Shown here: piece by piece, positions 1-44,362 of the stretch
How the letters are laid out: each line of letters begins with the position of its first letter
Position numbering within the stretch: the first letter of the stretch is position 1
Sequence record: PZ445525.1
DNA from: a phage
DNA: 44,362 nt
Strand: one strand, 5' to 3'
The notes under the pieces: generated by a model
Database searches by the model: none
Seen by the model: only the letters and a program-made list of their open reading frames with translations
Told to the model about the DNA's origin: nothing
Translations under genes and position numbers: made by a program

Positions 1-1386
1 ATGCGTAACTATGCGGCAGAACATCGCGCCCTTGAACGCGCGATCGCAAAGCGAAACCGACCGCCGCGACCGACACGCGTTGCGCAGGCCGTCCGCCTGT
101 ATCAACCTGATTGTCTTCCTCACCAGGTGGAACTACTGCGCGACACGAAGACTAAAATCCTCGGCCTGTGCTCCGGCTTCGGTGGCGGTAAGTCATGGGT
201 CGCCGCTAGAAAGGTCATCCAGCTTTTAACCCTGAACCCTGGTCATGACGGCATCGTTACAGAACCGACAATCCCACTCCTGGTTAAAATCATGTACCCG
301 GAACTGGAGAAGGCTTTCGACGAGGCTGGATTTCGGTGGAAGTTCAATAAGCAGGACAAGATTTACAGTGTGCTGGTGCGAGGCAAATGGACGCGCGTAA
401 TCTGCGAGTCAATGGAGAACTACACCCGCCTTATCGGGGTTAACGCCGCGTGGATTGTTGCCGACGAGTTTGACACCACGAAACAAGACGTCGCGATGGC
501 GGCATATCACAAATTGCTTGGTCGTCTGCGTGCTGGATTGGTACGCCAGTTTGTCATCGTGTCCACGCCGGAAGGCTTCCGGGCGATGTACCAGATTTTC
601 GAAGTGGAGAAGGATAGCCAGAAACGTTTGATCCGGGCGAAGACTACCGATAACCACCACTTACCGGCAGACTTTATCGACACGCTGCGCAGTCAATACC
701 CGGCTAACCTGATAGATGCGTACCTGAACGGCATGTTTGTCAACCTTACGTCGGGCGCGGTGTACAAGATGTTTAACCGCGAGGAGAACGCCAGCACCGA
801 AGAAGTGCAACCGGACGACACGCTGATTATCGGTATGGACTTTAACGTCACGAAAATGGCGGCGGTCGTGTACGTCAGACGGCAGCGCATCACCGAAAAC
901 AAGGAGTTCCGCGACGAGATTCACGCAGTGGATGAATTTGTGGACCTGTTTGATACCCCGGCTATGATTGAGGCGATCGAGGAGCGCTACCCCGATCATT
1001 GTGCTGCCGGTAGGGTCGTCGTTTACCCGGATAGCAGTGGCAAGTCACGTAAGACCGTTAACGCATCATCGTCCGATATCGCGCAACTGGAAGACGCGGG
1101 CTTCGAGGTGGAGTATGACAGTGTTAACCCACCTGTGAAAGACCGATTGATCGCGATGAATACGATGATGTGCAACTCGAAGGGCGTGCGCCAGTATTTT
1201 GTCAACCTGGATAAATGCCCTACACTAGCGAAATGTCTGGAACAGCAGGTTTACGACCTGAAGAAAGGTGAGCCGGATAAAACCGCCGGAGTGGACCACA
1301 TGAACGATGCCGCGGGCTACCCAATTGCGCACCTGTTCCCAGTGATTCGTCCAATCGCCGTTGTTCCAACTGTAGACTTCTACTAA
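1..1386 (+). CDS. terL: terminase large subunit
   Basis: 461-aa ORF with Walker A-like GFGGGKS and Walker B-like IVADEFD; directly follows the terS-like ORF across the window junction. Confidence 0.85.
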   Translation: MRNYAAEHRALERAIAKRNRPPRPTRVAQAVRLYQPDCLPHQVELLRDTKTKILGLCSGFGGGKSWVAARKVIQLLTLNPGHDGIVTEPTIPLLVKIMYPELEKAFDEAGFRWKFNKQDKIYSVLVRGKWTRVICESMENYTRLIGVNAAWIVADEFDTTKQDVAMAAYHKLLGRLRAGLVRQFVIVSTPEGFRAMYQIFEVEKDSQKRLIRAKTTDNHHLPADFIDTLRSQYPANLIDAYLNGMFVNLTSGAVYKMFNREENASTEEVQPDDTLIIGMDFNVTKMAAVVYVRRQRITENKEFRDEIHAVDEFVDLFDTPAMIEAIEERYPDHCAAGRVVVYPDSSGKSRKTVNASSSDIAQLEDAGFEVEYDSVNPPVKDRLIAMNTMMCNSKGVRQYFVNLDKCPTLAKCLEQQVYDLKKGEPDKTAGVDHMNDAAGYPIAHLFPVIRPIAVVPTVDFY

Positions 1387-1396
1387 GGAAACGACC

Positions 1397-2917
1397 ATGA
1401 CCGTTAACGTTGACAACCAGCACCCACTTTATGCGCGCATCGCGCCGGAGTGGAAAATGATCCGCGATTGTGTAGCAGGGGAGCGCGCCGTGAAGGCGTG
1501 CGGCCCCTTGTACCTGCCACACCCAGCCAGCGGCGATAACACCGACCCGAAATCACGGGCGCGATATAAGGCGTATAAGCAACGCGCTGTATTCCTGAAC
1601 GCCACCGCCCGCACACTTAACGCACTGTTAGGCGTTGCCTTTGCTAAACCGGTAAGTCTTGACCTTTCCGGGGCGATGGCGGACCTGATTGACGACGTAG
1701 ACGGCAGCGGTATGCCGCTGCCACAACTCCTGCGCGGTGCTATGTCGGAAGTGCTGCAATCAGGTCGTGCGGGCTTTATGGTGGACTACGATCGCCAGGC
1801 GCATTTTGATGAACTGGGTAACGTAGTGCCGCAGACAGCGGCTGAGATGGCGTCACATCGCCCGCTTATCCGCCTGTACACGGCAGAACAGATCATCAAC
1901 TGGCGGCAGACCCACGGCGTCGATACGCTAATTGTGCTGAAGGAAACGGACGAAATCAGCACTGAAGATCCGGACGATTTCGCAAACCACGAAGTAACAA
2001 TCTGGACCGAGCTTCGCATGATTAACGGTGCGGCACACGCCCGCCGCTGGTTTTATAACGCGGACACGTCCGAGGTGCAAATGGACTTGCCGCGTGGGTT
2101 TACCCGCACCGACCTTGTTCCGCTGGTGGATGCTGCCGGTCGTGCGCTTACTCAACTTCCGTTTTGCTGGTGCGGCGCGGTGGATAACAACGCAACGCCA
2201 GACGCCGCGCCGCTGGCGGATATTGCGTCCATCAACATTAAGCACTACAACGCCGAAGCGGACGTCGCCGAGATTGCGCACATCGTGGGTCAACCTACCC
2301 TGGTGACAACGGGCTTGACTCAATCATGGGCTGACAAGAATCTGAAGGGCGGCATTGCCCTCGGTGCGACTAAGGGCGTTATTCTGGGTCAGAACATGGA
2401 CGCTAAACTGATTCAGGCGGAGGAGCGCAACTTGTCGGTTGCACTGTGTGAGCGTCGCGAATTGCAAATGGCTAAACTTGGCGCGGCCCTGGTCGAGAAG
2501 GGGACCGCACCTAAGACGGCAACTGAAGCGGCCTACGATGCGCAGACTGATAACAGTATCCTGTCGCTTATTGCCGGTAACGTTGAGAAGGCTTTCAACC
2601 GCGCGCTGCAAATCGTCCAGCTATTCACAGGCGACACCGCCGACCAGCGTGTGACGCTGAATAAGTTCTACACCGAGATCACGGTTGATGCGCAGCTTAT
2701 GACCGCGATGATGTCGGGTGTGCAGACGGGTACGGTCCGCCTGGCTGATTTCATCAAGTGGATGATGGCGCAGGGTGTCATCGACGACTCGCAAACCGTC
2801 GAGCAGGTGGAAGACGAATTGCGAAATCAGAATCCATTGCCTCAAATGTCCCCTGATGCGGTAGAATCTACCGAAGAAGACCCGGACAAGGTAGCGGACA
2901 ATGGCGAAGACAATTAA
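1397..2917 (+). CDS. portal protein
   Basis: 506-aa ORF immediately after terL with RBS aaggaaacgacc; size and position typical of portal; acidic C-terminus. Confidence 0.75.
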   Translation: MTVNVDNQHPLYARIAPEWKMIRDCVAGERAVKACGPLYLPHPASGDNTDPKSRARYKAYKQRAVFLNATARTLNALLGVAFAKPVSLDLSGAMADLIDDVDGSGMPLPQLLRGAMSEVLQSGRAGFMVDYDRQAHFDELGNVVPQTAAEMASHRPLIRLYTAEQIINWRQTHGVDTLIVLKETDEISTEDPDDFANHEVTIWTELRMINGAAHARRWFYNADTSEVQMDLPRGFTRTDLVPLVDAAGRALTQLPFCWCGAVDNNATPDAAPLADIASINIKHYNAEADVAEIAHIVGQPTLVTTGLTQSWADKNLKGGIALGATKGVILGQNMDAKLIQAEERNLSVALCERRELQMAKLGAALVEKGTAPKTATEAAYDAQTDNSILSLIAGNVEKAFNRALQIVQLFTGDTADQRVTLNKFYTEITVDAQLMTAMMSGVQTGTVRLADFIKWMMAQGVIDDSQTVEQVEDELRNQNPLPQMSPDAVESTEEDPDKVADNGEDN

Positions 2918-4004
2918 TCAATATTTGGCGGATCGAATGATTCGCCGTCACATCTTCACCCAGCGCTTGAGCAATGATCAGGCGCGGAGGGTGCTGGCTA
3001 TGTGGGAGAAGTTCCGGCCCGCTTTGCTGGGCAAGTTGACCGAGTTACTTGATGGCAAAAAGTCCATGAGCAACAAGGCACTTACCACACTGTTAACGCA
3101 ACTCGACAAGACCGTCAAAACGGAACTGCGCGCCGAGTTTAAAGTGCTGGCGGAGAGCCTTCAGGAGTTCGCCGACACCGAGGCTGATTATCTCGCCGAT
3201 ACATTAACGGCAGCGATCCAGCCCGCGGTCGCCGTACCGGCTGTCGAGGTGGTGGGTGTTGTGACCGGCGCGCAGATCGCAGCGACTGCAATGAAAAACC
3301 CGTTCCAGGGAAACACCATGATGCAATGGCCCGATTCACTTTCCGAGTGGACCCGGACGCAGATCGGCAATCAGGTGCGCGCTGGATTCATCCAGGGCAA
3401 GCCTACTATTGAAATTATTGCGGACGTGAGGCGCGCGCTCGGCGGTCGTAGTGCGCAAGCAATCTCAAGCGTTGTTAAGTCCGCGGTCAACCACTATGCG
3501 GCGACCGCCCGCGAATTAATGGTAAAAGCCAATGACGATATTCTCGAAGGTCGCCAATGGTTGGCTACATTGGACACGCATACTTCTCCCATGTGCCAGC
3601 TACGCGATCGCCTGTTTTATCCAGTTGGTGTTACTCCCGACACAAAAGGGAAGCGCGGCGGGAAAGTGGTGGCGGGGTCACAATATGGCGCGGGTCCTGG
3701 CAAGCTGCATTATTGCTGCCGTTCGACGGAGACGTGGAAAGTCAAAGGTATGGAGGATTGGCCCAGTGGTAAGCGTCCGGCACTGAAGGCTGATGCGGGC
3801 AGATTGCTGAGTGAGCAGGTCGACGCGCAGACTGATTTCTTCTCATGGGTGCAGCGCCAGCCTCGCCATATTCTGGAGGAGTTATATGGGGTGCAGCGCG
3901 CAGATCAGATTATGCGAGGCGTGAAAGTGCCGAAGATGTTCACCGATACTGGCGAATTAATGACTATTGCACAGCTTAAAAACCGGGGGTTATGGCGTGA
4001 TTAA
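2901..4004 (+). CDS. head morphogenesis protein (Mu F / SPP1 gp7-like minor head protein)
   Basis: 367-aa ORF overlapping portal stop; position after portal; W-x-T-L-D-T-H-T-S-P-M-C region recalls the phage head morphogenesis domain (recollection, unsearched). Confidence 0.55.
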   Translation: MAKTINQYLADRMIRRHIFTQRLSNDQARRVLAMWEKFRPALLGKLTELLDGKKSMSNKALTTLLTQLDKTVKTELRAEFKVLAESLQEFADTEADYLADTLTAAIQPAVAVPAVEVVGVVTGAQIAATAMKNPFQGNTMMQWPDSLSEWTRTQIGNQVRAGFIQGKPTIEIIADVRRALGGRSAQAISSVVKSAVNHYAATARELMVKANDDILEGRQWLATLDTHTSPMCQLRDRLFYPVGVTPDTKGKRGGKVVAGSQYGAGPGKLHYCCRSTETWKVKGMEDWPSGKRPALKADAGRLLSEQVDAQTDFFSWVQRQPRHILEELYGVQRADQIMRGVKVPKMFTDTGELMTIAQLKNRGLWRD

Positions 4005-4305
4005 GTATGCCGCGATCGGATTGGTTATAGGTCTGGCGGTTGGATTCTGGCAGGGTGATTCCTACCGCACTGGCGTTGAGGCGAGAGCGGCGCAAGAAGC
4101 GCAAGCGAAAGCCCAACGGCAGCAAACTAAGGCTGTCGAGGGGTCTGTGAAGGCAGAACAGGCCCGCGACGTGGAATACAGGACCATCACGAAAGAGGTT
4201 GTAAAATATGTTACGCGTCCTAACCGTCCTGATTGTAGTTTTGATGCTGAGCGCGTGCGGATCAAGCAAAGTGCCATCGATGCCGCTAACCGAGTCGGTC
4301 TATAG
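3997..4305 (+). CDS. i-spanin (Rz-like); start uncertain (ATG 3967 or GTG 3997)
   Basis: N-terminal TM helix IKYAAIGLVIGLAVGFW then Ala/Gln/Lys-rich helical periplasmic part; contains an embedded out-of-frame lipoprotein ORF. Confidence 0.55.
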   Translation: MIKYAAIGLVIGLAVGFWQGDSYRTGVEARAAQEAQAKAQRQQTKAVEGSVKAEQARDVEYRTITKEVVKYVTRPNRPDCSFDAERVRIKQSAIDAANRVGL

Positions 4306-4438
4306 ACCGCCTTGCACCTTTGAGAATGCCTCGTCAGATCCAGACGAAGACTTGCTGGTTGATGTTAAGAATATGGAGTGTGGGGCGAAGCTGAGGGCGC
4401 AAGTGCTGGAGTTGCAGAAAATAATTCGGGGGCCGTGA
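4208..4438 (+). CDS. o-spanin (Rz1-like outer membrane lipoprotein)
   Basis: 76-aa ORF starting inside the Rz-like gene in another frame and extending past it; signal peptide with lipobox L-S-A-C; Pro-rich mature region; RBS agagg. Confidence 0.6.
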   Translation: MLRVLTVLIVVLMLSACGSSKVPSMPLTESVYRPPCTFENASSDPDEDLLVDVKNMECGAKLRAQVLELQKIIRGP

Positions 4439-4449
4439 TGGCCCCTTTT
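4428..4449. terminator. bidirectional intrinsic terminator between convergent genes
   Basis: GC hairpin ggggcc-gtgat-ggcccc followed by TTTT; overlaps Rz1 stop and lies 3 nt from the stop of the minus-strand gene. Confidence 0.55.
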
Positions 4450-4451
4450 CG

Positions 4452-5216
4452 TTAGCGCGGAATACCGCAAATCTCGTTTAACGTCTTCACGTCCAGCGCC
4501 ACCGCCGTGGACTTCGGTTTGTCCGGGTATGGAATGAACTGTTCCACTTCAGGCCACGCCTTGATCAGCTTCTTATCGGTATTGTGCATATCCAGCACGC
4601 CGGTAACGGTTAGTTTGAACGCGTCATACTTAGCTCGTAATTCGCGGCGGGCCTTGTCGTTACGGTCCAGGCGCTTACAGAAAGCATGATCTGCCGGGTA
4701 ATCCACGCGACCGCGCGGAAGATATATCGGCAGCGCTTTCCCGTCCTCGTCCAATTCACACACTGACGCGAGCATCTCTTCTTCGTATCCGGGTACAATA
4801 TCGCCGAGGTCAGGCGCGAGTTTGTTCATGTATTTGATGTCCCAGTATCCTCGATGTGTGCGGTTTTGGCGTCCGTCGCCACTCAATGACAAGGTGCGAA
4901 CATTTCCGCCTGCATTGATTTCGAAAGTGGCGTCATAAACGCTGCCGATACCTTTCGGGCGGTCGGTGTCATAACGATACTTCGCCTTGTTGGGGTAGAC
5001 GCAGACGCAGTATGTGGGTGACTCGGATCCTTCTAATGCTTCGATGTGTGCGCGTAACTCGGCGAACGTGCGAATGCCTTTTGGCATACAGTCCAGCGTA
5101 ATGGCGTACGCCAGGTCGCGAGAGTCCATCATAATGGATTTGGCTTCGGTCGTGATCGCATGGTCGCGCAGGATGTTAGCCAGAATCAGGTTTTTAATAT
5201 CTTTCGTCAGTCTCAT
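4452..5216 (-). CDS. hypothetical protein (reverse-oriented moron inside head module)
   Basis: 254-aa ORF from ATG 5216 with RBS gagga; the longer six-frame ORF (to 5624) adds a low-complexity N-terminus antisense to the scaffold gene, so the internal start is preferred. Confidence 0.6.
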   Translation of the reverse strand: MRLTKDIKNLILANILRDHAITTEAKSIMMDSRDLAYAITLDCMPKGIRTFAELRAHIEALEGSESPTYCVCVYPNKAKYRYDTDRPKGIGSVYDATFEINAGGNVRTLSLSGDGRQNRTHRGYWDIKYMNKLAPDLGDIVPGYEEEMLASVCELDEDGKALPIYLPRGRVDYPADHAFCKRLDRNDKARRELRAKYDAFKLTVTGVLDMHNTDKKLIKAWPEVEQFIPYPDKPKSTAVALDVKTLNEICGIPR

Positions 5217-5245
5217 TTGTGTGTCCTCGTTGTTGGTGTGCAACC

Positions 5246-5274
5246 AATATATGCAACCAATACGAGGATTGCAA
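5246..5274 (-). promoter_or_regulatory. candidate sigma70-type promoter for the reverse moron
   Basis: -35 TTGCAA (5269-5274), 17-nt spacer containing ATTGGTTGCA, -10 TATATT (5246-5251), second ATTGGTTGCA copy at the predicted start site. Confidence 0.4.
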
Positions 5275-5281
5275 GCGAATT

Positions 5282-5310
5282 TTGCGATTATTTTTATCGC
5301 TGATAATATT
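5282..5310 (+). promoter_or_regulatory. candidate promoter for scaffold/capsid genes
   Basis: TTGCGA, 17-nt spacer, TAATAT upstream of scaffold RBS aggggga; weak prediction. Confidence 0.3.
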
Positions 5311-5364
5311 AGAAGCGTGAAGTCGAGCGGGTGGCCTGCTCTGCCACAATCCCAGGGGGATAGC

Positions 5365-6069
5365 ATGAATCTTACTAAAGCAGAATATGACGCGTTGCCG
5401 GAAGGTATGAAGGCGCTTTTTGTTGCCGATGGCGACGGGTATAAATCAACATTCATGACCGCCGAAGAGGTACAGGCGGAAATCAAGGGTCTGAAAGACA
5501 ATAACGCTAAGCTGGTGAGCGAGAAGAAAGCAGAAGCTGAACGCCGCGCCGAAGCTGAGCGCCTTGCGAAAGAGAAAGAGGAAGCCGCCGCGCGCAAAAA
5601 TGGCGACCTCGAAGCGATCGACAAGTCCTGGAAGGATAAGTTTGCGAAACACGAAGCAGATACATCGGGAAAAATCGAAGCCTACCGCAAGCAGATCCAC
5701 GATCTCACCATCGGCAGCGCTGCCAAAGACCTGGCATCAAAGCTGTTCGGTAAGAATGCCGGAATCATGCAACGTCACGTTATGGATCGCCTGACGCTGG
5801 AAGACGGCGAAGACGGCAGCTTGAAAGTGCGTGTATTGCAGGATGGCAAACCGTCCGCTCTTACTATGGAAGAACTTGAAAAAGAGTTCCGTAATAACGC
5901 CGATTTTGCATCCGTCCTGGCTGGCACGCCAGCCGGTGGCGCGCCTAGCAAACCGACGCAGGTTGTCGAAGATGTGAAGTCGAAAATCACTATGGGCCAC
6001 AGCTTCGGTATCACTGACCTTACGAAACAGGCAGGTGAAATCATCGCTAAGATGGGCGACGACGAGTAA
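5365..6069 (+). CDS. capsid scaffold protein
   Basis: 234-aa Lys/Glu/Ala-rich helical protein (AEAERRAEAERLAKEKEEAAARK) directly upstream of the major capsid gene; RBS aggggga; the six-frame ORF start at 5014 is rejected because that part is antisense to the moron. Confidence 0.6.
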   Translation: MNLTKAEYDALPEGMKALFVADGDGYKSTFMTAEEVQAEIKGLKDNNAKLVSEKKAEAERRAEAERLAKEKEEAAARKNGDLEAIDKSWKDKFAKHEADTSGKIEAYRKQIHDLTIGSAAKDLASKLFGKNAGIMQRHVMDRLTLEDGEDGSLKVRVLQDGKPSALTMEELEKEFRNNADFASVLAGTPAGGAPSKPTQVVEDVKSKITMGHSFGITDLTKQAGEIIAKMGDDE

Positions 6070-6166
6070 GCAGATTGCCCGCGAAAGCGGGCAATTTTGC
6101 GAGCGCATAAATCTAAGGTAACATTAACGTCACTGGGCGAATGCTCACAACTCAAAGGATTTCGAT

Positions 6167-7267
6167 ATGTCTTTAACAGTGTTCCAGCGTAAACTCGTCA
6201 CCGCGGTTACGCAAATGATCCCCGACAACCTGAACGTGTTCAACGCTGCCGCTAATGGTGCTGTTGTTCTCGGCACAGGTGAAGTGCTGAAGGATGTTGT
6301 AGAGAAAATGTCCGTAGGCTTGATCGCCAACCTCGTTACCGACCGTAACGCCTATGCCCCTGTCGGTACTCCGGCAACCGCTAAAGTGCTGGCGCGTATG
6401 CTGACCAACTCGGTTAACCTTTCCGCGAAAGTTGGTCCGGTAGCAATCACGAAGGCCATGATGGCTAAAATCGAAACCAACGTTAACAGCGTTGCGGCTG
6501 AGATTGCGGCGCAGGCTACTCAAGCGATTATGCTGCACTACCTGAAAGCTGGTATCGGCGCAAGTAAAGCGGCGATCGAAAGCAACGCAGCGGCAAAATA
6601 CACCCAACCGGCGCGCGTTGACGGCGTTGGTGGTCGTACCTTCCCGACCCTGGCAGACTTCCCGCTGGCGGCTTCTAAGTTCGGCGATCAGGCGTCTTTG
6701 ATTAAGTCGTGGTTTATGGACGGCGTTACCTGGGCAAACTTCATTGCGTACCAGGCACTCCCTTCCGCTGAACAGGTATTCGCAATTGGCGATCTCCAGG
6801 TAATGGGTGATGGCCTGGGCCGTCGCTTCATTATCTCCGATGCCGCTGCCGATGCTATGGGCGCTGGCACAATGCTGGGTCTGGTCCCTGGCGCGGTTGC
6901 AGTTACCACCAACGGCCTCGATATGCTGGCGCAGGAAAAAGGCGGTAACGAGAACATCGAGCGCTGGTGGCAGGGCGAGTTCGACTTCAACGTGGCTGTT
7001 AAAGGCTATCGTCTGAAGGCGTCCGCTCGTACCCCGATCGAAGGCGTCCGCTCGTTCAAGCTGGACGATATCACCACTTCCGCTAACTGGGAACTGGACC
7101 AGGGCCAGGTAGACAACGCACCGGCAACCGTGCAGGATGTTGGCGCTGTGGGTGATGGCGATACTAAAGGTCGTCGTAAGACCCAGGCCGCACAGGCAGT
7201 GCCTACCCGTCACATCAAGGAAACCGCTGGCGTACTGGTTACGCTGACTGCGACCACCGCGTCTTAA
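6167..7267 (+). CDS. major capsid protein
   Basis: 366-aa ORF with RBS aaagga following the scaffold and followed by a strong terminator; Ala/Gly/Val/Thr-rich composition typical of HK97-fold capsid proteins. Confidence 0.8.
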   Translation: MSLTVFQRKLVTAVTQMIPDNLNVFNAAANGAVVLGTGEVLKDVVEKMSVGLIANLVTDRNAYAPVGTPATAKVLARMLTNSVNLSAKVGPVAITKAMMAKIETNVNSVAAEIAAQATQAIMLHYLKAGIGASKAAIESNAAAKYTQPARVDGVGGRTFPTLADFPLAASKFGDQASLIKSWFMDGVTWANFIAYQALPSAEQVFAIGDLQVMGDGLGRRFIISDAAADAMGAGTMLGLVPGAVAVTTNGLDMLAQEKGGNENIERWWQGEFDFNVAVKGYRLKASARTPIEGVRSFKLDDITTSANWELDQGQVDNAPATVQDVGAVGDGDTKGRRKTQAAQAVPTRHIKETAGVLVTLTATTAS

Positions 7268-7285
7268 CGGGCGCACATCCCAAAT

Positions 7286-7310
7286 GGGCGGGCTTATGCC
7301 CGCCTTTTTT
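7286..7310 (+). terminator. intrinsic terminator after major capsid gene
   Basis: hairpin gggcgggc-ttat-gcccgcc followed by TTTTTT. Confidence 0.7.
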
Positions 7311-7325
7311 ATAGGAGTTAATACA

Positions 7326-7826
7326 ATGTATGGCGACCCGCAAACCTTTGTCGATTATGCCGCTGCGCGAGGCGTTGAAGTCACGTTGGGCGATGCAACG
7401 CGACACCTTACCATCGTCAATGACTTCCTTAACGGCGTCAACTGGATCGGCGAACAAGCGGACACGACCGGAATCGACGCATGGCCCCGCATCAATTACC
7501 CATCGGACGGGAAGCCGGTGCGCGACTCGCTAACCGAAGTCGTGGCGGTAGTGCCTGTCGGGCAAATCGTAGACTTTGCATCAATCCCCGTCGCCGTTGA
7601 GCAAGCCGTTTACCGGCTGGCGCTGTTGGTGGCAGACGAGATCGATATTTCTCCGGTCGGCGATGGTAAAGAGACTATTCGCGAAACGGTCGGCCCGATC
7701 ACGATGGAGTATGACCCGGCGTCGATTGGTAGCGGGGTGTCGTTCCCGTGGTGGGATGGCTTGTTAGGGCACTGGGTTGATTCAGGCGGCAACGCCGCAG
7801 GCAATTTCGACGTATTCAGGGGGTAA
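7326..7826 (+). CDS. hypothetical head/neck protein
   Basis: 166-aa ORF from ATG 7326 with RBS aggag; first gene after the capsid terminator. Confidence 0.45.
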   Translation: MYGDPQTFVDYAAARGVEVTLGDATRHLTIVNDFLNGVNWIGEQADTTGIDAWPRINYPSDGKPVRDSLTEVVAVVPVGQIVDFASIPVAVEQAVYRLALLVADEIDISPVGDGKETIRETVGPITMEYDPASIGSGVSFPWWDGLLGHWVDSGGNAAGNFDVFRG

Positions 7827-7827
7827 T

Positions 7828-7959
7828 ATGAGTCCTGCATTACTCGCGGCGATAATCGCCGCCAACACTAAACGGCAACCAGAACAACCGGAGCCAGAAC
7901 AACCGGAGCCAGAACCAGCACCACCGGCACAGGAGAGTGAAGAAGATGGCGGGCTTTAA
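7828..7959 (+). CDS. small Pro/Glu-rich protein
   Basis: 43-aa ORF with RBS aggggg; contains QPEQPEPEQPEPEP encoded by a 15-bp tandem repeat. Confidence 0.35.
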   Translation: MSPALLAAIIAANTKRQPEQPEPEQPEPEPAPPAQESEEDGGL

Positions 7960-8299
7960 TTACGCAGGATTAAAGCGGAAAGTGAATCCGCTGATTAAAA
8001 AATTCGGCATGACCGTTACGGTTACGCGTCCTGGGGCTGTTGACCGCGTAGACGGCGAAGAAGTGGTCATCCCGCCGACCTCGTTTGACGTCATCGGTCT
8101 TCGCGAGGAGTATAAGCCGAGCGAGATCGACGGAACGCGTATCGTTGCCGGTGATGTGAAGTTTTTATGTCGGGCGGTTGAGCAATTGCGGGTTGGCGAC
8201 CTGGTTAACCTGAACGGCACTGACTACCGGGTCGTCAACCCTAACCCATTGCAACCGGCGGGCACTACCATGCTGTTTCAACTACAGCTAAGGGGCTAA
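7946..8299 (+). CDS. hypothetical neck/head-tail joining protein
   Basis: 117-aa ORF, ATG 7946 preferred over 7937 because of aggag spacing; located in the head-tail connector region. Confidence 0.45.
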   Translation: MAGFNYAGLKRKVNPLIKKFGMTVTVTRPGAVDRVDGEEVVIPPTSFDVIGLREEYKPSEIDGTRIVAGDVKFLCRAVEQLRVGDLVNLNGTDYRVVNPNPLQPAGTTMLFQLQLRG

Positions 8300-8300
8300 C

Positions 8301-8894
8301 GTGGCTGAGGTCTACTCATTCGCCGCCACCATTGCTACGTGGGTGGATAAGACGAAGGAGAACAACGATAAGGCGGTGCGGGCGTACGGTATGCAAATAC
8401 TCGGACGCCTTATTGAGATCTCCCCGGTAGGCGACCCCCGCCGGTGGAAGATTAACAAGGCTTACGCGCTTGCACGCGAACACGCGAACAAGGTGAACGC
8501 GGCGCAGCGCCGCAAGAACGGCGGCAAACTGAAGCGCGGGCAGAAGAAGCACGCCAGTGTGCTCGTCTCATTCAAAACTAAAAATGGCAATGTCACGTTC
8601 CGCCAGCGTGGCTGGGCCGCGAAGAATTACACCGGCGGACGCTTCCGGGGAAACTGGCAGGTTACGTTCGACCGCCCAGCTGTCGGAGCTATTGACCGCG
8701 TGGACAAGGCCGGAACGGCAACATTAGCCGCGGGGCGCGAAGTGCTGGCGCATTACGATTCCGGAGAATACGGGTCTATCTGGTTTACTAACAATGTGCC
8801 GTATGCGCAGCGACTTGAGTATGGCTGGAGTAAACAAGCGCCCGCGGGGATTGTTCGCGTCGTAGCGGCGGAAATTAATTCGAAGGTGAAATAA
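8301..8894 (+). CDS. hypothetical neck protein (GTG start)
   Basis: 197-aa ORF starting at GTG with RBS aagggg; basic central region; position between capsid and tail genes. Confidence 0.45.
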   Translation: MAEVYSFAATIATWVDKTKENNDKAVRAYGMQILGRLIEISPVGDPRRWKINKAYALAREHANKVNAAQRRKNGGKLKRGQKKHASVLVSFKTKNGNVTFRQRGWAAKNYTGGRFRGNWQVTFDRPAVGAIDRVDKAGTATLAAGREVLAHYDSGEYGSIWFTNNVPYAQRLEYGWSKQAPAGIVRVVAAEINSKVK

Positions 8895-9316
8895 TGAGCA
8901 ATACTCTAATCCGCAAGGCGCTTAATAGCGTAGTAGAAGAATTATCGGTAAGCCTGAGCACTAGCACGCGCCCGATAAAGGTTAACTGGGAGAACGTGAG
9001 CGGCGACCACGCAAACGGCAGCGGTGTCTACCTGGAACCGTATCTGCTCCCGGCCCCTACCCAGTTTGTGGGCTTCCAGCAGAAGGGCCGGGTCTATGCA
9101 GGCGTGTATCAGGTTGCCGTGGTATTTCCTGCAGGCACGGGCACACAGTATGCGAGCGAACTGGCGGACGCCATCGCGACGTCTGACAAGTGGCAGGCCG
9201 TAAGGCTTACCAGCGCTGCATTCCAGCTTCAGGACGCGCCATACACCAGTTCGGTGATTGAGGATGTTGACCGCGCCCGCATCGTGGTTACAGTGCCCTA
9301 TTCCTGTTGCGCCTGA
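8894..9316 (+). CDS. hypothetical tail completion/terminator candidate
   Basis: 140-aa ORF whose ATG overlaps the preceding stop; immediately upstream of the major tail protein. Confidence 0.4.
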   Translation: MSNTLIRKALNSVVEELSVSLSTSTRPIKVNWENVSGDHANGSGVYLEPYLLPAPTQFVGFQQKGRVYAGVYQVAVVFPAGTGTQYASELADAIATSDKWQAVRLTSAAFQLQDAPYTSSVIEDVDRARIVVTVPYSCCA

Positions 9317-9377
9317 TTTGGCGCAATTCTGCGCGTGCTGTATCATTAAACCGTATATCTAAACAGGAGCGTTCATT

Positions 9378-10103
9378 ATGGGTTATCAACTTCCTAACGG
9401 GTCCAGCGTCCAGATTGGGTCCGTACTGGGCAGCGGCATCGCTGTTACGGCAGCTACCAACGCCGCCGCGTCGATCTCCGACCTTACGCAAGGTTGCGTA
9501 ATTACCTGTGCGGCTTCGCATGGCCTGGTTGTTGGCGACGTTGTTATGTTCACTAAAACCCCGTGGGTCCGAGCGCTTAACCGCGCATTCATCGTGGGTA
9601 AAGTGGACACCAACGACGTTACGCTGGCGCGCTTCGACACCGAAGACGTCACAAAATACCCGACCGGCGCTTTCAGCGTAGGCACTCCGGGCGAAGTGGT
9701 GAAGGTGTCGAGCTTTATCGACTTCCCTTTCATTACTAACGTTGCCGTGTCTGGTGGCGACCAGCAGACGACTACCTTCCAGCCGTTGCAGGTGAACACC
9801 GCAATCAGTCTGAACACCACGAAAAACCCGTTGGTACAGACTTACACTTTCACCCACGACGAAGAAGACCCGATCCGCCCAATCCTGGAAGACCTGGACG
9901 ACACACAGAAAACCACTGTGATCAAGTTCACTAACCCGGCAGCGGCAAGCGGCAAAGGTGAGATCCGTATTTACCCAGCTAAGGTATCTTTCCAGAAGAT
10001 TCCGTCCGCTGAAGTAAACAACGTGGAAACGGTACAATCCACTCTGACCATGCAGTCTGATATGGTTATCTACCGTAAGGATCTGGTCGAGGCATTGTCT
10101 TGA
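9378..10103 (+). CDS. major tail (tube) protein
   Basis: 241-aa Thr/Val/Ser-rich ORF with RBS aggag, immediately upstream of the G/GT chaperone pair and followed by a terminator. Confidence 0.65.
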   Translation: MGYQLPNGSSVQIGSVLGSGIAVTAATNAAASISDLTQGCVITCAASHGLVVGDVVMFTKTPWVRALNRAFIVGKVDTNDVTLARFDTEDVTKYPTGAFSVGTPGEVVKVSSFIDFPFITNVAVSGGDQQTTTFQPLQVNTAISLNTTKNPLVQTYTFTHDEEDPIRPILEDLDDTQKTTVIKFTNPAAASGKGEIRIYPAKVSFQKIPSAEVNNVETVQSTLTMQSDMVIYRKDLVEALS

Positions 10104-10133
10104 TTTGGTCGCTTAAATAGCGAGTGTTAATAT

Positions 10134-10156
10134 GGGGCCAGCACGGCCCCTTTTTA
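10134..10156 (+). terminator. intrinsic terminator after major tail gene
   Basis: hairpin ggggccagcacggcccc followed by TTTTT. Confidence 0.65.
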
Positions 10157-10171
10157 TTGGAGAATACTACA

Positions 10172-10534
10172 ATGGCTAAAGCACCACTCTTTACACTTGA
10201 CCCCAAGCCGACCTTTAAGCTGCCGATTGAGATCCCGCGCCCTGGTGAGAACGAACCCGGCAAAATGACGTTTACCGTCCGCCACCGCCCGATCGACGAA
10301 TTTTCGCAGACCATGCAGGACACCGAACGCAAGCTGTCGGAATATGACGACAATGACCCGGACGGCTTTAACGTTATGGTCGAGGCCATCATGCACGTCG
10401 CAGAAGGCTGGAATCTGCCGGACGAATTTAACGCGGAGAACGTCCGCCGCCTGGTGGTCAACTATCCACGCGCGTTCGGGGTGTTCCACACGTCGTACTA
10501 TCTCGAACTGATGGGGTTGCGTGAAAAAAACTAA
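10172..10534 (+). CDS. tail assembly chaperone (G-like)
   Basis: 120-aa acidic ORF from ATG 10172 with RBS ggaga, between major tail and tape measure genes; ends 3 nt after the slippery heptamer A-AAA-AAC. Confidence 0.7.
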   Translation: MAKAPLFTLDPKPTFKLPIEIPRPGENEPGKMTFTVRHRPIDEFSQTMQDTERKLSEYDDNDPDGFNVMVEAIMHVAEGWNLPDEFNAENVRRLVVNYPRAFGVFHTSYYLELMGLREKN

Positions 10535-10848
10535 TTGAGGCGGCGCGACGCTTTTATGGCCCGCCGCCACCCTCCGAAGATTTAGCCGCAAGTTTATGGG
10601 GTGCGGCCCCCGAAGATGTTTGTCCGCCTGTTGCGCTATGGCCCGACAACGCGAAGGTCGTCGCAGTCTTCACAGATTGCTCCACGCAATGGCGCACCGG
10701 ATTTGGTGGCGCATACGGCATCGACTACGGCGTTCTGGAGTGGCTATTTAAGATGCACGGTATCGAAAACGAGCAGCGTGCGTTTAAAGATATCAAGCTA
10801 ATGGAGCGAATCGCGCTTGATGAGATGGCGCAGCAGAACCCCGCATAA
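10172..10848 (+). CDS. tail assembly chaperone GT fusion via programmed -1 ribosomal frameshift
   Basis: slippery A_AAA_AAC at 10525-10531 just before the G stop; the -1 frame is open for ~105 further codons (LIEAARRFYGPPPPSEDL...QQNPA) to a TAA at 10846-10848. Confidence 0.6.
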
Positions 10849-11170
10849 TGGAGCGGGACAGATCGGGGCGTCCCGTTTTGTCCCGCCTCCGCAAAACTGC
10901 ATACCTACTCACTTCCACTGCATAAACCCAAAACGGGACAAGCGGGACGTCCCGATCTATCCCACCCCATAAATGCGCATACCTATTCATATTTCGTGCA
11001 TAAAGCAAACGGGACAGAAAGCGGGACAAACAAGGGGTGGGACAAAGCGGGGCAGCACCCCGCCCCCACCAGTGCTGCCGCGGGTTTTAGCCGATCGGGA
11101 CAGGCGGGACAACTCCCAGTCTTTCAGACTAGACGGGGGTCAATGGCCCCCCTCGTCTGAGACTGAATAA
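10849..11170. repeat. GGGACA-iteron block with inverted sub-modules and terminal long hairpin (copy A)
   Basis: at least 8 exact GGGACA in ~270 bp; palindrome CGGGACGTCCCG; two inverted ~30-bp modules; 3' part (~10999-11170) about 85-90 percent identical to 38189-38362. Confidence 0.75.
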
Positions 11171-11233
11171 GGTTTGTTTTAAAATCGCTGATACAATGTC
11201 AATCGGCAACTGCATAAAAAAGGGGACTGCATA

Positions 11234-13876
11234 ATGGCAGATCAAGCGGCAGGCATCACGCTAAAGGCGGATGTTGCACAAATCAGAACGGCGAATACTG
11301 TGCTTGATTCATTCGCACAGAAATCCGAGAACACAGAAAACAAGGTTAAGAAATTAAACAACACCCTCGGCAACTCTAAAAAGGTGACGAGTGATGCCGC
11401 GGGCGGAATGGAAAAGCTGGCGAACGAATCGCAGCGCGCCGCCGATGGCATGACGAAACAGGAGCGACTCGCCAACAGGTTAGGCATGTCGACCAAAAAC
11501 CTGGGCTTTGCCTCGCGTAACGCAGCATTCCAGTTACAGGATATTGCGGTAACGCTTGAGATGGGTATGCCTGTGCACCGCGTTATGCTTCAGCAGTTAC
11601 CACAGCTTACTGGGGCGTTCGGTGGATTTGGTAACACGCTGCGTTATGTGGCGGGATTCCTCGGCCCGGTAGGGATCGGCATTGCAGCACTAACGGCAAC
11701 GTTAGGCGTAGGAGTGGCGGTTACGTCCCGTGCCGAAAACCAGGTCGCAGCGCTTAACAAGACGCTGGCGCTGTCGGGTAATATTTCCGGCCTCACCGCT
11801 AACCAGATCCTTGTGCTGTCGGAGAACGCCGAGCGTATGGGCGGGTCATTCAGTAAGACGCGTGACACAATCCAGGCGCTGGCAGCAGCGGGTGTGAAAG
11901 CGGGCGCTGACTTCGGCGCGCTGGCGAAAGTGGTGAATGACTTTGCGAAGGCGTCTAATCAGCCGATCTCTGACGTGGTTGAATCCATCTCAAAATTGTC
12001 GAACGACCCGGTCGGGGGACTGCGCGCACTGGCGGACCAGTATCACGTCGTTACCGAGGCGCAGATCCAGCAGGTGCAATCACTAGTGACGGCGGGTCGC
12101 GAAACCGAAGCGGTGGCGCTGGCTAACAAAACAGCCGCTGCGTCGTTCTCCAGCATGACCAATGAGATCAAGTCCAACATGGGTACGCTCGAGCGGTCGA
12201 TGAACGTCGTCACATCGGCAGCCAAATCCATGTGGGACGCCATCCTGGATGTGGGCCGCGCGCAGTCCTCGAATGAGTCCGAGATGAAAGCGCGTGAATC
12301 CTTGCAGCGCATGACCACGGCGTACTATGCCGAGATGAGGGCGGTAAACGCTGCCGGTGGGGTGATGACCGAAGCGCAGAAAGCGCGTATTAACATGCTT
12401 TACAGCGAACTGGTCGCCCAGGAAAAGGTGGTGGCGTCGCTCACCCTGCGCAACCGTGCCGAGCGAGACAACGCCAGCGCCGCGGACGAAGCCGCAAAGG
12501 CGAACGAGGAGGCCAATCGCACCGCCCGCGACCGCGCCGCGTTTGAGAAGGAGTACGCAACCAACGCGAAGCGGCGAGCCGACGAGATCGCCCGCCTCAA
12601 CTTGCTGAATAAGCGCGGTGTTATTAACGAGAAAGAACTAGCCGAGGCGGTGAAGCAGGTCAACGAGCGCTACAAAGACCCCGCACCGAAGAAAGCGGCG
12701 GCAATTCGAGTCGATGCCGGGCTGAAAATGCTGGAAGTCGCGCGAAGCGAATTAGCCCAGCTTCGAGAGTCTGGGAAGCAGATCGAAGCCAACGCATCGA
12801 CGCAGACCCGCACGCAACGCGCGCAAGCGGCTCTTAACAAGCTGATTGCCGATAATGAGCAGTTAATCGCCGCAAGCAAGGAGCGCACACTAACGGCAGC
12901 AGAAAAGCAGCAAACGGCGGAGTTCGAGGCGGTTAAATCGGTACGCGAGCAGATCGTCGAAGAAGCCAAATTGCTGGACGCGAAAGAGAAGCAGATCAAG
13001 GCACACGCCCAGGTCGAGGCATTCATCAAGAACCAGAACGCCGAGCTAAAAGCCACCGCGGCGGGCTATGCGCTTTCTACTCGCGAAGCGGCTAACCTGC
13101 GCGAAGAGTTGCAGCTAATTGACCGCCTTCAGCGTGCCGGTGCTAACGATACTGATATTGACAAGGCGGTGTCTAAGCTGCGTGAGGTTCAGGAAGCACA
13201 GACCGGTGCTAACGCCTCATTATGGGATGGATTCAGTCGCGGGCTTCGCGATAGTGTGGATGAAATGGGTAACGGATACACGCAGATGGCGTCACTCACA
13301 AAATTCACGTTCGGCGCTATGCAGGACACGATGAACGAGTTTTTCGAGACTGGCAAGCTGAACGCAAAAGATATGGTTAAGTCCATTCTGAGCGAATTAA
13401 TAAAGCTGGCTACCTCGCAGGCGTTCAAGTCCATCGTTAGCGCTTTCGGTGGTGACGGAGGCAAAAACGGATTGTTCGGCGCTATCTTCTCGGGCCTCAC
13501 TAAGAATGCGGACGGCGGAGCGTACGCAGGAGGTAATCTCGCGGCCTATTCGGGGCAGGTGGTAAGCCAGCCAACCTTTTTCAGTTATGGCGTCCAGGCG
13601 TTCGCTAAGGGCGCAGGATTGATGGGTGAGGCGGGACCCGAAGCCATCATGCCGCTGAAGCGCGGCCCGGACGGCAAACTTGGCGTTGCCGCTGCCGGTG
13701 GTGTCGGGGGGATGATTGTAACGACCAACGTTAACATGGGGACCGGTAAGACGGATACCAGTGTTAGCGGACCAGACCCGCGCACCGCGCAGGCGTTCGG
13801 AAAGCAAATCACCGAGTCGGTCAAGGCCGAGATCGTGAAGGCGACGAAACCGGGTGGTGTACTTTACAAACGATGA
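11234..13876 (+). CDS. tail tape measure protein
   Basis: 880-aa Ala/Gln/Glu-rich coiled-coil ORF with RBS aagggga, between chaperone and distal tail genes. Confidence 0.85.
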   Translation: MADQAAGITLKADVAQIRTANTVLDSFAQKSENTENKVKKLNNTLGNSKKVTSDAAGGMEKLANESQRAADGMTKQERLANRLGMSTKNLGFASRNAAFQLQDIAVTLEMGMPVHRVMLQQLPQLTGAFGGFGNTLRYVAGFLGPVGIGIAALTATLGVGVAVTSRAENQVAALNKTLALSGNISGLTANQILVLSENAERMGGSFSKTRDTIQALAAAGVKAGADFGALAKVVNDFAKASNQPISDVVESISKLSNDPVGGLRALADQYHVVTEAQIQQVQSLVTAGRETEAVALANKTAAASFSSMTNEIKSNMGTLERSMNVVTSAAKSMWDAILDVGRAQSSNESEMKARESLQRMTTAYYAEMRAVNAAGGVMTEAQKARINMLYSELVAQEKVVASLTLRNRAERDNASAADEAAKANEEANRTARDRAAFEKEYATNAKRRADEIARLNLLNKRGVINEKELAEAVKQVNERYKDPAPKKAAAIRVDAGLKMLEVARSELAQLRESGKQIEANASTQTRTQRAQAALNKLIADNEQLIAASKERTLTAAEKQQTAEFEAVKSVREQIVEEAKLLDAKEKQIKAHAQVEAFIKNQNAELKATAAGYALSTREAANLREELQLIDRLQRAGANDTDIDKAVSKLREVQEAQTGANASLWDGFSRGLRDSVDEMGNGYTQMASLTKFTFGAMQDTMNEFFETGKLNAKDMVKSILSELIKLATSQAFKSIVSAFGGDGGKNGLFGAIFSGLTKNADGGAYAGGNLAAYSGQVVSQPTFFSYGVQAFAKGAGLMGEAGPEAIMPLKRGPDGKLGVAAAGGVGGMIVTTNVNMGTGKTDTSVSGPDPRTAQAFGKQITESVKAEIVKATKPGGVLYKR

Positions 13877-13911
13877 TAAAATGGCCCTCACTACAACGTG
13901 GGGGCTTTTTT

Positions 13912-14511
13912 ATGTCACAAGGTACAATCACACTAACTAAGGGAAGTAAGACCGTCACGGGCGCGGGAACGGCGTTCTTGAGCGAGATCGGGAAGGTCCG
14001 CGTATTTACCCGCATCGATGGCAGCGACTACACCGGAAAAATTGCGGCATTCAACTCTAACACCGTCATCACCCTGGCGGATAACTGGGCAGGTCCGACA
14101 AAAGCCGGTGCGGCTTATGAGCTAATCGAAGCGCACGACCCGCGGTCAAACGAATGGCCCTATTACTGGCACATGCAATTGCAAGGCGGCGGAGACGTGC
14201 AGTTGGCTTTCCGGTCCGAGGAATTGCAATTCGGTAACGGTTACGGTCAGAACATCGCGGACGGCCCGAACGCCGAAACGAAACAGTTCCCCGTGCAATT
14301 CATCGGGCTGACTACTGATAAGTGGTGCGACCCTAAACTGGTTTACAAATTCCTTCGCGGGCACTTCGTCAAGCCGTTTGTTGTCACCGCGCCGGATGGC
14401 GAAACAGGTTTATTCGTGGTCGAGCGTTCGAGCTTGTCGTACACTGACAACGGGCACTACACGGCAACGGTGTCCGCCACCCTTAAGACAGCTATTGGAT
14501 TCGTAAGATGA
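13912..14511 (+). CDS. minor tail protein (gpM-like)
   Basis: 199-aa ORF first after tape measure; alternative start at 13873 overlaps the tape measure stop. Confidence 0.6.
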   Translation: MSQGTITLTKGSKTVTGAGTAFLSEIGKVRVFTRIDGSDYTGKIAAFNSNTVITLADNWAGPTKAGAAYELIEAHDPRSNEWPYYWHMQLQGGGDVQLAFRSEELQFGNGYGQNIADGPNAETKQFPVQFIGLTTDKWCDPKLVYKFLRGHFVKPFVVTAPDGETGLFVVERSSLSYTDNGHYTATVSATLKTAIGFVR

Positions 14512-15296
14512 ATAAACTATATCGCGAGGCGACGCGCTTTGATCCATCGGGCCGCGTTCGCCTGATTCACATTGACGCGCAGGACGTGGAGCCGGGCGAC
14601 GGCGCGATCGGCGCGGGCCATCACTATTTTCACTACTGCTTTATTCCGCACACTGCCGAGGATATTGCCGCCGCAGGTGGTGACGAGGACAAGCTAAAAC
14701 CTAAATCCATCTTCTTCGGCGGGCAGGAGTTCGAATTTTGGCCCTTCGATTTGTCCGGCCTCAACTTCTCCACATCAACGGCAGCAGAACCGCAGCTGAC
14801 CATTGTCGATATTGGCGGCATAATCACCCGGCTATCATTGAATCACGACCAGCTACTGGGCGCGAAGGTTGAAATAATCGACACGTTCGCGAAGTTCCTG
14901 GATAACGGGTCGGATCCAGACCCGACGCAAAAACGTGTCCAGGAGTATTACATCGACTCACAGGTCGGGCGCAATCCAGGCAAGCAAATCACCTTCGCAT
15001 TATCCTCCCCCGCGGATATGGAGGGGCAAGTAGTACCACGCCGCCAGATCATGAACATGTGCGAATGGGCGCTCAATGGGAAGTACGCCAGCGGTGACGG
15101 TTGCACATGGAACCTTGCGCAGCCCGGAATCAAATATTACGACGAGCGCGGAAACGAAGTCATCTCGATGAATATGGACCGATGCGGCGGATGCTTGTCG
15201 GACTGCTATCTTCGTTTTGGACAAGGTCTTGCGGACCCGAAAGCGGCGGTGCTGGACTTCGGCGGTTTTCCTGGATCAAAATTGATTAAGGGGTAG
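14508..15296 (+). CDS. minor tail protein (gpL-like)
   Basis: 262-aa ORF overlapping the previous stop; C-terminal Cys cluster (C-x-C ... C-x2-C-x3-C) as in Fe-S-containing lambda gpL-type proteins. Confidence 0.7.
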   Translation: MNKLYREATRFDPSGRVRLIHIDAQDVEPGDGAIGAGHHYFHYCFIPHTAEDIAAAGGDEDKLKPKSIFFGGQEFEFWPFDLSGLNFSTSTAAEPQLTIVDIGGIITRLSLNHDQLLGAKVEIIDTFAKFLDNGSDPDPTQKRVQEYYIDSQVGRNPGKQITFALSSPADMEGQVVPRRQIMNMCEWALNGKYASGDGCTWNLAQPGIKYYDERGNEVISMNMDRCGGCLSDCYLRFGQGLADPKAAVLDFGGFPGSKLIKG

Positions 15297-15298
15297 TC

Positions 15299-16039
15299 AT
15301 GCTAACGAAGAAGGTTAAACGCGATATCGCCGCACACGTTGCGGCATGTCTGCCGGAAGAAGCGTGCGGGCTGGTCGTCATGGTGGGCCGCAAACAAGTG
15401 TTTATCCCGTGCCTGAACGTCTTCGAAGACCCAACCGGCGCGCGCTCGCGAAAGGACGCGTTTACAATTAGTGATATGGCCTGGGTGGATGCCGAGGATA
15501 TGGGCGACGTTGTGCGCGTAGTCCACTCGCACCCCGGGCAGCGCGAGCTAACCCCGTCATTGGGCGACGTTAACGGGTGCAATGGTAGCGGCGTCGTCTG
15601 GTCAATTACCAATGAGTATGGCGACTTTATCGAGATCGACCCGGAAGACCCGCCGCTGGTAGGCCGCCGATTTGTTCTCGGAATTACGGATTGTTATGGC
15701 CTCGTTATGGACTGGCATAAAAAGCAGGGCGTAAATTTGCCAGACTTCCGCGTACCGTACAACTGGTGGGAGACAGGAGAAAACCTGTATATGGACAATT
15801 GGTATGGCGCGGGCTTCCGGGAGTGTGAGGAGAATACGCCGGGGGCGATGGTTATCATGCAGATTAGCGCGCCAGTGCCTAATCATGCCGGAATCTACCT
15901 TCCGGGCAACCAACTACTACACCATATCTACGGCAGCCTGTCGAGCGTCGTTCCCTTCCGGGCGGGATTTTTCCGGGACAATGTGGTTAAATGGGTTCGT
16001 CATAAAGACCTACCGGGGAATATCACAGAATGGCAATGA
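15299..16039 (+). CDS. tail assembly protein (gpK-like; MPN/JAMM plus NlpC/P60-like)
   Basis: JAMM motif HSHPGQ...S..D; downstream Cys (DCYG) and His (HAG) consistent with an NlpC/P60 region. Confidence 0.75.
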   Translation: MLTKKVKRDIAAHVAACLPEEACGLVVMVGRKQVFIPCLNVFEDPTGARSRKDAFTISDMAWVDAEDMGDVVRVVHSHPGQRELTPSLGDVNGCNGSGVVWSITNEYGDFIEIDPEDPPLVGRRFVLGITDCYGLVMDWHKKQGVNLPDFRVPYNWWETGENLYMDNWYGAGFRECEENTPGAMVIMQISAPVPNHAGIYLPGNQLLHHIYGSLSSVVPFRAGFFRDNVVKWVRHKDLPGNITEWQ

Positions 16040-16647
16040 CCACATTTAAATTGTACGGCGTATTAGGACGCCGATTCGGTAAAGTGCACAAGCTGGACTG
16101 TTTCACACCGGGCGAGGGTATCACCGGCCTGTGCGTGAAGTTGCCTGGCTTACAGGACTTTCTAATGTCGGCCCACCTGGACAACATGATGTTTAAAGTG
16201 CGCAAGGGCAATCACACTTTGACCGGCTACGACGAGTTAGGTGAGTTCCACGGCGACCGCGTAGTGACCATCGCGCCGGTTATGACTGGTGCAAAAAGCG
16301 GACTGGGCCAATTGCTGGCGGGTGTCGCGATCGTGGTGGCGTCGTTCTATACCGGCGGGCTTGCTACCGCCGCTTTCGGGGCTTCGGCGGCAACCGCTGC
16401 CGCTATAGGTACGGCGACGTTTTCGTTCGGCATGTCGCTTGCGATGGGCGGTGCTATGCAATTGCTGTCGCCACAACCGAAAGGATTGCAGACAAGGCAG
16501 GACGTGGATAACAAGGCGTCGTACGCGTTCGGCGGACCAGTAAACACCACCGCGCAAGGTACGGCACTTGGTGTATTATGGGGCGAGCGTGAGATCGGCG
16601 GCGCTATTATTTCAGCCGGAATCGTAACCGAGGATTTGAACGAATGA
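16030..16647 (+). CDS. tail assembly protein (gpI-like)
   Basis: 205-aa ORF overlapping the K-like stop; Gly/Ala-rich hydrophobic C-terminal half; conserved position before the J-like gene. Confidence 0.6.
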   Translation: MAMTTFKLYGVLGRRFGKVHKLDCFTPGEGITGLCVKLPGLQDFLMSAHLDNMMFKVRKGNHTLTGYDELGEFHGDRVVTIAPVMTGAKSGLGQLLAGVAIVVASFYTGGLATAAFGASAATAAAIGTATFSFGMSLAMGGAMQLLSPQPKGLQTRQDVDNKASYAFGGPVNTTAQGTALGVLWGEREIGGAIISAGIVTEDLNE

Positions 16648-19600
16648 CGATTATCTACGACGTCACTGGGCATAAGGGTGGCGGTGGTAAACAGCACACC
16701 CCGCAGGAAACGCCTGACAGCCTGCATTCTCTGGCTAAAATCCGCATCCTCCTTGCACTTGGTGAAGGGGAATTCGAAAGTATTACCAGCGCCAGCGAAT
16801 TGCGGCAGCGTGTATATCTGGACGGCACGCCGATCCAGAACGCCGACATGTCGGAAAACTTCCCCGGCGCGCGCGTGGAGTTCCGCCCTGGCACACAGCA
16901 CCAGGATGTGATCCACGGATTTTCAGCGGTAGAAAGCGAGCAATCCGTCGGTGTAAAACTGGAAAACGGCACGCCGTGGGTCCGCCAGATTAACGACACC
17001 AGTCTTGACGCCGTGCGCATTCGTGTCGGTATTCCGGCCCTGTACACCAACGAAGATAACGGCGATTTGGTTGGCGGGCGCATCGACTACAAAATCGTTG
17101 TGTACACCGACAACGCTGACCCGCGCGAGTTCAACTTCGCTGCCGTTGGTAAAACAATGTCGCTGTATGAGCGCGACCACCGCATCGAGCTACCGTCGAA
17201 CGTGAATACCGGCTGGCGCGTGGAGGTGCACCGCACGACGGCAGACTCCACATCGGCAAAAGTGGTTAACGATATCCAGGTGCAATCAATCACTGAGATT
17301 ATCGACGCCCGTCTGCGCTACCCGCTAACCGCGCTGTTGTTCGTGGAGTTCGACGCTAAGGCGTTCCAGAACATCCCGCGCGTGTCCATCAAGTGCAAAG
17401 GTCGCAAAGTGCTGGTCCCGAACAACTACGACCCGGTCAATCATACCTATTCTGGCGACTGGGACGGGACGTTTAAACGCGCATGGACTGATAACCCTGC
17501 GTGGCACTGGTATGATATTTGTATTACTGAGCGCTTCGGCCTCGGTCGGAGGATCAAGCCGCAAATGCTAAACCGTTACGCGCTCTACCAGATTGCGCAG
17601 CGCTGCGACCAGTTGGTCAGCGACGGAAACGGCGGACGGGAAATCCGCTTTAAGAATGATATGTACATCCAGTCGCAGACCGACGCATGGACCGTGCTTA
17701 AGGATTTAGCAGCCATCTTTGCTGGTATGACCTGGTGGGGAAACCAGATGTTGAATATCGTCAGTGACCAGCCGGTCGCAGCGGTATCGCACACTATCAC
17801 CAACGCCTCGGTAATTGATGGTCGATTCGACTACGCATCTGGGAGCCAGAAAACTCGCTATTCCACGTTCGCGGTAGCATACGGCAACCCGAAGAACCAC
17901 TACGAAGACGCCATCGCAACGGGCCAGCGTGTCGAACTGGTGCGCCGCCATAAAATCAACCGCCTTGATATTACGGCGATCGGCTGTACGCGTGAATCAG
18001 AAGCGCAACGCCGCGGTCACTGGGCGCTAATCTCCAACCAGCTTGACCAGCAAGTTAGCTTTAGGGTTGGCATGGAGGGACTTTTCTTTATTCCGGGTAG
18101 CGTAGTCGCGATCGCCGATACAAACATTTCTGGCGGCTTCGAGACACGCGGCGGTCGCCTGTTGCCAGATCCTGGCACGCGGACGGTGCTGAACACAGAC
18201 AGCGAAATCACGTTCCGCCCTGGCGATAAATTCCTGGTACGCACCGATAGCGGTAATGTGGAGACTCGCGAGATCGCCAGCGTCAACGGCAACAAGGTTA
18301 CGCTAAAAACCGCACTGGACGCAGACCCGATTCCTGATCAGCCGTTTTGCGTTGATGGCGATGATATCCAGTTGCAGAAGTTCCGCATCACCGACCTGGA
18401 ATATGACGACTCTACCAGCACTTTTTCAGTGCGCGGGGTCGAGTACAACGATAGCAAATATGATGCCGTTGATAATGGCGCTCGCCTTGATCCTGGTATT
18501 TTCACGCAAGTGCCAGACGGCGTAATGAAGGGGCCGGAGTCCGTGACCATCACCCCGTCGCAGATTTCATCGCAAGGCCAGCTAATCACCAACGTGGATA
18601 TTGTTTTCCCGCCGGTGAAGGATGCCGTTGTTTATGAAATCCAGTGGCGGCGTACCAGCTTGCAGAATATGGCGATCCAGTGGGGTAACGACTGGGTGAA
18701 CATCCCACGCACGGCATCGAACGGCGCGCACATCCCTAACGTGTTCTCCGGTAACTACCAGGCACGCGTCCGCGCGATCGGTATGGGCGAGATTTCGTCC
18801 CCGTGGGTGTCGTCCGCTATCACGCCGGTGGACGGTCGTCTCGGCGGGCTTAACGCGCCTATCATCACCAACGCGATTTCGGGCCTCCACCAAATTTTGT
18901 GGAAGTGGAACCACAACAACGCCGCGACGGATATCTCATACACCGAGCTTGAAGTGCGCAAGACTGGTGAAACGGAATGGAAGTTCTTAACCAACGTCCC
19001 ATATCCTGGGTCGGAGTATGCGCAAACGTCGCTGGAGTTCGGCATTTACCAGCAGTTGCGCGCCCGTGTGGCTGATAAAATCGGCAACCTGTCGGACTGG
19101 TCCGCCCCGTTTGAAGGCCAGGTGAGTGACAAAGTTGACGAGTACATGAAGGGGCTTGATGACGCGTTCTTGACTTCCGAGGATGGTAAACACTTCCAGG
19201 AAGCAATCGACACCATTCCGCAAGGCATTTACGAATCAATGCTAACGGACGCCCAGCAGCTATTCAACGCCCGCACCGAGTATAAAGGGATTTATGCAGA
19301 AATAACGGTGGCATATAACGTGGCGGCGGACGCCCACAAGGCGGTCGCTCAACTGGAGACGTTGATTGGCACGCGCCTTGACGACGCGGAAGCGGCGATC
19401 CACACGTTGCAGACTGCGCAAAGCACGCACGAACAAGCGTTCGCCCAGTACCAACAAACTGTTGCCGCTAAGTTCGGGGAACAGGAAGCTGCCATCCAGC
19501 AGGTACAAACGGCAACGGCAGACGTAGCGGGCGCACTGGCGGAGTATAAGACCCAGGTTGCGGCGCAGTTTGGTCAGCAGTCCGCAGCTATTGAGCAGAA

Positions 19601-20066
19601 GATGACGTCTTCGTTTAACCATGCTGGCGGCAGTGCCACATACAGCCTTAAGGCTGGCGTGACGTATAACGGGACTTACTACGATGCCGGTATGCAGCTT
19701 TCCGTCGTGGCGGAAGGTGGCGCGGTTAAATCCCGCATCGCGTTCAAGGCGGACCAGTTCTACATCATGCACCCATCTAACGGGTCGCTTTCGTCCGCGT
19801 TTATTGTAGACGGCGGGGCGGTGTACATCGACACGGCACGCATCAAGGACGCGACTATCAACTTCGCGCAGATCACGGACACGCTGCAATCTAATAACTA
19901 CGACGGCAGCACGCGAGGCTGGCGCTTAGGGAAAGATGGGACGTTTATCAACCTGGGAACCGGTAGCGGTGGCGGGGCGATGAAAATGACGAATGACACA
20001 ATCAGCGTCAAGGATTCTAACGGAGTTTTGCGGGTTCAGATTGGTAAAATCACGGGGGGTTGGTGA
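16644..20066 (+). CDS. tail tip / host specificity protein (gpJ-like)
   Basis: 1140-aa ORF last in the M-L-K-I-J series; C-terminal Ala/Gln-rich repeats. Confidence 0.8.
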   Translation: MTIIYDVTGHKGGGGKQHTPQETPDSLHSLAKIRILLALGEGEFESITSASELRQRVYLDGTPIQNADMSENFPGARVEFRPGTQHQDVIHGFSAVESEQSVGVKLENGTPWVRQINDTSLDAVRIRVGIPALYTNEDNGDLVGGRIDYKIVVYTDNADPREFNFAAVGKTMSLYERDHRIELPSNVNTGWRVEVHRTTADSTSAKVVNDIQVQSITEIIDARLRYPLTALLFVEFDAKAFQNIPRVSIKCKGRKVLVPNNYDPVNHTYSGDWDGTFKRAWTDNPAWHWYDICITERFGLGRRIKPQMLNRYALYQIAQRCDQLVSDGNGGREIRFKNDMYIQSQTDAWTVLKDLAAIFAGMTWWGNQMLNIVSDQPVAAVSHTITNASVIDGRFDYASGSQKTRYSTFAVAYGNPKNHYEDAIATGQRVELVRRHKINRLDITAIGCTRESEAQRRGHWALISNQLDQQVSFRVGMEGLFFIPGSVVAIADTNISGGFETRGGRLLPDPGTRTVLNTDSEITFRPGDKFLVRTDSGNVETREIASVNGNKVTLKTALDADPIPDQPFCVDGDDIQLQKFRITDLEYDDSTSTFSVRGVEYNDSKYDAVDNGARLDPGIFTQVPDGVMKGPESVTITPSQISSQGQLITNVDIVFPPVKDAVVYEIQWRRTSLQNMAIQWGNDWVNIPRTASNGAHIPNVFSGNYQARVRAIGMGEISSPWVSSAITPVDGRLGGLNAPIITNAISGLHQILWKWNHNNAATDISYTELEVRKTGETEWKFLTNVPYPGSEYAQTSLEFGIYQQLRARVADKIGNLSDWSAPFEGQVSDKVDEYMKGLDDAFLTSEDGKHFQEAIDTIPQGIYESMLTDAQQLFNARTEYKGIYAEITVAYNVAADAHKAVAQLETLIGTRLDDAEAAIHTLQTAQSTHEQAFAQYQQTVAAKFGEQEAAIQQVQTATADVAGALAEYKTQVAAQFGQQSAAIEQKMTSSFNHAGGSATYSLKAGVTYNGTYYDAGMQLSVVAEGGAVKSRIAFKADQFYIMHPSNGSLSSAFIVDGGAVYIDTARIKDATINFAQITDTLQSNNYDGSTRGWRLGKDGTFINLGTGSGGGAMKMTNDTISVKDSNGVLRVQIGKITGGW

Positions 20067-20070
20067 TATA

Positions 20071-20084
20071 GGGGCTTCGGCCCC
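20071..20084. terminator. bidirectional hairpin between convergent J-like gene and minus-strand gene
   Basis: ggggcttcggcccc (GNRA-like loop) between stops at 20066 (+) and 20090 (-); no strong T-run. Confidence 0.45.
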
Positions 20085-20089
20085 TTCTA

Positions 20090-20704
20090 TCAATCATATT
20101 TAGCCGCATCTATTACGAGTATGGATGGCGAATAATAAACGCCGAGTGGCCCTGGTGTGTGGGCTACTTGCTTAGATATCGAATAAATGCTTGTTCCGGA
20201 TGCGCCGGATTGTGATTCATAAATAGCGTGCCCACCAATCTGAGGGGTGGGGACCGAGTTTATTGCCGTTTGTTGTGGCGATACGGCACATGTATACCCC
20301 AGATTAACATCAAAAGACAGACCATTTATCGGTATTTGGTGGGCCTCCAGCGGCAGCATTTTACCGTGGTACACCATATCCCCCGCAGAATTATAGAATG
20401 CGATCCCGTAGTCTCCTGGCGGGGTAACCATATCACTAAAAGCATATACTCTAATCCATCCTGGATTGTCGGTCTTGTCTAGCCGTAGCGCATGATAACC
20501 ACCATTATTTATGTGAGTGAATGCGGTGTACGCACGCCCGCCCATCCTCACAAAGAAAAAGCACACGCGATCGAATGGTATTGGCGTTGTAAAAACAGAA
20601 CCGCTATATACCCCCATATCACCGCGACTTATTAAATTAACAGGCGTAAAATCCGGGCTTAACCAAATGGACCCATCCGGCTTTGTGATCTGCATTCCGT
20701 ACAT
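20090..20704 (-). CDS. hypothetical protein (possibly C-terminal part of a split gene)
   Basis: 204-aa Gly/Tyr/Ser-rich ORF; its ATG lies 1 nt after the stop of the upstream ORF, separated by a G5 tract. Confidence 0.45.
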   Translation of the reverse strand: MYGMQITKPDGSIWLSPDFTPVNLISRGDMGVYSGSVFTTPIPFDRVCFFFVRMGGRAYTAFTHINNGGYHALRLDKTDNPGWIRVYAFSDMVTPPGDYGIAFYNSAGDMVYHGKMLPLEAHQIPINGLSFDVNLGYTCAVSPQQTAINSVPTPQIGGHAIYESQSGASGTSIYSISKQVAHTPGPLGVYYSPSILVIDAAKYD

Positions 20705-20705
20705 G

Positions 20706-20999
20706 TCACCCCCAATACGTATATATAAATCTTGATTCGCCAGCGTTAAAGCCGCTCCAGGAGACAGTGTTGTCGCTTACGGATATTGATGGCGCACCCC
20801 AAGATGTGCCGTTCCATGTATGCGTACCAACGTAACCCGCCTTTAAACTTTTCCCCGGCGGACGGTTGTGATACGTCTTGCTCCCGGATGGTTGTGTGAA
20901 TTTGTCGAGGAAAAAAACCGGCGTTAGCAGACCGGTTACATCCCTGCCGTGCTCGTCATAAATCGCGTACCCATAGTTACTCACTTTTACACTCCACAA
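20706..20999 (-). CDS. hypothetical protein (possibly N-terminal part of a split gene)
   Basis: 97-aa ORF ending TGG-GGG-TGA immediately before the next ATG; removal of one G would fuse the two ORFs. Confidence 0.4.
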   Translation of the reverse strand: MWSVKVSNYGYAIYDEHGRDVTGLLTPVFFLDKFTQPSGSKTYHNRPPGKSLKAGYVGTHTWNGTSWGAPSISVSDNTVSWSGFNAGESRFIYTYWG

Positions 21000-21246
21000 T
21001 TTCGAATTTATCTTCGCGTTGCCATCTGTGAACGAAAGTTACAAATTTCTGTGATGGGGCTACTCGGTATTGTTTTTCGCCAAATCGGTTTTCACGCACC
21101 GCGTTTAGTTTAACAGGGTAGCTATCGTTTACGGGGAATGTTTTAACCACATATTGGCCTGTGCAATTAATGGCCTTGTAGTTGCCGTCTGGTGGCGCTG
21201 AGCAACCCGCCAACAGAACCGCACAAATCATAATTAAAGTTTTCAT
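20977..21246 (-). CDS. small lipoprotein, candidate Cor/Llp-like superinfection exclusion protein
   Basis: 89-aa ORF from ATG 21246 with strong RBS aggag; signal peptide MKTLIMICAVLLAGC with lipobox L-A-G-C; located beside tail fiber/host-range genes. Confidence 0.5.
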   Translation of the reverse strand: MKTLIMICAVLLAGCSAPPDGNYKAINCTGQYVVKTFPVNDSYPVKLNAVRENRFGEKQYRVAPSQKFVTFVHRWQREDKFEIVECKSE

Positions 21247-21326
21247 GGTATCATCTCCTATATTTGGTTGAGTTTTAGTATTACACCGCTCGATCAAGAA
21301 TGCAACCAATTTATGAGGATTTAGCT

Positions 21327-22955
21327 ATGGCAGCGGGTACGCTCTCCGTAACGAACAATAGCAAGGCGGTAGTAGGGGTTGGCACAACGTTTACCGCGTT
21401 CAAGGCTGGCGACTTCTTATCACTGGTGGTAGGACAAGTCCCCTACACCGTGGCAATCGCGTCCATTGAAAGCGACACTGCGCTTACCCTGGTGCTGCCG
21501 TTCGACGGCCCAACGGCAACCGGCCTGGCATGGGATGGCGTAGCGCGCGATACCATGTCGCTGGCAACTATGGGCGTAACGGTCCAGGCACAGAAAGCAT
21601 TACGCTTGATGATCGCGGACGAAAACAACTGGCGTGCAATCTTCGGCGACGCTGAAGAAATCACCGTAACGTTACCTAACGGGCAGGTTATGCAGGGGAT
21701 GTCATGGGGCTATCTGTCGCAGTTGATGAAACAGATCGACCCCGTTGAAATGCGCGACCTGCAACAACAAGCCGCCGCATCGGAAGCCGCCGCGCAAGGA
21801 TTTCGTAATGAGGCCGAAGGCTTCAAGACCGAGACGGCAGGCATTCGCGACGCCACCAATCAGATTAAGGCGGATACGCAGGCGATCCACGACGCCACTA
21901 ATACTGTCAAGACGCAGACTGACCAGATTAAGACTGATACGCAGGCCATCAAGGACCAGACGAACCAGATCAAGACTGACACCGGCGTTATAAGGGATGA
22001 AGCCAATACCGCGAAGACGGACGCGCAAGCCGCCCGTGATGCCGCGCAGGGATACCGGAACGAAGCCGAACAATTCAAGAATGAGATCGACCCGTCGAAA
22101 TTGCTGGCAAAGGCCAACAACCTGAGCGACGTTGCCGACCCAACGGCAGCGCGGGGCCACTTAGGCTTGGGGTCCGTGGCGACGCTAAATGTTGGTACGT
22201 CTGGTGATAATGTGCCAAAACTAAACGGCGCTAACACATGGTCACAGGCTCAAACCTTCAGCACGCCTTTAGCGATCGAGTCTGGGGGCACGGGCGTAAA
22301 CACGCGTGAGGCACTGTGGCCTGTCGTACGACCTCTCGACGTGTTAGGTAACGCAGGAAGACATTTTGGGATACCTGACGGTGTCACCAGAAACCACATC
22401 TGGCTGTGGAACCAGGCGGATACCCCGGACGCAGGTTTTGCTAACTTTATTGAAGGTGGCTGGTTTGACAGCGCATGGCGCATGGGAGGTATTCGTAGTG
22501 GAAATGTCCAATTATCACATGTGCAGCTTACCGTTGATAGCGACCCGGGTCCGGCTGCTGACTTCAAATTTTTCCCTGACGGTACTGCGGTAACTACAAA
22601 CTGGAGTTCAACATCCGACCCGCGCGTCAAATCTCTGATTGAGGTTATACCAGACCCACTTTATTTGATGCGAGGTATCCGTGGTTATTCTTGGTACTAT
22701 GAACATACTGGTAGTAAGGGCTTTGGGTTCCTGTCTTCCGAGGTGAAGGTTAACTTCAGCGGGGCGGTTAAGACATTTGGGGATGCTACGCTACCCGATG
22801 GTACAGTAGTACATGATGTGGAGGGTGTGGACACATCGGGAGTGTCCGCCGCACTCCATCACGAGGCCATACTGGCACTGATGGATAAAATGGAGGATAT
22901 GCAGAAAGAACTGGAGGAACTGAAAGCCGCAGTAGCGGCCCAGGCTAAAGCATAA
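21327..22955 (+). CDS. tail fiber protein with C-terminal intramolecular chaperone (peptidase S74-like) domain
   Basis: 542-aa ORF with RBS gaggat; 11-residue repeats (QIKTDTQAIKD...) encoded by ~33-bp tandem repeats; C-terminal region with S-D-P-R-V-K motif and coiled-coil tail typical of auto-cleaving chaperone domains. Confidence 0.65.
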   Translation: MAAGTLSVTNNSKAVVGVGTTFTAFKAGDFLSLVVGQVPYTVAIASIESDTALTLVLPFDGPTATGLAWDGVARDTMSLATMGVTVQAQKALRLMIADENNWRAIFGDAEEITVTLPNGQVMQGMSWGYLSQLMKQIDPVEMRDLQQQAAASEAAAQGFRNEAEGFKTETAGIRDATNQIKADTQAIHDATNTVKTQTDQIKTDTQAIKDQTNQIKTDTGVIRDEANTAKTDAQAARDAAQGYRNEAEQFKNEIDPSKLLAKANNLSDVADPTAARGHLGLGSVATLNVGTSGDNVPKLNGANTWSQAQTFSTPLAIESGGTGVNTREALWPVVRPLDVLGNAGRHFGIPDGVTRNHIWLWNQADTPDAGFANFIEGGWFDSAWRMGGIRSGNVQLSHVQLTVDSDPGPAADFKFFPDGTAVTTNWSSTSDPRVKSLIEVIPDPLYLMRGIRGYSWYYEHTGSKGFGFLSSEVKVNFSGAVKTFGDATLPDGTVVHDVEGVDTSGVSAALHHEAILALMDKMEDMQKELEELKAAVAAQAKA

Positions 22956-22961
22956 CGAGAA

Positions 22962-22983
22962 GGGGCCGTATGGCCCCTTTTTT
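22962..22983. terminator. bidirectional intrinsic terminator
   Basis: hairpin ggggccgtatggcccc followed by TTTTTT, between convergent stops at 22955 (+) and 22982 (-). Confidence 0.65.
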
Positions 22984-23557
22984 AGTTTGAGTTTTCCCAA
23001 TCCATTTTGCGCCGCACCAGCGGGCTTTCGTAGTATTCCTTTCCTTCCACTTCCACTAAGGGCCAGTCATTAACAATCACGTATGGCTCTGCGATATCCT
23101 CAATCACGCCGTGCGCGCTTTGCGGCCCTAACGACACACCCACCAGGATAACACCGGCAACGCGACGTGACAGATACTCGCGAGCGCAACGCGCCTCTAC
23201 CAGCCCGCGACGGATGCCGCTGGTGGCCTTAACCTCGTAGGTCCATACGGCATCGATTACATGCTCGCGGAAGTCTGGACCGGACTTAACCTTGCGCTTG
23301 CCGACCATGATGATATCGCCGCGGTCAATGGTATTGGCGCTAAACAGGCCGGTACGCATAAGCAAGCCTTGCGGGATGCAACTACGCCCGCCCGCCTGCC
23401 CTTCAAGATACATGCCCGCAAACATTTCGCCCAGCACACCGACCAGTCGGCTTTGCTTGCACGCGTCGGACTTTAAGCGCCACTGGTCAAACTCGATGCT
23501 TGCTATCATTGCCGCCAGGTGGAATTGTTTACCAGATATTTCATATTCGCCGTACAT
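22982..23557 (-). CDS. hypothetical protein (possible PD-(D/E)xK-type motif)
   Basis: 191-aa ORF; segment D-A-V-W-T-Y-E-V-K resembles a D...ExK nuclease motif; weak. Confidence 0.45.
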   Translation of the reverse strand: MYGEYEISGKQFHLAAMIASIEFDQWRLKSDACKQSRLVGVLGEMFAGMYLEGQAGGRSCIPQGLLMRTGLFSANTIDRGDIIMVGKRKVKSGPDFREHVIDAVWTYEVKATSGIRRGLVEARCAREYLSRRVAGVILVGVSLGPQSAHGVIEDIAEPYVIVNDWPLVEVEGKEYYESPLVRRKMDWENSN

Positions 23558-23599
23558 CGTGTGGTCCCCATTGATGCGGGCCGAAGCCCGCTATTCGAA

Positions 23600-24121
23600 T
23601 TATTTAAGTGCGCCAGTCACCAGTGTTTTTTCCATGTTACGGAAGTCTTCCGGCGTCATAAGTATTTTGGACCCATCTTCGCCGGTGAGCACGACCATAG
23701 GCTGGACGTCCCGGTCTACGACGCCGAAATTAGCGGCTTTAACCGTCTTGCCTGCCGATGGTGAAGGACGCCACGTCCCCGCGGTGGCGATGGGCCGTCC
23801 TTTAAGGCTGTCGTATTGCGCTGCCGTTGTATCGACCTGAATCTCGTCGTGTACGGTCATGTACGACTCGCCCAGCAAGGCCGCATACGCTACCAGGTCG
23901 ACGATATTGTCTTCCCGGTGCTTGCGGTGCTGGCGTACCAGCTTCAGGCAAATCAAGAAGGTCCAGGCTTCTTGCTCGGTTAGGTCGCGACCGGTAAGCG
24001 CGTTAAACACGGCAGCGATTTGTTTAGCGATGCGTTCTTCTTTCGCGTTGCCATAGCCGTTTTCTTTCCCGCGCTGTTCCATAGTGGTGGCGGCGTTTTT
24101 GCAGTATTCGTATGCTTTCAT
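23600..24121 (-). CDS. hypothetical protein with MazG-like/all-alpha NTP pyrophosphatase-like N-terminal region
   Basis: 173-aa ORF; N-terminal helical region with EER...LTEQEAW...ED..D pattern (recollection of MazG/DUF-type fold, unsearched). Confidence 0.45.
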   Translation of the reverse strand: MKAYEYCKNAATTMEQRGKENGYGNAKEERIAKQIAAVFNALTGRDLTEQEAWTFLICLKLVRQHRKHREDNIVDLVAYAALLGESYMTVHDEIQVDTTAAQYDSLKGRPIATAGTWRPSPSAGKTVKAANFGVVDRDVQPMVVLTGEDGSKILMTPEDFRNMEKTLVTGALK

Positions 24122-24183
24122 TATGTGGTCCTTTTTAGCGTGGGGCCTTATTGCCCCGACGCGTTAACTATAGTGCAACCAAC

Positions 24184-24654
24184 CTATTGGTTGCAAGTAA
24201 ATTTTGCAACATTTATTGCGTAAATTTTCGGGACCAAATCGCTACACGCCCGGCGAATTGCCGCGATGTTCTTCGGACAGTCTTCAATGATGACCAGTTC
24301 CGACACGTCCGCATAGCAGACCATTTTGAACACCGCGCACGCTTTAAACTCTGGCGGCGGGGTGTCGTCCAGCATGTGGCGCATAAACAACCGCCCTACG
24401 GGGAATACTTCCAATTGCTCGGCGGTGGTTTCCCAGCATTCACGCTGCCGGTTTGTCAAATACGCTATCTCGAAGCCTTGCTCTTTGTACATGCGCAACA
24501 GCGGCAGCATATCCATGTTCAGGTCTTCGCGTACGTGCGCTTTGTGCCACTTCGCCCAAAAAGTGGATTTGGTTTTTATACCCGGCACCAGGTCGGCGCG
24601 TGCATCACTCGAACCATTAATAACGCCATCCAGATCACAAATCAGTAGTTTCAT
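24184..24654 (-). CDS. HAD-superfamily phosphatase
   Basis: N-terminal motif I L-I-C-D-L-D-G-V (DxDG[TV]); 156 aa. Confidence 0.55.
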   Translation of the reverse strand: MKLLICDLDGVINGSSDARADLVPGIKTKSTFWAKWHKAHVREDLNMDMLPLLRMYKEQGFEIAYLTNRQRECWETTAEQLEVFPVGRLFMRHMLDDTPPPEFKACAVFKMVCYADVSELVIIEDCPKNIAAIRRACSDLVPKIYAINVAKFTCNQ

Positions 24655-24884
24655 TTTAATTCCTCAACCAAATCCGAACGAACAACTCTGGCGGAAAACT
24701 TGTTACACACAAGATGCCAATTTGCGGTTATGACAAGCCAGCCGGTAAGGTCCAGACCCAGGATATATTCTGGACGTGGCACTCGCTTCACACGACCGCG
24801 GCGTTGGTCGATGTTATAGTCTCTTTGCATTTGGTCTACTACCGCGGGGTCGCGGTCAACGATTAAGATATTCATGTAACTCAC
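24651..24884 (-). CDS. hypothetical protein
   Basis: 77-aa ORF translationally coupled within the minus-strand operon. Confidence 0.4.
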   Translation of the reverse strand: MSYMNILIVDRDPAVVDQMQRDYNIDQRRGRVKRVPRPEYILGLDLTGWLVITANWHLVCNKFSARVVRSDLVEELK

Positions 24885-25341
24885 TCTCGCTCATTATTTC
24901 AATTTGTGCGCTGCCGATGGGTGGCGCTTCGTCAAAGATTATCAATTGCTGGCACTTGTTATTGCTCGGACCGACTTCGCCGGTTACGGCGTGAATGAAT
25001 CTAATCCGCCAGTCCAGAAGAATTATCAGGTTTGCAGTCTTCCGGGCCAACTTCGCCCACTTCGTCGACGTGTCCTGATTCAGTAGCATGACAGTCCGGC
25101 GTCCGTGCGCTGCGCACTCGACCCACGGCAGCGGATCGGAATACGGCGGATTGCACCATTTCCACCCTTTCAACTCTGCCCAGTCCACATCAAGCGCGCT
25201 ATGTTCTGCCGTGAAGTAACGCGGTAGCAGATGATTGGCGTCGCTCGCTGCCATATCGTAACGGAATCGGAACTTACGGCGCAGCGGTTTAAATAAAGCT
25301 GGCGGCGTGCGCCAGCTATCTTTTTGCTCACTCTCCGTCAT
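24856..25341 (-). CDS. DNA N6-adenine (amino) methyltransferase
   Basis: catalytic motif IV W-C-N-P-P-Y; 161 aa, phage Dam-like size. Confidence 0.65.
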   Translation of the reverse strand: MTESEQKDSWRTPPALFKPLRRKFRFRYDMAASDANHLLPRYFTAEHSALDVDWAELKGWKWCNPPYSDPLPWVECAAHGRRTVMLLNQDTSTKWAKLARKTANLIILLDWRIRFIHAVTGEVGPSNNKCQQLIIFDEAPPIGSAQIEIMSESELHEYLNR

Positions 25342-25786
25342 AGTCGGGATCTATCGCATACAGGGCGGTTTTCTTGCCGCGGGATAGCACGCGTTGGACT
25401 CGGGATAGCTCCGCCCTACTGAGCGGTCGGCTCTCGGAATAGTAGCCGCCGTTTGCACGCCACGCTATACGCACCAGTCCTTCCCGCGGGATCGAAGACG
25501 GGCTACCCTTCGGTCGCACGTACGCCTCGGCCCGTTTGCAATGCTCGCGCAGACCTTCGGCAGTGATGCGGTTTAGTGCGACGGTGGTTGTGTACCCGGT
25601 GCGCTGCATGATACCCATCAATTCGAAAAGCAGTTCGAAGCGCTCCTCTAGCTCCTGGCGCACTTTCTTCTCGCCTTCATATAGCGCCTGGTTGGTGTCC
25701 GCCAACGCGTTAGCACGTTCGGCCTGTTCGCGGGCTTCGAAGCATTGCGCGGCCCAGTATGCTTTTTCTTCTTGTAAAATTTTCAT
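25328..25786 (-). CDS. hypothetical protein
   Basis: 152-aa ORF with coiled-coil N-terminus; promoter-like TTGCAT/TATATT with ATTGGTTGCA motifs upstream (25841-25880). Confidence 0.45.
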   Translation of the reverse strand: MKILQEEKAYWAAQCFEAREQAERANALADTNQALYEGEKKVRQELEERFELLFELMGIMQRTGYTTTVALNRITAEGLREHCKRAEAYVRPKGSPSSIPREGLVRIAWRANGGYYSESRPLSRAELSRVQRVLSRGKKTALYAIDPDYDGE

Positions 25787-25867
25787 CGTGTTGTCTCCAG
25801 GTATTAAAAAGGGCGTCCAAACCGGACACCCTCAATATAATGCAACCAATCTTATTATGCAACCAAT

Positions 25868-26191
25868 TTACGCATAAAAGTTCGGGTCGCGTGCAACGTC
25901 TACCAAGTAAAGGTTGCTTATGCGGTTGCCGTAGTGCCCTGGAGTGCGCTGGCGGCACACAACGGCGAAGCCTGGAGGGATTGTATTGCCCGTCGCAATA
26001 ATCCACGCCACGCGTGCGCCAGACAGCGTCTTGCCGTTGTATTCGATACGTGTTCCGCCATCGGCAGTGTTAAGGTTGCCAATCTTGCCGCCTGTGGACT
26101 TCAGGCGGATGACGCCGGTTTTGCTGTCGTAGGAAAAAAGCTGATTGGTCATCGCCACTGAAAAGTCGATGGCGTCGAATGTAGTATTCAT
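25868..26191 (-). CDS. hypothetical protein (possible HNH/NUMOD4-like endonuclease)
   Basis: 107-aa ORF; pattern YDSKTGVIRL...GK...GY resembles NUMOD4/HNH homing endonuclease N-termini; ATGA overlap with upstream stop. Confidence 0.35.
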   Translation of the reverse strand: MNTTFDAIDFSVAMTNQLFSYDSKTGVIRLKSTGGKIGNLNTADGGTRIEYNGKTLSGARVAWIIATGNTIPPGFAVVCRQRTPGHYGNRISNLYLVDVARDPNFYA

Positions 26192-26898
26192 TTTAAATTT
26201 TCCTCGTTAACCGCTATCGCGAAGCCGCGCGGGGTGAGTGAGCGGATTAATTTTGTACGAGCGGATTTACCACCGAGGCGATTATACTGTTTAGAGTACC
26301 CTTTTTCAACGAAAACAGGTTTCTTCTCTGGCATACGGAAGCCGTTGCCGGTCCATAAGCAGGTCAGCTTCGGATATGAATCGCGGGCGTTGATGTATTC
26401 CGGGAAAAGCGGGTGTACGTCATCCTCCGGCAAATATCCCCCATACTCCCACGGGTCGAACGAGTGGTCCGGCTTGCGCCACTGGGTGGAAAGCACACTG
26501 CGCGGATTCTCAATCATATACGGCACTTCAAAGAAATCACCCAGGTAAGCGGCAATCTTCGCGGTGCGCACCGCCTTAAGCTGAAAAGCCGGGTCTTTTG
26601 CACGCTTGCGCGGGAAAGCTGGCGCGCCGCTCACTGCCAGATCCGTGCACGGAGGAAACGCATAGATGATATCTGGCGTACCGAAATCGCCATTCATCGC
26701 GCGGTCCACGAAGTCCAGATCGATAAACTCATTGCGATAGCGGATCCCGCGACCATAAATCCGGTAGTCAAGGTAAGACCCGTGATCGGCTTCGGCGTAG
26801 TTGAAGCAATAACACTTATGCCCCATCTCGGCAGCACGCTCAATCATCAAGCCGCTGCCGTCAAACAGTGACCAGATTGTCATTTTAGCAATAGTCAT
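26188..26898 (-). CDS. DNA C5-cytosine methyltransferase (short, orphan)
   Basis: motif I L-F-D-G-S-G, motif IV F-P-P-C-T with catalytic Cys, ENP region; ATGA overlap with helicase stop. Confidence 0.55.
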   Translation of the reverse strand: MTIAKMTIWSLFDGSGLMIERAAEMGHKCYCFNYAEADHGSYLDYRIYGRGIRYRNEFIDLDFVDRAMNGDFGTPDIIYAFPPCTDLAVSGAPAFPRKRAKDPAFQLKAVRTAKIAAYLGDFFEVPYMIENPRSVLSTQWRKPDHSFDPWEYGGYLPEDDVHPLFPEYINARDSYPKLTCLWTGNGFRMPEKKPVFVEKGYSKQYNRLGGKSARTKLIRSLTPRGFAIAVNEENLK

Positions 26899-28319
26899 TT
26901 GCGCGCCTTCTTAGCTTTCATGTATTCCATCAAGTCGTCCTGAATCCCACGCTTACTGTCGCGACGCTCGGCGACCAATTCATCCAGTGTACCGCGCGCC
27001 TGGATAATGTAGACGAATACCGGACGGGGGTGTCCAGCTTGCATCTGGCGAACCGGCCCGATACGTTCAACGATCTGCGAAAAGTGCTCAAAGTTCCAGG
27101 TATCGGAGAAGATTGCCAGGTGATGTCCGCCGTCTTGCAAGTTGAGGCCGTGGCCCGCCGATGCCGGGTGCGCAAACATGACGGGGATCTCGCCTCTGTT
27201 CCACGCTTCTATATCCTTATTTCCCTGCTTACCTTTACCCAACGCAACGCCGTGCGGAAATTTCTTCTTGAGACGTGCCAGGTCATGTTTGTATTGGTAC
27301 GCAACGAGCAACGGCGCACCGTTCAACTCCTCCACGATACTTTCCAGCGCGTCCAGCTTGGCGTCGTGAATCTTCTCCCACTCGTCGGTCCGTTCGCCAT
27401 CTTCGTCCACTTTGTACACGGCCCCGGATGCAAGCTGAAGGCACTTGATGGTCTTCGCCGCGGCGTTCGCCGCTTCCACTGTTCCGCTTTCCAGTTCGGC
27501 AAATAGCTCGGCTTCGAACTGGTCGTAAATCCGGCGGGCTTTCTTCGGCAGGTCCACGACAACCGGCGTATATATTGGCTTGTCACATCCGAAGTATTCA
27601 GCCGCGTCAACGGTGAGGGATACATCAGACAGGCGTTGTTGTATTTCTTTCTCGGAGTTCTTTAGCGGGGCGTGCTGCATAGTGAAGCTGCCAGGCTTAA
27701 CCGGCTTGCTAATGAACCAGCGGTCGGTAAATGCCTTATAGCTACTGCCGAGGCGTTCACCACCGTCGACAAACCATGTCTGACCCCATAAGTCTTTCAA
27801 GCCATTTGGTGCGGGTGTGCCGGTTAGGTTGATCCAGCGCTTGACGTGCTTATGCGCAATAGCCGCCAGCGCACGGGCACGCTTGCTTCCCTGCTTGCTG
27901 CGGTAGCCTTTCAGCTTAGTGGATTCATCGGCAACGACGACCGTAAAGGGCCACTCGTCGCCGCAATACTCAACAAGCCACTCAACCACATCGTAGTTGA
28001 CACAAACCACGTTAGCGTCGCTCTCAAGCGCAGCTATTCGGTCCTTCTCTGGTCCGGTGCCGTCTACTACCAGCAGGGCGGGGAAGCGCCATTTCTCCTG
28101 CTCCGGGGGCCATGTACCGGATGCAACGCGAAGCGGGGCCAGCACCAGTACGCGGTCCTCATGATGGGACAGGACGCCAGTCTGGAACATTTTATTCAGC
28201 GCCCACATTGTCGCGCCGGTTTTACCGGACCCCATTGTCGCCCAGATATTACATCGCTTATGCTTGAGGATGAACGCGGTTATCAACTTCTGATATTCGC
28301 GGCGTCGGAATCGTGCCAT
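26895..28319 (-). CDS. SNF2-family helicase
   Basis: motif I M-G-S-G-K-T, motif II V-A-D-E-S-T, motif III L-T-G-T-P; start taken at MARFRRREYQ (28319) rather than the longer ORF start. Confidence 0.7.
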   Translation of the reverse strand: MARFRRREYQKLITAFILKHKRCNIWATMGSGKTGATMWALNKMFQTGVLSHHEDRVLVLAPLRVASGTWPPEQEKWRFPALLVVDGTGPEKDRIAALESDANVVCVNYDVVEWLVEYCGDEWPFTVVVADESTKLKGYRSKQGSKRARALAAIAHKHVKRWINLTGTPAPNGLKDLWGQTWFVDGGERLGSSYKAFTDRWFISKPVKPGSFTMQHAPLKNSEKEIQQRLSDVSLTVDAAEYFGCDKPIYTPVVVDLPKKARRIYDQFEAELFAELESGTVEAANAAAKTIKCLQLASGAVYKVDEDGERTDEWEKIHDAKLDALESIVEELNGAPLLVAYQYKHDLARLKKKFPHGVALGKGKQGNKDIEAWNRGEIPVMFAHPASAGHGLNLQDGGHHLAIFSDTWNFEHFSQIVERIGPVRQMQAGHPRPVFVYIIQARGTLDELVAERRDSKRGIQDDLMEYMKAKKARK

Positions 28320-28323
28320 ATCT

Positions 28324-28542
28324 TTATTCCGCCTTTTTCCAGACTTCTGTCTCACTATCCCAGTTCCTCTTTGTGGCGTCGTAGTTGGTGGCGTGTCCGA
28401 CGTGAACACCGGTAGCCCGGAAGCTCTTAAATCTTTGCCAGCACACCATCAACGGCAGCGGGTAGTTCATGCCTGAGATAAACCATACGCGATCGCCTGG
28501 TTTGCATTCTCCCAGCTTGGTGAGTCGGTAATGTTCTTTCAT
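28324..28542 (-). CDS. hypothetical protein
   Basis: 72-aa ORF (alternative start 28548) with RBS ggaga. Confidence 0.4.
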   Translation of the reverse strand: MKEHYRLTKLGECKPGDRVWFISGMNYPLPLMVCWQRFKSFRATGVHVGHATNYDATKRNWDSETEVWKKAE

Positions 28543-28584
28543 CGTCATGTCTCCAAAAATGGCGGGACAAGCCCGCCGTATTGA

Positions 28585-28758
28585 TTATTCTTGTTCTGCA
28601 CGATATCGGCGCTGCCGTTCGCGCTCTTTTTTATTGCGGCACGATTTGCACTCGGCCCGATGCCCGTCCGGGCTGCGCGCAGTCTTACCGGTGTATTTGT
28701 GGAACTGAGACAGCGGCTTGATGCAGCCGCAATTACTACAACGTTTTTCTTCAATCAT
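28585..28758 (-). CDS. small zinc-ribbon protein
   Basis: 57-aa ORF with RBS gagga; C-S-N-C-G-C ... C-K-S-C cysteine pairs. Confidence 0.45.
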   Translation of the reverse strand: MIEEKRCSNCGCIKPLSQFHKYTGKTARSPDGHRAECKSCRNKKERERQRRYRAEQE

Positions 28759-28798
28759 TTCTAAAATCCTCGATAGCGCCAACCTGCACACTATACCG

Positions 28799-29077
28799 CT
28801 ACGCGACCAATTCAGCAACCAATAAATCGCAGTCGGCTATGTTGTCGATAACGCGAACGTCAGCACCGCGGCGGGCCATTCGCTCATGTTCACGTACCTG
28901 GTGCGGCTTCGGTTTTCCACCTGGGCGCTTCACTTCGACGAACACTATTTTGCCGTTAATGATGATAATCAGGTCGGGCGCACCCGCGTGCCCCTCCCAT
29001 GCCAGTTTTCGGCAGAATCCGCCAACATCTTTCACCCGTTTCATAAGGTGACTCTGCACCTTGCCTTCTGGGGTCAT
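28799..29077 (-). CDS. VRR-NUC domain nuclease
   Basis: G-A-P-D-L-I...V-E-V-K PD-(D/E)xK signature in a ~90-aa protein; adjacent to SNF2 helicase as is common in phages. Confidence 0.6.
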   Translation of the reverse strand: MTPEGKVQSHLMKRVKDVGGFCRKLAWEGHAGAPDLIIIINGKIVFVEVKRPGGKPKPHQVREHERMARRGADVRVIDNIADCDLLVAELVA

Positions 29078-31368
29078 TATTTTCTGTACCTATACATGAT
29101 GTCGCCTTCGGCGGCAAGTGGGAAGCCTTTCGCCCAAATAGGCAGGTCGCACATCAGCGCGCAAAGCTCCTCGGTCGTGTAGTCGTCGGTGTCCGGTACT
29201 TCTGTGATCAATTCGTCGTGTACAGACAGTACGATTTCATACCCAGCGGCTTCAACACCGGGCATGGACCATGCGAGAATATCGCGACACAACGCCTGTA
29301 CGATGTTCTCCGTAAGTTTGCCGCCGTAGGTGTACTGGAAACCCCACTGGCGCGTCGTCTGATTTTCGCCCTGGTATTTAATGCGGGTGCTGGTGCGCTT
29401 CTTGCCGGTGTCTTCGTCGATCTCGGTCGTGACCGACAGCGCGATGCCTGGGTAGCTCATGATGCGCCCGGACGGCAACTCAATTTTCAACCACCACCCC
29501 GCGGCGTTCGGGTCGTCGCGCTCCTCGTCGAAGGTTGGGTCGTGCTTCGCCTTCGTGCGCACAATCTTGAGCGCTTTCCTACCATCAGGGCGAACGTTCG
29601 CGCCAGCCCAGTATGCTTTGCCCGGATTGCGGATTGCACACAACACCGCGTCCTCAAGCTCGGCCCAAAAGGCTACCGTCTTCGGGTGAGCCTCACGCCA
29701 CATACGTTTGATCGCATCACAAGTCAGCCATACGTTTTTCGGCAGTATGTAAGTTGGGCGCTCGTCCTTCTTGCCGGGCTTCGGTGGGAGTTTCGCTTCG
29801 TTAATGCGGGCGTACTCATAGCCGCGTTTCGCCGCCGCCCAAATGTGATCCGGGAACGTGCCTTTCATCACGTCAGCCATAGTGTAAAGGTCGAGGCCCA
29901 GGTTTTTAGCGAACTGCAAGAATGCCGCGACGCCGCCACCATAGCCCAGACCCAATTCGCACGCCTTACCGATCTGGCGTAAGTCCTTGCGGTTGGCTTT
30001 AATGTAGTCCGGGTCTAAGCCGAACATCTTACCGGCAGTCTCGCAATAGATATCGCGCCCGGCCTTAAACACCATTAGCGCGGTTTTCTCGCCTGCTATC
30101 CAGGCAAGGCCGCGCCCCTCCACGTTGGAGTAGTCAGCTACAACAAACTTCTTACCCTTAGCCGGGATAATGCAGCCGCGTACGGTAGATGCTGTCAGCT
30201 TCGATATGTCGTACGCCCAGTGTGCGGTCCCGCGTAATAGGGAATTGATGCCGTTGGTGAGCATGTGCGACCGGACCCAAAACGACACGTCGCTTTCGCC
30301 CTCGCGGCGTTTAATCTTCCCTTCGTGGTCGTCGCTGTACTCGCCGCGCGCCAGGTTTTGAGGCTGAAAGCCTTTACCGGCCCAGCGTAGCGTGCGCTTT
30401 GCCCCACCATACTGAATGCAACCACGGCGGCGTCCATCGGCAGACAGGCCGTTGACGAGCGGATTGTACTTAGTCGATGCCGTTGATGACGCACCGAGAC
30501 GCATCTCAATCAGCGCTTTGCCCTCGTCGGGGAAGTCCGGATCTTCCAGTAGGTCGTTTAGCGTGGATTTCTGCGCGTTGTGGATCGTGAACGCCGGGGC
30601 GATATCTCGCAGGATTGGCAGGAAGTCGTTGCCGGTCAGTTTACCGCCGAACCGCTCCCAAGCCTCTTCCTTCAATTCTTCCTTATGCGCCTGCACCGCT
30701 TTGATCGCGGCGTTTGCCAGGTCAACGTCCACATAGAAGCCGCGGTCGTTAATCATCTGGTCGATAAGCAGTATCTCGTCTTCCTTAGGCGTGTTACCCC
30801 AGTCCGGTATGCGCCAGTAGACTTCACGCATCGCGATAATATCCAGCGCGGCATAGCGCAGAAATTTGGCCCACTCTTCTGGGTGAGTCTCGCGAGTGTA
30901 GCGGCGGATTTTGTAGGTCTTAGGGGTAGGCTTACAGAATCGTTTGATCAGCGCCTTGCCTGCCTTATCCTTCGCGTGCTCTGCGTCAACGCCCAGAACC
31001 TGACACTGCATATCGAGGCTACCCGGCAGCGCGTGGCGAAAGGCCATAATCATGGTATCTTCGATCTGGCTTACCGGCAGGTCAATACCCCACTTCTCGC
31101 GGATAACCAGGCGGTCAAACAGGAGGCCGTTAGCCATCACTATTTTTGCTTTCTTGCGGGATACCTGGCGGAGCGCCTTGCGCAGTTCACGCGGCATTGT
31201 TGGGGATTCAGTGGCATCCCATGTCTGCACGCGGCCCTCGTCGATGGCGTATGTGCAAATCATGATCTCGGTGGTTGGGTGCTCTGCGTAGGCATATGCG
31301 CCAACTTTCTTCAGGTCCACCCCGCTAAATGTCTCGGTATCGAGAAACAGGCGTTCGAAGTCTTTCAT
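29077..31368 (-). CDS. DNA polymerase I (family A) with 3'-5' exonuclease domain
   Basis: Exo I motif L-D-T-E-T-F; polymerase motif B R...K...LG..YG; motif C V-H-D-E; 763 aa. Confidence 0.85.
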   Translation of the reverse strand: MKDFERLFLDTETFSGVDLKKVGAYAYAEHPTTEIMICTYAIDEGRVQTWDATESPTMPRELRKALRQVSRKKAKIVMANGLLFDRLVIREKWGIDLPVSQIEDTMIMAFRHALPGSLDMQCQVLGVDAEHAKDKAGKALIKRFCKPTPKTYKIRRYTRETHPEEWAKFLRYAALDIIAMREVYWRIPDWGNTPKEDEILLIDQMINDRGFYVDVDLANAAIKAVQAHKEELKEEAWERFGGKLTGNDFLPILRDIAPAFTIHNAQKSTLNDLLEDPDFPDEGKALIEMRLGASSTASTKYNPLVNGLSADGRRRGCIQYGGAKRTLRWAGKGFQPQNLARGEYSDDHEGKIKRREGESDVSFWVRSHMLTNGINSLLRGTAHWAYDISKLTASTVRGCIIPAKGKKFVVADYSNVEGRGLAWIAGEKTALMVFKAGRDIYCETAGKMFGLDPDYIKANRKDLRQIGKACELGLGYGGGVAAFLQFAKNLGLDLYTMADVMKGTFPDHIWAAAKRGYEYARINEAKLPPKPGKKDERPTYILPKNVWLTCDAIKRMWREAHPKTVAFWAELEDAVLCAIRNPGKAYWAGANVRPDGRKALKIVRTKAKHDPTFDEERDDPNAAGWWLKIELPSGRIMSYPGIALSVTTEIDEDTGKKRTSTRIKYQGENQTTRQWGFQYTYGGKLTENIVQALCRDILAWSMPGVEAAGYEIVLSVHDELITEVPDTDDYTTEELCALMCDLPIWAKGFPLAAEGDIMYRYRK

Positions 31369-31535
31369 TGCTTAATCCTCACTACGGCGTCAGCGCTGCC
31401 GATCATGGAGAAGATGCCGTCAGACAGGGCAATCTCTTCGCCATTGTTGCGAATCTCTGCAACTGTAAAATATTCCCCTAGTAGCTTGGACCATACTTTC
31501 ATCCCGACTTTTACTTCGCTGGCTTTAATACGCAT
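31365..31535 (-). CDS. small hypothetical protein
   Basis: 56-aa ORF (MRIKASEVKVGMKVW...) whose TGA overlaps the polymerase ATG; weak RBS. Confidence 0.35.
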   Translation of the reverse strand: MRIKASEVKVGMKVWSKLLGEYFTVAEIRNNGEEIALSDGIFSMIGSADAVVRIKQ

Positions 31536-31550
31536 TTTTCATTGTCCTAT

Positions 31551-31574
31551 TAAAAAGCCCGCATTAAGCGGGCT
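31551..31574 (-). terminator. intrinsic terminator (minus strand) after SSB-like gene
   Basis: hairpin aagcccgc-ttaat-gcgggctt followed by TTTT on the minus strand. Confidence 0.5.
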
Positions 31575-31593
31575 TGAATAGTGGGCTTTGCCC

Positions 31594-32331
31594 TTAACGG
31601 CGGCGACGTGTACGTGGTGCTTCGTCTTCGTCTTCGTCGTCGTCCTCATCTTCGTCGTCATCGCGGCGCTTGGATTTCTTGGACTTGCGCGGCTTGTCAT
31701 CTTCATCATCGTCATCACGACGTTTTGACTTCTTAGCCTTGCGCGGTGCTTCGTCTTCGTCGTCGTTGTCCAGGTCTTCATCGGAGCAAGAAGACCCGCC
31801 ACCTCCGAAGGCTTCGCCGTCTTCACGGAATCGCAGACCCAGCAAGCCTGCCCCGAGTCCCTTGCCGTTGGTATTGTTCCACGCCCAAATATCAAGGGAC
31901 ACGTTGCAATAACAACCGGAGTAGATCTCCTGGCCTTCAATCTCGTCGCCGTCGACGGTCAGACCCTGTTCAGTCTGCTTCTCGCCTAGTGACGTTTGAA
32001 TGATAGGCTGTTTGAACGATTTGGCGTTGATGTACAACATGCCTTCGAATTCTTCGGTCACTTCGTCGCGCTCGTCGCCGTCGCGAACTGCACATTCCTT
32101 AGAATCTTGGGCGTAGTGGCGGTCCATCCACTTATCGGCATTCTTCTCGGATTTCAGCTTGTCGGTGAGCACTGCGCGTGCTGCCGCTTCCACTTTGTCC
32201 ACCTGCGGATCTTCTTTATCCAGAAGAATAACGGCACGGTATGCCGGTTTTTGTCCATCCTGTTTAGGGGTATCACGCTCCCAAATTTTCAGGAAGCATA
32301 CGCGCACATTTTTCAGGTTGACTTTAGCCAT
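31594..32331 (-). CDS. ssDNA-binding protein candidate (DUF2815-like) with acidic/basic repeat tail
   Basis: 245-aa ORF from MAKVNLKNVRVCF with RBS gagga; C-terminus has alternating K/R-rich and D/E-rich tandem repeats. Confidence 0.55.
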   Translation of the reverse strand: MAKVNLKNVRVCFLKIWERDTPKQDGQKPAYRAVILLDKEDPQVDKVEAAARAVLTDKLKSEKNADKWMDRHYAQDSKECAVRDGDERDEVTEEFEGMLYINAKSFKQPIIQTSLGEKQTEQGLTVDGDEIEGQEIYSGCYCNVSLDIWAWNNTNGKGLGAGLLGLRFREDGEAFGGGGSSCSDEDLDNDDEDEAPRKAKKSKRRDDDDEDDKPRKSKKSKRRDDDEDEDDDEDEDEAPRTRRRR

Positions 32332-32388
32332 TTTCCAATTCCTCATTTTCACATGTATCGGGGTTAATGGAAGCCACCCCGTTCGGCT

Positions 32389-32416
32389 TGGTTGCCAATT
32401 TACTTGGTTGCGCCTA
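32389..32416 (-). promoter_or_regulatory. candidate promoter with GCAACCAAG motifs for SSB-like gene
   Basis: minus-strand TTGACC, 17-nt spacer containing GCAACCAAG, TAAATT, second GGCAACCAAG immediately downstream. Confidence 0.3.
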
Positions 32417-32421
32417 AGCGG

Positions 32422-32664
32422 TCAAGCATTTTCATTAAAAAGATTTCTGGTCACGTAGTTGGTGGCGTTCTCGATCCAGCTTAACGGCGGGCGGTTGATG
32501 TTCTTCTCCACCCAATCGACGGCAGCTTCGCTATAGCCGTCATCCAGCCAGCGGGTCGGATGTCGAATCATCCACGCCACCATTAACACGCCTTGCACAC
32601 AATTCAGGATAAAGCCCAGCGCGCCGATAACAAACATCAATAAGATTGCGAACACTTTATTCAT
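32422..32664 (-). CDS. small membrane protein
   Basis: 80-aa ORF with two hydrophobic helices. Confidence 0.45.
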   Translation of the reverse strand: MNKVFAILLMFVIGALGFILNCVQGVLMVAWMIRHPTRWLDDGYSEAAVDWVEKNINRPPLSWIENATNYVTRNLFNENA

Positions 32665-34096
32665 TGCTTAAGTCCTCGTCAGTAGCTTCAGACCACGCAG
32701 GGCGCGGGTCGTCGATGGGCGCTAATACCGGTTTAGCCGGTGCGCGCGTGATTTTATCACACAGCTTCGCCCACACTTTCGGCTTCTCGTCCTTCAGTAC
32801 CTTCTCGGCATCCGTAGGACTGAGCAATGTTTCTTTGTACATCACATCGCGCTTGATCCGGGCCTTCGTGAAGATTTCAATCACTTCGCTTTCGTCCGCC
32901 CACTTGCGAATCCCTTCCTTACCGGCAACCATCTTGAGGCCCAGCGATTCGCCATCACCCGCCATTACGGCCTTGAATACCGCAGACTCGATAGCCTTGA
33001 TGTGCTGGCGCATTGCGTCAAGACCTTCATATGCCTTGCGCAGTTCCGCGGCGGTCATAGCGCCGGGGGACGCTTCTTTCTTACTACGCTTCTCACGTCG
33101 TGCCGCTTTGCGGGCTTCGCGGGCCATATTGCGGTCGTGATTGGCGCATTCTTCCTCGGTCGCGATACTCACGTCGTCGCCCAGGTCGTCATCAGTTGCC
33201 GTTGGTGGGGTCATCGTGTCGATTGCAGCCTTAGCGCGGGCGCTACACTGATCCGCAAATCTGCACCACTGACACGCATCAACGCTCGGTCGGAAGTCGG
33301 CACGGGTTAGTCCCTTTTTGCCGCGGGCGTACGCTTCCAGGGCGGCGATAGCACGCTTGGACGCAAACTTCGCGAATATCTCCAGCGCTTCCACTGAGAT
33401 ATCCCACTCCGACGCCCCGCCGCAATACGGCTGGAAGATAACCAGGCGCACGGTCGTAATGTCGTACATAGGTTTCAGCTTGCGCAGCAGGCCCAGCGCA
33501 TACAACATAAGCTGTTTGTTTTCTTTCGCCTCGACCTTGTGTCGCCCCGTCTTCAGGTCGCCAACAATGAGCATCGCTGAGTTATTTTCACCTGTAAAGC
33601 CTTCTACAACCGCCACTAAGTCGGCGGTTCCGAATGTCTTAACCTTGTTACCGTCTATCTCGAAGCCGGGGTGTAGGACGCGGGTTAGCTCGGCGCGCAT
33701 CTCAAGCTGAACAAACTCCGCCACTTCGAGGATCGGTCGCCAGTGGTCGATGTACGCGTCGCACTGTTTCACCATATCGTCGGTGACCAGTACGCCGCCT
33801 TTCGGCGCTTTCGGGTGCGCCTTTACTGGCCCCTTACCTTCGTTCTCGACGTAGCACCCTTTGTAAGTCTTCGCGGTTATCAGCTTTTCACCGGCAATGA
33901 TGCGGTTCAGCACCACTTCAGATACGGTGTGCATACTCGTACCGTTAATCGCCGCTTGCCCTGATTCGTTCGGGATACCTTGTTCTACCGCTAGGGCGGC
34001 AGGGCAACCCATCCATTTTTTAGCACCGGATGGGCCGAGTAATGAGTGTTCCGTGTTGCTACCGGATTGCGTTTTACGTTTTGGTTTAATAGCCAT
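32657..34096 (-). CDS. PD-(D/E)xK exonuclease (Cas4/RecB-like nuclease domain, DUF2800-like)
   Basis: V-G-D-L-K-T-G ... Q-L-M-L-Y nuclease motifs and C-terminal Cys cluster C-Q-W-C-x5-C; 479 aa. Confidence 0.65.
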   Translation of the reverse strand: MAIKPKRKTQSGSNTEHSLLGPSGAKKWMGCPAALAVEQGIPNESGQAAINGTSMHTVSEVVLNRIIAGEKLITAKTYKGCYVENEGKGPVKAHPKAPKGGVLVTDDMVKQCDAYIDHWRPILEVAEFVQLEMRAELTRVLHPGFEIDGNKVKTFGTADLVAVVEGFTGENNSAMLIVGDLKTGRHKVEAKENKQLMLYALGLLRKLKPMYDITTVRLVIFQPYCGGASEWDISVEALEIFAKFASKRAIAALEAYARGKKGLTRADFRPSVDACQWCRFADQCSARAKAAIDTMTPPTATDDDLGDDVSIATEEECANHDRNMAREARKAARREKRSKKEASPGAMTAAELRKAYEGLDAMRQHIKAIESAVFKAVMAGDGESLGLKMVAGKEGIRKWADESEVIEIFTKARIKRDVMYKETLLSPTDAEKVLKDEKPKVWAKLCDKITRAPAKPVLAPIDDPRPAWSEATDEDLSNE

Positions 34097-34275
34097 TATT
34101 CCACCCGTGTAAACTGGACAATTACATATTCCACATTAGCCATGCCCGCTTTTTCGACGCGGCGCTTGACCTCATTTTGCGCGTCCACAAAGCAATTGCT
34201 TGCGTTGGTGTTTTCAACAATAAAAGAGCAATGGTCGTCTAATTCGTGGCATGTCGCCAGCACGAAGAATTTCAT
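34096..34275 (-). CDS. small hypothetical protein
   Basis: 59-aa ORF (MKFFVLATCHELDDHCSF...) tightly coupled with 1-nt stop/start overlaps on both sides; below the 60-aa cutoff of the ORF track. Confidence 0.35.
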   Translation of the reverse strand: MKFFVLATCHELDDHCSFIVENTNASNCFVDAQNEVKRRVEKAGMANVEYVIVQFTRVE

Positions 34276-34526
34276 TATTTTGTCCCCCAGCGGTCAATCG
34301 TTCTTGCTTCGGATGCAACTGCGAAGCGAACATATTCCAGATTGGAGTCCGCCCAAATATAAAAGTCGGGATTAGTAAAGGTGGTGCGCTTAATTTGCGC
34401 GGGTGTGTTACGGCGTTTATCTATTACGGCAACTCGGGACTGAAAGCTGCCGATGCGTTCGAATAGCCAATAGTACGGGCGCTGGTCGCGGGAGTCCACC
34501 GCCTCAATTAGCGTGAAGCGTGCCAT
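34275..34526 (-). CDS. hypothetical protein
   Basis: 83-aa ORF in the minus-strand operon. Confidence 0.45.
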   Translation of the reverse strand: MARFTLIEAVDSRDQRPYYWLFERIGSFQSRVAVIDKRRNTPAQIKRTTFTNPDFYIWADSNLEYVRFAVASEARTIDRWGTK

Positions 34527-34537
34527 TGTCTCGTCCT

Positions 34538-34567
34538 CTAAAAATAGGCCCGCAGATTAGCGGGCCG
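34538..34567 (-). terminator. intra-operon intrinsic terminator (minus strand)
   Basis: minus-strand hairpin ccggcccgc-taatct-gcgggcc followed by TATTTTT, between the 34575-35084 gene and the downstream gene. Confidence 0.4.
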
Positions 34568-34574
34568 GATACTA

Positions 34575-35084
34575 TTAATCTTCCAGTTCGAAATAGGTTT
34601 CGACGATTTCTTTTAGCTCTTTGTGGAAGTCTTCGACGTCGTCATCTTCCAGCTTGGCGATTGATTTGATCTCGAACGCTTCCAGCAGATCATCAAATTC
34701 GTCGTTAGCGTCGTCGTCATCACCACCGGCAATAATCGCGGCATACTGTTTGATTTCGTCGCGCATCTCCGCCAGCGGATCGGCATCTTTCTTACCTTTG
34801 CCTTTCGCCGGTGCTTTTTTAGCCTTAGCCGGTTTTTCGTCTTCGGCGTCTTCGTCGTCATCTTCTACGACTTCTTTTTTGGCCTTGCCTTTCGCCGGTG
34901 CTTTTTTAGTTTTCGCCGGTGCTTCGTCGTCAGCGTCGTCATCTTCTACGACTTCTTTTTTGGCCTTAGACGGCTTCTTGTCTTCCTGTTTACCAACGGC
35001 AGCGCCAACGGTTTCATAATGTTTGGCGATGGTTTCCAGTGCTACTACGCCGCGAGTGATCAGGTTTACGATTTGTTCGAACAT
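34575..35084 (-). CDS. acidic repeat protein, first gene of leftward operon
   Basis: 169-aa ORF from ATG 35084 with RBS ggaga; two tandem ~24-aa repeats KKEVVEDDD-D-E-PAK-KKAPAKGK-KK. Confidence 0.5.
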   Translation of the reverse strand: MFEQIVNLITRGVVALETIAKHYETVGAAVGKQEDKKPSKAKKEVVEDDDADDEAPAKTKKAPAKGKAKKEVVEDDDEDAEDEKPAKAKKAPAKGKGKKDADPLAEMRDEIKQYAAIIAGGDDDDANDEFDDLLEAFEIKSIAKLEDDDVEDFHKELKEIVETYFELED

Positions 35085-35280
35085 GGTATATCTCCGATTG
35101 GTTAAGTTTAGGTGTCGGCAGTTAACTTCGTCGGTGGCCTTAACATATTGCCCGGTTGCGCGTTCTCCCGTTCGGGTAGTGGACCGGGTTATATAATCAC
35201 GGTTGGGAATCCTGACACTTCGATCCGGCCCCTGCGTTGCCCCTCTCCAGTTTGCGTCCTGCATCCTGTCGACGGAGTGA

Positions 35281-35310
35281 ATGATAGATTGGTTGCAGGA
35301 TGGGTGTCAA
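35281..35310 (-). promoter_or_regulatory. candidate leftward early promoter
   Basis: minus-strand TTGACA, 18-nt spacer containing TGCAACCAAT, TATCAT. Confidence 0.4.
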
Positions 35311-35320
35311 CAACTAATTT

Positions 35321-35355
35321 AAAAAAAAAAGCGCCGAGGCAAAATGCGACGGCGC
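35321..35355 (-). terminator. terminator-like hairpin with T10 (minus strand) upstream of leftward promoter
   Basis: 6-bp GC stem gcgccg/cggcgc with 13-nt loop; A10 on plus strand = T10 after the hairpin on the minus strand. Confidence 0.35.
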
Positions 35356-35419
35356 TAACCAATAAGAGACAATGAGACGGGAATTATTATTATTACACGC
35401 GTGCGCGCCCGTTTCAATA

Positions 35420-35448
35420 TCCAAAGGATTTGACACCGTGCAGTTTTG
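35420..35448 (+). promoter_or_regulatory. candidate rightward early promoter
   Basis: TTGACA, 17-nt spacer, TAGTTT, followed by inverted repeat TTGGTcattaACCAA and RBS gagggaag. Confidence 0.4.
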
Positions 35449-35489
35449 GGTGTAGTTTCGTTGGTCATTAACCAACTGAGGGAAGAGCA

Positions 35490-35819
35490 ATGAATGTAAA
35501 CGACGCAATCGAAATGTTAACGAAGACTGTTTGCAGTGAGACAAGCCGGTCATGGGCTTATACAGATGCCGTGGGGGCGGTGTTATTCGAAATCGAACGA
35601 CTACGGCTTACCGAAAAAGAATTGCGCGCCCGGCTGGAATTACTCAACGGTACGGCGGCCAGCAAGCTGCAAAAGCACAATGAAGAAATGGAAGAATACA
35701 AAAAGCAGGTTATCCGTTTGCGCGATGAGGGAAAGTCATGGGCGATGATTGCCGAGTTAACCGGAATTAATCAGAGCACTGTGCGCTCATGGGTACGCAA
35801 TAATAAAACTTCTAAGTAA
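35490..35819 (+). CDS. helix-turn-helix DNA-binding protein
   Basis: 109-aa ORF; C-terminal S-W-A-M-I-A-E-L-T-G-I-N-Q-S-T-V-R-S-W HTH-like segment; first gene of rightward operon. Confidence 0.55.
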   Translation: MNVNDAIEMLTKTVCSETSRSWAYTDAVGAVLFEIERLRLTEKELRARLELLNGTAASKLQKHNEEMEEYKKQVIRLRDEGKSWAMIAELTGINQSTVRSWVRNNKTSK

Positions 35820-35829
35820 GGCAACGGCA

Positions 35830-38094
35830 ATGAGCTTAATCAAATTCGCTGTAACACGCCCCGCTAAAAAAGGCGAAAAAGCCAGGGCGGAAAACTTCCA
35901 GATGACCACCGACGAGTTTTTCGAATTTATCAACGATGCTAAAGAAATATCCTCGGTGCATATCAACAAGACGGAAGATAAAGCCGAGTATGCGCGCCGC
36001 AAGCGTAAGGCCGATGGCATTGTGGCTTATACCAGTGATGGGCTGCGCCGCAAGACCAGTGCGGTGGATCGCTCGATCCTGTTCTTCGATATTGACCGTA
36101 CCGACACCCGCACCCTGCGCCGCTGCCGTAAGGCGTTTATCGACGCGGGGCTGGAACACGTATTTCACACCACAACCGGCGACCGCCACCCGCTGAAAGG
36201 CGGCACGCGTTGCGCGCGTTTCCTGGTGCTAACGGATAAGCCTGTACCGGCTGAAGACCTGGGCCGCGTCCAGTATGCACTATTACACCAACTGGGCCTG
36301 TCAGATGTGGACTTCGATGATTGTACGAAAGACACAAACCGCCTAATGTACCTGCCGCACCAGCAATCGGTTATCAAATGCCATTACGGAAAGCGCGCCC
36401 GCGTCCGTCGTCTGCTTCGCCTGGCGGATAAGCTGGGAGTGGAAAAAGAGGAAGTACGCCGCGAACTAACCCAGGGCGATGACGGCGTGGCGGACGGCAT
36501 TCTGGATTGGTGCTTCCAGGCAGGATTCGAACCGCTGTCGTCCGGTCGTGGTTATGAAGTGCCGTGCCCTAACGAACACCTGCACAGCGGCGAAGGGTCC
36601 ACCGCTATCATGGTTAAGGATGGCGAGATCCGTTTCAAGTGTATGCACACCGGCAACGAGTGTTGCTCGGAACTGAACAGACACCAGCACCTGGCGCTAA
36701 GTCTTATCGGGATACCGGACCACCTGAACGTCGAACCGCACAACATGTCACGCAAGCAAATCGCCGCCATTCTCCCAGGACTGGACGACGAGGAAGTGGA
36801 ATCGTGCTATGCGCATATCGTTGATGCGGTCGGTGACGGCGACGAGTACGGCGGATGTACCGATGCGGACCTGGACAACGAACCGGTCGCACTGTTCAGC
36901 AAGCACGACCCGATCATCGAGGGGTTGATTAACTTCAAATCGACCTGGTATATGGCGGGTGAGTCGAATATCGGTAAATCGTTCTACGTGCTGGGGCAAA
37001 TGGGTGCGGTTGCCGCTGGGATTCCGTTCGGTGGCGCGAAGGTAGTCCAGTCTCATTGCTTCTATTTCGACGCGGAAGGTGGCGAAGCCTCCCACCAGCG
37101 TAAGGAAGCATTGCAGATTAAATACGAGCACGACCTGGACAAGCTGCACATTATCGACCTGCAATCTCGCGGCTGGGATATCACCAGCAAATCCGGCTTG
37201 CGTGAAGTTATCAGCTTTATCAACCGCACCGCTAACGGCGAACCGGTTGGCCTGGTGGCGTTCGACTCACTCAACCAGACTGTTGCGCTGCGGTCCGCCG
37301 ATGCTAAACCGTTCGACGAGAACAACGCCAGCGATATGGGCGAAGTGGTCAAGGCGCTGAAGGCCATTGCGGAAAATACCGGCGGCAGTGCTGGCGTCAT
37401 CCACCACCCGGCGAAAGGTGCAAACGGCAGCAGAACCCCACGCGGGTCCGGCGCGCTGCATGGTGCTGTCGATTCCGCGTTCTTCCTGGAGCAACCGGAC
37501 GACAATCAGCCGGGCCAATTGAACCTGTTTCACGAAAAGGCACGTAACGGCATCAAGCAAGCGCCGCGCGGATTCGTCCTGCTCAAGTGCAAGGTTAAGG
37601 TTGATCTCCGCAAGTCCGAGGCGTTCGAAGCCCACCAGTCCACCTGCTCCGGGCCGGACTTCGGGGACGTCGTTGCCGGTTGGGACGTCAAGCCAATTGC
37701 CTCCACGCCACGCGACGAGACTCTTTACCTCGTACCTGTCGCCCTGGCACCGTTCGCTATCGAACAGGCGAAGGCCGCGGGCAAGGCCGCAGTTAAGGAA
37801 GAGAACGCCGCAGGCCCGCGCAACGAAAAAGAGAAAGTGCTTTATGCGGCGCTGGAAAAACTGATGGAAGATAACCCGGACCATACCGGATTCAGCAAAT
37901 CGGCAATCGTCCGCCAGGCGGGATTGGCAAAAGGGGGTACGTCGACGAAGGCAATCGACGATATGGTCGAGCGCGGCGTACTCGGTTTTTATACAGACCC
38001 GCACACCGGGGCCATCTATGGGTCGTCAAATATCGTCATAAAAACGAACATACCCATCACGCTTTCTGCGACCGACGATGACTTAAAAGATTAA
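35830..38094 (+). CDS. bifunctional primase-helicase (AEP-type prim-pol domain fused to RecA-fold helicase)
   Basis: N-terminal I-L-F-F-D-I-D-R (DxD) primase motif; zinc-ribbon cysteines; Walker A G-E-S-N-I-G-K-S and Walker B-like V-A-F-D-S; ~190-aa C-terminal extension. Confidence 0.8.
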   Translation: MSLIKFAVTRPAKKGEKARAENFQMTTDEFFEFINDAKEISSVHINKTEDKAEYARRKRKADGIVAYTSDGLRRKTSAVDRSILFFDIDRTDTRTLRRCRKAFIDAGLEHVFHTTTGDRHPLKGGTRCARFLVLTDKPVPAEDLGRVQYALLHQLGLSDVDFDDCTKDTNRLMYLPHQQSVIKCHYGKRARVRRLLRLADKLGVEKEEVRRELTQGDDGVADGILDWCFQAGFEPLSSGRGYEVPCPNEHLHSGEGSTAIMVKDGEIRFKCMHTGNECCSELNRHQHLALSLIGIPDHLNVEPHNMSRKQIAAILPGLDDEEVESCYAHIVDAVGDGDEYGGCTDADLDNEPVALFSKHDPIIEGLINFKSTWYMAGESNIGKSFYVLGQMGAVAAGIPFGGAKVVQSHCFYFDAEGGEASHQRKEALQIKYEHDLDKLHIIDLQSRGWDITSKSGLREVISFINRTANGEPVGLVAFDSLNQTVALRSADAKPFDENNASDMGEVVKALKAIAENTGGSAGVIHHPAKGANGSRTPRGSGALHGAVDSAFFLEQPDDNQPGQLNLFHEKARNGIKQAPRGFVLLKCKVKVDLRKSEAFEAHQSTCSGPDFGDVVAGWDVKPIASTPRDETLYLVPVALAPFAIEQAKAAGKAAVKEENAAGPRNEKEKVLYAALEKLMEDNPDHTGFSKSAIVRQAGLAKGGTSTKAIDDMVERGVLGFYTDPHTGAIYGSSNIVIKTNIPITLSATDDDLKD

Positions 38095-38164
38095 ATTTTG
38101 CGCGCATTGGTTGCCATTTTGAGTGTTTCTAGCCGGTCGTATTGGTTGCCGTGTAGTGTGAACA

Positions 38165-38362
38165 TAGTGAATAGTTATGCAGTTTTATTGCATAAAACAA
38201 ACGGGACAAAAGGCGGGACAAACAAGGGGCGGGACAAAGCGGGACAGCACCCCGTCCCACCCCCGGATGACGCGGCCTGGAGAGGAGCGGGACAAGCGGG
38301 ACAAACCCCAGTCTTTCAGACTAGACGGGGGTCAGTGGCCCCCCTCGTCTGAGACTGAATAA
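38165..38362. repeat. GGGACA-iteron block with terminal long hairpin (copy B)
   Basis: 6 exact GGGACA in ~120 bp; hairpin CAGTCTTTCAGACTAGACGGGGGTCAGTGGCCCCCCTCGTCTGAGACTG differs from copy A by one loop base. Confidence 0.75.
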
Positions 38363-38516
38363 AATCCGGGGATTGCAAAATACACGGCAGCATGATGCGA
38401 AGTGCGGTCGCGGATGAACTAGGCAACCAATGCCAGTTGTATTATGCGGAGTGAAAAACGCAGTTTGCAGTCACAGCAGATAGCGATCAACTTTTTCATG
38501 CGCGTGATTAATATTG

Positions 38517-38552
38517 GTTGCATTCAGCCCGGCACCCGGCTATATTGGTTGC
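38517..38552 (+). promoter_or_regulatory. candidate promoter for small early genes with paired ATTGGTTGCA motifs
   Basis: TTGCAT (within ATATTGGTTGCAT), 17-nt spacer, TATATT, then GGTTGCACACCAAC, the same string found at the moron promoter. Confidence 0.4.
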
Positions 38553-38574
38553 ACACCAACATGAGGGCTGAACG

Positions 38575-38772
38575 ATGGAACACGAAGACCTGGTCGACGA
38601 ACTGTTAGAACTGATTGAGGCCGAGAACAAAGCTGATTTGCAAGCACGCGCAGCGTACATGGTCGGCAACATTAAGAAATCGCGCCACTACGCCGGATTG
38701 CGTGTAAAGGCGCAAGAGGCCTTGCTGCAATTCCTGGACAGCGTAACTATCACGAAGAGGACCGAACAATGA
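38575..38772 (+). CDS. small acidic hypothetical protein
   Basis: 65-aa ORF with RBS gagggctgaacg; acidic N-terminal half. Confidence 0.5.
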   Translation: MEHEDLVDELLELIEAENKADLQARAAYMVGNIKKSRHYAGLRVKAQEALLQFLDSVTITKRTEQ

Positions 38773-39074
38773 AAGCACTAATCTGGAATTACACCCTGGC
38801 TGCGGCAAAGTTGGACGAAGCTAAGGCACTGAACGGCAACGTAGATCAGGCGATTCAGGTTGCGATACTGGCGCATCAATCCCTTCGCAGCGCGCTCTAT
38901 GGTATGGGCGCCAGCATGGACGAACTGAGGCCGTTGCGTATGGCAATCCACGAATACGCGCGGGCATTCTCCCGTGAGCGCCTGGCGTATCGCTTCGGTA
39001 TTGGCGATAAGGCAGTGACAAACGTCGCCAGGATTAAAGCCCAGCGCGAACTATTCGCCCAGCTTGCGAAATAA
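38769..39074 (+). CDS. hypothetical protein
   Basis: 101-aa ORF overlapping the previous stop. Confidence 0.5.
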   Translation: MKALIWNYTLAAAKLDEAKALNGNVDQAIQVAILAHQSLRSALYGMGASMDELRPLRMAIHEYARAFSRERLAYRFGIGDKAVTNVARIKAQRELFAQLAK

Positions 39075-39083
39075 GGGGCCAAA

Positions 39084-39353
39084 ATGAGCCGTAGGCGAGC
39101 TAAACAGCTTTCGTGGCATATTCCCCTGCATTGCATACGAATATGGGCTAAGAATGCGATTGAGGGCGATTCTGTGTACTGGAGCTATCGCGACGATGTG
39201 AAGCCGTTGACGCAGACTCGCTACTTGCACCAGTTCGCAGCACAACACGATTTCAGGGTGCGTACTTCCTTGCAACCAATGGGGATTCGTATTACATTAC
39301 GCCGGAAGCCCGCCGTTGAGCGGGTAGGCAAACACTGGAGACTGAGCAAATGA
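39084..39353 (+). CDS. hypothetical basic protein
   Basis: 89-aa ORF with RBS aagggg; contains an in-gene TTGCAACCAAT copy. Confidence 0.45.
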   Translation: MSRRRAKQLSWHIPLHCIRIWAKNAIEGDSVYWSYRDDVKPLTQTRYLHQFAAQHDFRVRTSLQPMGIRITLRRKPAVERVGKHWRLSK

Positions 39354-39538
39354 TGATTCGACTAAGCGACCAGGTGACGGACTCCGAGCTTGCGGAGTGG
39401 ATTGCCGAAGGGCGGGTCAGTTATCGTTACGGGCCGCAGGTATGGGCTATTAAGCGCTGCCGTTGTGATATGCGCCCGCATAACGTGCGCAAGTTTATAC
39501 GCAAGCATGGGGTATTTCTGGAGGCCGAGAAATGTTAA
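39350..39538 (+). CDS. hypothetical protein
   Basis: 62-aa ORF with ATGA overlap to the previous gene. Confidence 0.45.
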   Translation: MMIRLSDQVTDSELAEWIAEGRVSYRYGPQVWAIKRCRCDMRPHNVRKFIRKHGVFLEAEKC

Positions 39539-39666
39539 TAGGCGGATTCTCGCAGGAGTATATCTACCTGCATATGTGCGTACTTGACTACGAACAAAAC
39601 GGCATCGCTACGGTATGCGATGGCGACACAAAATCAATTGACGAGATCGAGGAGACAGAACAATGA
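39532..39666 (+). CDS. small hypothetical protein
   Basis: 44-aa ORF with overlapping stop/start on both sides; below ORF-track cutoff. Confidence 0.3.
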   Translation: MLIGGFSQEYIYLHMCVLDYEQNGIATVCDGDTKSIDEIEETEQ

Positions 39667-40202
39667 AATTACTATTCCGCCGTAAGTGCGATGGCCGTAT
39701 CCTGAAGCCGATCCAGACCCTTGCTACATGCGTGCGCTTGAGTCATGTTCACAGTGGCCTTGAGTGTCTGGCGGATACGGCCCACCTACCGGCAAACTTT
39801 GACGTACTCACACACGATATTGAGCGCGGAGATGTGCTGCGTGATATTCGCGATGGGCAATTGTGGGTCGTGGAGTGTGCGGGATTTAATAACCTTCGTA
39901 TACAGACACGCATGGGTGGCGTATCGGGCAACATGATTAGGGGTATGACGTACTTCGGGCTAATCCACTACGAGCGCGTGGGGCGCAAGTACAGACTCCG
40001 CAAGTCACAGCCAGCCTATGCGACCTACGACGCGAGCAAAGTGCAGGAACCGATCCGCCGTGCCGCACACGAAATCGTCAATCGCTTTGATGCCGTGACG
40101 AATGCGCAGCGCCATGCGCAGGAATACGGCGTTGGATTCATCCGGGTAGAACGAGACGGCAGCATGAAAGCCATCGACCCGCGCTCGGTGATTCTGAAAT
40201 GA
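39663..40202 (+). CDS. hypothetical protein
   Basis: 179-aa ORF with ATGA coupling. Confidence 0.5.
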   Translation: MKLLFRRKCDGRILKPIQTLATCVRLSHVHSGLECLADTAHLPANFDVLTHDIERGDVLRDIRDGQLWVVECAGFNNLRIQTRMGGVSGNMIRGMTYFGLIHYERVGRKYRLRKSQPAYATYDASKVQEPIRRAAHEIVNRFDAVTNAQRHAQEYGVGFIRVERDGSMKAIDPRSVILK

Positions 40203-40339
40203 GTGCGACGATCCGTGATATGCTGATGCACAACCGCTTTGAGATAGGCGGTCGGGTGTTCCGCAATTACTTCGTGGCGCGTGCCTGGGCGCGCCATATT
40301 GGCAAACCAGAGGGGGCAATACGATGCTACACGATTTGA
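40199..40339 (+). CDS. small hypothetical protein
   Basis: 46-aa ORF with ATGA overlap to the previous gene. Confidence 0.3.
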   Translation: MSATIRDMLMHNRFEIGGRVFRNYFVARAWARHIGKPEGAIRCYTI

Positions 40340-40611
40340 TATATTGGTTTGGATTGGCCTGGGGGCTATGCCTGATCACGGCAGTTCTGGGCGCGATATG
40401 GGTATTCCTGGTATGGCCAGCGGTGGAAGCTGCCAGTATTACCCGGATGACGTTCCAGATATACAAGCGCCGAGGCATCACGGATCACCCAACCCGGTTG
40501 CGCATGTGGTGGCTGTGGTATCGGGATATGATAGGCGGGCGAACATTCGAAGCCGTCCGATCATCCGGGTGGGAGTGGAAAGGCGTCGGCAAGTGGTCCA
40601 TTTTCGATTAA
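40324..40611 (+). CDS. small membrane protein
   Basis: 95-aa ORF with RBS gaggggg; two hydrophobic helices then Trp/Arg-rich tail. Confidence 0.5.
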   Translation: MLHDLIYWFGLAWGLCLITAVLGAIWVFLVWPAVEAASITRMTFQIYKRRGITDHPTRLRMWWLWYRDMIGGRTFEAVRSSGWEWKGVGKWSIFD

Positions 40612-40663
40612 TTATGCAAGCGTGATATAGTCCCAGTGAGCTAAAACTTACTGGGACTTTTTT

Positions 40664-40954
40664 ATGGATAAGATAAACGAGTGGCTATTTGCCCTTGCAT
40701 GTCTGGCTGGCGGCTTCGTAGGCGCACGCATTCATGGCGAGGCTACGAAAGGGCCGCTAAACTTCGTTTTATATATCGTTGTTGGCTTCCTGTGTGCCAT
40801 ATTTGGTGCGCCAGCTATCGCCGAGTGGGCGGGCTTATCAGGCGAGCGCACTGTCGCCGGTTTGGGCTTCGTAACTGCAATCTTCTGGATGCCAATAGCC
40901 GCCCGGATCAGGGAGACTATTGAGTCGTTCCGACTTCCGGGGGGTGCAAAATGA
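40664..40954 (+). CDS. holin candidate
   Basis: 96-aa protein with three predicted TM segments, two genes upstream of the lysozyme. Confidence 0.5.
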   Translation: MDKINEWLFALACLAGGFVGARIHGEATKGPLNFVLYIVVGFLCAIFGAPAIAEWAGLSGERTVAGLGFVTAIFWMPIAARIRETIESFRLPGGAK

Positions 40955-41196
40955 TTATCTCCGTCCTGTTGTTTGTTATCATAGGGGCTTCGTCCCTGTT
41001 TAACGTGTATGCGCCGTCCGTTCAGGATGGCATTTTCGGTCGGGTGTTATATCTGCTTACGGCGATGGTCTGCGTTATCGGACTGTTGCAAACAGGAGAC
41101 GTATCTGACACCACCTGGACCGCGCTAATCTGGCTGTTTGCATTGCGCACGCTGCGTAATGCTGTTTTGAATGGGGTAAAACATGCGATTCAGTGA
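40951..41196 (+). CDS. membrane protein (holin/antiholin candidate)
   Basis: 81-aa protein with three hydrophobic segments overlapping both neighbours. Confidence 0.45.
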   Translation: MIISVLLFVIIGASSLFNVYAPSVQDGIFGRVLYLLTAMVCVIGLLQTGDVSDTTWTALIWLFALRTLRNAVLNGVKHAIQ

Positions 41197-41674
41197 CAAC
41201 GGTCTACGATTTACGGCAGCATGGGAGACTTTCAGCCCAGTGCCGTATTTCGCGACTAAGAAAGAGCAGGCCCGCGGCCTGTACACCTGGGGCTATGGTC
41301 ACACCGGAACTAACCCGCCTCGAAGCATTACCCGAGCGGAAGCGCTGGAGCTACTCAAGCGCGATGTGGCGTATGCGGAAGATTGGGTGAACAAATACGC
41401 ACATCCGAGCATTAACCAGGCGCAATTCGACGCGCTGGTGGATCTGGTAATCAATGCAGGTCCGGGTCCGATCGTACCGGATAACATCGCGAACGATTTC
41501 GATGATGCGGTGCGCCTGGGTGACTGGGCGAAGGTCCGTGCTACGCTGCCGCAGTTCCGCAAGCAAGGCGGGGAAGTGCTTAAGGGTCTGGTCCGTCGGG
41601 CAATCGGCAGGCAAGCGCTATTCGATGGTAAGCAGTGGGACGTCGCCGAGAAGATCGGACGTAACGCAGCATAA
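41183..41674 (+). CDS. endolysin, phage lysozyme (GH24-like)
   Basis: A-A-W-E-T-F-S-P-V-P-Y ... T-W-G-Y-G-H-T and I-N-Q-A-Q-F-D-A-L-V-D-L-V-I-N-A-G match the Glu/Asp/Thr lysozyme pattern. Confidence 0.8.
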   Translation: MRFSDNGLRFTAAWETFSPVPYFATKKEQARGLYTWGYGHTGTNPPRSITRAEALELLKRDVAYAEDWVNKYAHPSINQAQFDALVDLVINAGPGPIVPDNIANDFDDAVRLGDWAKVRATLPQFRKQGGEVLKGLVRRAIGRQALFDGKQWDVAEKIGRNAA

Positions 41675-41690
41675 TACGAGGTAACACAGT

Positions 41691-42104
41691 ATGCTAAAAA
41701 GTATTCTTGATCATAACGCCGACGCGCTAGCTGCGCTGGCTAAAATCGAAGACCCAGGCGCACGCGCTATTGTAGCGGATACGATCAGCCATGCGGGGGT
41801 CTTCGACGCGAAGTTACCCAGCCCGCCGGAAAGTAAGCCAGTGGCAAGTGCGACCGTAACCATCACCCCAGTGTCCGCCGCAGTTGGTGCGACTGCCGCC
41901 GCTTCTGTTGCCGTCCTGCCATCCGACGCAACTAACAAGGCTGGGAAGTGGGTGTCTGCAAACCCAGAATGCGCGGCAATCGATCAGGCTACCGGCGAAA
42001 TCACAGCAAAATCGGAGGGTGGCGTCCACATCTTTTGGGTGGCATCCGATGGGGGCGGGGCGATGGCGTCCGCCATCTTCACCGTAACGGGAGCAGGGGA
42101 ATAA
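41691..42104 (+). CDS. bacterial Ig-like (Big_2-type) domain protein
   Basis: 137-aa ORF; T-V-T-I-T-P ... K-W-V-S-A-N-P-E-C-A-A-I-D-Q-A-T-G-E-I-T-A-K-S-E-G pattern typical of Big_2 domains. Confidence 0.55.
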   Translation: MLKSILDHNADALAALAKIEDPGARAIVADTISHAGVFDAKLPSPPESKPVASATVTITPVSAAVGATAAASVAVLPSDATNKAGKWVSANPECAAIDQATGEITAKSEGGVHIFWVASDGGGAMASAIFTVTGAGE

Positions 42105-42110
42105 ATCTAC

Positions 42111-42136
42111 AAGCCCGGAATTAACCGGGCTTTTTA
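42111..42136 (+). terminator. intrinsic terminator after lysis cassette
   Basis: hairpin gcccgg-aattaa-ccgggc followed by TTTTT. Confidence 0.6.
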
Positions 42137-42140
42137 TTGC

Positions 42141-42170
42141 TTGACTTGCAACCAACATAGAGGCCATACT
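42141..42170 (+). promoter_or_regulatory. candidate promoter with TTGCAACCAAC motif
   Basis: TTGACT, spacer containing TGCAACCAAC, CATACT; followed by palindrome TATTGGTCC-tc-GGACCAATA (42297-42316). Confidence 0.3.
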
Positions 42171-42343
42171 GCGACCAATAAACGAGAGGAGTAATACACT
42201 ATGGCACGTAATGATATTTGGGTATTGGCAATATTGTCCACCGCAGCATTTATCGGTATGGTTATTTGCGAACTGTCATAACCCGCCACAATAGGGACCG
42301 TGGTATATTGGTCCTCGGACCAATAACCAGGAAGTTAATTAAT

Positions 42344-43486
42344 ATGCACCCGCAAACTAAAATCACCGACGAGCAATTGATCGCCGAGCTGCAATCTGGC
42401 ACTACATCGAAAGATATCGCGAAGAAATACGGTATTGCCCTTCGAAATGTCTACATGCGAAAAGCCCGCCTGTCGAAGAAAGGGATTGGTCACGGTAACG
42501 ATGCCGTAATCCATAAGCGCGTTGCCGATGGCTTCGGTGTTAAGCGCGTATCCGCCCTGGTGCGCGGAAATGGCGAAGAGGTCATGTCGTGGGTTATCAC
42601 TGAGCAGGACAAGGAGCGCCAGCTTGAAGCAATGCGCGCCGTTGTCGAGGGCATGAACAGCGAAATCACACCGGCAGCACCAGTAAGCGCCCCGCCTGTC
42701 CCGACCCAGGCGCTCGACCTACTCAACCTGTACACCGTGTCCGACTTCCACCTGGGCATGTTGGCCTGGGGCGAGGAGACTGGCGAAGACTGGGATATGG
42801 CGATTGCCGAAGACCTGTTTTACCGCTGGTTTGTCGAAGCCTTCGCACGCGCACCGGACGCAGGCACTGCCGTTATCAATATCCTCGGTGATATGGCCCA
42901 CTTTGACAGCCTCGACGCCGTCACTCCGGCAAGTGGTCACATCCTGGATGCGGACACCCGATACCAGAAGTTGGTCCGCTACATGATTCGCATGGTGCGC
43001 AACGTGGTGGAACTGGCGCTGCAAAAACACCACAAAGTCAAATTGCTAATCGTCCAGGGGAATCACGACGAGTCGGGCATGATTTGGCTGGCGGAAATGT
43101 TCAATACGCTGTACGAGAACGAGCCACGCGTCGAGGTGGACACGTCACCGGACGTATACAAAATGGTGCAGCACGGTAAAACAACGCTGTTCTTCCACCA
43201 CGGGCACAAAGCGCGCTTCGATGCTATCGAAACCGTCATGATTTCTAAATTCAGACAGGCTTTCGGGTCCAGCGAGTACAGCTACGCGCATGTAGGCCAC
43301 TTGCACCACCAGAAGATTGTAGAATCCCGCAACATGATTGTTGAACAGCACCGGACCCTCGCAGCGAAAGACGCATATGCCAGCCGCGGCGGTTGGATGT
43401 CCGGTCGTAGCGCCAATGTCATTACCTACAGCGCCAACTACGGAGAAGTAGCGCGCTTAACCATTAGCCCGGAAATGTTGAAATGA
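42344..43486 (+). CDS. calcineurin-like metallophosphoesterase with N-terminal HTH-like region
   Basis: motifs S-D-F-H-L-G, G-D-M-A-H-F-D, G-N-H-D-E, H-H-G-H, G-H-L-H-H; start at 42344 (RBS aggaag) rather than 42218, whose extension covers the palindrome. Confidence 0.65.
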   Translation: MHPQTKITDEQLIAELQSGTTSKDIAKKYGIALRNVYMRKARLSKKGIGHGNDAVIHKRVADGFGVKRVSALVRGNGEEVMSWVITEQDKERQLEAMRAVVEGMNSEITPAAPVSAPPVPTQALDLLNLYTVSDFHLGMLAWGEETGEDWDMAIAEDLFYRWFVEAFARAPDAGTAVINILGDMAHFDSLDAVTPASGHILDADTRYQKLVRYMIRMVRNVVELALQKHHKVKLLIVQGNHDESGMIWLAEMFNTLYENEPRVEVDTSPDVYKMVQHGKTTLFFHHGHKARFDAIETVMISKFRQAFGSSEYSYAHVGHLHHQKIVESRNMIVEQHRTLAAKDAYASRGGWMSGRSANVITYSANYGEVARLTISPEMLK

Positions 43487-43695
43487 TCAGACAAGTATTC
43501 ATGAGCACGCAGGCGGACCGCCTGAAGGAACTACGCAAGCAACTCGAAGGCTTGCGCCGATTCGAACGAACGGCAGCGGCAATAGGCATGTCTATCAGTG
43601 AGCGGATCGAGATACTATCGCAAATACGCTACACAGAAGGCGCTATAAGCGAAGTAGAAAGCATGTTAACCCGATACTACGGGCGCACCGTTTAA
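43483..43695 (+). CDS. hypothetical protein
   Basis: 70-aa ORF with ATGA overlap to the previous gene. Confidence 0.45.
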   Translation: MIRQVFMSTQADRLKELRKQLEGLRRFERTAAAIGMSISERIEILSQIRYTEGAISEVESMLTRYYGRTV

Positions 43696-43701
43696 ACCGC
43701 A

Positions 43702-43728
43702 CAGCCCGCCGATTTGGTGGGCTTTTTT
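43702..43728 (+). terminator. intrinsic terminator
   Basis: GC-rich hairpin (agccc...gggct) followed by TTTTTT. Confidence 0.4.
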
Positions 43729-43811
43729 GTGCCTGTTATAATCCCCTTAGATGGCAGGGCCGTCTCTTATGTTGCCGATGGTCGGCGCATATGCACAAAA
43801 GGGCTTATATC

Positions 43812-44362
43812 ATGGCAGAAATTAAAGTTAAAGGCCGTCGCGCTAAACTGGACGGACGAGTAGCAGTTACCCCGCGCCGTAAACCAGGCGAGCAAACAGA
43901 ACACACCAATCTTGGACCTGAGATCGAATATGGCAAGCGTCGTAAAGGCGGCAAATGTGGACGCCCGACCGACTACCGATCCGTTTACTGCGACCAGCTT
44001 CGCCGCTATTTTGCCGACGCCGACGCCTGGCAGGTTAACTACTCCGATAAAGGCGCTGCGCAAGTAATCCCCCGAAACAAGATGCCGACCTTTGGGCGCT
44101 TTGCTGCAGAAATTGGCGTAGGCGTTGCCTGCCTGTACCGCTGGGCGCGCGCACATGAGGAGTTCGCCGAGGCGATGGCGGACGCTATGGAATTGCAGAA
44201 AACCTTCCTGATGGAAGCTGGCGGCGTAACCATCGCGGCGGGCTTCGCTACATTCCTGCTTAAAGCCAACCACGGCGTCCGGGACGATGTACCGCTGGAT
44301 GACGACGAAGATGATAACGGCGACGTCGTGGTAGAACCTACCGGCAAAGGTCAGGGTGAATA
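43812..44362 (+). CDS. terS: terminase small subunit candidate (3' end runs to window edge)
   Basis: open frame to the last base; HTH-like F-A-A-E-I-G-V-G-V-A-C-L-Y-R-W-A-R-A-H-E-E-F; final nt TA plus nt 1 (A) make a TAA overlapping the terL ATG; absent from the ORF track because no in-window stop. Confidence 0.5.
   Translation, partial: MAEIKVKGRRAKLDGRVAVTPRRKPGEQTEHTNLGPEIEYGKRRKGGKCGRPTDYRSVYCDQLRRYFADADAWQVNYSDKGAAQVIPRNKMPTFGRFAAEIGVGVACLYRWARAHEEFAEAMADAMELQKTFLMEAGGVTIAAGFATFLLKANHGVRDDVPLDDDEDDNGDVVVEPTGKGQGE

Follow-up and report, generated by a model that had tools for sequence, protein, structure and literature searches.

What does a phage keep in the DNA between two divergent operons? 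In the phage of sequence record PZ445525.1 (44,362 nt; this whole stretch of DNA is referred to here as the window) a gap at 35085-35489 lies between the ATG of the first leftward gene (35084) and that of a rightward HTH gene (35490), and the record of phage bob annotates the same gap of ~403 bp. The source phage is a virulent Dhillonvirus (HK578/EP23-like) of E. coli, where the virulent lifestyle is taken from its membership of this genus. The original prediction described the gap as a divergent control region, which our analysis supports as an early one, and took the 190 nt between the leftward promoter and the first leftward gene as empty. We found that 160 of these nucleotides are a covarying RNA of ~10 helices. 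This RNA was previously unannotated, takes up 40% of the gap and is the largest element in it. To our knowledge, virulent coliphages have so far yielded few structured regulatory RNAs. The present one is large, covaries well, has an invariant core of 57 nt and matches no Rfam family.

Promoters and candidate operators

The RefSeq record of HK578 already annotates three consensus promoters in the gap, which are P_L, P_s and P_R (Table 1). Within 34500-36000 there are four promoter-like sites, compared with 1.5 +/- 1.3 in shuffled sequences. The three promoters, the T10-tailed hairpin and the palindrome are nearly invariant among Dhillonviruses. The promoters are established as matches to the consensus, and the transcription start sites and 3' ends given here are predictions.

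Table 1. Position and description of the features in and around the control region (positions in the window).
Feature	Position	Strand	Description
Intrinsic terminator inside leftward operon	34547..34566	(-)	after first gene; 7 G-C pairs and U-rich tail
Linker, SD and start codon of first leftward gene	35082..35113	(-)	A/C-rich, unstructured; SD GGAG 35095-35092; ATG 35084-35082
Structured leader RNA domain, ~160 nt	35114..35273	(-)	predicted 5' end of P_L transcript; ~10 helices, closed by P1
P1	35266..35273 with 35114-35121	(-)	5' strand GUCGACAG, 3' strand CUGCCGAC; closes domain
P2 hairpin	35253..35263	(-)	UGC-AGGAC-GCA; loop AGGAY invariant
Near-invariant 5' half	35199..35243	(-)	P3 to P6
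P3, 5' strand	35243-35239	(-)	A:U<>G:C change seen
P4	35237-35235/35201-35199	(-)	in near-invariant half
P5	35232-35229/35208-35205	(-)	in near-invariant half
P6 hairpin	35228-35223/35216-35211	(-)	two independent compensatory events
Variable 3' arm	35142..35194	(-)	P7 to P9
P7	35194-35190/35147-35142	(-)	covarying helix
P8	35188-35183/35156-35151	(-)	covarying helix
P9 tetraloop hairpin	35176-35174/35169-35167	(-)	covarying helix
P_L	35281..35310	(-)	-35 TTGACA 35310-35305; -10 TATCAT 35286-35281; 18-nt spacer; 11/12 consensus
TGCAACCAAT motif, candidate operator	35288..35297	(-)	inside P_L spacer
Intrinsic-terminator hairpin and U10	35321..35355	(-)	GCGCCG...CGGCGC 35355..35331; U10 35330..35321
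Candidate small RNA, ~56-62 nt	35321..35382	(-)	single-stranded 5' part CCCGUCUCAUUGUCUCUUAUUGGUUA, then terminator; 5' end predicted
P_s	35389..35417	(-)	-35 TTGAAA 35417-35412; TG-extended -10 AATAAT 35394-35389; 10/12
P_R	35430..35458	(+)	-35 TTGACA 35430-35435; weak -10 TAGTTT 35453-35458; read from sequence
Palindrome TTGGT-CATTA-ACCAA, candidate operator	35461..35475	.	exact; over predicted P_R start
109-aa HTH protein, candidate regulator	35490..35819	(+)	first gene of rightward operon

P_L is conserved across Dhillonviruses and, as had been proposed, carries TGCAACCAAT in its spacer. The motif is indeed genome-wide: the window contains 18 matches at <=1 mismatch (10 exact and eight with one mismatch), compared with 3.5 expected, and the copies are mostly paired and sited in gaps between long ORFs. 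In the P_L spacer the motif is invariant and the adjacent spacer bases vary. P_L, with this site in its spacer, would drive the leftward recombination/replication operon.

A rightward promoter had been placed at 35420-35448; such a promoter exists, but 10 nt further to the right. It was not called by the promoter scan because only three of the six positions of its -10 box fit the consensus, and its -35 box is invariant across the aligned Dhillonviruses. The palindrome described after it was found at the predicted start site and is operator-like. TTGGT-N5-ACCAA has three exact copies in the window, with the same arrangement at 5233 and 38545. It is kept wherever the HTH gene is present and is swapped along with the gene in L012 and CHD5UKE2. 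The HTH protein matches HTH_23 (4e-7) and Sigma70_r4_2 (4e-6) in Pfam, and the database names 'Gam', 'transposase' and 'resolvase' rest on nothing beyond the HTH. P_R would drive the HTH-primase/helicase operon, and the palindrome across its start is probably where it is switched off. Overall, the divergent control, the promoter with the motif, the operator-like palindrome and a short transcript (see below) stood from the original prediction, and the empty spacer and the 'orphan' hairpin proved unsupported or incomplete.

The leader RNA and its covariation

The covariance model R1, which was built from non-Dhillonvirus copies only, has a single match in the window, at 35115-35272 on the minus strand (114 bits, E=1e-27). 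Single-sequence folding did not reproduce the consensus, with a minimum free energy no better than that of shuffled sequences (z=+0.27), and plain RNAalifold on MAFFT alignments gave no consensus fold due to register shifts. As both approaches fell short, the structure was built by hand on the non-Dhillonvirus group and then realigned with the covariance model. Since the free energy of the domain does not exceed that of shuffles, the case rests on covariation, and it is by covariation that the RNA structure of the domain is established.

In alignment A3, 96.8% of the cells pair. Alignment A4, with 32 distinct sequences, was used for the final counts; fitted to the covariance model and made up of ~6 lineages with shared descent, it has 97.1% of its cells paired, both sides changed in 23 of 43 pairs and a covariation score of 0.435, compared with 0.145 in shuffles (0/500 as high). 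Slid control structures pair at 26-42% only. RNAalifold recovers P1, P7, P8 and P9 independently. P1 covaries between lineages (GUCGAC/GUCGAC, GGGCGGCG/CGCCGCCC, GACGGGC/GCCCGUC and AGACGG/CCGUCU), and changes on both sides are seen in all 13 counted pairs of P7 and P9 together and in five of the six in P8. The compensatory events in P6 occur in KMI8 (G:C to A:U) and in L025 (U:A to G:U). P2, P4 and P5, in the 5' half, are beyond the covariation test because their pairs are invariant, and RNAalifold offers a different pairing for part of the invariant 5' half. The 57-nt core (A4 columns 28-84) is at least 95% identical in all lineages.

The folded strand is the minus (sense) strand, as indicated by ~90 G:U cells in the pairs, including the invariant G48:U69, and by the co-orientation with the flanking genes. 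Among candidate tertiary pairs, 26:154 (helix P2a) alone stood out; the others were mostly phylogenetic noise. A loop-loop contact between CACU and AGUG, both invariant, is also possible. In Rfam 15 the window has no hits at the gathering score, 200-nt slices of the window and of Arya have none at E<=10, and a tRNA/tmRNA scan returned none.

Distribution and possible function of the leader

In the window the -10 box of P_L ends 7 nt upstream of the P1 start. The predicted P_L start is at or beside G35273, and the transcript would begin at or within a few nucleotides of P1. Going by the best call of the script, 16 of the 19 contexts have a -10 box 9-11 nt ahead of the P1 of the model (7-11 nt overall); for the remaining three (L010, L031 and L044) a hexamer resembling a -10 box, at 9 nt, was judged by eye only. 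The promoter score is at least 9/12 in 12 of the 19 contexts, compared with 2.7% of random positions. In the inspected contexts a same-strand start codon follows ~26-56 nt (by eye) after the domain, behind a G-poor linker. Jilinvirus-like phages and some Drexlerviridae also have the domain directly after a promoter and ahead of a variable first gene, a cross-family conservation of this intergenic DNA among unrelated lytic enterobacterial phages. The genes downstream of the domain are unrelated between contexts and no protein in its flanks is co-conserved across phage lineages. The element is present in phages able to grow on E. coli K-12, among them the K-12 phages PaulFeyerabend, KarlBarth, GeorgBuechner and TheodorHerzl and Bas-numbered phages such as HeidiAbel_Bas97, and the copy of PHB17 (Drexlerviridae) has its 3' strand in common with the Dhillonvirus copy.

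The domain is absent in Envy, LM40P1 and CHD5UKE2. The element is optional and accessory and, judged from the sequences compared, is a horizontally exchanged cassette, because ~12% of the Dhillonviruses are without it and carry a small 5' hairpin in the same place. These relatives are without ~139 nt and their hairpin begins at the same G (GUCGACAGGGCAUACCGCCCGGAC in Envy). The domain was found neither in 5,426 E. coli genomes, nor in 72,556 plasmids, nor in T1. A two-block pattern run against bacterial genomes gave 17 loci, of which R1 rejected 16 as chance matches; the remaining one, L031, is a phage contig deposited as a 'Cereibacter' MAG. A metagenome scan added little diversity. A conserved 16-mer of the domain was absent from the full texts searched, and the literature search found no Dhillonvirus transcriptome.

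Our best guess, to which as a whole we give an even chance, is that the gap serves a virulent Dhillonvirus for early control, as a hub of three host-type (sigma-70) promoters, and that the domain works in cis as a 5'-UTR module, engaging host machinery and affecting mRNA stability, translation or elongation. Promoter, folded domain, short A/C-rich linker and SD would together make a portable 5'-UTR cassette, which unrelated lytic Enterobacterales siphophages would exchange and place in front of different first genes. The domain would act in cis on the mRNA at whose head it stands. The closed 5'-terminal fold would hide the mRNA 5' end, and the ~57-nt invariant half may bind a conserved host component, for which RNA polymerase, the 30S subunit/S1 and proteins that bind or degrade RNA are candidates. 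A host partner is suggested because the downstream genes are unrelated and the flanks hold no co-conserved protein. The early transcript may as a result be more stable, better translated or better elongated. The element is accessory and not essential; relatives that are without it have a plain 5' hairpin in its place.

The reading as a cis-acting 5'-UTR module is favored by the co-oriented start codon, within a few tens of nucleotides after a G-poor linker, and by the hairpin that element-less Dhillonviruses carry from the same G. Stabilization alone falls short of explaining the ~60 invariant unpaired or junction nucleotides, because a simple hairpin suffices for the protection of a 5' end. 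The function of the domain is directly testable, since natural relatives with and without the element differ almost only by it. A more far-reaching idea, which we put forward tentatively and would not call probable, is that the 160-nt domain is the first member of a new class of phage RNAs directed at the host. It would be a leader that modifies the polymerase or the ribosome and has no kinship with put, nut or EAR, or else a sensor or decoy against a host factor or defence, and would travel as a promoter-leader cassette between unrelated virulent Enterobacterales siphophages, with the P_s transcript as a separate small RNA of lytic phages.

Another explanation, which we regard as unlikely, is that the domain is a processive antitermination or antipausing RNA like HK022 put or the Bacillus EAR, in which the nascent RNA binds its own polymerase and takes it through the terminators of the leftward operon. 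The domain begins at the predicted transcription start, as putL does at its own (PMC9378689), and heads multi-gene operons; its occurrence in Enterobacterales phages only and its invariant half are as for a ligand of the host polymerase. Neither an expression platform nor a partner protein was found, and a strong intrinsic terminator lies 550 nt downstream within the operon. Yet, Dhillonviruses without the domain keep this terminator (34566-34547) in identical form and the same operon, and in Arya, slyngel, MQ-4 and PHB17 no strong same-strand intrinsic terminator was found <=2.5 kb downstream. Moreover, the domain is twice the size of put with another architecture, R1 finds nothing at E<=10 in HK022 20,000-40,751 (a stretch that we assume to cover the put sites; no put feature is annotated there), and an antitermination model does not need the tight spacing to the first start codon.

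It is rather improbable that the domain is a riboswitch-like sensor, with an aptamer for a host metabolite, second messenger or protein that tunes the gene behind it. Its architecture would fit, with a multi-helix junction closed by P1, conserved nucleotides in the junction and internal loops and variable, covarying peripheral helices, and so would its 5'-UTR position; the binding of phage regulators to structured motifs in the 5'-UTR has a precedent in Aca1/Aca2 (PMC13551039). However, P1 is followed neither by a terminator nor by a conserved alternative that sequesters the SD, the linker varies in sequence and length, the hairpins in the L044 and L045 flanks have no U-tails and the 3' flanks are G-poor. 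The downstream genes share nothing, no Rfam riboswitch matches at E<=10 and no co-conserved phage protein was found.

A similarly improbable option is a trans-acting ncRNA that is released from the leader and, as a decoy or sponge, occupies an RNA-binding protein of the host or a defence against phages, which would account for its optional presence and horizontal spread. Presence/absence polymorphism inside one genus, exchange among unrelated lytic phages, absence from hosts, prophages and plasmids and the predicted early, promoter-proximal expression would agree with such a role. So would several GGA motifs and the loop AGGAU/AAGGAU, which presumably resembles the CsrA SELEX site. However, most GGA motifs sit inside model helices, no terminator or conserved processing signal is found at the 3' end of the domain, a co-oriented gene is always closely behind and each genome has one copy.

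Finally, it is hardly credible that the conserved block is not an RNA and is instead coding (with the first leftward gene extended at its N terminus to ATG 35264, or with the antisense ORF 35112-35375 as a gene) or an ssDNA/origin element: both ORFs are open, translated ORFs across the block cluster between phages, several GenBank records place a 'hypothetical protein' over it and it adjoins primase or helicase genes in several lineages, yet the stem substitutions are compensatory and not codon-patterned, the 57-nt core is without synonymous-type variation, single-nucleotide indels between lineages would shift any frame, the ~139-nt absence is not a multiple of 3 and still retains the SD and ATG 35084, the G:U pairs make the folded strand the transcribed sense strand right behind a promoter, and an origin would not be dispensable. 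The sense and antisense coding readings of 35114-35273 were rejected on these indels, the presence/absence of ~139 nt and the compensatory stem changes. This corrects the annotation of the many records that place a 'hypothetical protein' over the RNA, and that of the adjacent HTH regulator labelled Gam, transposase or resolvase.

The candidate small RNA and comparison with known systems

The minus-strand promoter that had been raised as a possibility was confirmed as P_s, with a 17-nt spacer and an upstream TG; this consensus match is invariant in 15 aligned Dhillonviruses. The T10-tailed hairpin was also found as described. It is absent from the output of the terminator scan because its loop is longer than 8 nt, which is the limit of that scan. 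In LM40P1, which is diverged, the stem GCGCCG/CGGCGC is changed to UCCCCG/CGGGGA, with two compensatory pairs. To call this hairpin an orphan is too simple, as its U/T run also lies at the UP-element position of P_L (-38 to -59) and may double as the UP element of this promoter.

P_s would make an RNA of ~60 nt that stops at the T10-tailed hairpin. P_s, a 26-nt single-stranded 5' segment and the terminator are kept in 155 Dhillonvirus records and nowhere else, and this conservation supports the short, terminator-ended transcript from a second leftward promoter that had been suggested. The transcript is likely a small RNA, whose existence and role we infer from its sequence. The 62-nt RNA with its terminator folds at -16.7 kcal/mol (z = -3.55 compared with shuffles) and shows traits of Hfq-type sRNAs, namely its own promoter and a G+C-rich hairpin with at least six U (U10); its single-stranded seed is invariant among Dhillonviruses. 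A scan for targets within the phage was unconvincing; its best site, around the SD of the first leftward gene, is 12/14 complementary and ranks 645 of 29,523 windows. The RNA could be assigned to no Rfam family, as even the best match (E=0.24) is below threshold; STnc480, ncS54, rli61 and the L20 leader match the terminator hairpin weakly, with scores far short of the threshold.

Lambda OOP RNA and the Hfq-type sRNAs are short transcripts with their own promoter and a hairpin with a long U tail. The P_s transcript, which is predicted from sequence alone, is similar to these in its place in an early control region, its own promoter, its single-stranded 5' part and its strong hairpin with a U tail; unlike OOP, it is antisense to no gene.

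Regarding the leader, Fremin, Bhatt and Kyrpides (2023; PMC10690425) derived a bulk set of candidate structured RNAs from IMG/VR. The domain is like these candidates in its covariation in phage intergenic DNA and comes from the same source collection; the entries of that list are unnamed and uncharacterized and may or may not include this RNA. The Aca-bound 5'-UTR motifs of anti-CRISPR operons are small hairpin pairs (PMC13551039). Like these motifs and the riboswitch aptamers, the domain is a structured 5'-UTR RNA before small variable early genes, with an HTH regulator nearby; unlike them, it has no expression platform, Rfam match or co-conserved regulator.

We know of no RNA-only antiterminator other than put that has been worked out mechanistically. 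Put binds the beta' zinc-binding domain of RNA polymerase and suppresses termination without protein factors; it is cis-acting and host-specific and needs no phage protein. Like putL and putR, the domain is predicted to be a phage RNA made by the host polymerase and, like putL, to begin at the start site of an early multi-gene operon. In contrast to put, its downstream terminators are inconsistent (intrinsic ones were scanned) and the element-less relatives keep theirs. HK022 put has ~70 nt and two stem-loops, stem I with a triplex and stem II (PMC9378689). Membership of put was rejected for the domain, which has 160 nt, ~10 helices and a three-way junction, and for which R1 has no match in the HK022 stretch given above.

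The 5' stabilizer leaders, such as the ompA-type 5' stem-loop and the T7 gene 10 leader, are simple hairpins without conserved sequence. The domain resembles them in that a helix encloses its 5' end, with an unstructured, A/C-rich stretch and then the SD behind it, in being portable and in having a plain hairpin as its counterpart in relatives. It differs from them in its large covarying fold and its invariant core of 57 nt.

The leader RNA domain

The gap (35085-35489), a divergent control region between a leftward replication operon and a rightward HTH/primase operon, lies in a Dhillonvirus, an HK578/EP23/SO-1-like siphophage of E. coli, and about 150 records are 91-94% identical to it over 4.1 kb around this region. 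The gap is real, as originally predicted, and is bounded by the two gene starts in the table; the phage bob record has the same ~403-bp gap, empty of annotation. Two records, MG065648 (Campylobacter phage A144) and OQ221563 (Acinetobacter phage NJ01), show 93-97% identity to the window across the control region, and their host labels look doubtful.

With the gap as query, a search in distant mode found unrelated phages (Jilinvirus Arya, Serratia MQ-4, Hanrivervirus slyngel with its relatives, and Klebsiella KMI8) whose intergenic DNA is 86-94% identical over 35197-35262. These matches carry no annotation, and minus-strand alignment of the intergenic regions shows a conserved element of ~150 nt with visible compensatory substitutions. 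The spacer between the leftward promoter P_L and the first leftward gene, on which the original prediction made no remark, is largely a conserved structured RNA, the folded 5' part of the predicted P_L transcript.

By pattern scans and BLAST (GenBank phages, IMG/VR and metagenomes) 33 distinct copies were gathered. The 16 non-Dhillonvirus sequences that could be aligned without register shifts, with a structure drawn by hand (alignment A3), have 96.8% of cells paired and changes on both sides in 11 of 41 pairs. The covariance model derived from A3, R1, was run against all collected sequences and scored all true copies at 108-201 bits, gave a single match in the window (35115-35272, minus strand; 114 bits, E=1e-27) and no match at chance pattern loci. 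In A4, an alignment of 32 distinct rows that is fitted to the model and represents about six lineages, 97.1% of cells are paired and 23 of 43 pairs show both-side changes; the covariation score is 0.435 versus 0.145 when shuffled (0/500), and sliding the partners by 1-3 columns left 26-42% pairing and 3-5 pairs with both-side changes. RNAalifold on its own recovers P1, P7, P8 and P9, and the raw sequences themselves show the compensatory changes. The domain gives no thermodynamic signal (z=+0.27 versus shuffles). About 90 G:U cells, one invariant, establish that the folded strand is the sense strand.

Features of the gap and of the leader RNA domain, with related sites elsewhere in the window
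Feature	Position	Strand	Details
P_L	35310..35281	-	TTGACA-18-TATCAT; promoter scan, 11/12
TGCAACCAAT in P_L spacer	35297..35288	-	sequence match
P_s	35417..35389	-	TTGAAA-17-AATAAT, TG extension; promoter scan, 10/12
T10 hairpin	35355..35321	-	GCGCCG..CGGCGC + U10
P_R	-35 35430-35435; -10 35453-35458	+	TTGACA, weak TAGTTT; sequence reading
TTGGT-N5-ACCAA	35461-35475		across predicted P_R start
Rightward 109-aa gene	35490-35819	+	primase-helicase gene next
First leftward gene start	ATG 35084	-	SD GGAG 35095-35092
P1	35273-35266 / 35121-35114	-	closes domain
P2 hairpin	35263-35253	-	loop AGGAC
P2a	35251-35250 / 35126-35125	-	four pair types at one pair
Internal loop	between P2a and P3	-	purine-rich, 6x6
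P3	35243-35239 / 35138-35133	-	closes three-way junction
Arm 1 (P4, P5, P6)	35237-35199	-
Arm 2, P7	35194-35190 / 35147-35142	-
Arm 2, P8	35188-35183 / 35156-35151	-
Arm 2, P9	35176-35167	-	tetraloop
Further TGCAACCAAT sites	5239-5261, 21301, 24174-24195, 25841-25867, 38106-38150, 38422, 38513-38553, 39271, 42147-42179		motif search

Several independent compensatory events are seen in each of P1, P6, P7, P8 and P9 and one in P3, while P2, P4 and P5 are invariant and hence beyond covariation testing; RNAalifold pairs part of the 5' half differently. Across all lineages columns 28-84 (GGAGAGGRGCAACGCAGGGGC..GAUCGWAGUGUCAGGAUUCCCAACCGUGA) hardly vary, unlike arm 2, which changes by compensation.

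Rfam 15 has no family for the domain, also when 200-nt slices were compared at E<=10, and its conserved 16-mer is in none of the literature searched; the domain might be among the 10,006 phage RNAs of a bulk prediction. A tRNA reading was rejected, as was membership of the put family (no match to R1 at E<=10 in HK022 20,000-40,751). A protein-coding reading was rejected based on 1-nt indels between lineages, on substitutions that are compensatory and not codon-like, and on the presence or absence of ~139 nt, which is not a multiple of three, with the SD and ATG 35084 nonetheless kept. Open frames do cross the domain on both strands (35112-35375, plus; 34575-35264, minus) because the sense strand is purine-rich, and several records call hypothetical proteins there; judged from the covariation and the indel pattern, these frames are not genes.

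Distribution, placement and possible role

The element is present in 172 of 50,697 phage records, namely ~137 Dhillonviruses, ~20 Drexlerviridae (Hanrivervirus, PHB17, KMI8) and a few Jilinvirus-like phages (Arya, MQ-4, IME279, Alux-21, BUCT618, HeidiAbel_Bas97); no match was found in 5,426 complete E. coli genomes, 72,556 plasmids or the phages T1 and HK022 (20,000-40,751). About 12% of Dhillonviruses (Envy, JLBYU37, YD-2008.s, Haito, RuthEpting, CHD5UKE2, LM40P1) lack exactly the domain interior, ~139 nt (window 35121-35266), and have instead a small hairpin starting from the same G (GUCGACAGGGCAUACCGCCCGGAC or GUCGAAACGAC in Envy, LM40P1 and CHD5UKE2). The domain is therefore an optional cassette, and these natural phages are ready-made deletion controls. 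A 3' strand common to the PHB17 and Dhillonvirus copies points to recent exchange. A contig of 42.8 kb assigned to a Cereibacter sphaeroides MAG (L031, QFQS01000013.1) also carries the domain, at 188 bits; since this copy is nearly identical to that of an IMG/VR phage contig (L021), L031 appears to be of phage origin and to have ended up in the bacterial MAG through binning.

The element and its flanking genes share one orientation in all lineages. The script's best calls place a -10 box 9-11 nt upstream of the model P1 in 16 of the 19 contexts, and L010, L031 and L044 have a -10-like hexamer at 9 nt by eye only; in the window the -10 is 7 nt from the full P1. Promoter scores reach at least 9/12 in 12 of the 19 contexts versus 2.7% of random positions. 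With -10 boxes just upstream, the RNA is predicted to start at or within a few nt of P1. Upstream of the promoter there is often a terminator (Arya, L013, and the T10 hairpin in the window), and in the Jilinvirus-like L002 (2590-2640), L009, L044, L045 and L046 a conserved block, TTGATAGGTATAAACGATTA, which may be a lineage-specific operator, lies ahead of the promoter. On the 3' side of P1 a short G-poor, A/C-rich linker leads to an SD and start codon ~26-56 nt away (by eye). The first downstream genes are unrelated between contexts, and no co-conserved protein was found in the flanks.

The class of explanation that we favour, with about an even chance of being correct, is that the domain would act in cis as a 5'-UTR module that engages a host component and affects the early leftward transcript in its stability, translation or elongation. 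Several observations point to it: the constant promoter adjacency with the 5' end buried in P1, the SD at a fixed short distance, the unrelated downstream genes together with no phage-encoded partner found, the restriction to Enterobacterales phages with an invariant core, and the plain 5' hairpin that substitutes in relatives. A decoy RNA released from the leader would suit the optional, mobile character of the domain, but a 3'-end signal is absent. The most specific rival is a put-like processive antiterminator, yet it is weakened because element-less phages retain an identical internal terminator and four other lineages have no strong terminator downstream. A riboswitch would need an expression platform and coherent target genes, and neither is seen.

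Promoters, operator-like motifs and a candidate small RNA

In 1.5 kb there are four promoter-like sites versus 1.5 +/- 1.3 in shuffles. P_L with the motif in its spacer, the second minus-strand promoter P_s, the T10 hairpin and the palindrome TTGGT-N5-ACCAA (one of three exact copies in the window) were all found where they had been predicted; P_R exists too, 10 nt to the right of its predicted place. An alignment of 15 Dhillonviruses shows these elements almost unchanged beside adjoining bases that vary, and the HK578 RefSeq record annotates three consensus promoters at matching places, so the layout is real but not new.

Genome-wide, TGCAACCAAT has 18 matches at no more than one mismatch (10 exact, 8 with one) versus 3.5 expected, mostly paired 13-35 bp apart between long ORFs, often with an A/T-rich -10-like hexamer directly 3'; one perfect palindrome, TGCAACCAAC-CT-ATTGGTTGCA, lies at 24174-24195. 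A phage regulator probably binds there, and the rightward 109-aa protein, with its C-terminal, sigma region-4-like HTH (HTH_23, Sigma70_r4_2), is a candidate for it; the database labels 'Gam', 'transposase' and 'resolvase' for this protein are based on that HTH and nothing more. In the Dhillonviruses L012 and CHD5UKE2 (L072), at the equivalent of 35459-35819, an unrelated gene of ~150 aa behind a different leader has taken the place of both the HTH gene and TTGGT-N5-ACCAA; this joint replacement fits a palindrome that serves as operator for the HTH protein itself. The 480-bp gap that follows the primase-helicase gene holds five TGCAACCAAT-type copies and, close to that gene, a very long G+C-rich hairpin (38225-38264, minus strand; 17 pairs); this could be one more control region or an origin.

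In the leftward operon, genes for two small proteins, a PD-(D/E)XK nuclease and an Enc34-type ssDNA-binding protein accompany that for an acidic protein of unknown function. The first product (34575-35084) has no Pfam family and falls in phrog_3127, of unknown function. An 81-bp tandem duplication in its gene (34854-34871 and 34935-34952) gives repeated KKEVVEDDD..KKAPAKGK segments in this acidic, lysine-rich protein, and also two spurious plus-strand 'terminator' calls.

It was also proposed that P_s could yield a ~60-nt transcript. Full-length copies of the block 35316-35425 occur in 155 records; all of these are Dhillonvirus-like, and none lie elsewhere. P_s, the terminator and 26 nt predicted to stay unpaired (CCCGUCUCAUUGUCUCUUAUUGGUUA) are conserved in it. 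The 62-nt RNA ending at the T10 hairpin folds at -16.7 kcal/mol (z=-3.55), and in LM40P1, the most diverged member, the stem GCGCCG/CGGCGC becomes UCCCCG/CGGGGA, two compensatory pairs. This conservation and stem change support the proposal. The longest inverted repeat in the gap (12/14) joins the region around the SD of the first leftward gene (35091-35104) with the 5' part of the candidate small RNA (35356-35369). Such a match is expected by chance about once per four such regions, the duplex ranks 645 of 29,523 windows by energy, and the repeat is not statistically exceptional; the AACCAAT core of the DNA motif, present in both arms, could explain it. LM40P1 keeps the pairing potential despite three substitutions and one deletion. 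The T-run of the hairpin occupies -38 to -59 of P_L and, by this position, may serve as its UP element.

The original prediction was essentially right in its observations bar one coordinate error; its interpretation was right in part, holding for the promoters, the operator-like motifs and the small-RNA proposal, and missed the structured leader. The interest of the region rests on this 160-nt leader, which is well suited to experiment. Promoters and motifs alone would be an ordinary phage control region, half-annotated already in HK578, whereas the leader, familiar in its general kind, is a new RNA motif.

Follow-up and report, generated by a model that had tools for sequence, protein, structure and literature searches.

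A putative replication origin beside the primase-helicase gene of a Dhillonvirus genome, with a second copy 27 kb away

Which part of its genome does a virulent coliphage use to start replication with its own primase-helicase? The window analysed here, the whole 44,362-nucleotide stretch of record PZ445525.1, is a complete genome of the E. coli phage group Dhillonvirus (HK578-like coliphages). Position 38094 is the last of its primase-helicase ORF and 38575 the first of the next ORF; we call the non-coding gap between them region B. A sequence-only reading of this genome had pointed to the 480-bp gap and taken its short repeats, lying beside a primase-helicase gene, for an origin or early control region. 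The question reaches beyond one phage: Dhillonvirus, Cornellvirus with its related metagenomic lineages, and Eiauvirus have no mapped origin, and our literature search returned no origin study of Dhillonvirus or Guernseyvirinae. These are common groups of coliphages, Salmonella phages or Edwardsiella phages that are used therapeutically and included in phage collections, BASEL among them. Our answer, to which we give a probability of about 0.68, is that region B is the cis-acting origin for the phage's own primase-helicase and that a related region 27 kb away, region A, is a second copy; the earlier reading is supported, also by the comparative data set out below.

Anatomy of regions A and B

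Region B is kept in 159 phage records. Searches of E. coli genomes and of plasmids gave no match to the element, and on this basis we reject a host or plasmid origin. Two ORFs within the gap (38098-38352 and 38177-38362) are listed as 'hypothetical' in some records; we reject both as genes, since close relatives show one-nucleotide indels and variable loop lengths that make coding unlikely, and the one that was scanned, 38177-38362, has no family match. Within the gap GGGACA occurs six times directly and once inverted, and the ATTGGTTGC motif five times; a hairpin of 49 nt and a promoter sequence of sigma-70-like type are also present (Table 1).

Table 1. Positions of the features of regions A and B and of the adjoining genes in the window
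Feature	Position	Strand	Remarks
HTH protein gene	35490-35819	+	109 aa; Pfam HTH_23 / Sigma70_r4_2; directly 5' of primase-helicase
Primase-helicase gene	35830-38094	+	754 aa
Region B	38095-38574	+	whole non-coding module: candidate origin and candidate downstream promoter
ATTGGTTGCC, two copies	38106-38114, 38141-38149	+	left edge of module
AT-rich core	38167-38195	+	GTGAATAGTTATGCAG (38167-38182) and inverted repeat TTATGCA-N7-TGCATAA (38175-38195)
Proximal iteron block	38202-38264	+	CGGGACA at 38202, 38214, 38230 and 38240; spacing 12/16/10
Distal iteron pair	38288-38304	+	CGGGACA twice, spacing 9 nt
Hairpin, region B	38309-38357		49 nt; long, imperfect; CAGTCTTTCAGACTAGACGGGGG-loop-CCCCCCTCGTCTGAGACTG
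Conserved box CACGGCAGCA	38383-38392	+	unique in window
Fifth ATTGGTTGC	38423-38431	-	overlooked in the sequence-only reading
Sigma-70-like promoter sequence	38513-38561	+	TTGCAT (38518-38523), 17-nt spacer, TATATT (38541-38546)
Region A	10851-11233	+	between tail-chaperone frameshift ORF and tape-measure gene
192-nt paralogue, region A	10979-11170	+	direct repeat of 38171-38362 in region B; 84% identity, offset 27192
Hairpin, region A	11117-11165
Extended -10 TGATACAAT, region A	11189-11197		conserved
CGGCAAC box, region A	11204-11210

The sequence-only reading was accurate on most of this inventory. Both ATTGGTTGCC copies are where it had put them; exact GGGACA stands on the plus strand at 38203, 38215, 38231, 38241, 38289 and 38298, matching its six copies in about 120 bp; and the hairpin differs from that of region A by one loop base, as claimed (TCAGTGG vs TCAATGG). 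Two points need correction. The repeats were said to be 10-12 bp apart, but the spacing is not uniform, running to 16 nt within the proximal block and falling to 9 nt in the distal pair; and all four motifs that had been counted are present, with a fifth, on the minus strand, overlooked.

The repeats, which we call iterons, stand far above chance: six GGGACA copies are observed where 300 mononucleotide shuffles never gave more than three per 120 nt, and 14 of the genome's 22 copies fall in regions A and B. Iterons form the top k-mer cluster of the whole genome both in the window phage and in Salmonella phage FSL SP-031, whose array consists of GGGGAGA and which has a single iteron cluster only. 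Seven GGGAC(A) copies lie 108-210 nt past the primase-helicase stop codon; the inverted one (GTCCC at 38254) forms a GC-rich palindrome, 38226-38264, with proximal CGGGACA copies.

To the 5' side of the iterons lies the AT-rich core, a candidate unwinding element. Its GAATAGTTAT is found a single time in the window (0.1 expected), at a position that is constant across lineages whose iterons differ, and it persists as a 92%-identical island within an otherwise unalignable block. In region B all iterons, the inverted copy included, lie on one side of the AT-rich box, and in region A and the Cornellvirus-like lineages they lie on both. GTGAATAGTTATGCAG was considered as a DnaA box and rejected on inspection of the sequences: the part that the lineages have in common is GAATAGTTATGCA, where a DnaA box would have TGTG.

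The hairpin, a candidate single-strand priming or assembly signal, folds as DNA at -13.4 kcal/mol in region B, with DNA-fold z-scores of -3.5 there and -3.8 in copy A. Across about 30 Dhillonvirus copies the stem is invariant and the loop varies, and in 10 lineages the design is kept with differing sequence (z -2.4 to -4.3); between copies A and B of the lineage labelled 68% a compensatory change replaces an A-T pair by G-C. RNAalifold run on a MAFFT alignment of the hairpins of the 10 lineages predicted zero pairs because the sequences are too divergent to align, and the z-scores were instead obtained by folding each sequence separately, with shuffles. The hairpin sits between two further constant elements: an iteron or iteron pair 25-40 nt to its 5' side in all mapped lineages except L022, and the CACGGCAGCA box 45-65 nt to its 3' side in all mapped lineages, reading CGGCAAC in copy A.

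The 3' part of region B looks like a promoter. Two ATATTGGTTGCA copies, at 38513 and 38544, make up a pair of ATTGGTTGC motifs that both overlap TTGCAT-17-TATATT, and the sequence of 5231-5251 recurs at 38541-38561 without mismatch in inverted orientation. The hexamers match in 8 of 12 positions (3/6 and 5/6), under the threshold of the consensus scan; as that scan made no call, we describe 38513-38561 as promoter-like only. Neither sigma-70 nor terminator scans of region B gave convincing calls. Dhillonvirus B copies retain the ATTGGTTGCC pair at the other end, whereas the 68% lineage (L019) has it inverted. A ATTGGTTGC motif is found 30-80 nt 5' of same-strand gene starts at at least eight other loci, and we take it to be a putative promoter/operator motif used genome-wide, separate from the origin and not specific to it.

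Region A repeats much of this. The two copies are direct repeats about 27 kb apart, as the sequence-only reading had it, and region A contains three units of AT-rich box plus iterons with about 13 GGGAC/GTCCC in total. It is also present in the 68% lineage (L222), and in both that lineage and Dhillonvirus its iteron is identical to B's despite the 27 kb that separate it from the primase-helicase gene. Eiauvirus phage eiAU-183 has an equivalent region at the site of region A, and the two eiAU-183 regions share motifs particular to that phage, TGCAACCAAC and CGCCCC.

The protein that would act on these sites combines an AEP primase (residues ~1-205, also modelled as such), a Cys/His-rich helical region (~218-335), a RepA-type AAA_25 helicase (357-531, Pfam) and, at the C-terminus, a predicted winged helix (~666-737, nt ~37825-38040). 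That last domain had been anticipated in the sequence-only reading, and it is modelled as expected, with moderate confidence (mean pLDDT 66). Besides binding DNA, winged helices serve in contacts between proteins. PDB sequence searches with the helicase gave a sole, weak match, RepA (1g8y). The 109-aa HTH protein encoded directly upstream is likely a transcription regulator outside the origin proper, and a search of the right arm turned up no ParB-like, recombinase or other site-binding protein.

Co-variation of iterons with the C-terminal domain

At least eight lineages with a homologous primase-helicase have a collinear module directly past its stop codon, built with different repeats. The order is constant: AT-rich box, three to four direct iterons (12/16-17 nt apart), one or two inverted iterons, a spacer, one or two more iterons, the hairpin and a CGGCAGC box. 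Seven lineages whose iterons read differently show the 12/16-17 spacing again. The iteron reads CGGGACA in Dhillonvirus and L019, GGGGAGA in L045/L028, CCGACA in L035/42/46, CGGACAA in L034/38-41, AGGGATA in L033, GGGGAT in L047 and TTGCGAG in the L022 group. A constant architecture filled with lineage-variable iterons indicates a site of DNA-protein recognition.

In every locus compared, the iteron class tracks the signature of the C-terminal domain of the primase-helicase, and it tracks neither the helicase core, nor the upstream HTH gene, nor the first downstream gene. L034 and L045 share 96% identity in the core and 42% in the C-terminal domain, L040 and L042 share 99% and 51%, and in both pairs the iterons differ; L035, L042 and L046 have a common iteron with C-terminal domains 68-84% identical and cores only 78-80% identical, although their first downstream genes differ. 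The Cornellvirus-like lineages have a Cro-like upstream HTH protein, of another family than the window's 109-aa HTH protein. L034, L045 and L046, with three different iterons, have identical copies of it, and so do L042 and L047; in these lineages it is therefore not the iteron binder. The co-variation suggests that the specificity of each initiator matches its own iterons. We did not find an analysis of this co-variation in the searchable literature.

Physical linkage may account for some of this co-variation. The coding end of the C-terminal domain adjoins the iterons, so a single recombination could move both, and blastn finds one diverged block that runs from about codon 664 to beyond the hairpin. 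Six lineages with a similar C-terminal domain (L029-32, L036, L037) have no repeat array within 3 kb, and in the L029-type lineages iterons are absent from the 8-kb loci searched.

The link between array and helicase gene extends to unrelated phages. In 38 of 40 unrelated IMG/VR loci, a set defined by the joint presence of an AAA_25 helicase ORF and GGGACA arrays, the start of the array falls within -224 to +330 nt of the stop of that ORF, and the type of primase fused to the helicase varies. By hhalign, homology between the window's C-terminal domain and the domains of the unrelated GGGACA-associated helicases is undetectable (probability 1%).

Alternative explanations and the proposed mechanism

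The features described above could also belong to a system of transcription control, in which GGGACA copies would be sites for a phage factor that governs the operon at 38575 and the tape-measure and tail genes, with the hairpin as terminator or insulator between two transcription units. Both copies do lie between transcription units with promoter-like sequence on their 3' side (TTGCAT-17-TATATT in B, the extended -10 in A), operator-like ATTGGTTGC motifs are interspersed with the repeats, and one GenBank record annotates a terminator within region B. However, the repeats do not behave as regulator sites across lineages: the upstream HTH regulator is identical across three repeat types, the repeat type is independent of the first downstream gene and follows the helicase C-terminal domain, and GGGACA arrays stand past AAA_25 genes in unrelated phages whose downstream content varies. 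Nor does the hairpin have the form of an intrinsic terminator, a GC-rich hairpin directly followed by a T-run: the Dhillonvirus hairpin has no T-run on the plus strand, being followed immediately by AATAAAATCC in B and AATAAGGTTTG in A, and the plus-strand terminator scan made no call in either region. We consider transcription control an improbable explanation; it is compatible with an origin, because promoters are often part of origins.

Arrays of short repeats are typical of the sites bound by terminase small subunits, as in SPP1 and in P1 pac. The small terminase subunit might bind the repeats as a pac site, or the two copies might serve recombination or concatemer processing; several assemblies have an end inside region A or B, as has the eiAU-183 record. 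Yet contig ends at a two-copy repeat are the usual outcome of short-read assembly of circularly permuted genomes, the array is neither inside nor next to terS, being 5.6 kb upstream of that gene, a tight link to the AAA_25 stop codon in unrelated contigs is unexpected for pac, and the search of the right arm, noted above, yielded no gene for a ParB-like protein or a recombinase. A role in packaging is in our view very improbable. A structured non-coding RNA, or a small MITE-like mobile element inserted twice, with no part in replication, would suit the 192-nt repeat in its two copies in direct orientation and its strong predicted secondary structure (RNA-fold z -3.2 and -2.1), but is hardly credible for a sequence with no Rfam, tRNA or tmRNA match in a scan of the whole window, no target-site duplications or terminal inverted repeats, at most two copies per genome, none in E. 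coli genomes or plasmids, and fixed positions and copy-specific spacers that are kept across 14-16 genomes and across genera.

For the origin reading we infer binding, melting, priming and origin activity along the following lines. The winged helix of the primase-helicase would bind CGGGACA at the four direct copies, the inverted copy and the distal pair. Bound in this way, the RepA-type ring helicase would assemble on the AT-rich core (GTGAATAGTTATGCAG...TGCATAA) and the core would melt, which would make the primase-helicase a self-loading initiator-helicase. Once the DNA is unwound, the conserved 49-nt hairpin would be extruded in single-stranded form, priming by the AEP primase domain would take place at the hairpin or at the nearby CACGGCAGCA box, and the phage's Pol I-type polymerase would extend the primer. 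Region A might be a second origin, or an enhancer like crr of phage P4. The sequence-only reading had further suggested a GC-skew switch near 38.2 kb; this is absent, the cumulative GC skew having its minimum at ~35 kb and its maximum at ~23 kb with no switch at 38.2 or 11 kb. Gene strand sets the skew here, making it uninformative as an origin marker. Of three checks proposed with the sequence-only reading that were carried out, the other two gave the predicted outcome.

If the origin reading is right, a module of 250-300 bp together with its cognate protein domain is a directly testable target, with uses in phage engineering such as phagemids and swaps of replication specificity. The duplicated module may also be the reason that breaks at two fixed points are frequent in assemblies of these genomes, and the link between GGGACA arrays and AAA_25 genes suggests that origins of many uncultivated phages could be predicted in a simple way. 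More tentatively, and with appreciable doubt, an AAA_25 helicase joined to various primases and to a C-terminal iteron-binding domain, often with GGGACA at its own stop codon, might be a very widespread and undescribed design. In the Dhillonvirus/Eiauvirus branch the module would then have been duplicated into the tail operon and two sites would cooperate in replication, like P4 ori and crr; the AEP primase would use the hairpin as its priming signal, and replication-specificity groups among virulent phages would be set by exchangeable cassettes, each made up of a C-terminal domain and its iterons.

Comparison with known systems

A close parallel in layout is found in S. aureus pathogenicity islands, the SaPIs, where the C-terminal winged helix of Rep or PriRep5, a self-loading initiator-helicase, binds 5-6-nt iterons immediately 3' of rep; 6-12 iterons surround an AT-rich stretch, specificity is island-dependent, and PriRep5 is fused to a primase (PMC9371898). 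Like Rep1 and PriRep5, the window protein has a modelled winged helix and is followed, from 108 nt past its stop codon, by seven short iterons that adjoin an AT-rich box, with a specificity that appears from the comparisons to be lineage-dependent. Unlike them, its helicase is of the RecA-fold RepA/AAA_25 type, not SF3 or MCM-like; Dhillonvirus B has its iterons to one side of its AT-rich core, whereas those of the Cornellvirus-like lineages flank theirs; and the window phage, a virulent coliphage and not a satellite island, has in addition the long hairpin, which is conserved, and another module at a distance of 27 kb.

Phage P4 is the precedent for a second distant region with the same iterons. 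As Ziegelin and Lanka are said to have described, its alpha protein unites primase, helicase and winged-helix origin binding in one polypeptide, and ori and crr, two separate cis regions, reportedly carry identical iterons. The P4 distance is 4.5 kb against 27 kb in the window phage, P4 is not known to have a counterpart to the long hairpin, and alpha consists of a Toprim primase and an SF3 helicase, and so is not homologous to the window protein. The domain layout of alpha and its iteron origin are also drawn into comparison in PMC4234260.

The enzymes themselves recall the IncQ plasmid RSF1010, with its RepA-type helicase (a weak sequence kinship: 1g8y, AAA_25) and AEP primase of the RepB' type. 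Its oriV also combines iterons with GC-rich and AT-rich segments. In RSF1010 the functions are split among three proteins, of which RepC binds iterons of ~20 bp, whereas in the window phage they are apparently fused and the iterons are ~7 bp; we identified no separate RepC-like initiator in the window, and each module has one hairpin. On these grounds the phage system is a functional analogue of IncQ and not a member. RepB' primes on the 40-nt inverted repeats ssiA and ssiB of oriV (PMC8567376), and by analogy we propose an ssi-like role for the window hairpin.

A stem-loop in the same place is known from the archaeal plasmid pRN1, where it lies just 3' of the gene for a prim-pol/helicase/winged-helix protein, is essential and forms the origin, and keeps its structure while its sequence varies among relatives; the pRN1 authors remarked on similar stem-loops after such genes in phages (PMC4234260). 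As around ORF904 of pRN1, the window phage has the gene of a small DNA-binding protein (a repressor in pRN1), then the primase-helicase gene, then the stem-loop. In pRN1, unlike the window, the helicase is SF3, iterons are absent and the stem-loop is about 100 nt.

Finally, this type of origin is known, and both regions have already been flagged in the GenBank record of Sodalis phage SO-1 (NC_013600). The part of that record available here gives orthologous repeat_region features, 'region A' at 11214-11597 and 'region B' at 40178-40657, whose description names repeats of three kinds (direct, inverted, palindromic) and a likeness between the two, and goes on with the word 'possible'. To that part of the record the present analysis adds the co-variation of the iterons with the C-terminal domain of the primase-helicase.

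Anatomy of the gap after the primase-helicase gene

The region under study has counterparts in 159 phage records (identity 78-95%), almost all of them Escherichia or Shigella Dhillonvirus (HK578-like siphophages). The gene order of the window agrees with that of annotated relatives such as PaulFeyerabend and SO-1, and the window is a complete genome with terL as the first gene. We read the gap after the primase-helicase gene (region B) as a candidate origin for the phage's own primase-helicase, and a related module upstream of the tape-measure gene (region A) as its second copy, with a probability of roughly two in three.

All the features from which the sequence-only reading had proposed an origin or early control region were found in place (see table). 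The six GGGACA iterons lie within 120 nt, against a maximum of three in 300 shuffles; their spacing had been put at 10-12 bp, which is right only in part, the measured values being 12/16/10 and 9 nt. The four flanking motifs are present and a fifth, on the minus strand, had been missed. The 192-nt direct repeat is real, but region A extends beyond it. A GC-skew check, suggested for locating an origin, was uninformative.

Features of the window
Feature	Position	Strand	Remarks
Structural genes	up to ~23 kb	+	
Replication and modification genes	23 to 35.5 kb	-	
Rightward arm	from 35.5 kb	+	opens with the gene of a 109-aa HTH protein, then the primase-helicase gene
Primase-helicase gene	35830-38094	+	754 aa
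Region A	10851-11233		
Region B	38095-38574		
Direct repeat	10979-11170; 38171-38362		192 nt, 84% identical
ATTGGTTGCC	38106, 38141		region B
GGGACA	38203, 38215, 38231, 38241, 38289, 38298		region B
Inverted GTCCC	38254		region B
Hairpin, copy B	38309-38357		49 nt; one loop base differs from copy A
Fifth motif, ATTGGTTGC	38423	-	region B
ATATTGGTTGCA pair	38511, 38542		region B
ATTGGTTGC sites	5240, 5253, 21302, 24175/24186, 25842, 25859, 28803/28815, 32387/32403, 35288, 38106-38552, 39272		
Extended -10 (TGATACAAT)	11189-11197		between copy-A hairpin and tape-measure start codon
TATATTGGTTGCACACCAACA	5231-5251	-	21 nt; precedes moron-like gene
TATATTGGTTGCACACCAACA	38541-38561	+	21 nt; precedes gene at 38575
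Moron-like gene	4452-5216	-	within head-gene cluster
CTTCGTCGTCATC... repeats	31613-31783		in minus-strand gene 31594-32352
CTTCGTCGTCATC... repeats	34629-34967		in minus-strand gene 34575-35264

Some records annotate a small ORF inside the gap. We reject a protein-coding role: about 30 aligned copies of the gap show 1-nt indels and unequal loop lengths, and the ORF at 38177-38362 has no family match. Rfam and tRNA scans gave no matches, and a search of E. coli genomes and plasmids found nothing resembling the region, which appears to be phage-specific. An additional insert of ~58 nt directly 3' of the helicase stop codon is found in about half of the Dhillonvirus genomes (region B of loci L048, L049, L066, L067, L058, L064 and L001); it brings in a third ATTGGTTGCC as well as the palindrome GATATGGGAATTCCCATATC, and the window lacks it.

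Elsewhere in the genome, the GTC/TTC-rich direct repeats CTTCGTCGTCATC... form two mutually related sets within minus-strand genes, and their coding-strand products are acidic Asp/Glu-rich tracts; the second of these genes also has an 87-nt tandem duplication.

The module across lineages and the helicase C-terminus

We compared 42 IMG/VR loci encoding primase-helicase homologues (37-99% identical; L numbers denote compared contigs and phage records). Most lineages have one collinear module after the stop codon. First comes an AT-rich core containing the box GAATAGTTATGCA, then a set of three or four short direct repeats at spacings of 12 and 16-17 nt, joined by one or two inverted copies that give a GC palindrome. 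After these come a spacer of 35-45 nt, one or two further direct repeats, a long imperfect hairpin and, 45-65 nt beyond it, the box CACGGCAGC. The boxes are kept between lineages and the repeat sequence is lineage-specific: CGGGACA in Dhillonvirus and a 68%-identity lineage (L019), GGGGAGA in FSL SP-031 (Cornellvirus; L045, L028), CCGACA in L035, L042 and L046, CGGACAA in L034 and L038-L041, AGGGATA in L033, GGGGAT in L047 and TTGCGAG in the L022 group. Both in the window and in FSL SP-031 the iteron cluster is the strongest k-mer cluster genome-wide. No repeat array was found within 3 kb in L029-L032, L036 and L037, despite a similar helicase C-terminal domain; these carry the C-terminal signature PGGGRRPALKSL, and 3' of the gene lie terminator-like hairpins and convergent genes.

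The hairpin is unlike in sequence between lineages and constant in design, an outer stem around an inner G-run/C-run stem, the 5' arm of the outer stem being able to pair instead with a second copy of its partner close by. Its folding beats shuffles in 10/10 cases (z -2.4 to -4.3). Within Dhillonvirus the loop varies freely over a stem that does not change, and in the 68% lineage a compensatory A-T to G-C change separates copies A and B. A further box, TGATTTATAAGG (L034:5425-5445; L222:5130-5150; L043:5425-5445 and 5640-5665), lies in the spacer between iteron blocks in three distant lineages, and region B of eiAU has it as an inverted pair of 23 nt separated by 200 nt; the box fits the IHF consensus poorly and is absent from the window.

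The sole Pfam match in the primase-helicase is AAA_25 (residues 357-531), a RepA-type RecA-fold helicase, and a profile search matched RSF1010 RepA weakly. The DNA-binding fold suggested for the C-terminus is borne out by structure prediction, in a model of moderate confidence. Repeat class tracks this C-terminal domain and not the remainder of the protein: L034 and L045 (helicase core 96%, C-terminal domain 42%) and L040 and L042 (99% and 51%) have different iterons, while L035, L042 and L046 (78-80% and 68-84%) have the same. The start of the third helix has its own signature in each repeat class (KGGTSTKAIDDM in the window, KGGDRYKILKDL in the GGGGAGA class, DGGRRRPA in the CCGACA class). 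Neighbouring genes do not track the repeat: L034, L045 and L046, despite three different iterons, have one and the same upstream Cro-like HTH protein, as do L042 and L047, and the first downstream gene is not the same in L035, L042 and L046. The coding end adjoins the iterons, and in blastn a single diverged block stretches from near codon 664 to past the hairpin, so physical linkage contributes to the co-variation. Two points argue for selection: inside this block an island of 92% identity survives at the GAATAGTTATGC boxes, and all 6-9 repeat copies have changed together in each lineage.

When viral contigs were scanned for CGGGACA at close spacing, >120 loci on unrelated contigs were returned. 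An AAA_25 helicase ORF is present in 40 of the 117 compared, and in 38 of these 40 the largest GGGACA/TGTCCC cluster starts -224 to +330 nt from the helicase stop codon (mostly <50 nt, with 8-12 copies as the usual size); the rule that the array sits at the helicase gene's 3' end is therefore general. The arrays surround a GC palindrome (L115:1815-2015, L161:4632-4860 and L094:4599-4800, among IMG/VR loci L092-L208). The fused primases vary (Pfam Prim-Pol; Toprim with zinc ribbon; an AEP-like domain without assignment), and the helicase C-termini have in common the motif WR..FY...KKAF.RA; homology between them and the C-terminal domain of Dhillonvirus was not detectable.

The second copy and the promoter-like motifs

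In region A an AT-rich box with iterons occurs three times, giving ~13 GGGAC/GTCCC altogether; the region is kept in all Dhillonvirus examined. Copy A has a spacer of its own, different from that of B; the duplication is therefore old, with both copies maintained. In the 68% lineage region A lies in the chaperone/tape-measure gap, with 11 CGGGAC in 170 nt, a GAATAGTTATGCAG box and a hairpin. Eiauvirus eiAU-183 has regions at both corresponding places. Common to the two are clusters of TGCAACCAAC, repeats of CGCCCC and a segment of 52 nt (88% identical), and a hairpin lies upstream of the tape-measure gene; FSL SP-031 has one cluster only. The same repeat 27 kb from the helicase gene as beside it is as predicted for a trans-acting binding protein.

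The extended -10 near the tape-measure start codon shows no variation among the aligned A copies, and the tape-measure and distal tail genes may thus have their own promoter. The contigs behind L016, L084 and L221 (IMG/VR) and the eiAU-183 record KF772234 (L227) start or stop within region A or B: most likely the assemblies of circularly permuted genomes broke at the two-copy repeat, real DNA ends being the less probable alternative.

ATTGGTTGC occurs in 14 exact genome copies against ~0.3 expected, often paired 13-35 nt apart and mostly 30-80 nt ahead of a gene start on the same strand (at least eight loci, both strands), and copies overlap a -35-like TTGC. The pair at 38513/38544 overlaps a sigma-70-like TTGCAT-17-TATATT (8/12 positions match), which the promoter scan did not call. 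These motifs are best read as a separate layer of genome-wide operator/promoter elements for a putative regulator; the copies that border region B are consistent with transcription coupled to origin function. ATGTTGGCTG in Cornellvirus-like phages and GTTGGTTGCA in eiAU are used in the same way, and TATATTGGTTGCACACCAACA is identical at two opposite-strand promoters.

A candidate origin and its precedents

To the observed anatomy, conservation, folds and co-variation we would add, by analogy, binding, melting and priming: the winged helix would bind the iterons, the ring helicase would assemble and melt the AT-rich core, the hairpin would be extruded, and the AEP domain would prime there or nearby, the primer being extended by the phage polymerase.

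The observation is not new, since 'region A' and 'region B' are already annotated as repeat regions, with the function 'possible ...', in the GenBank record of SO-1. In the searchable literature neither a replication origin of these phages nor the association of GGGACA arrays with AAA_25 was found described. Of most interest are that the module is duplicated and that the AAA_25/array rule is general.

The analogy is with experimentally studied systems, among them P4 alpha, with ori and crr. SaPI Rep/PriRep5 has 5-6-nt iterons directly after rep, bound by a C-terminal winged helix (PMC9371898); in pRN1 the essential element is a stem-loop 3' of the prim-pol/helicase/winged-helix gene (PMC4234260); and in RSF1010 the ssiA/ssiB inverted repeats are primed by RepB' (PMC8567376). 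We file the region under a known type, as a candidate iteron origin adjoining a self-loading primase-helicase.
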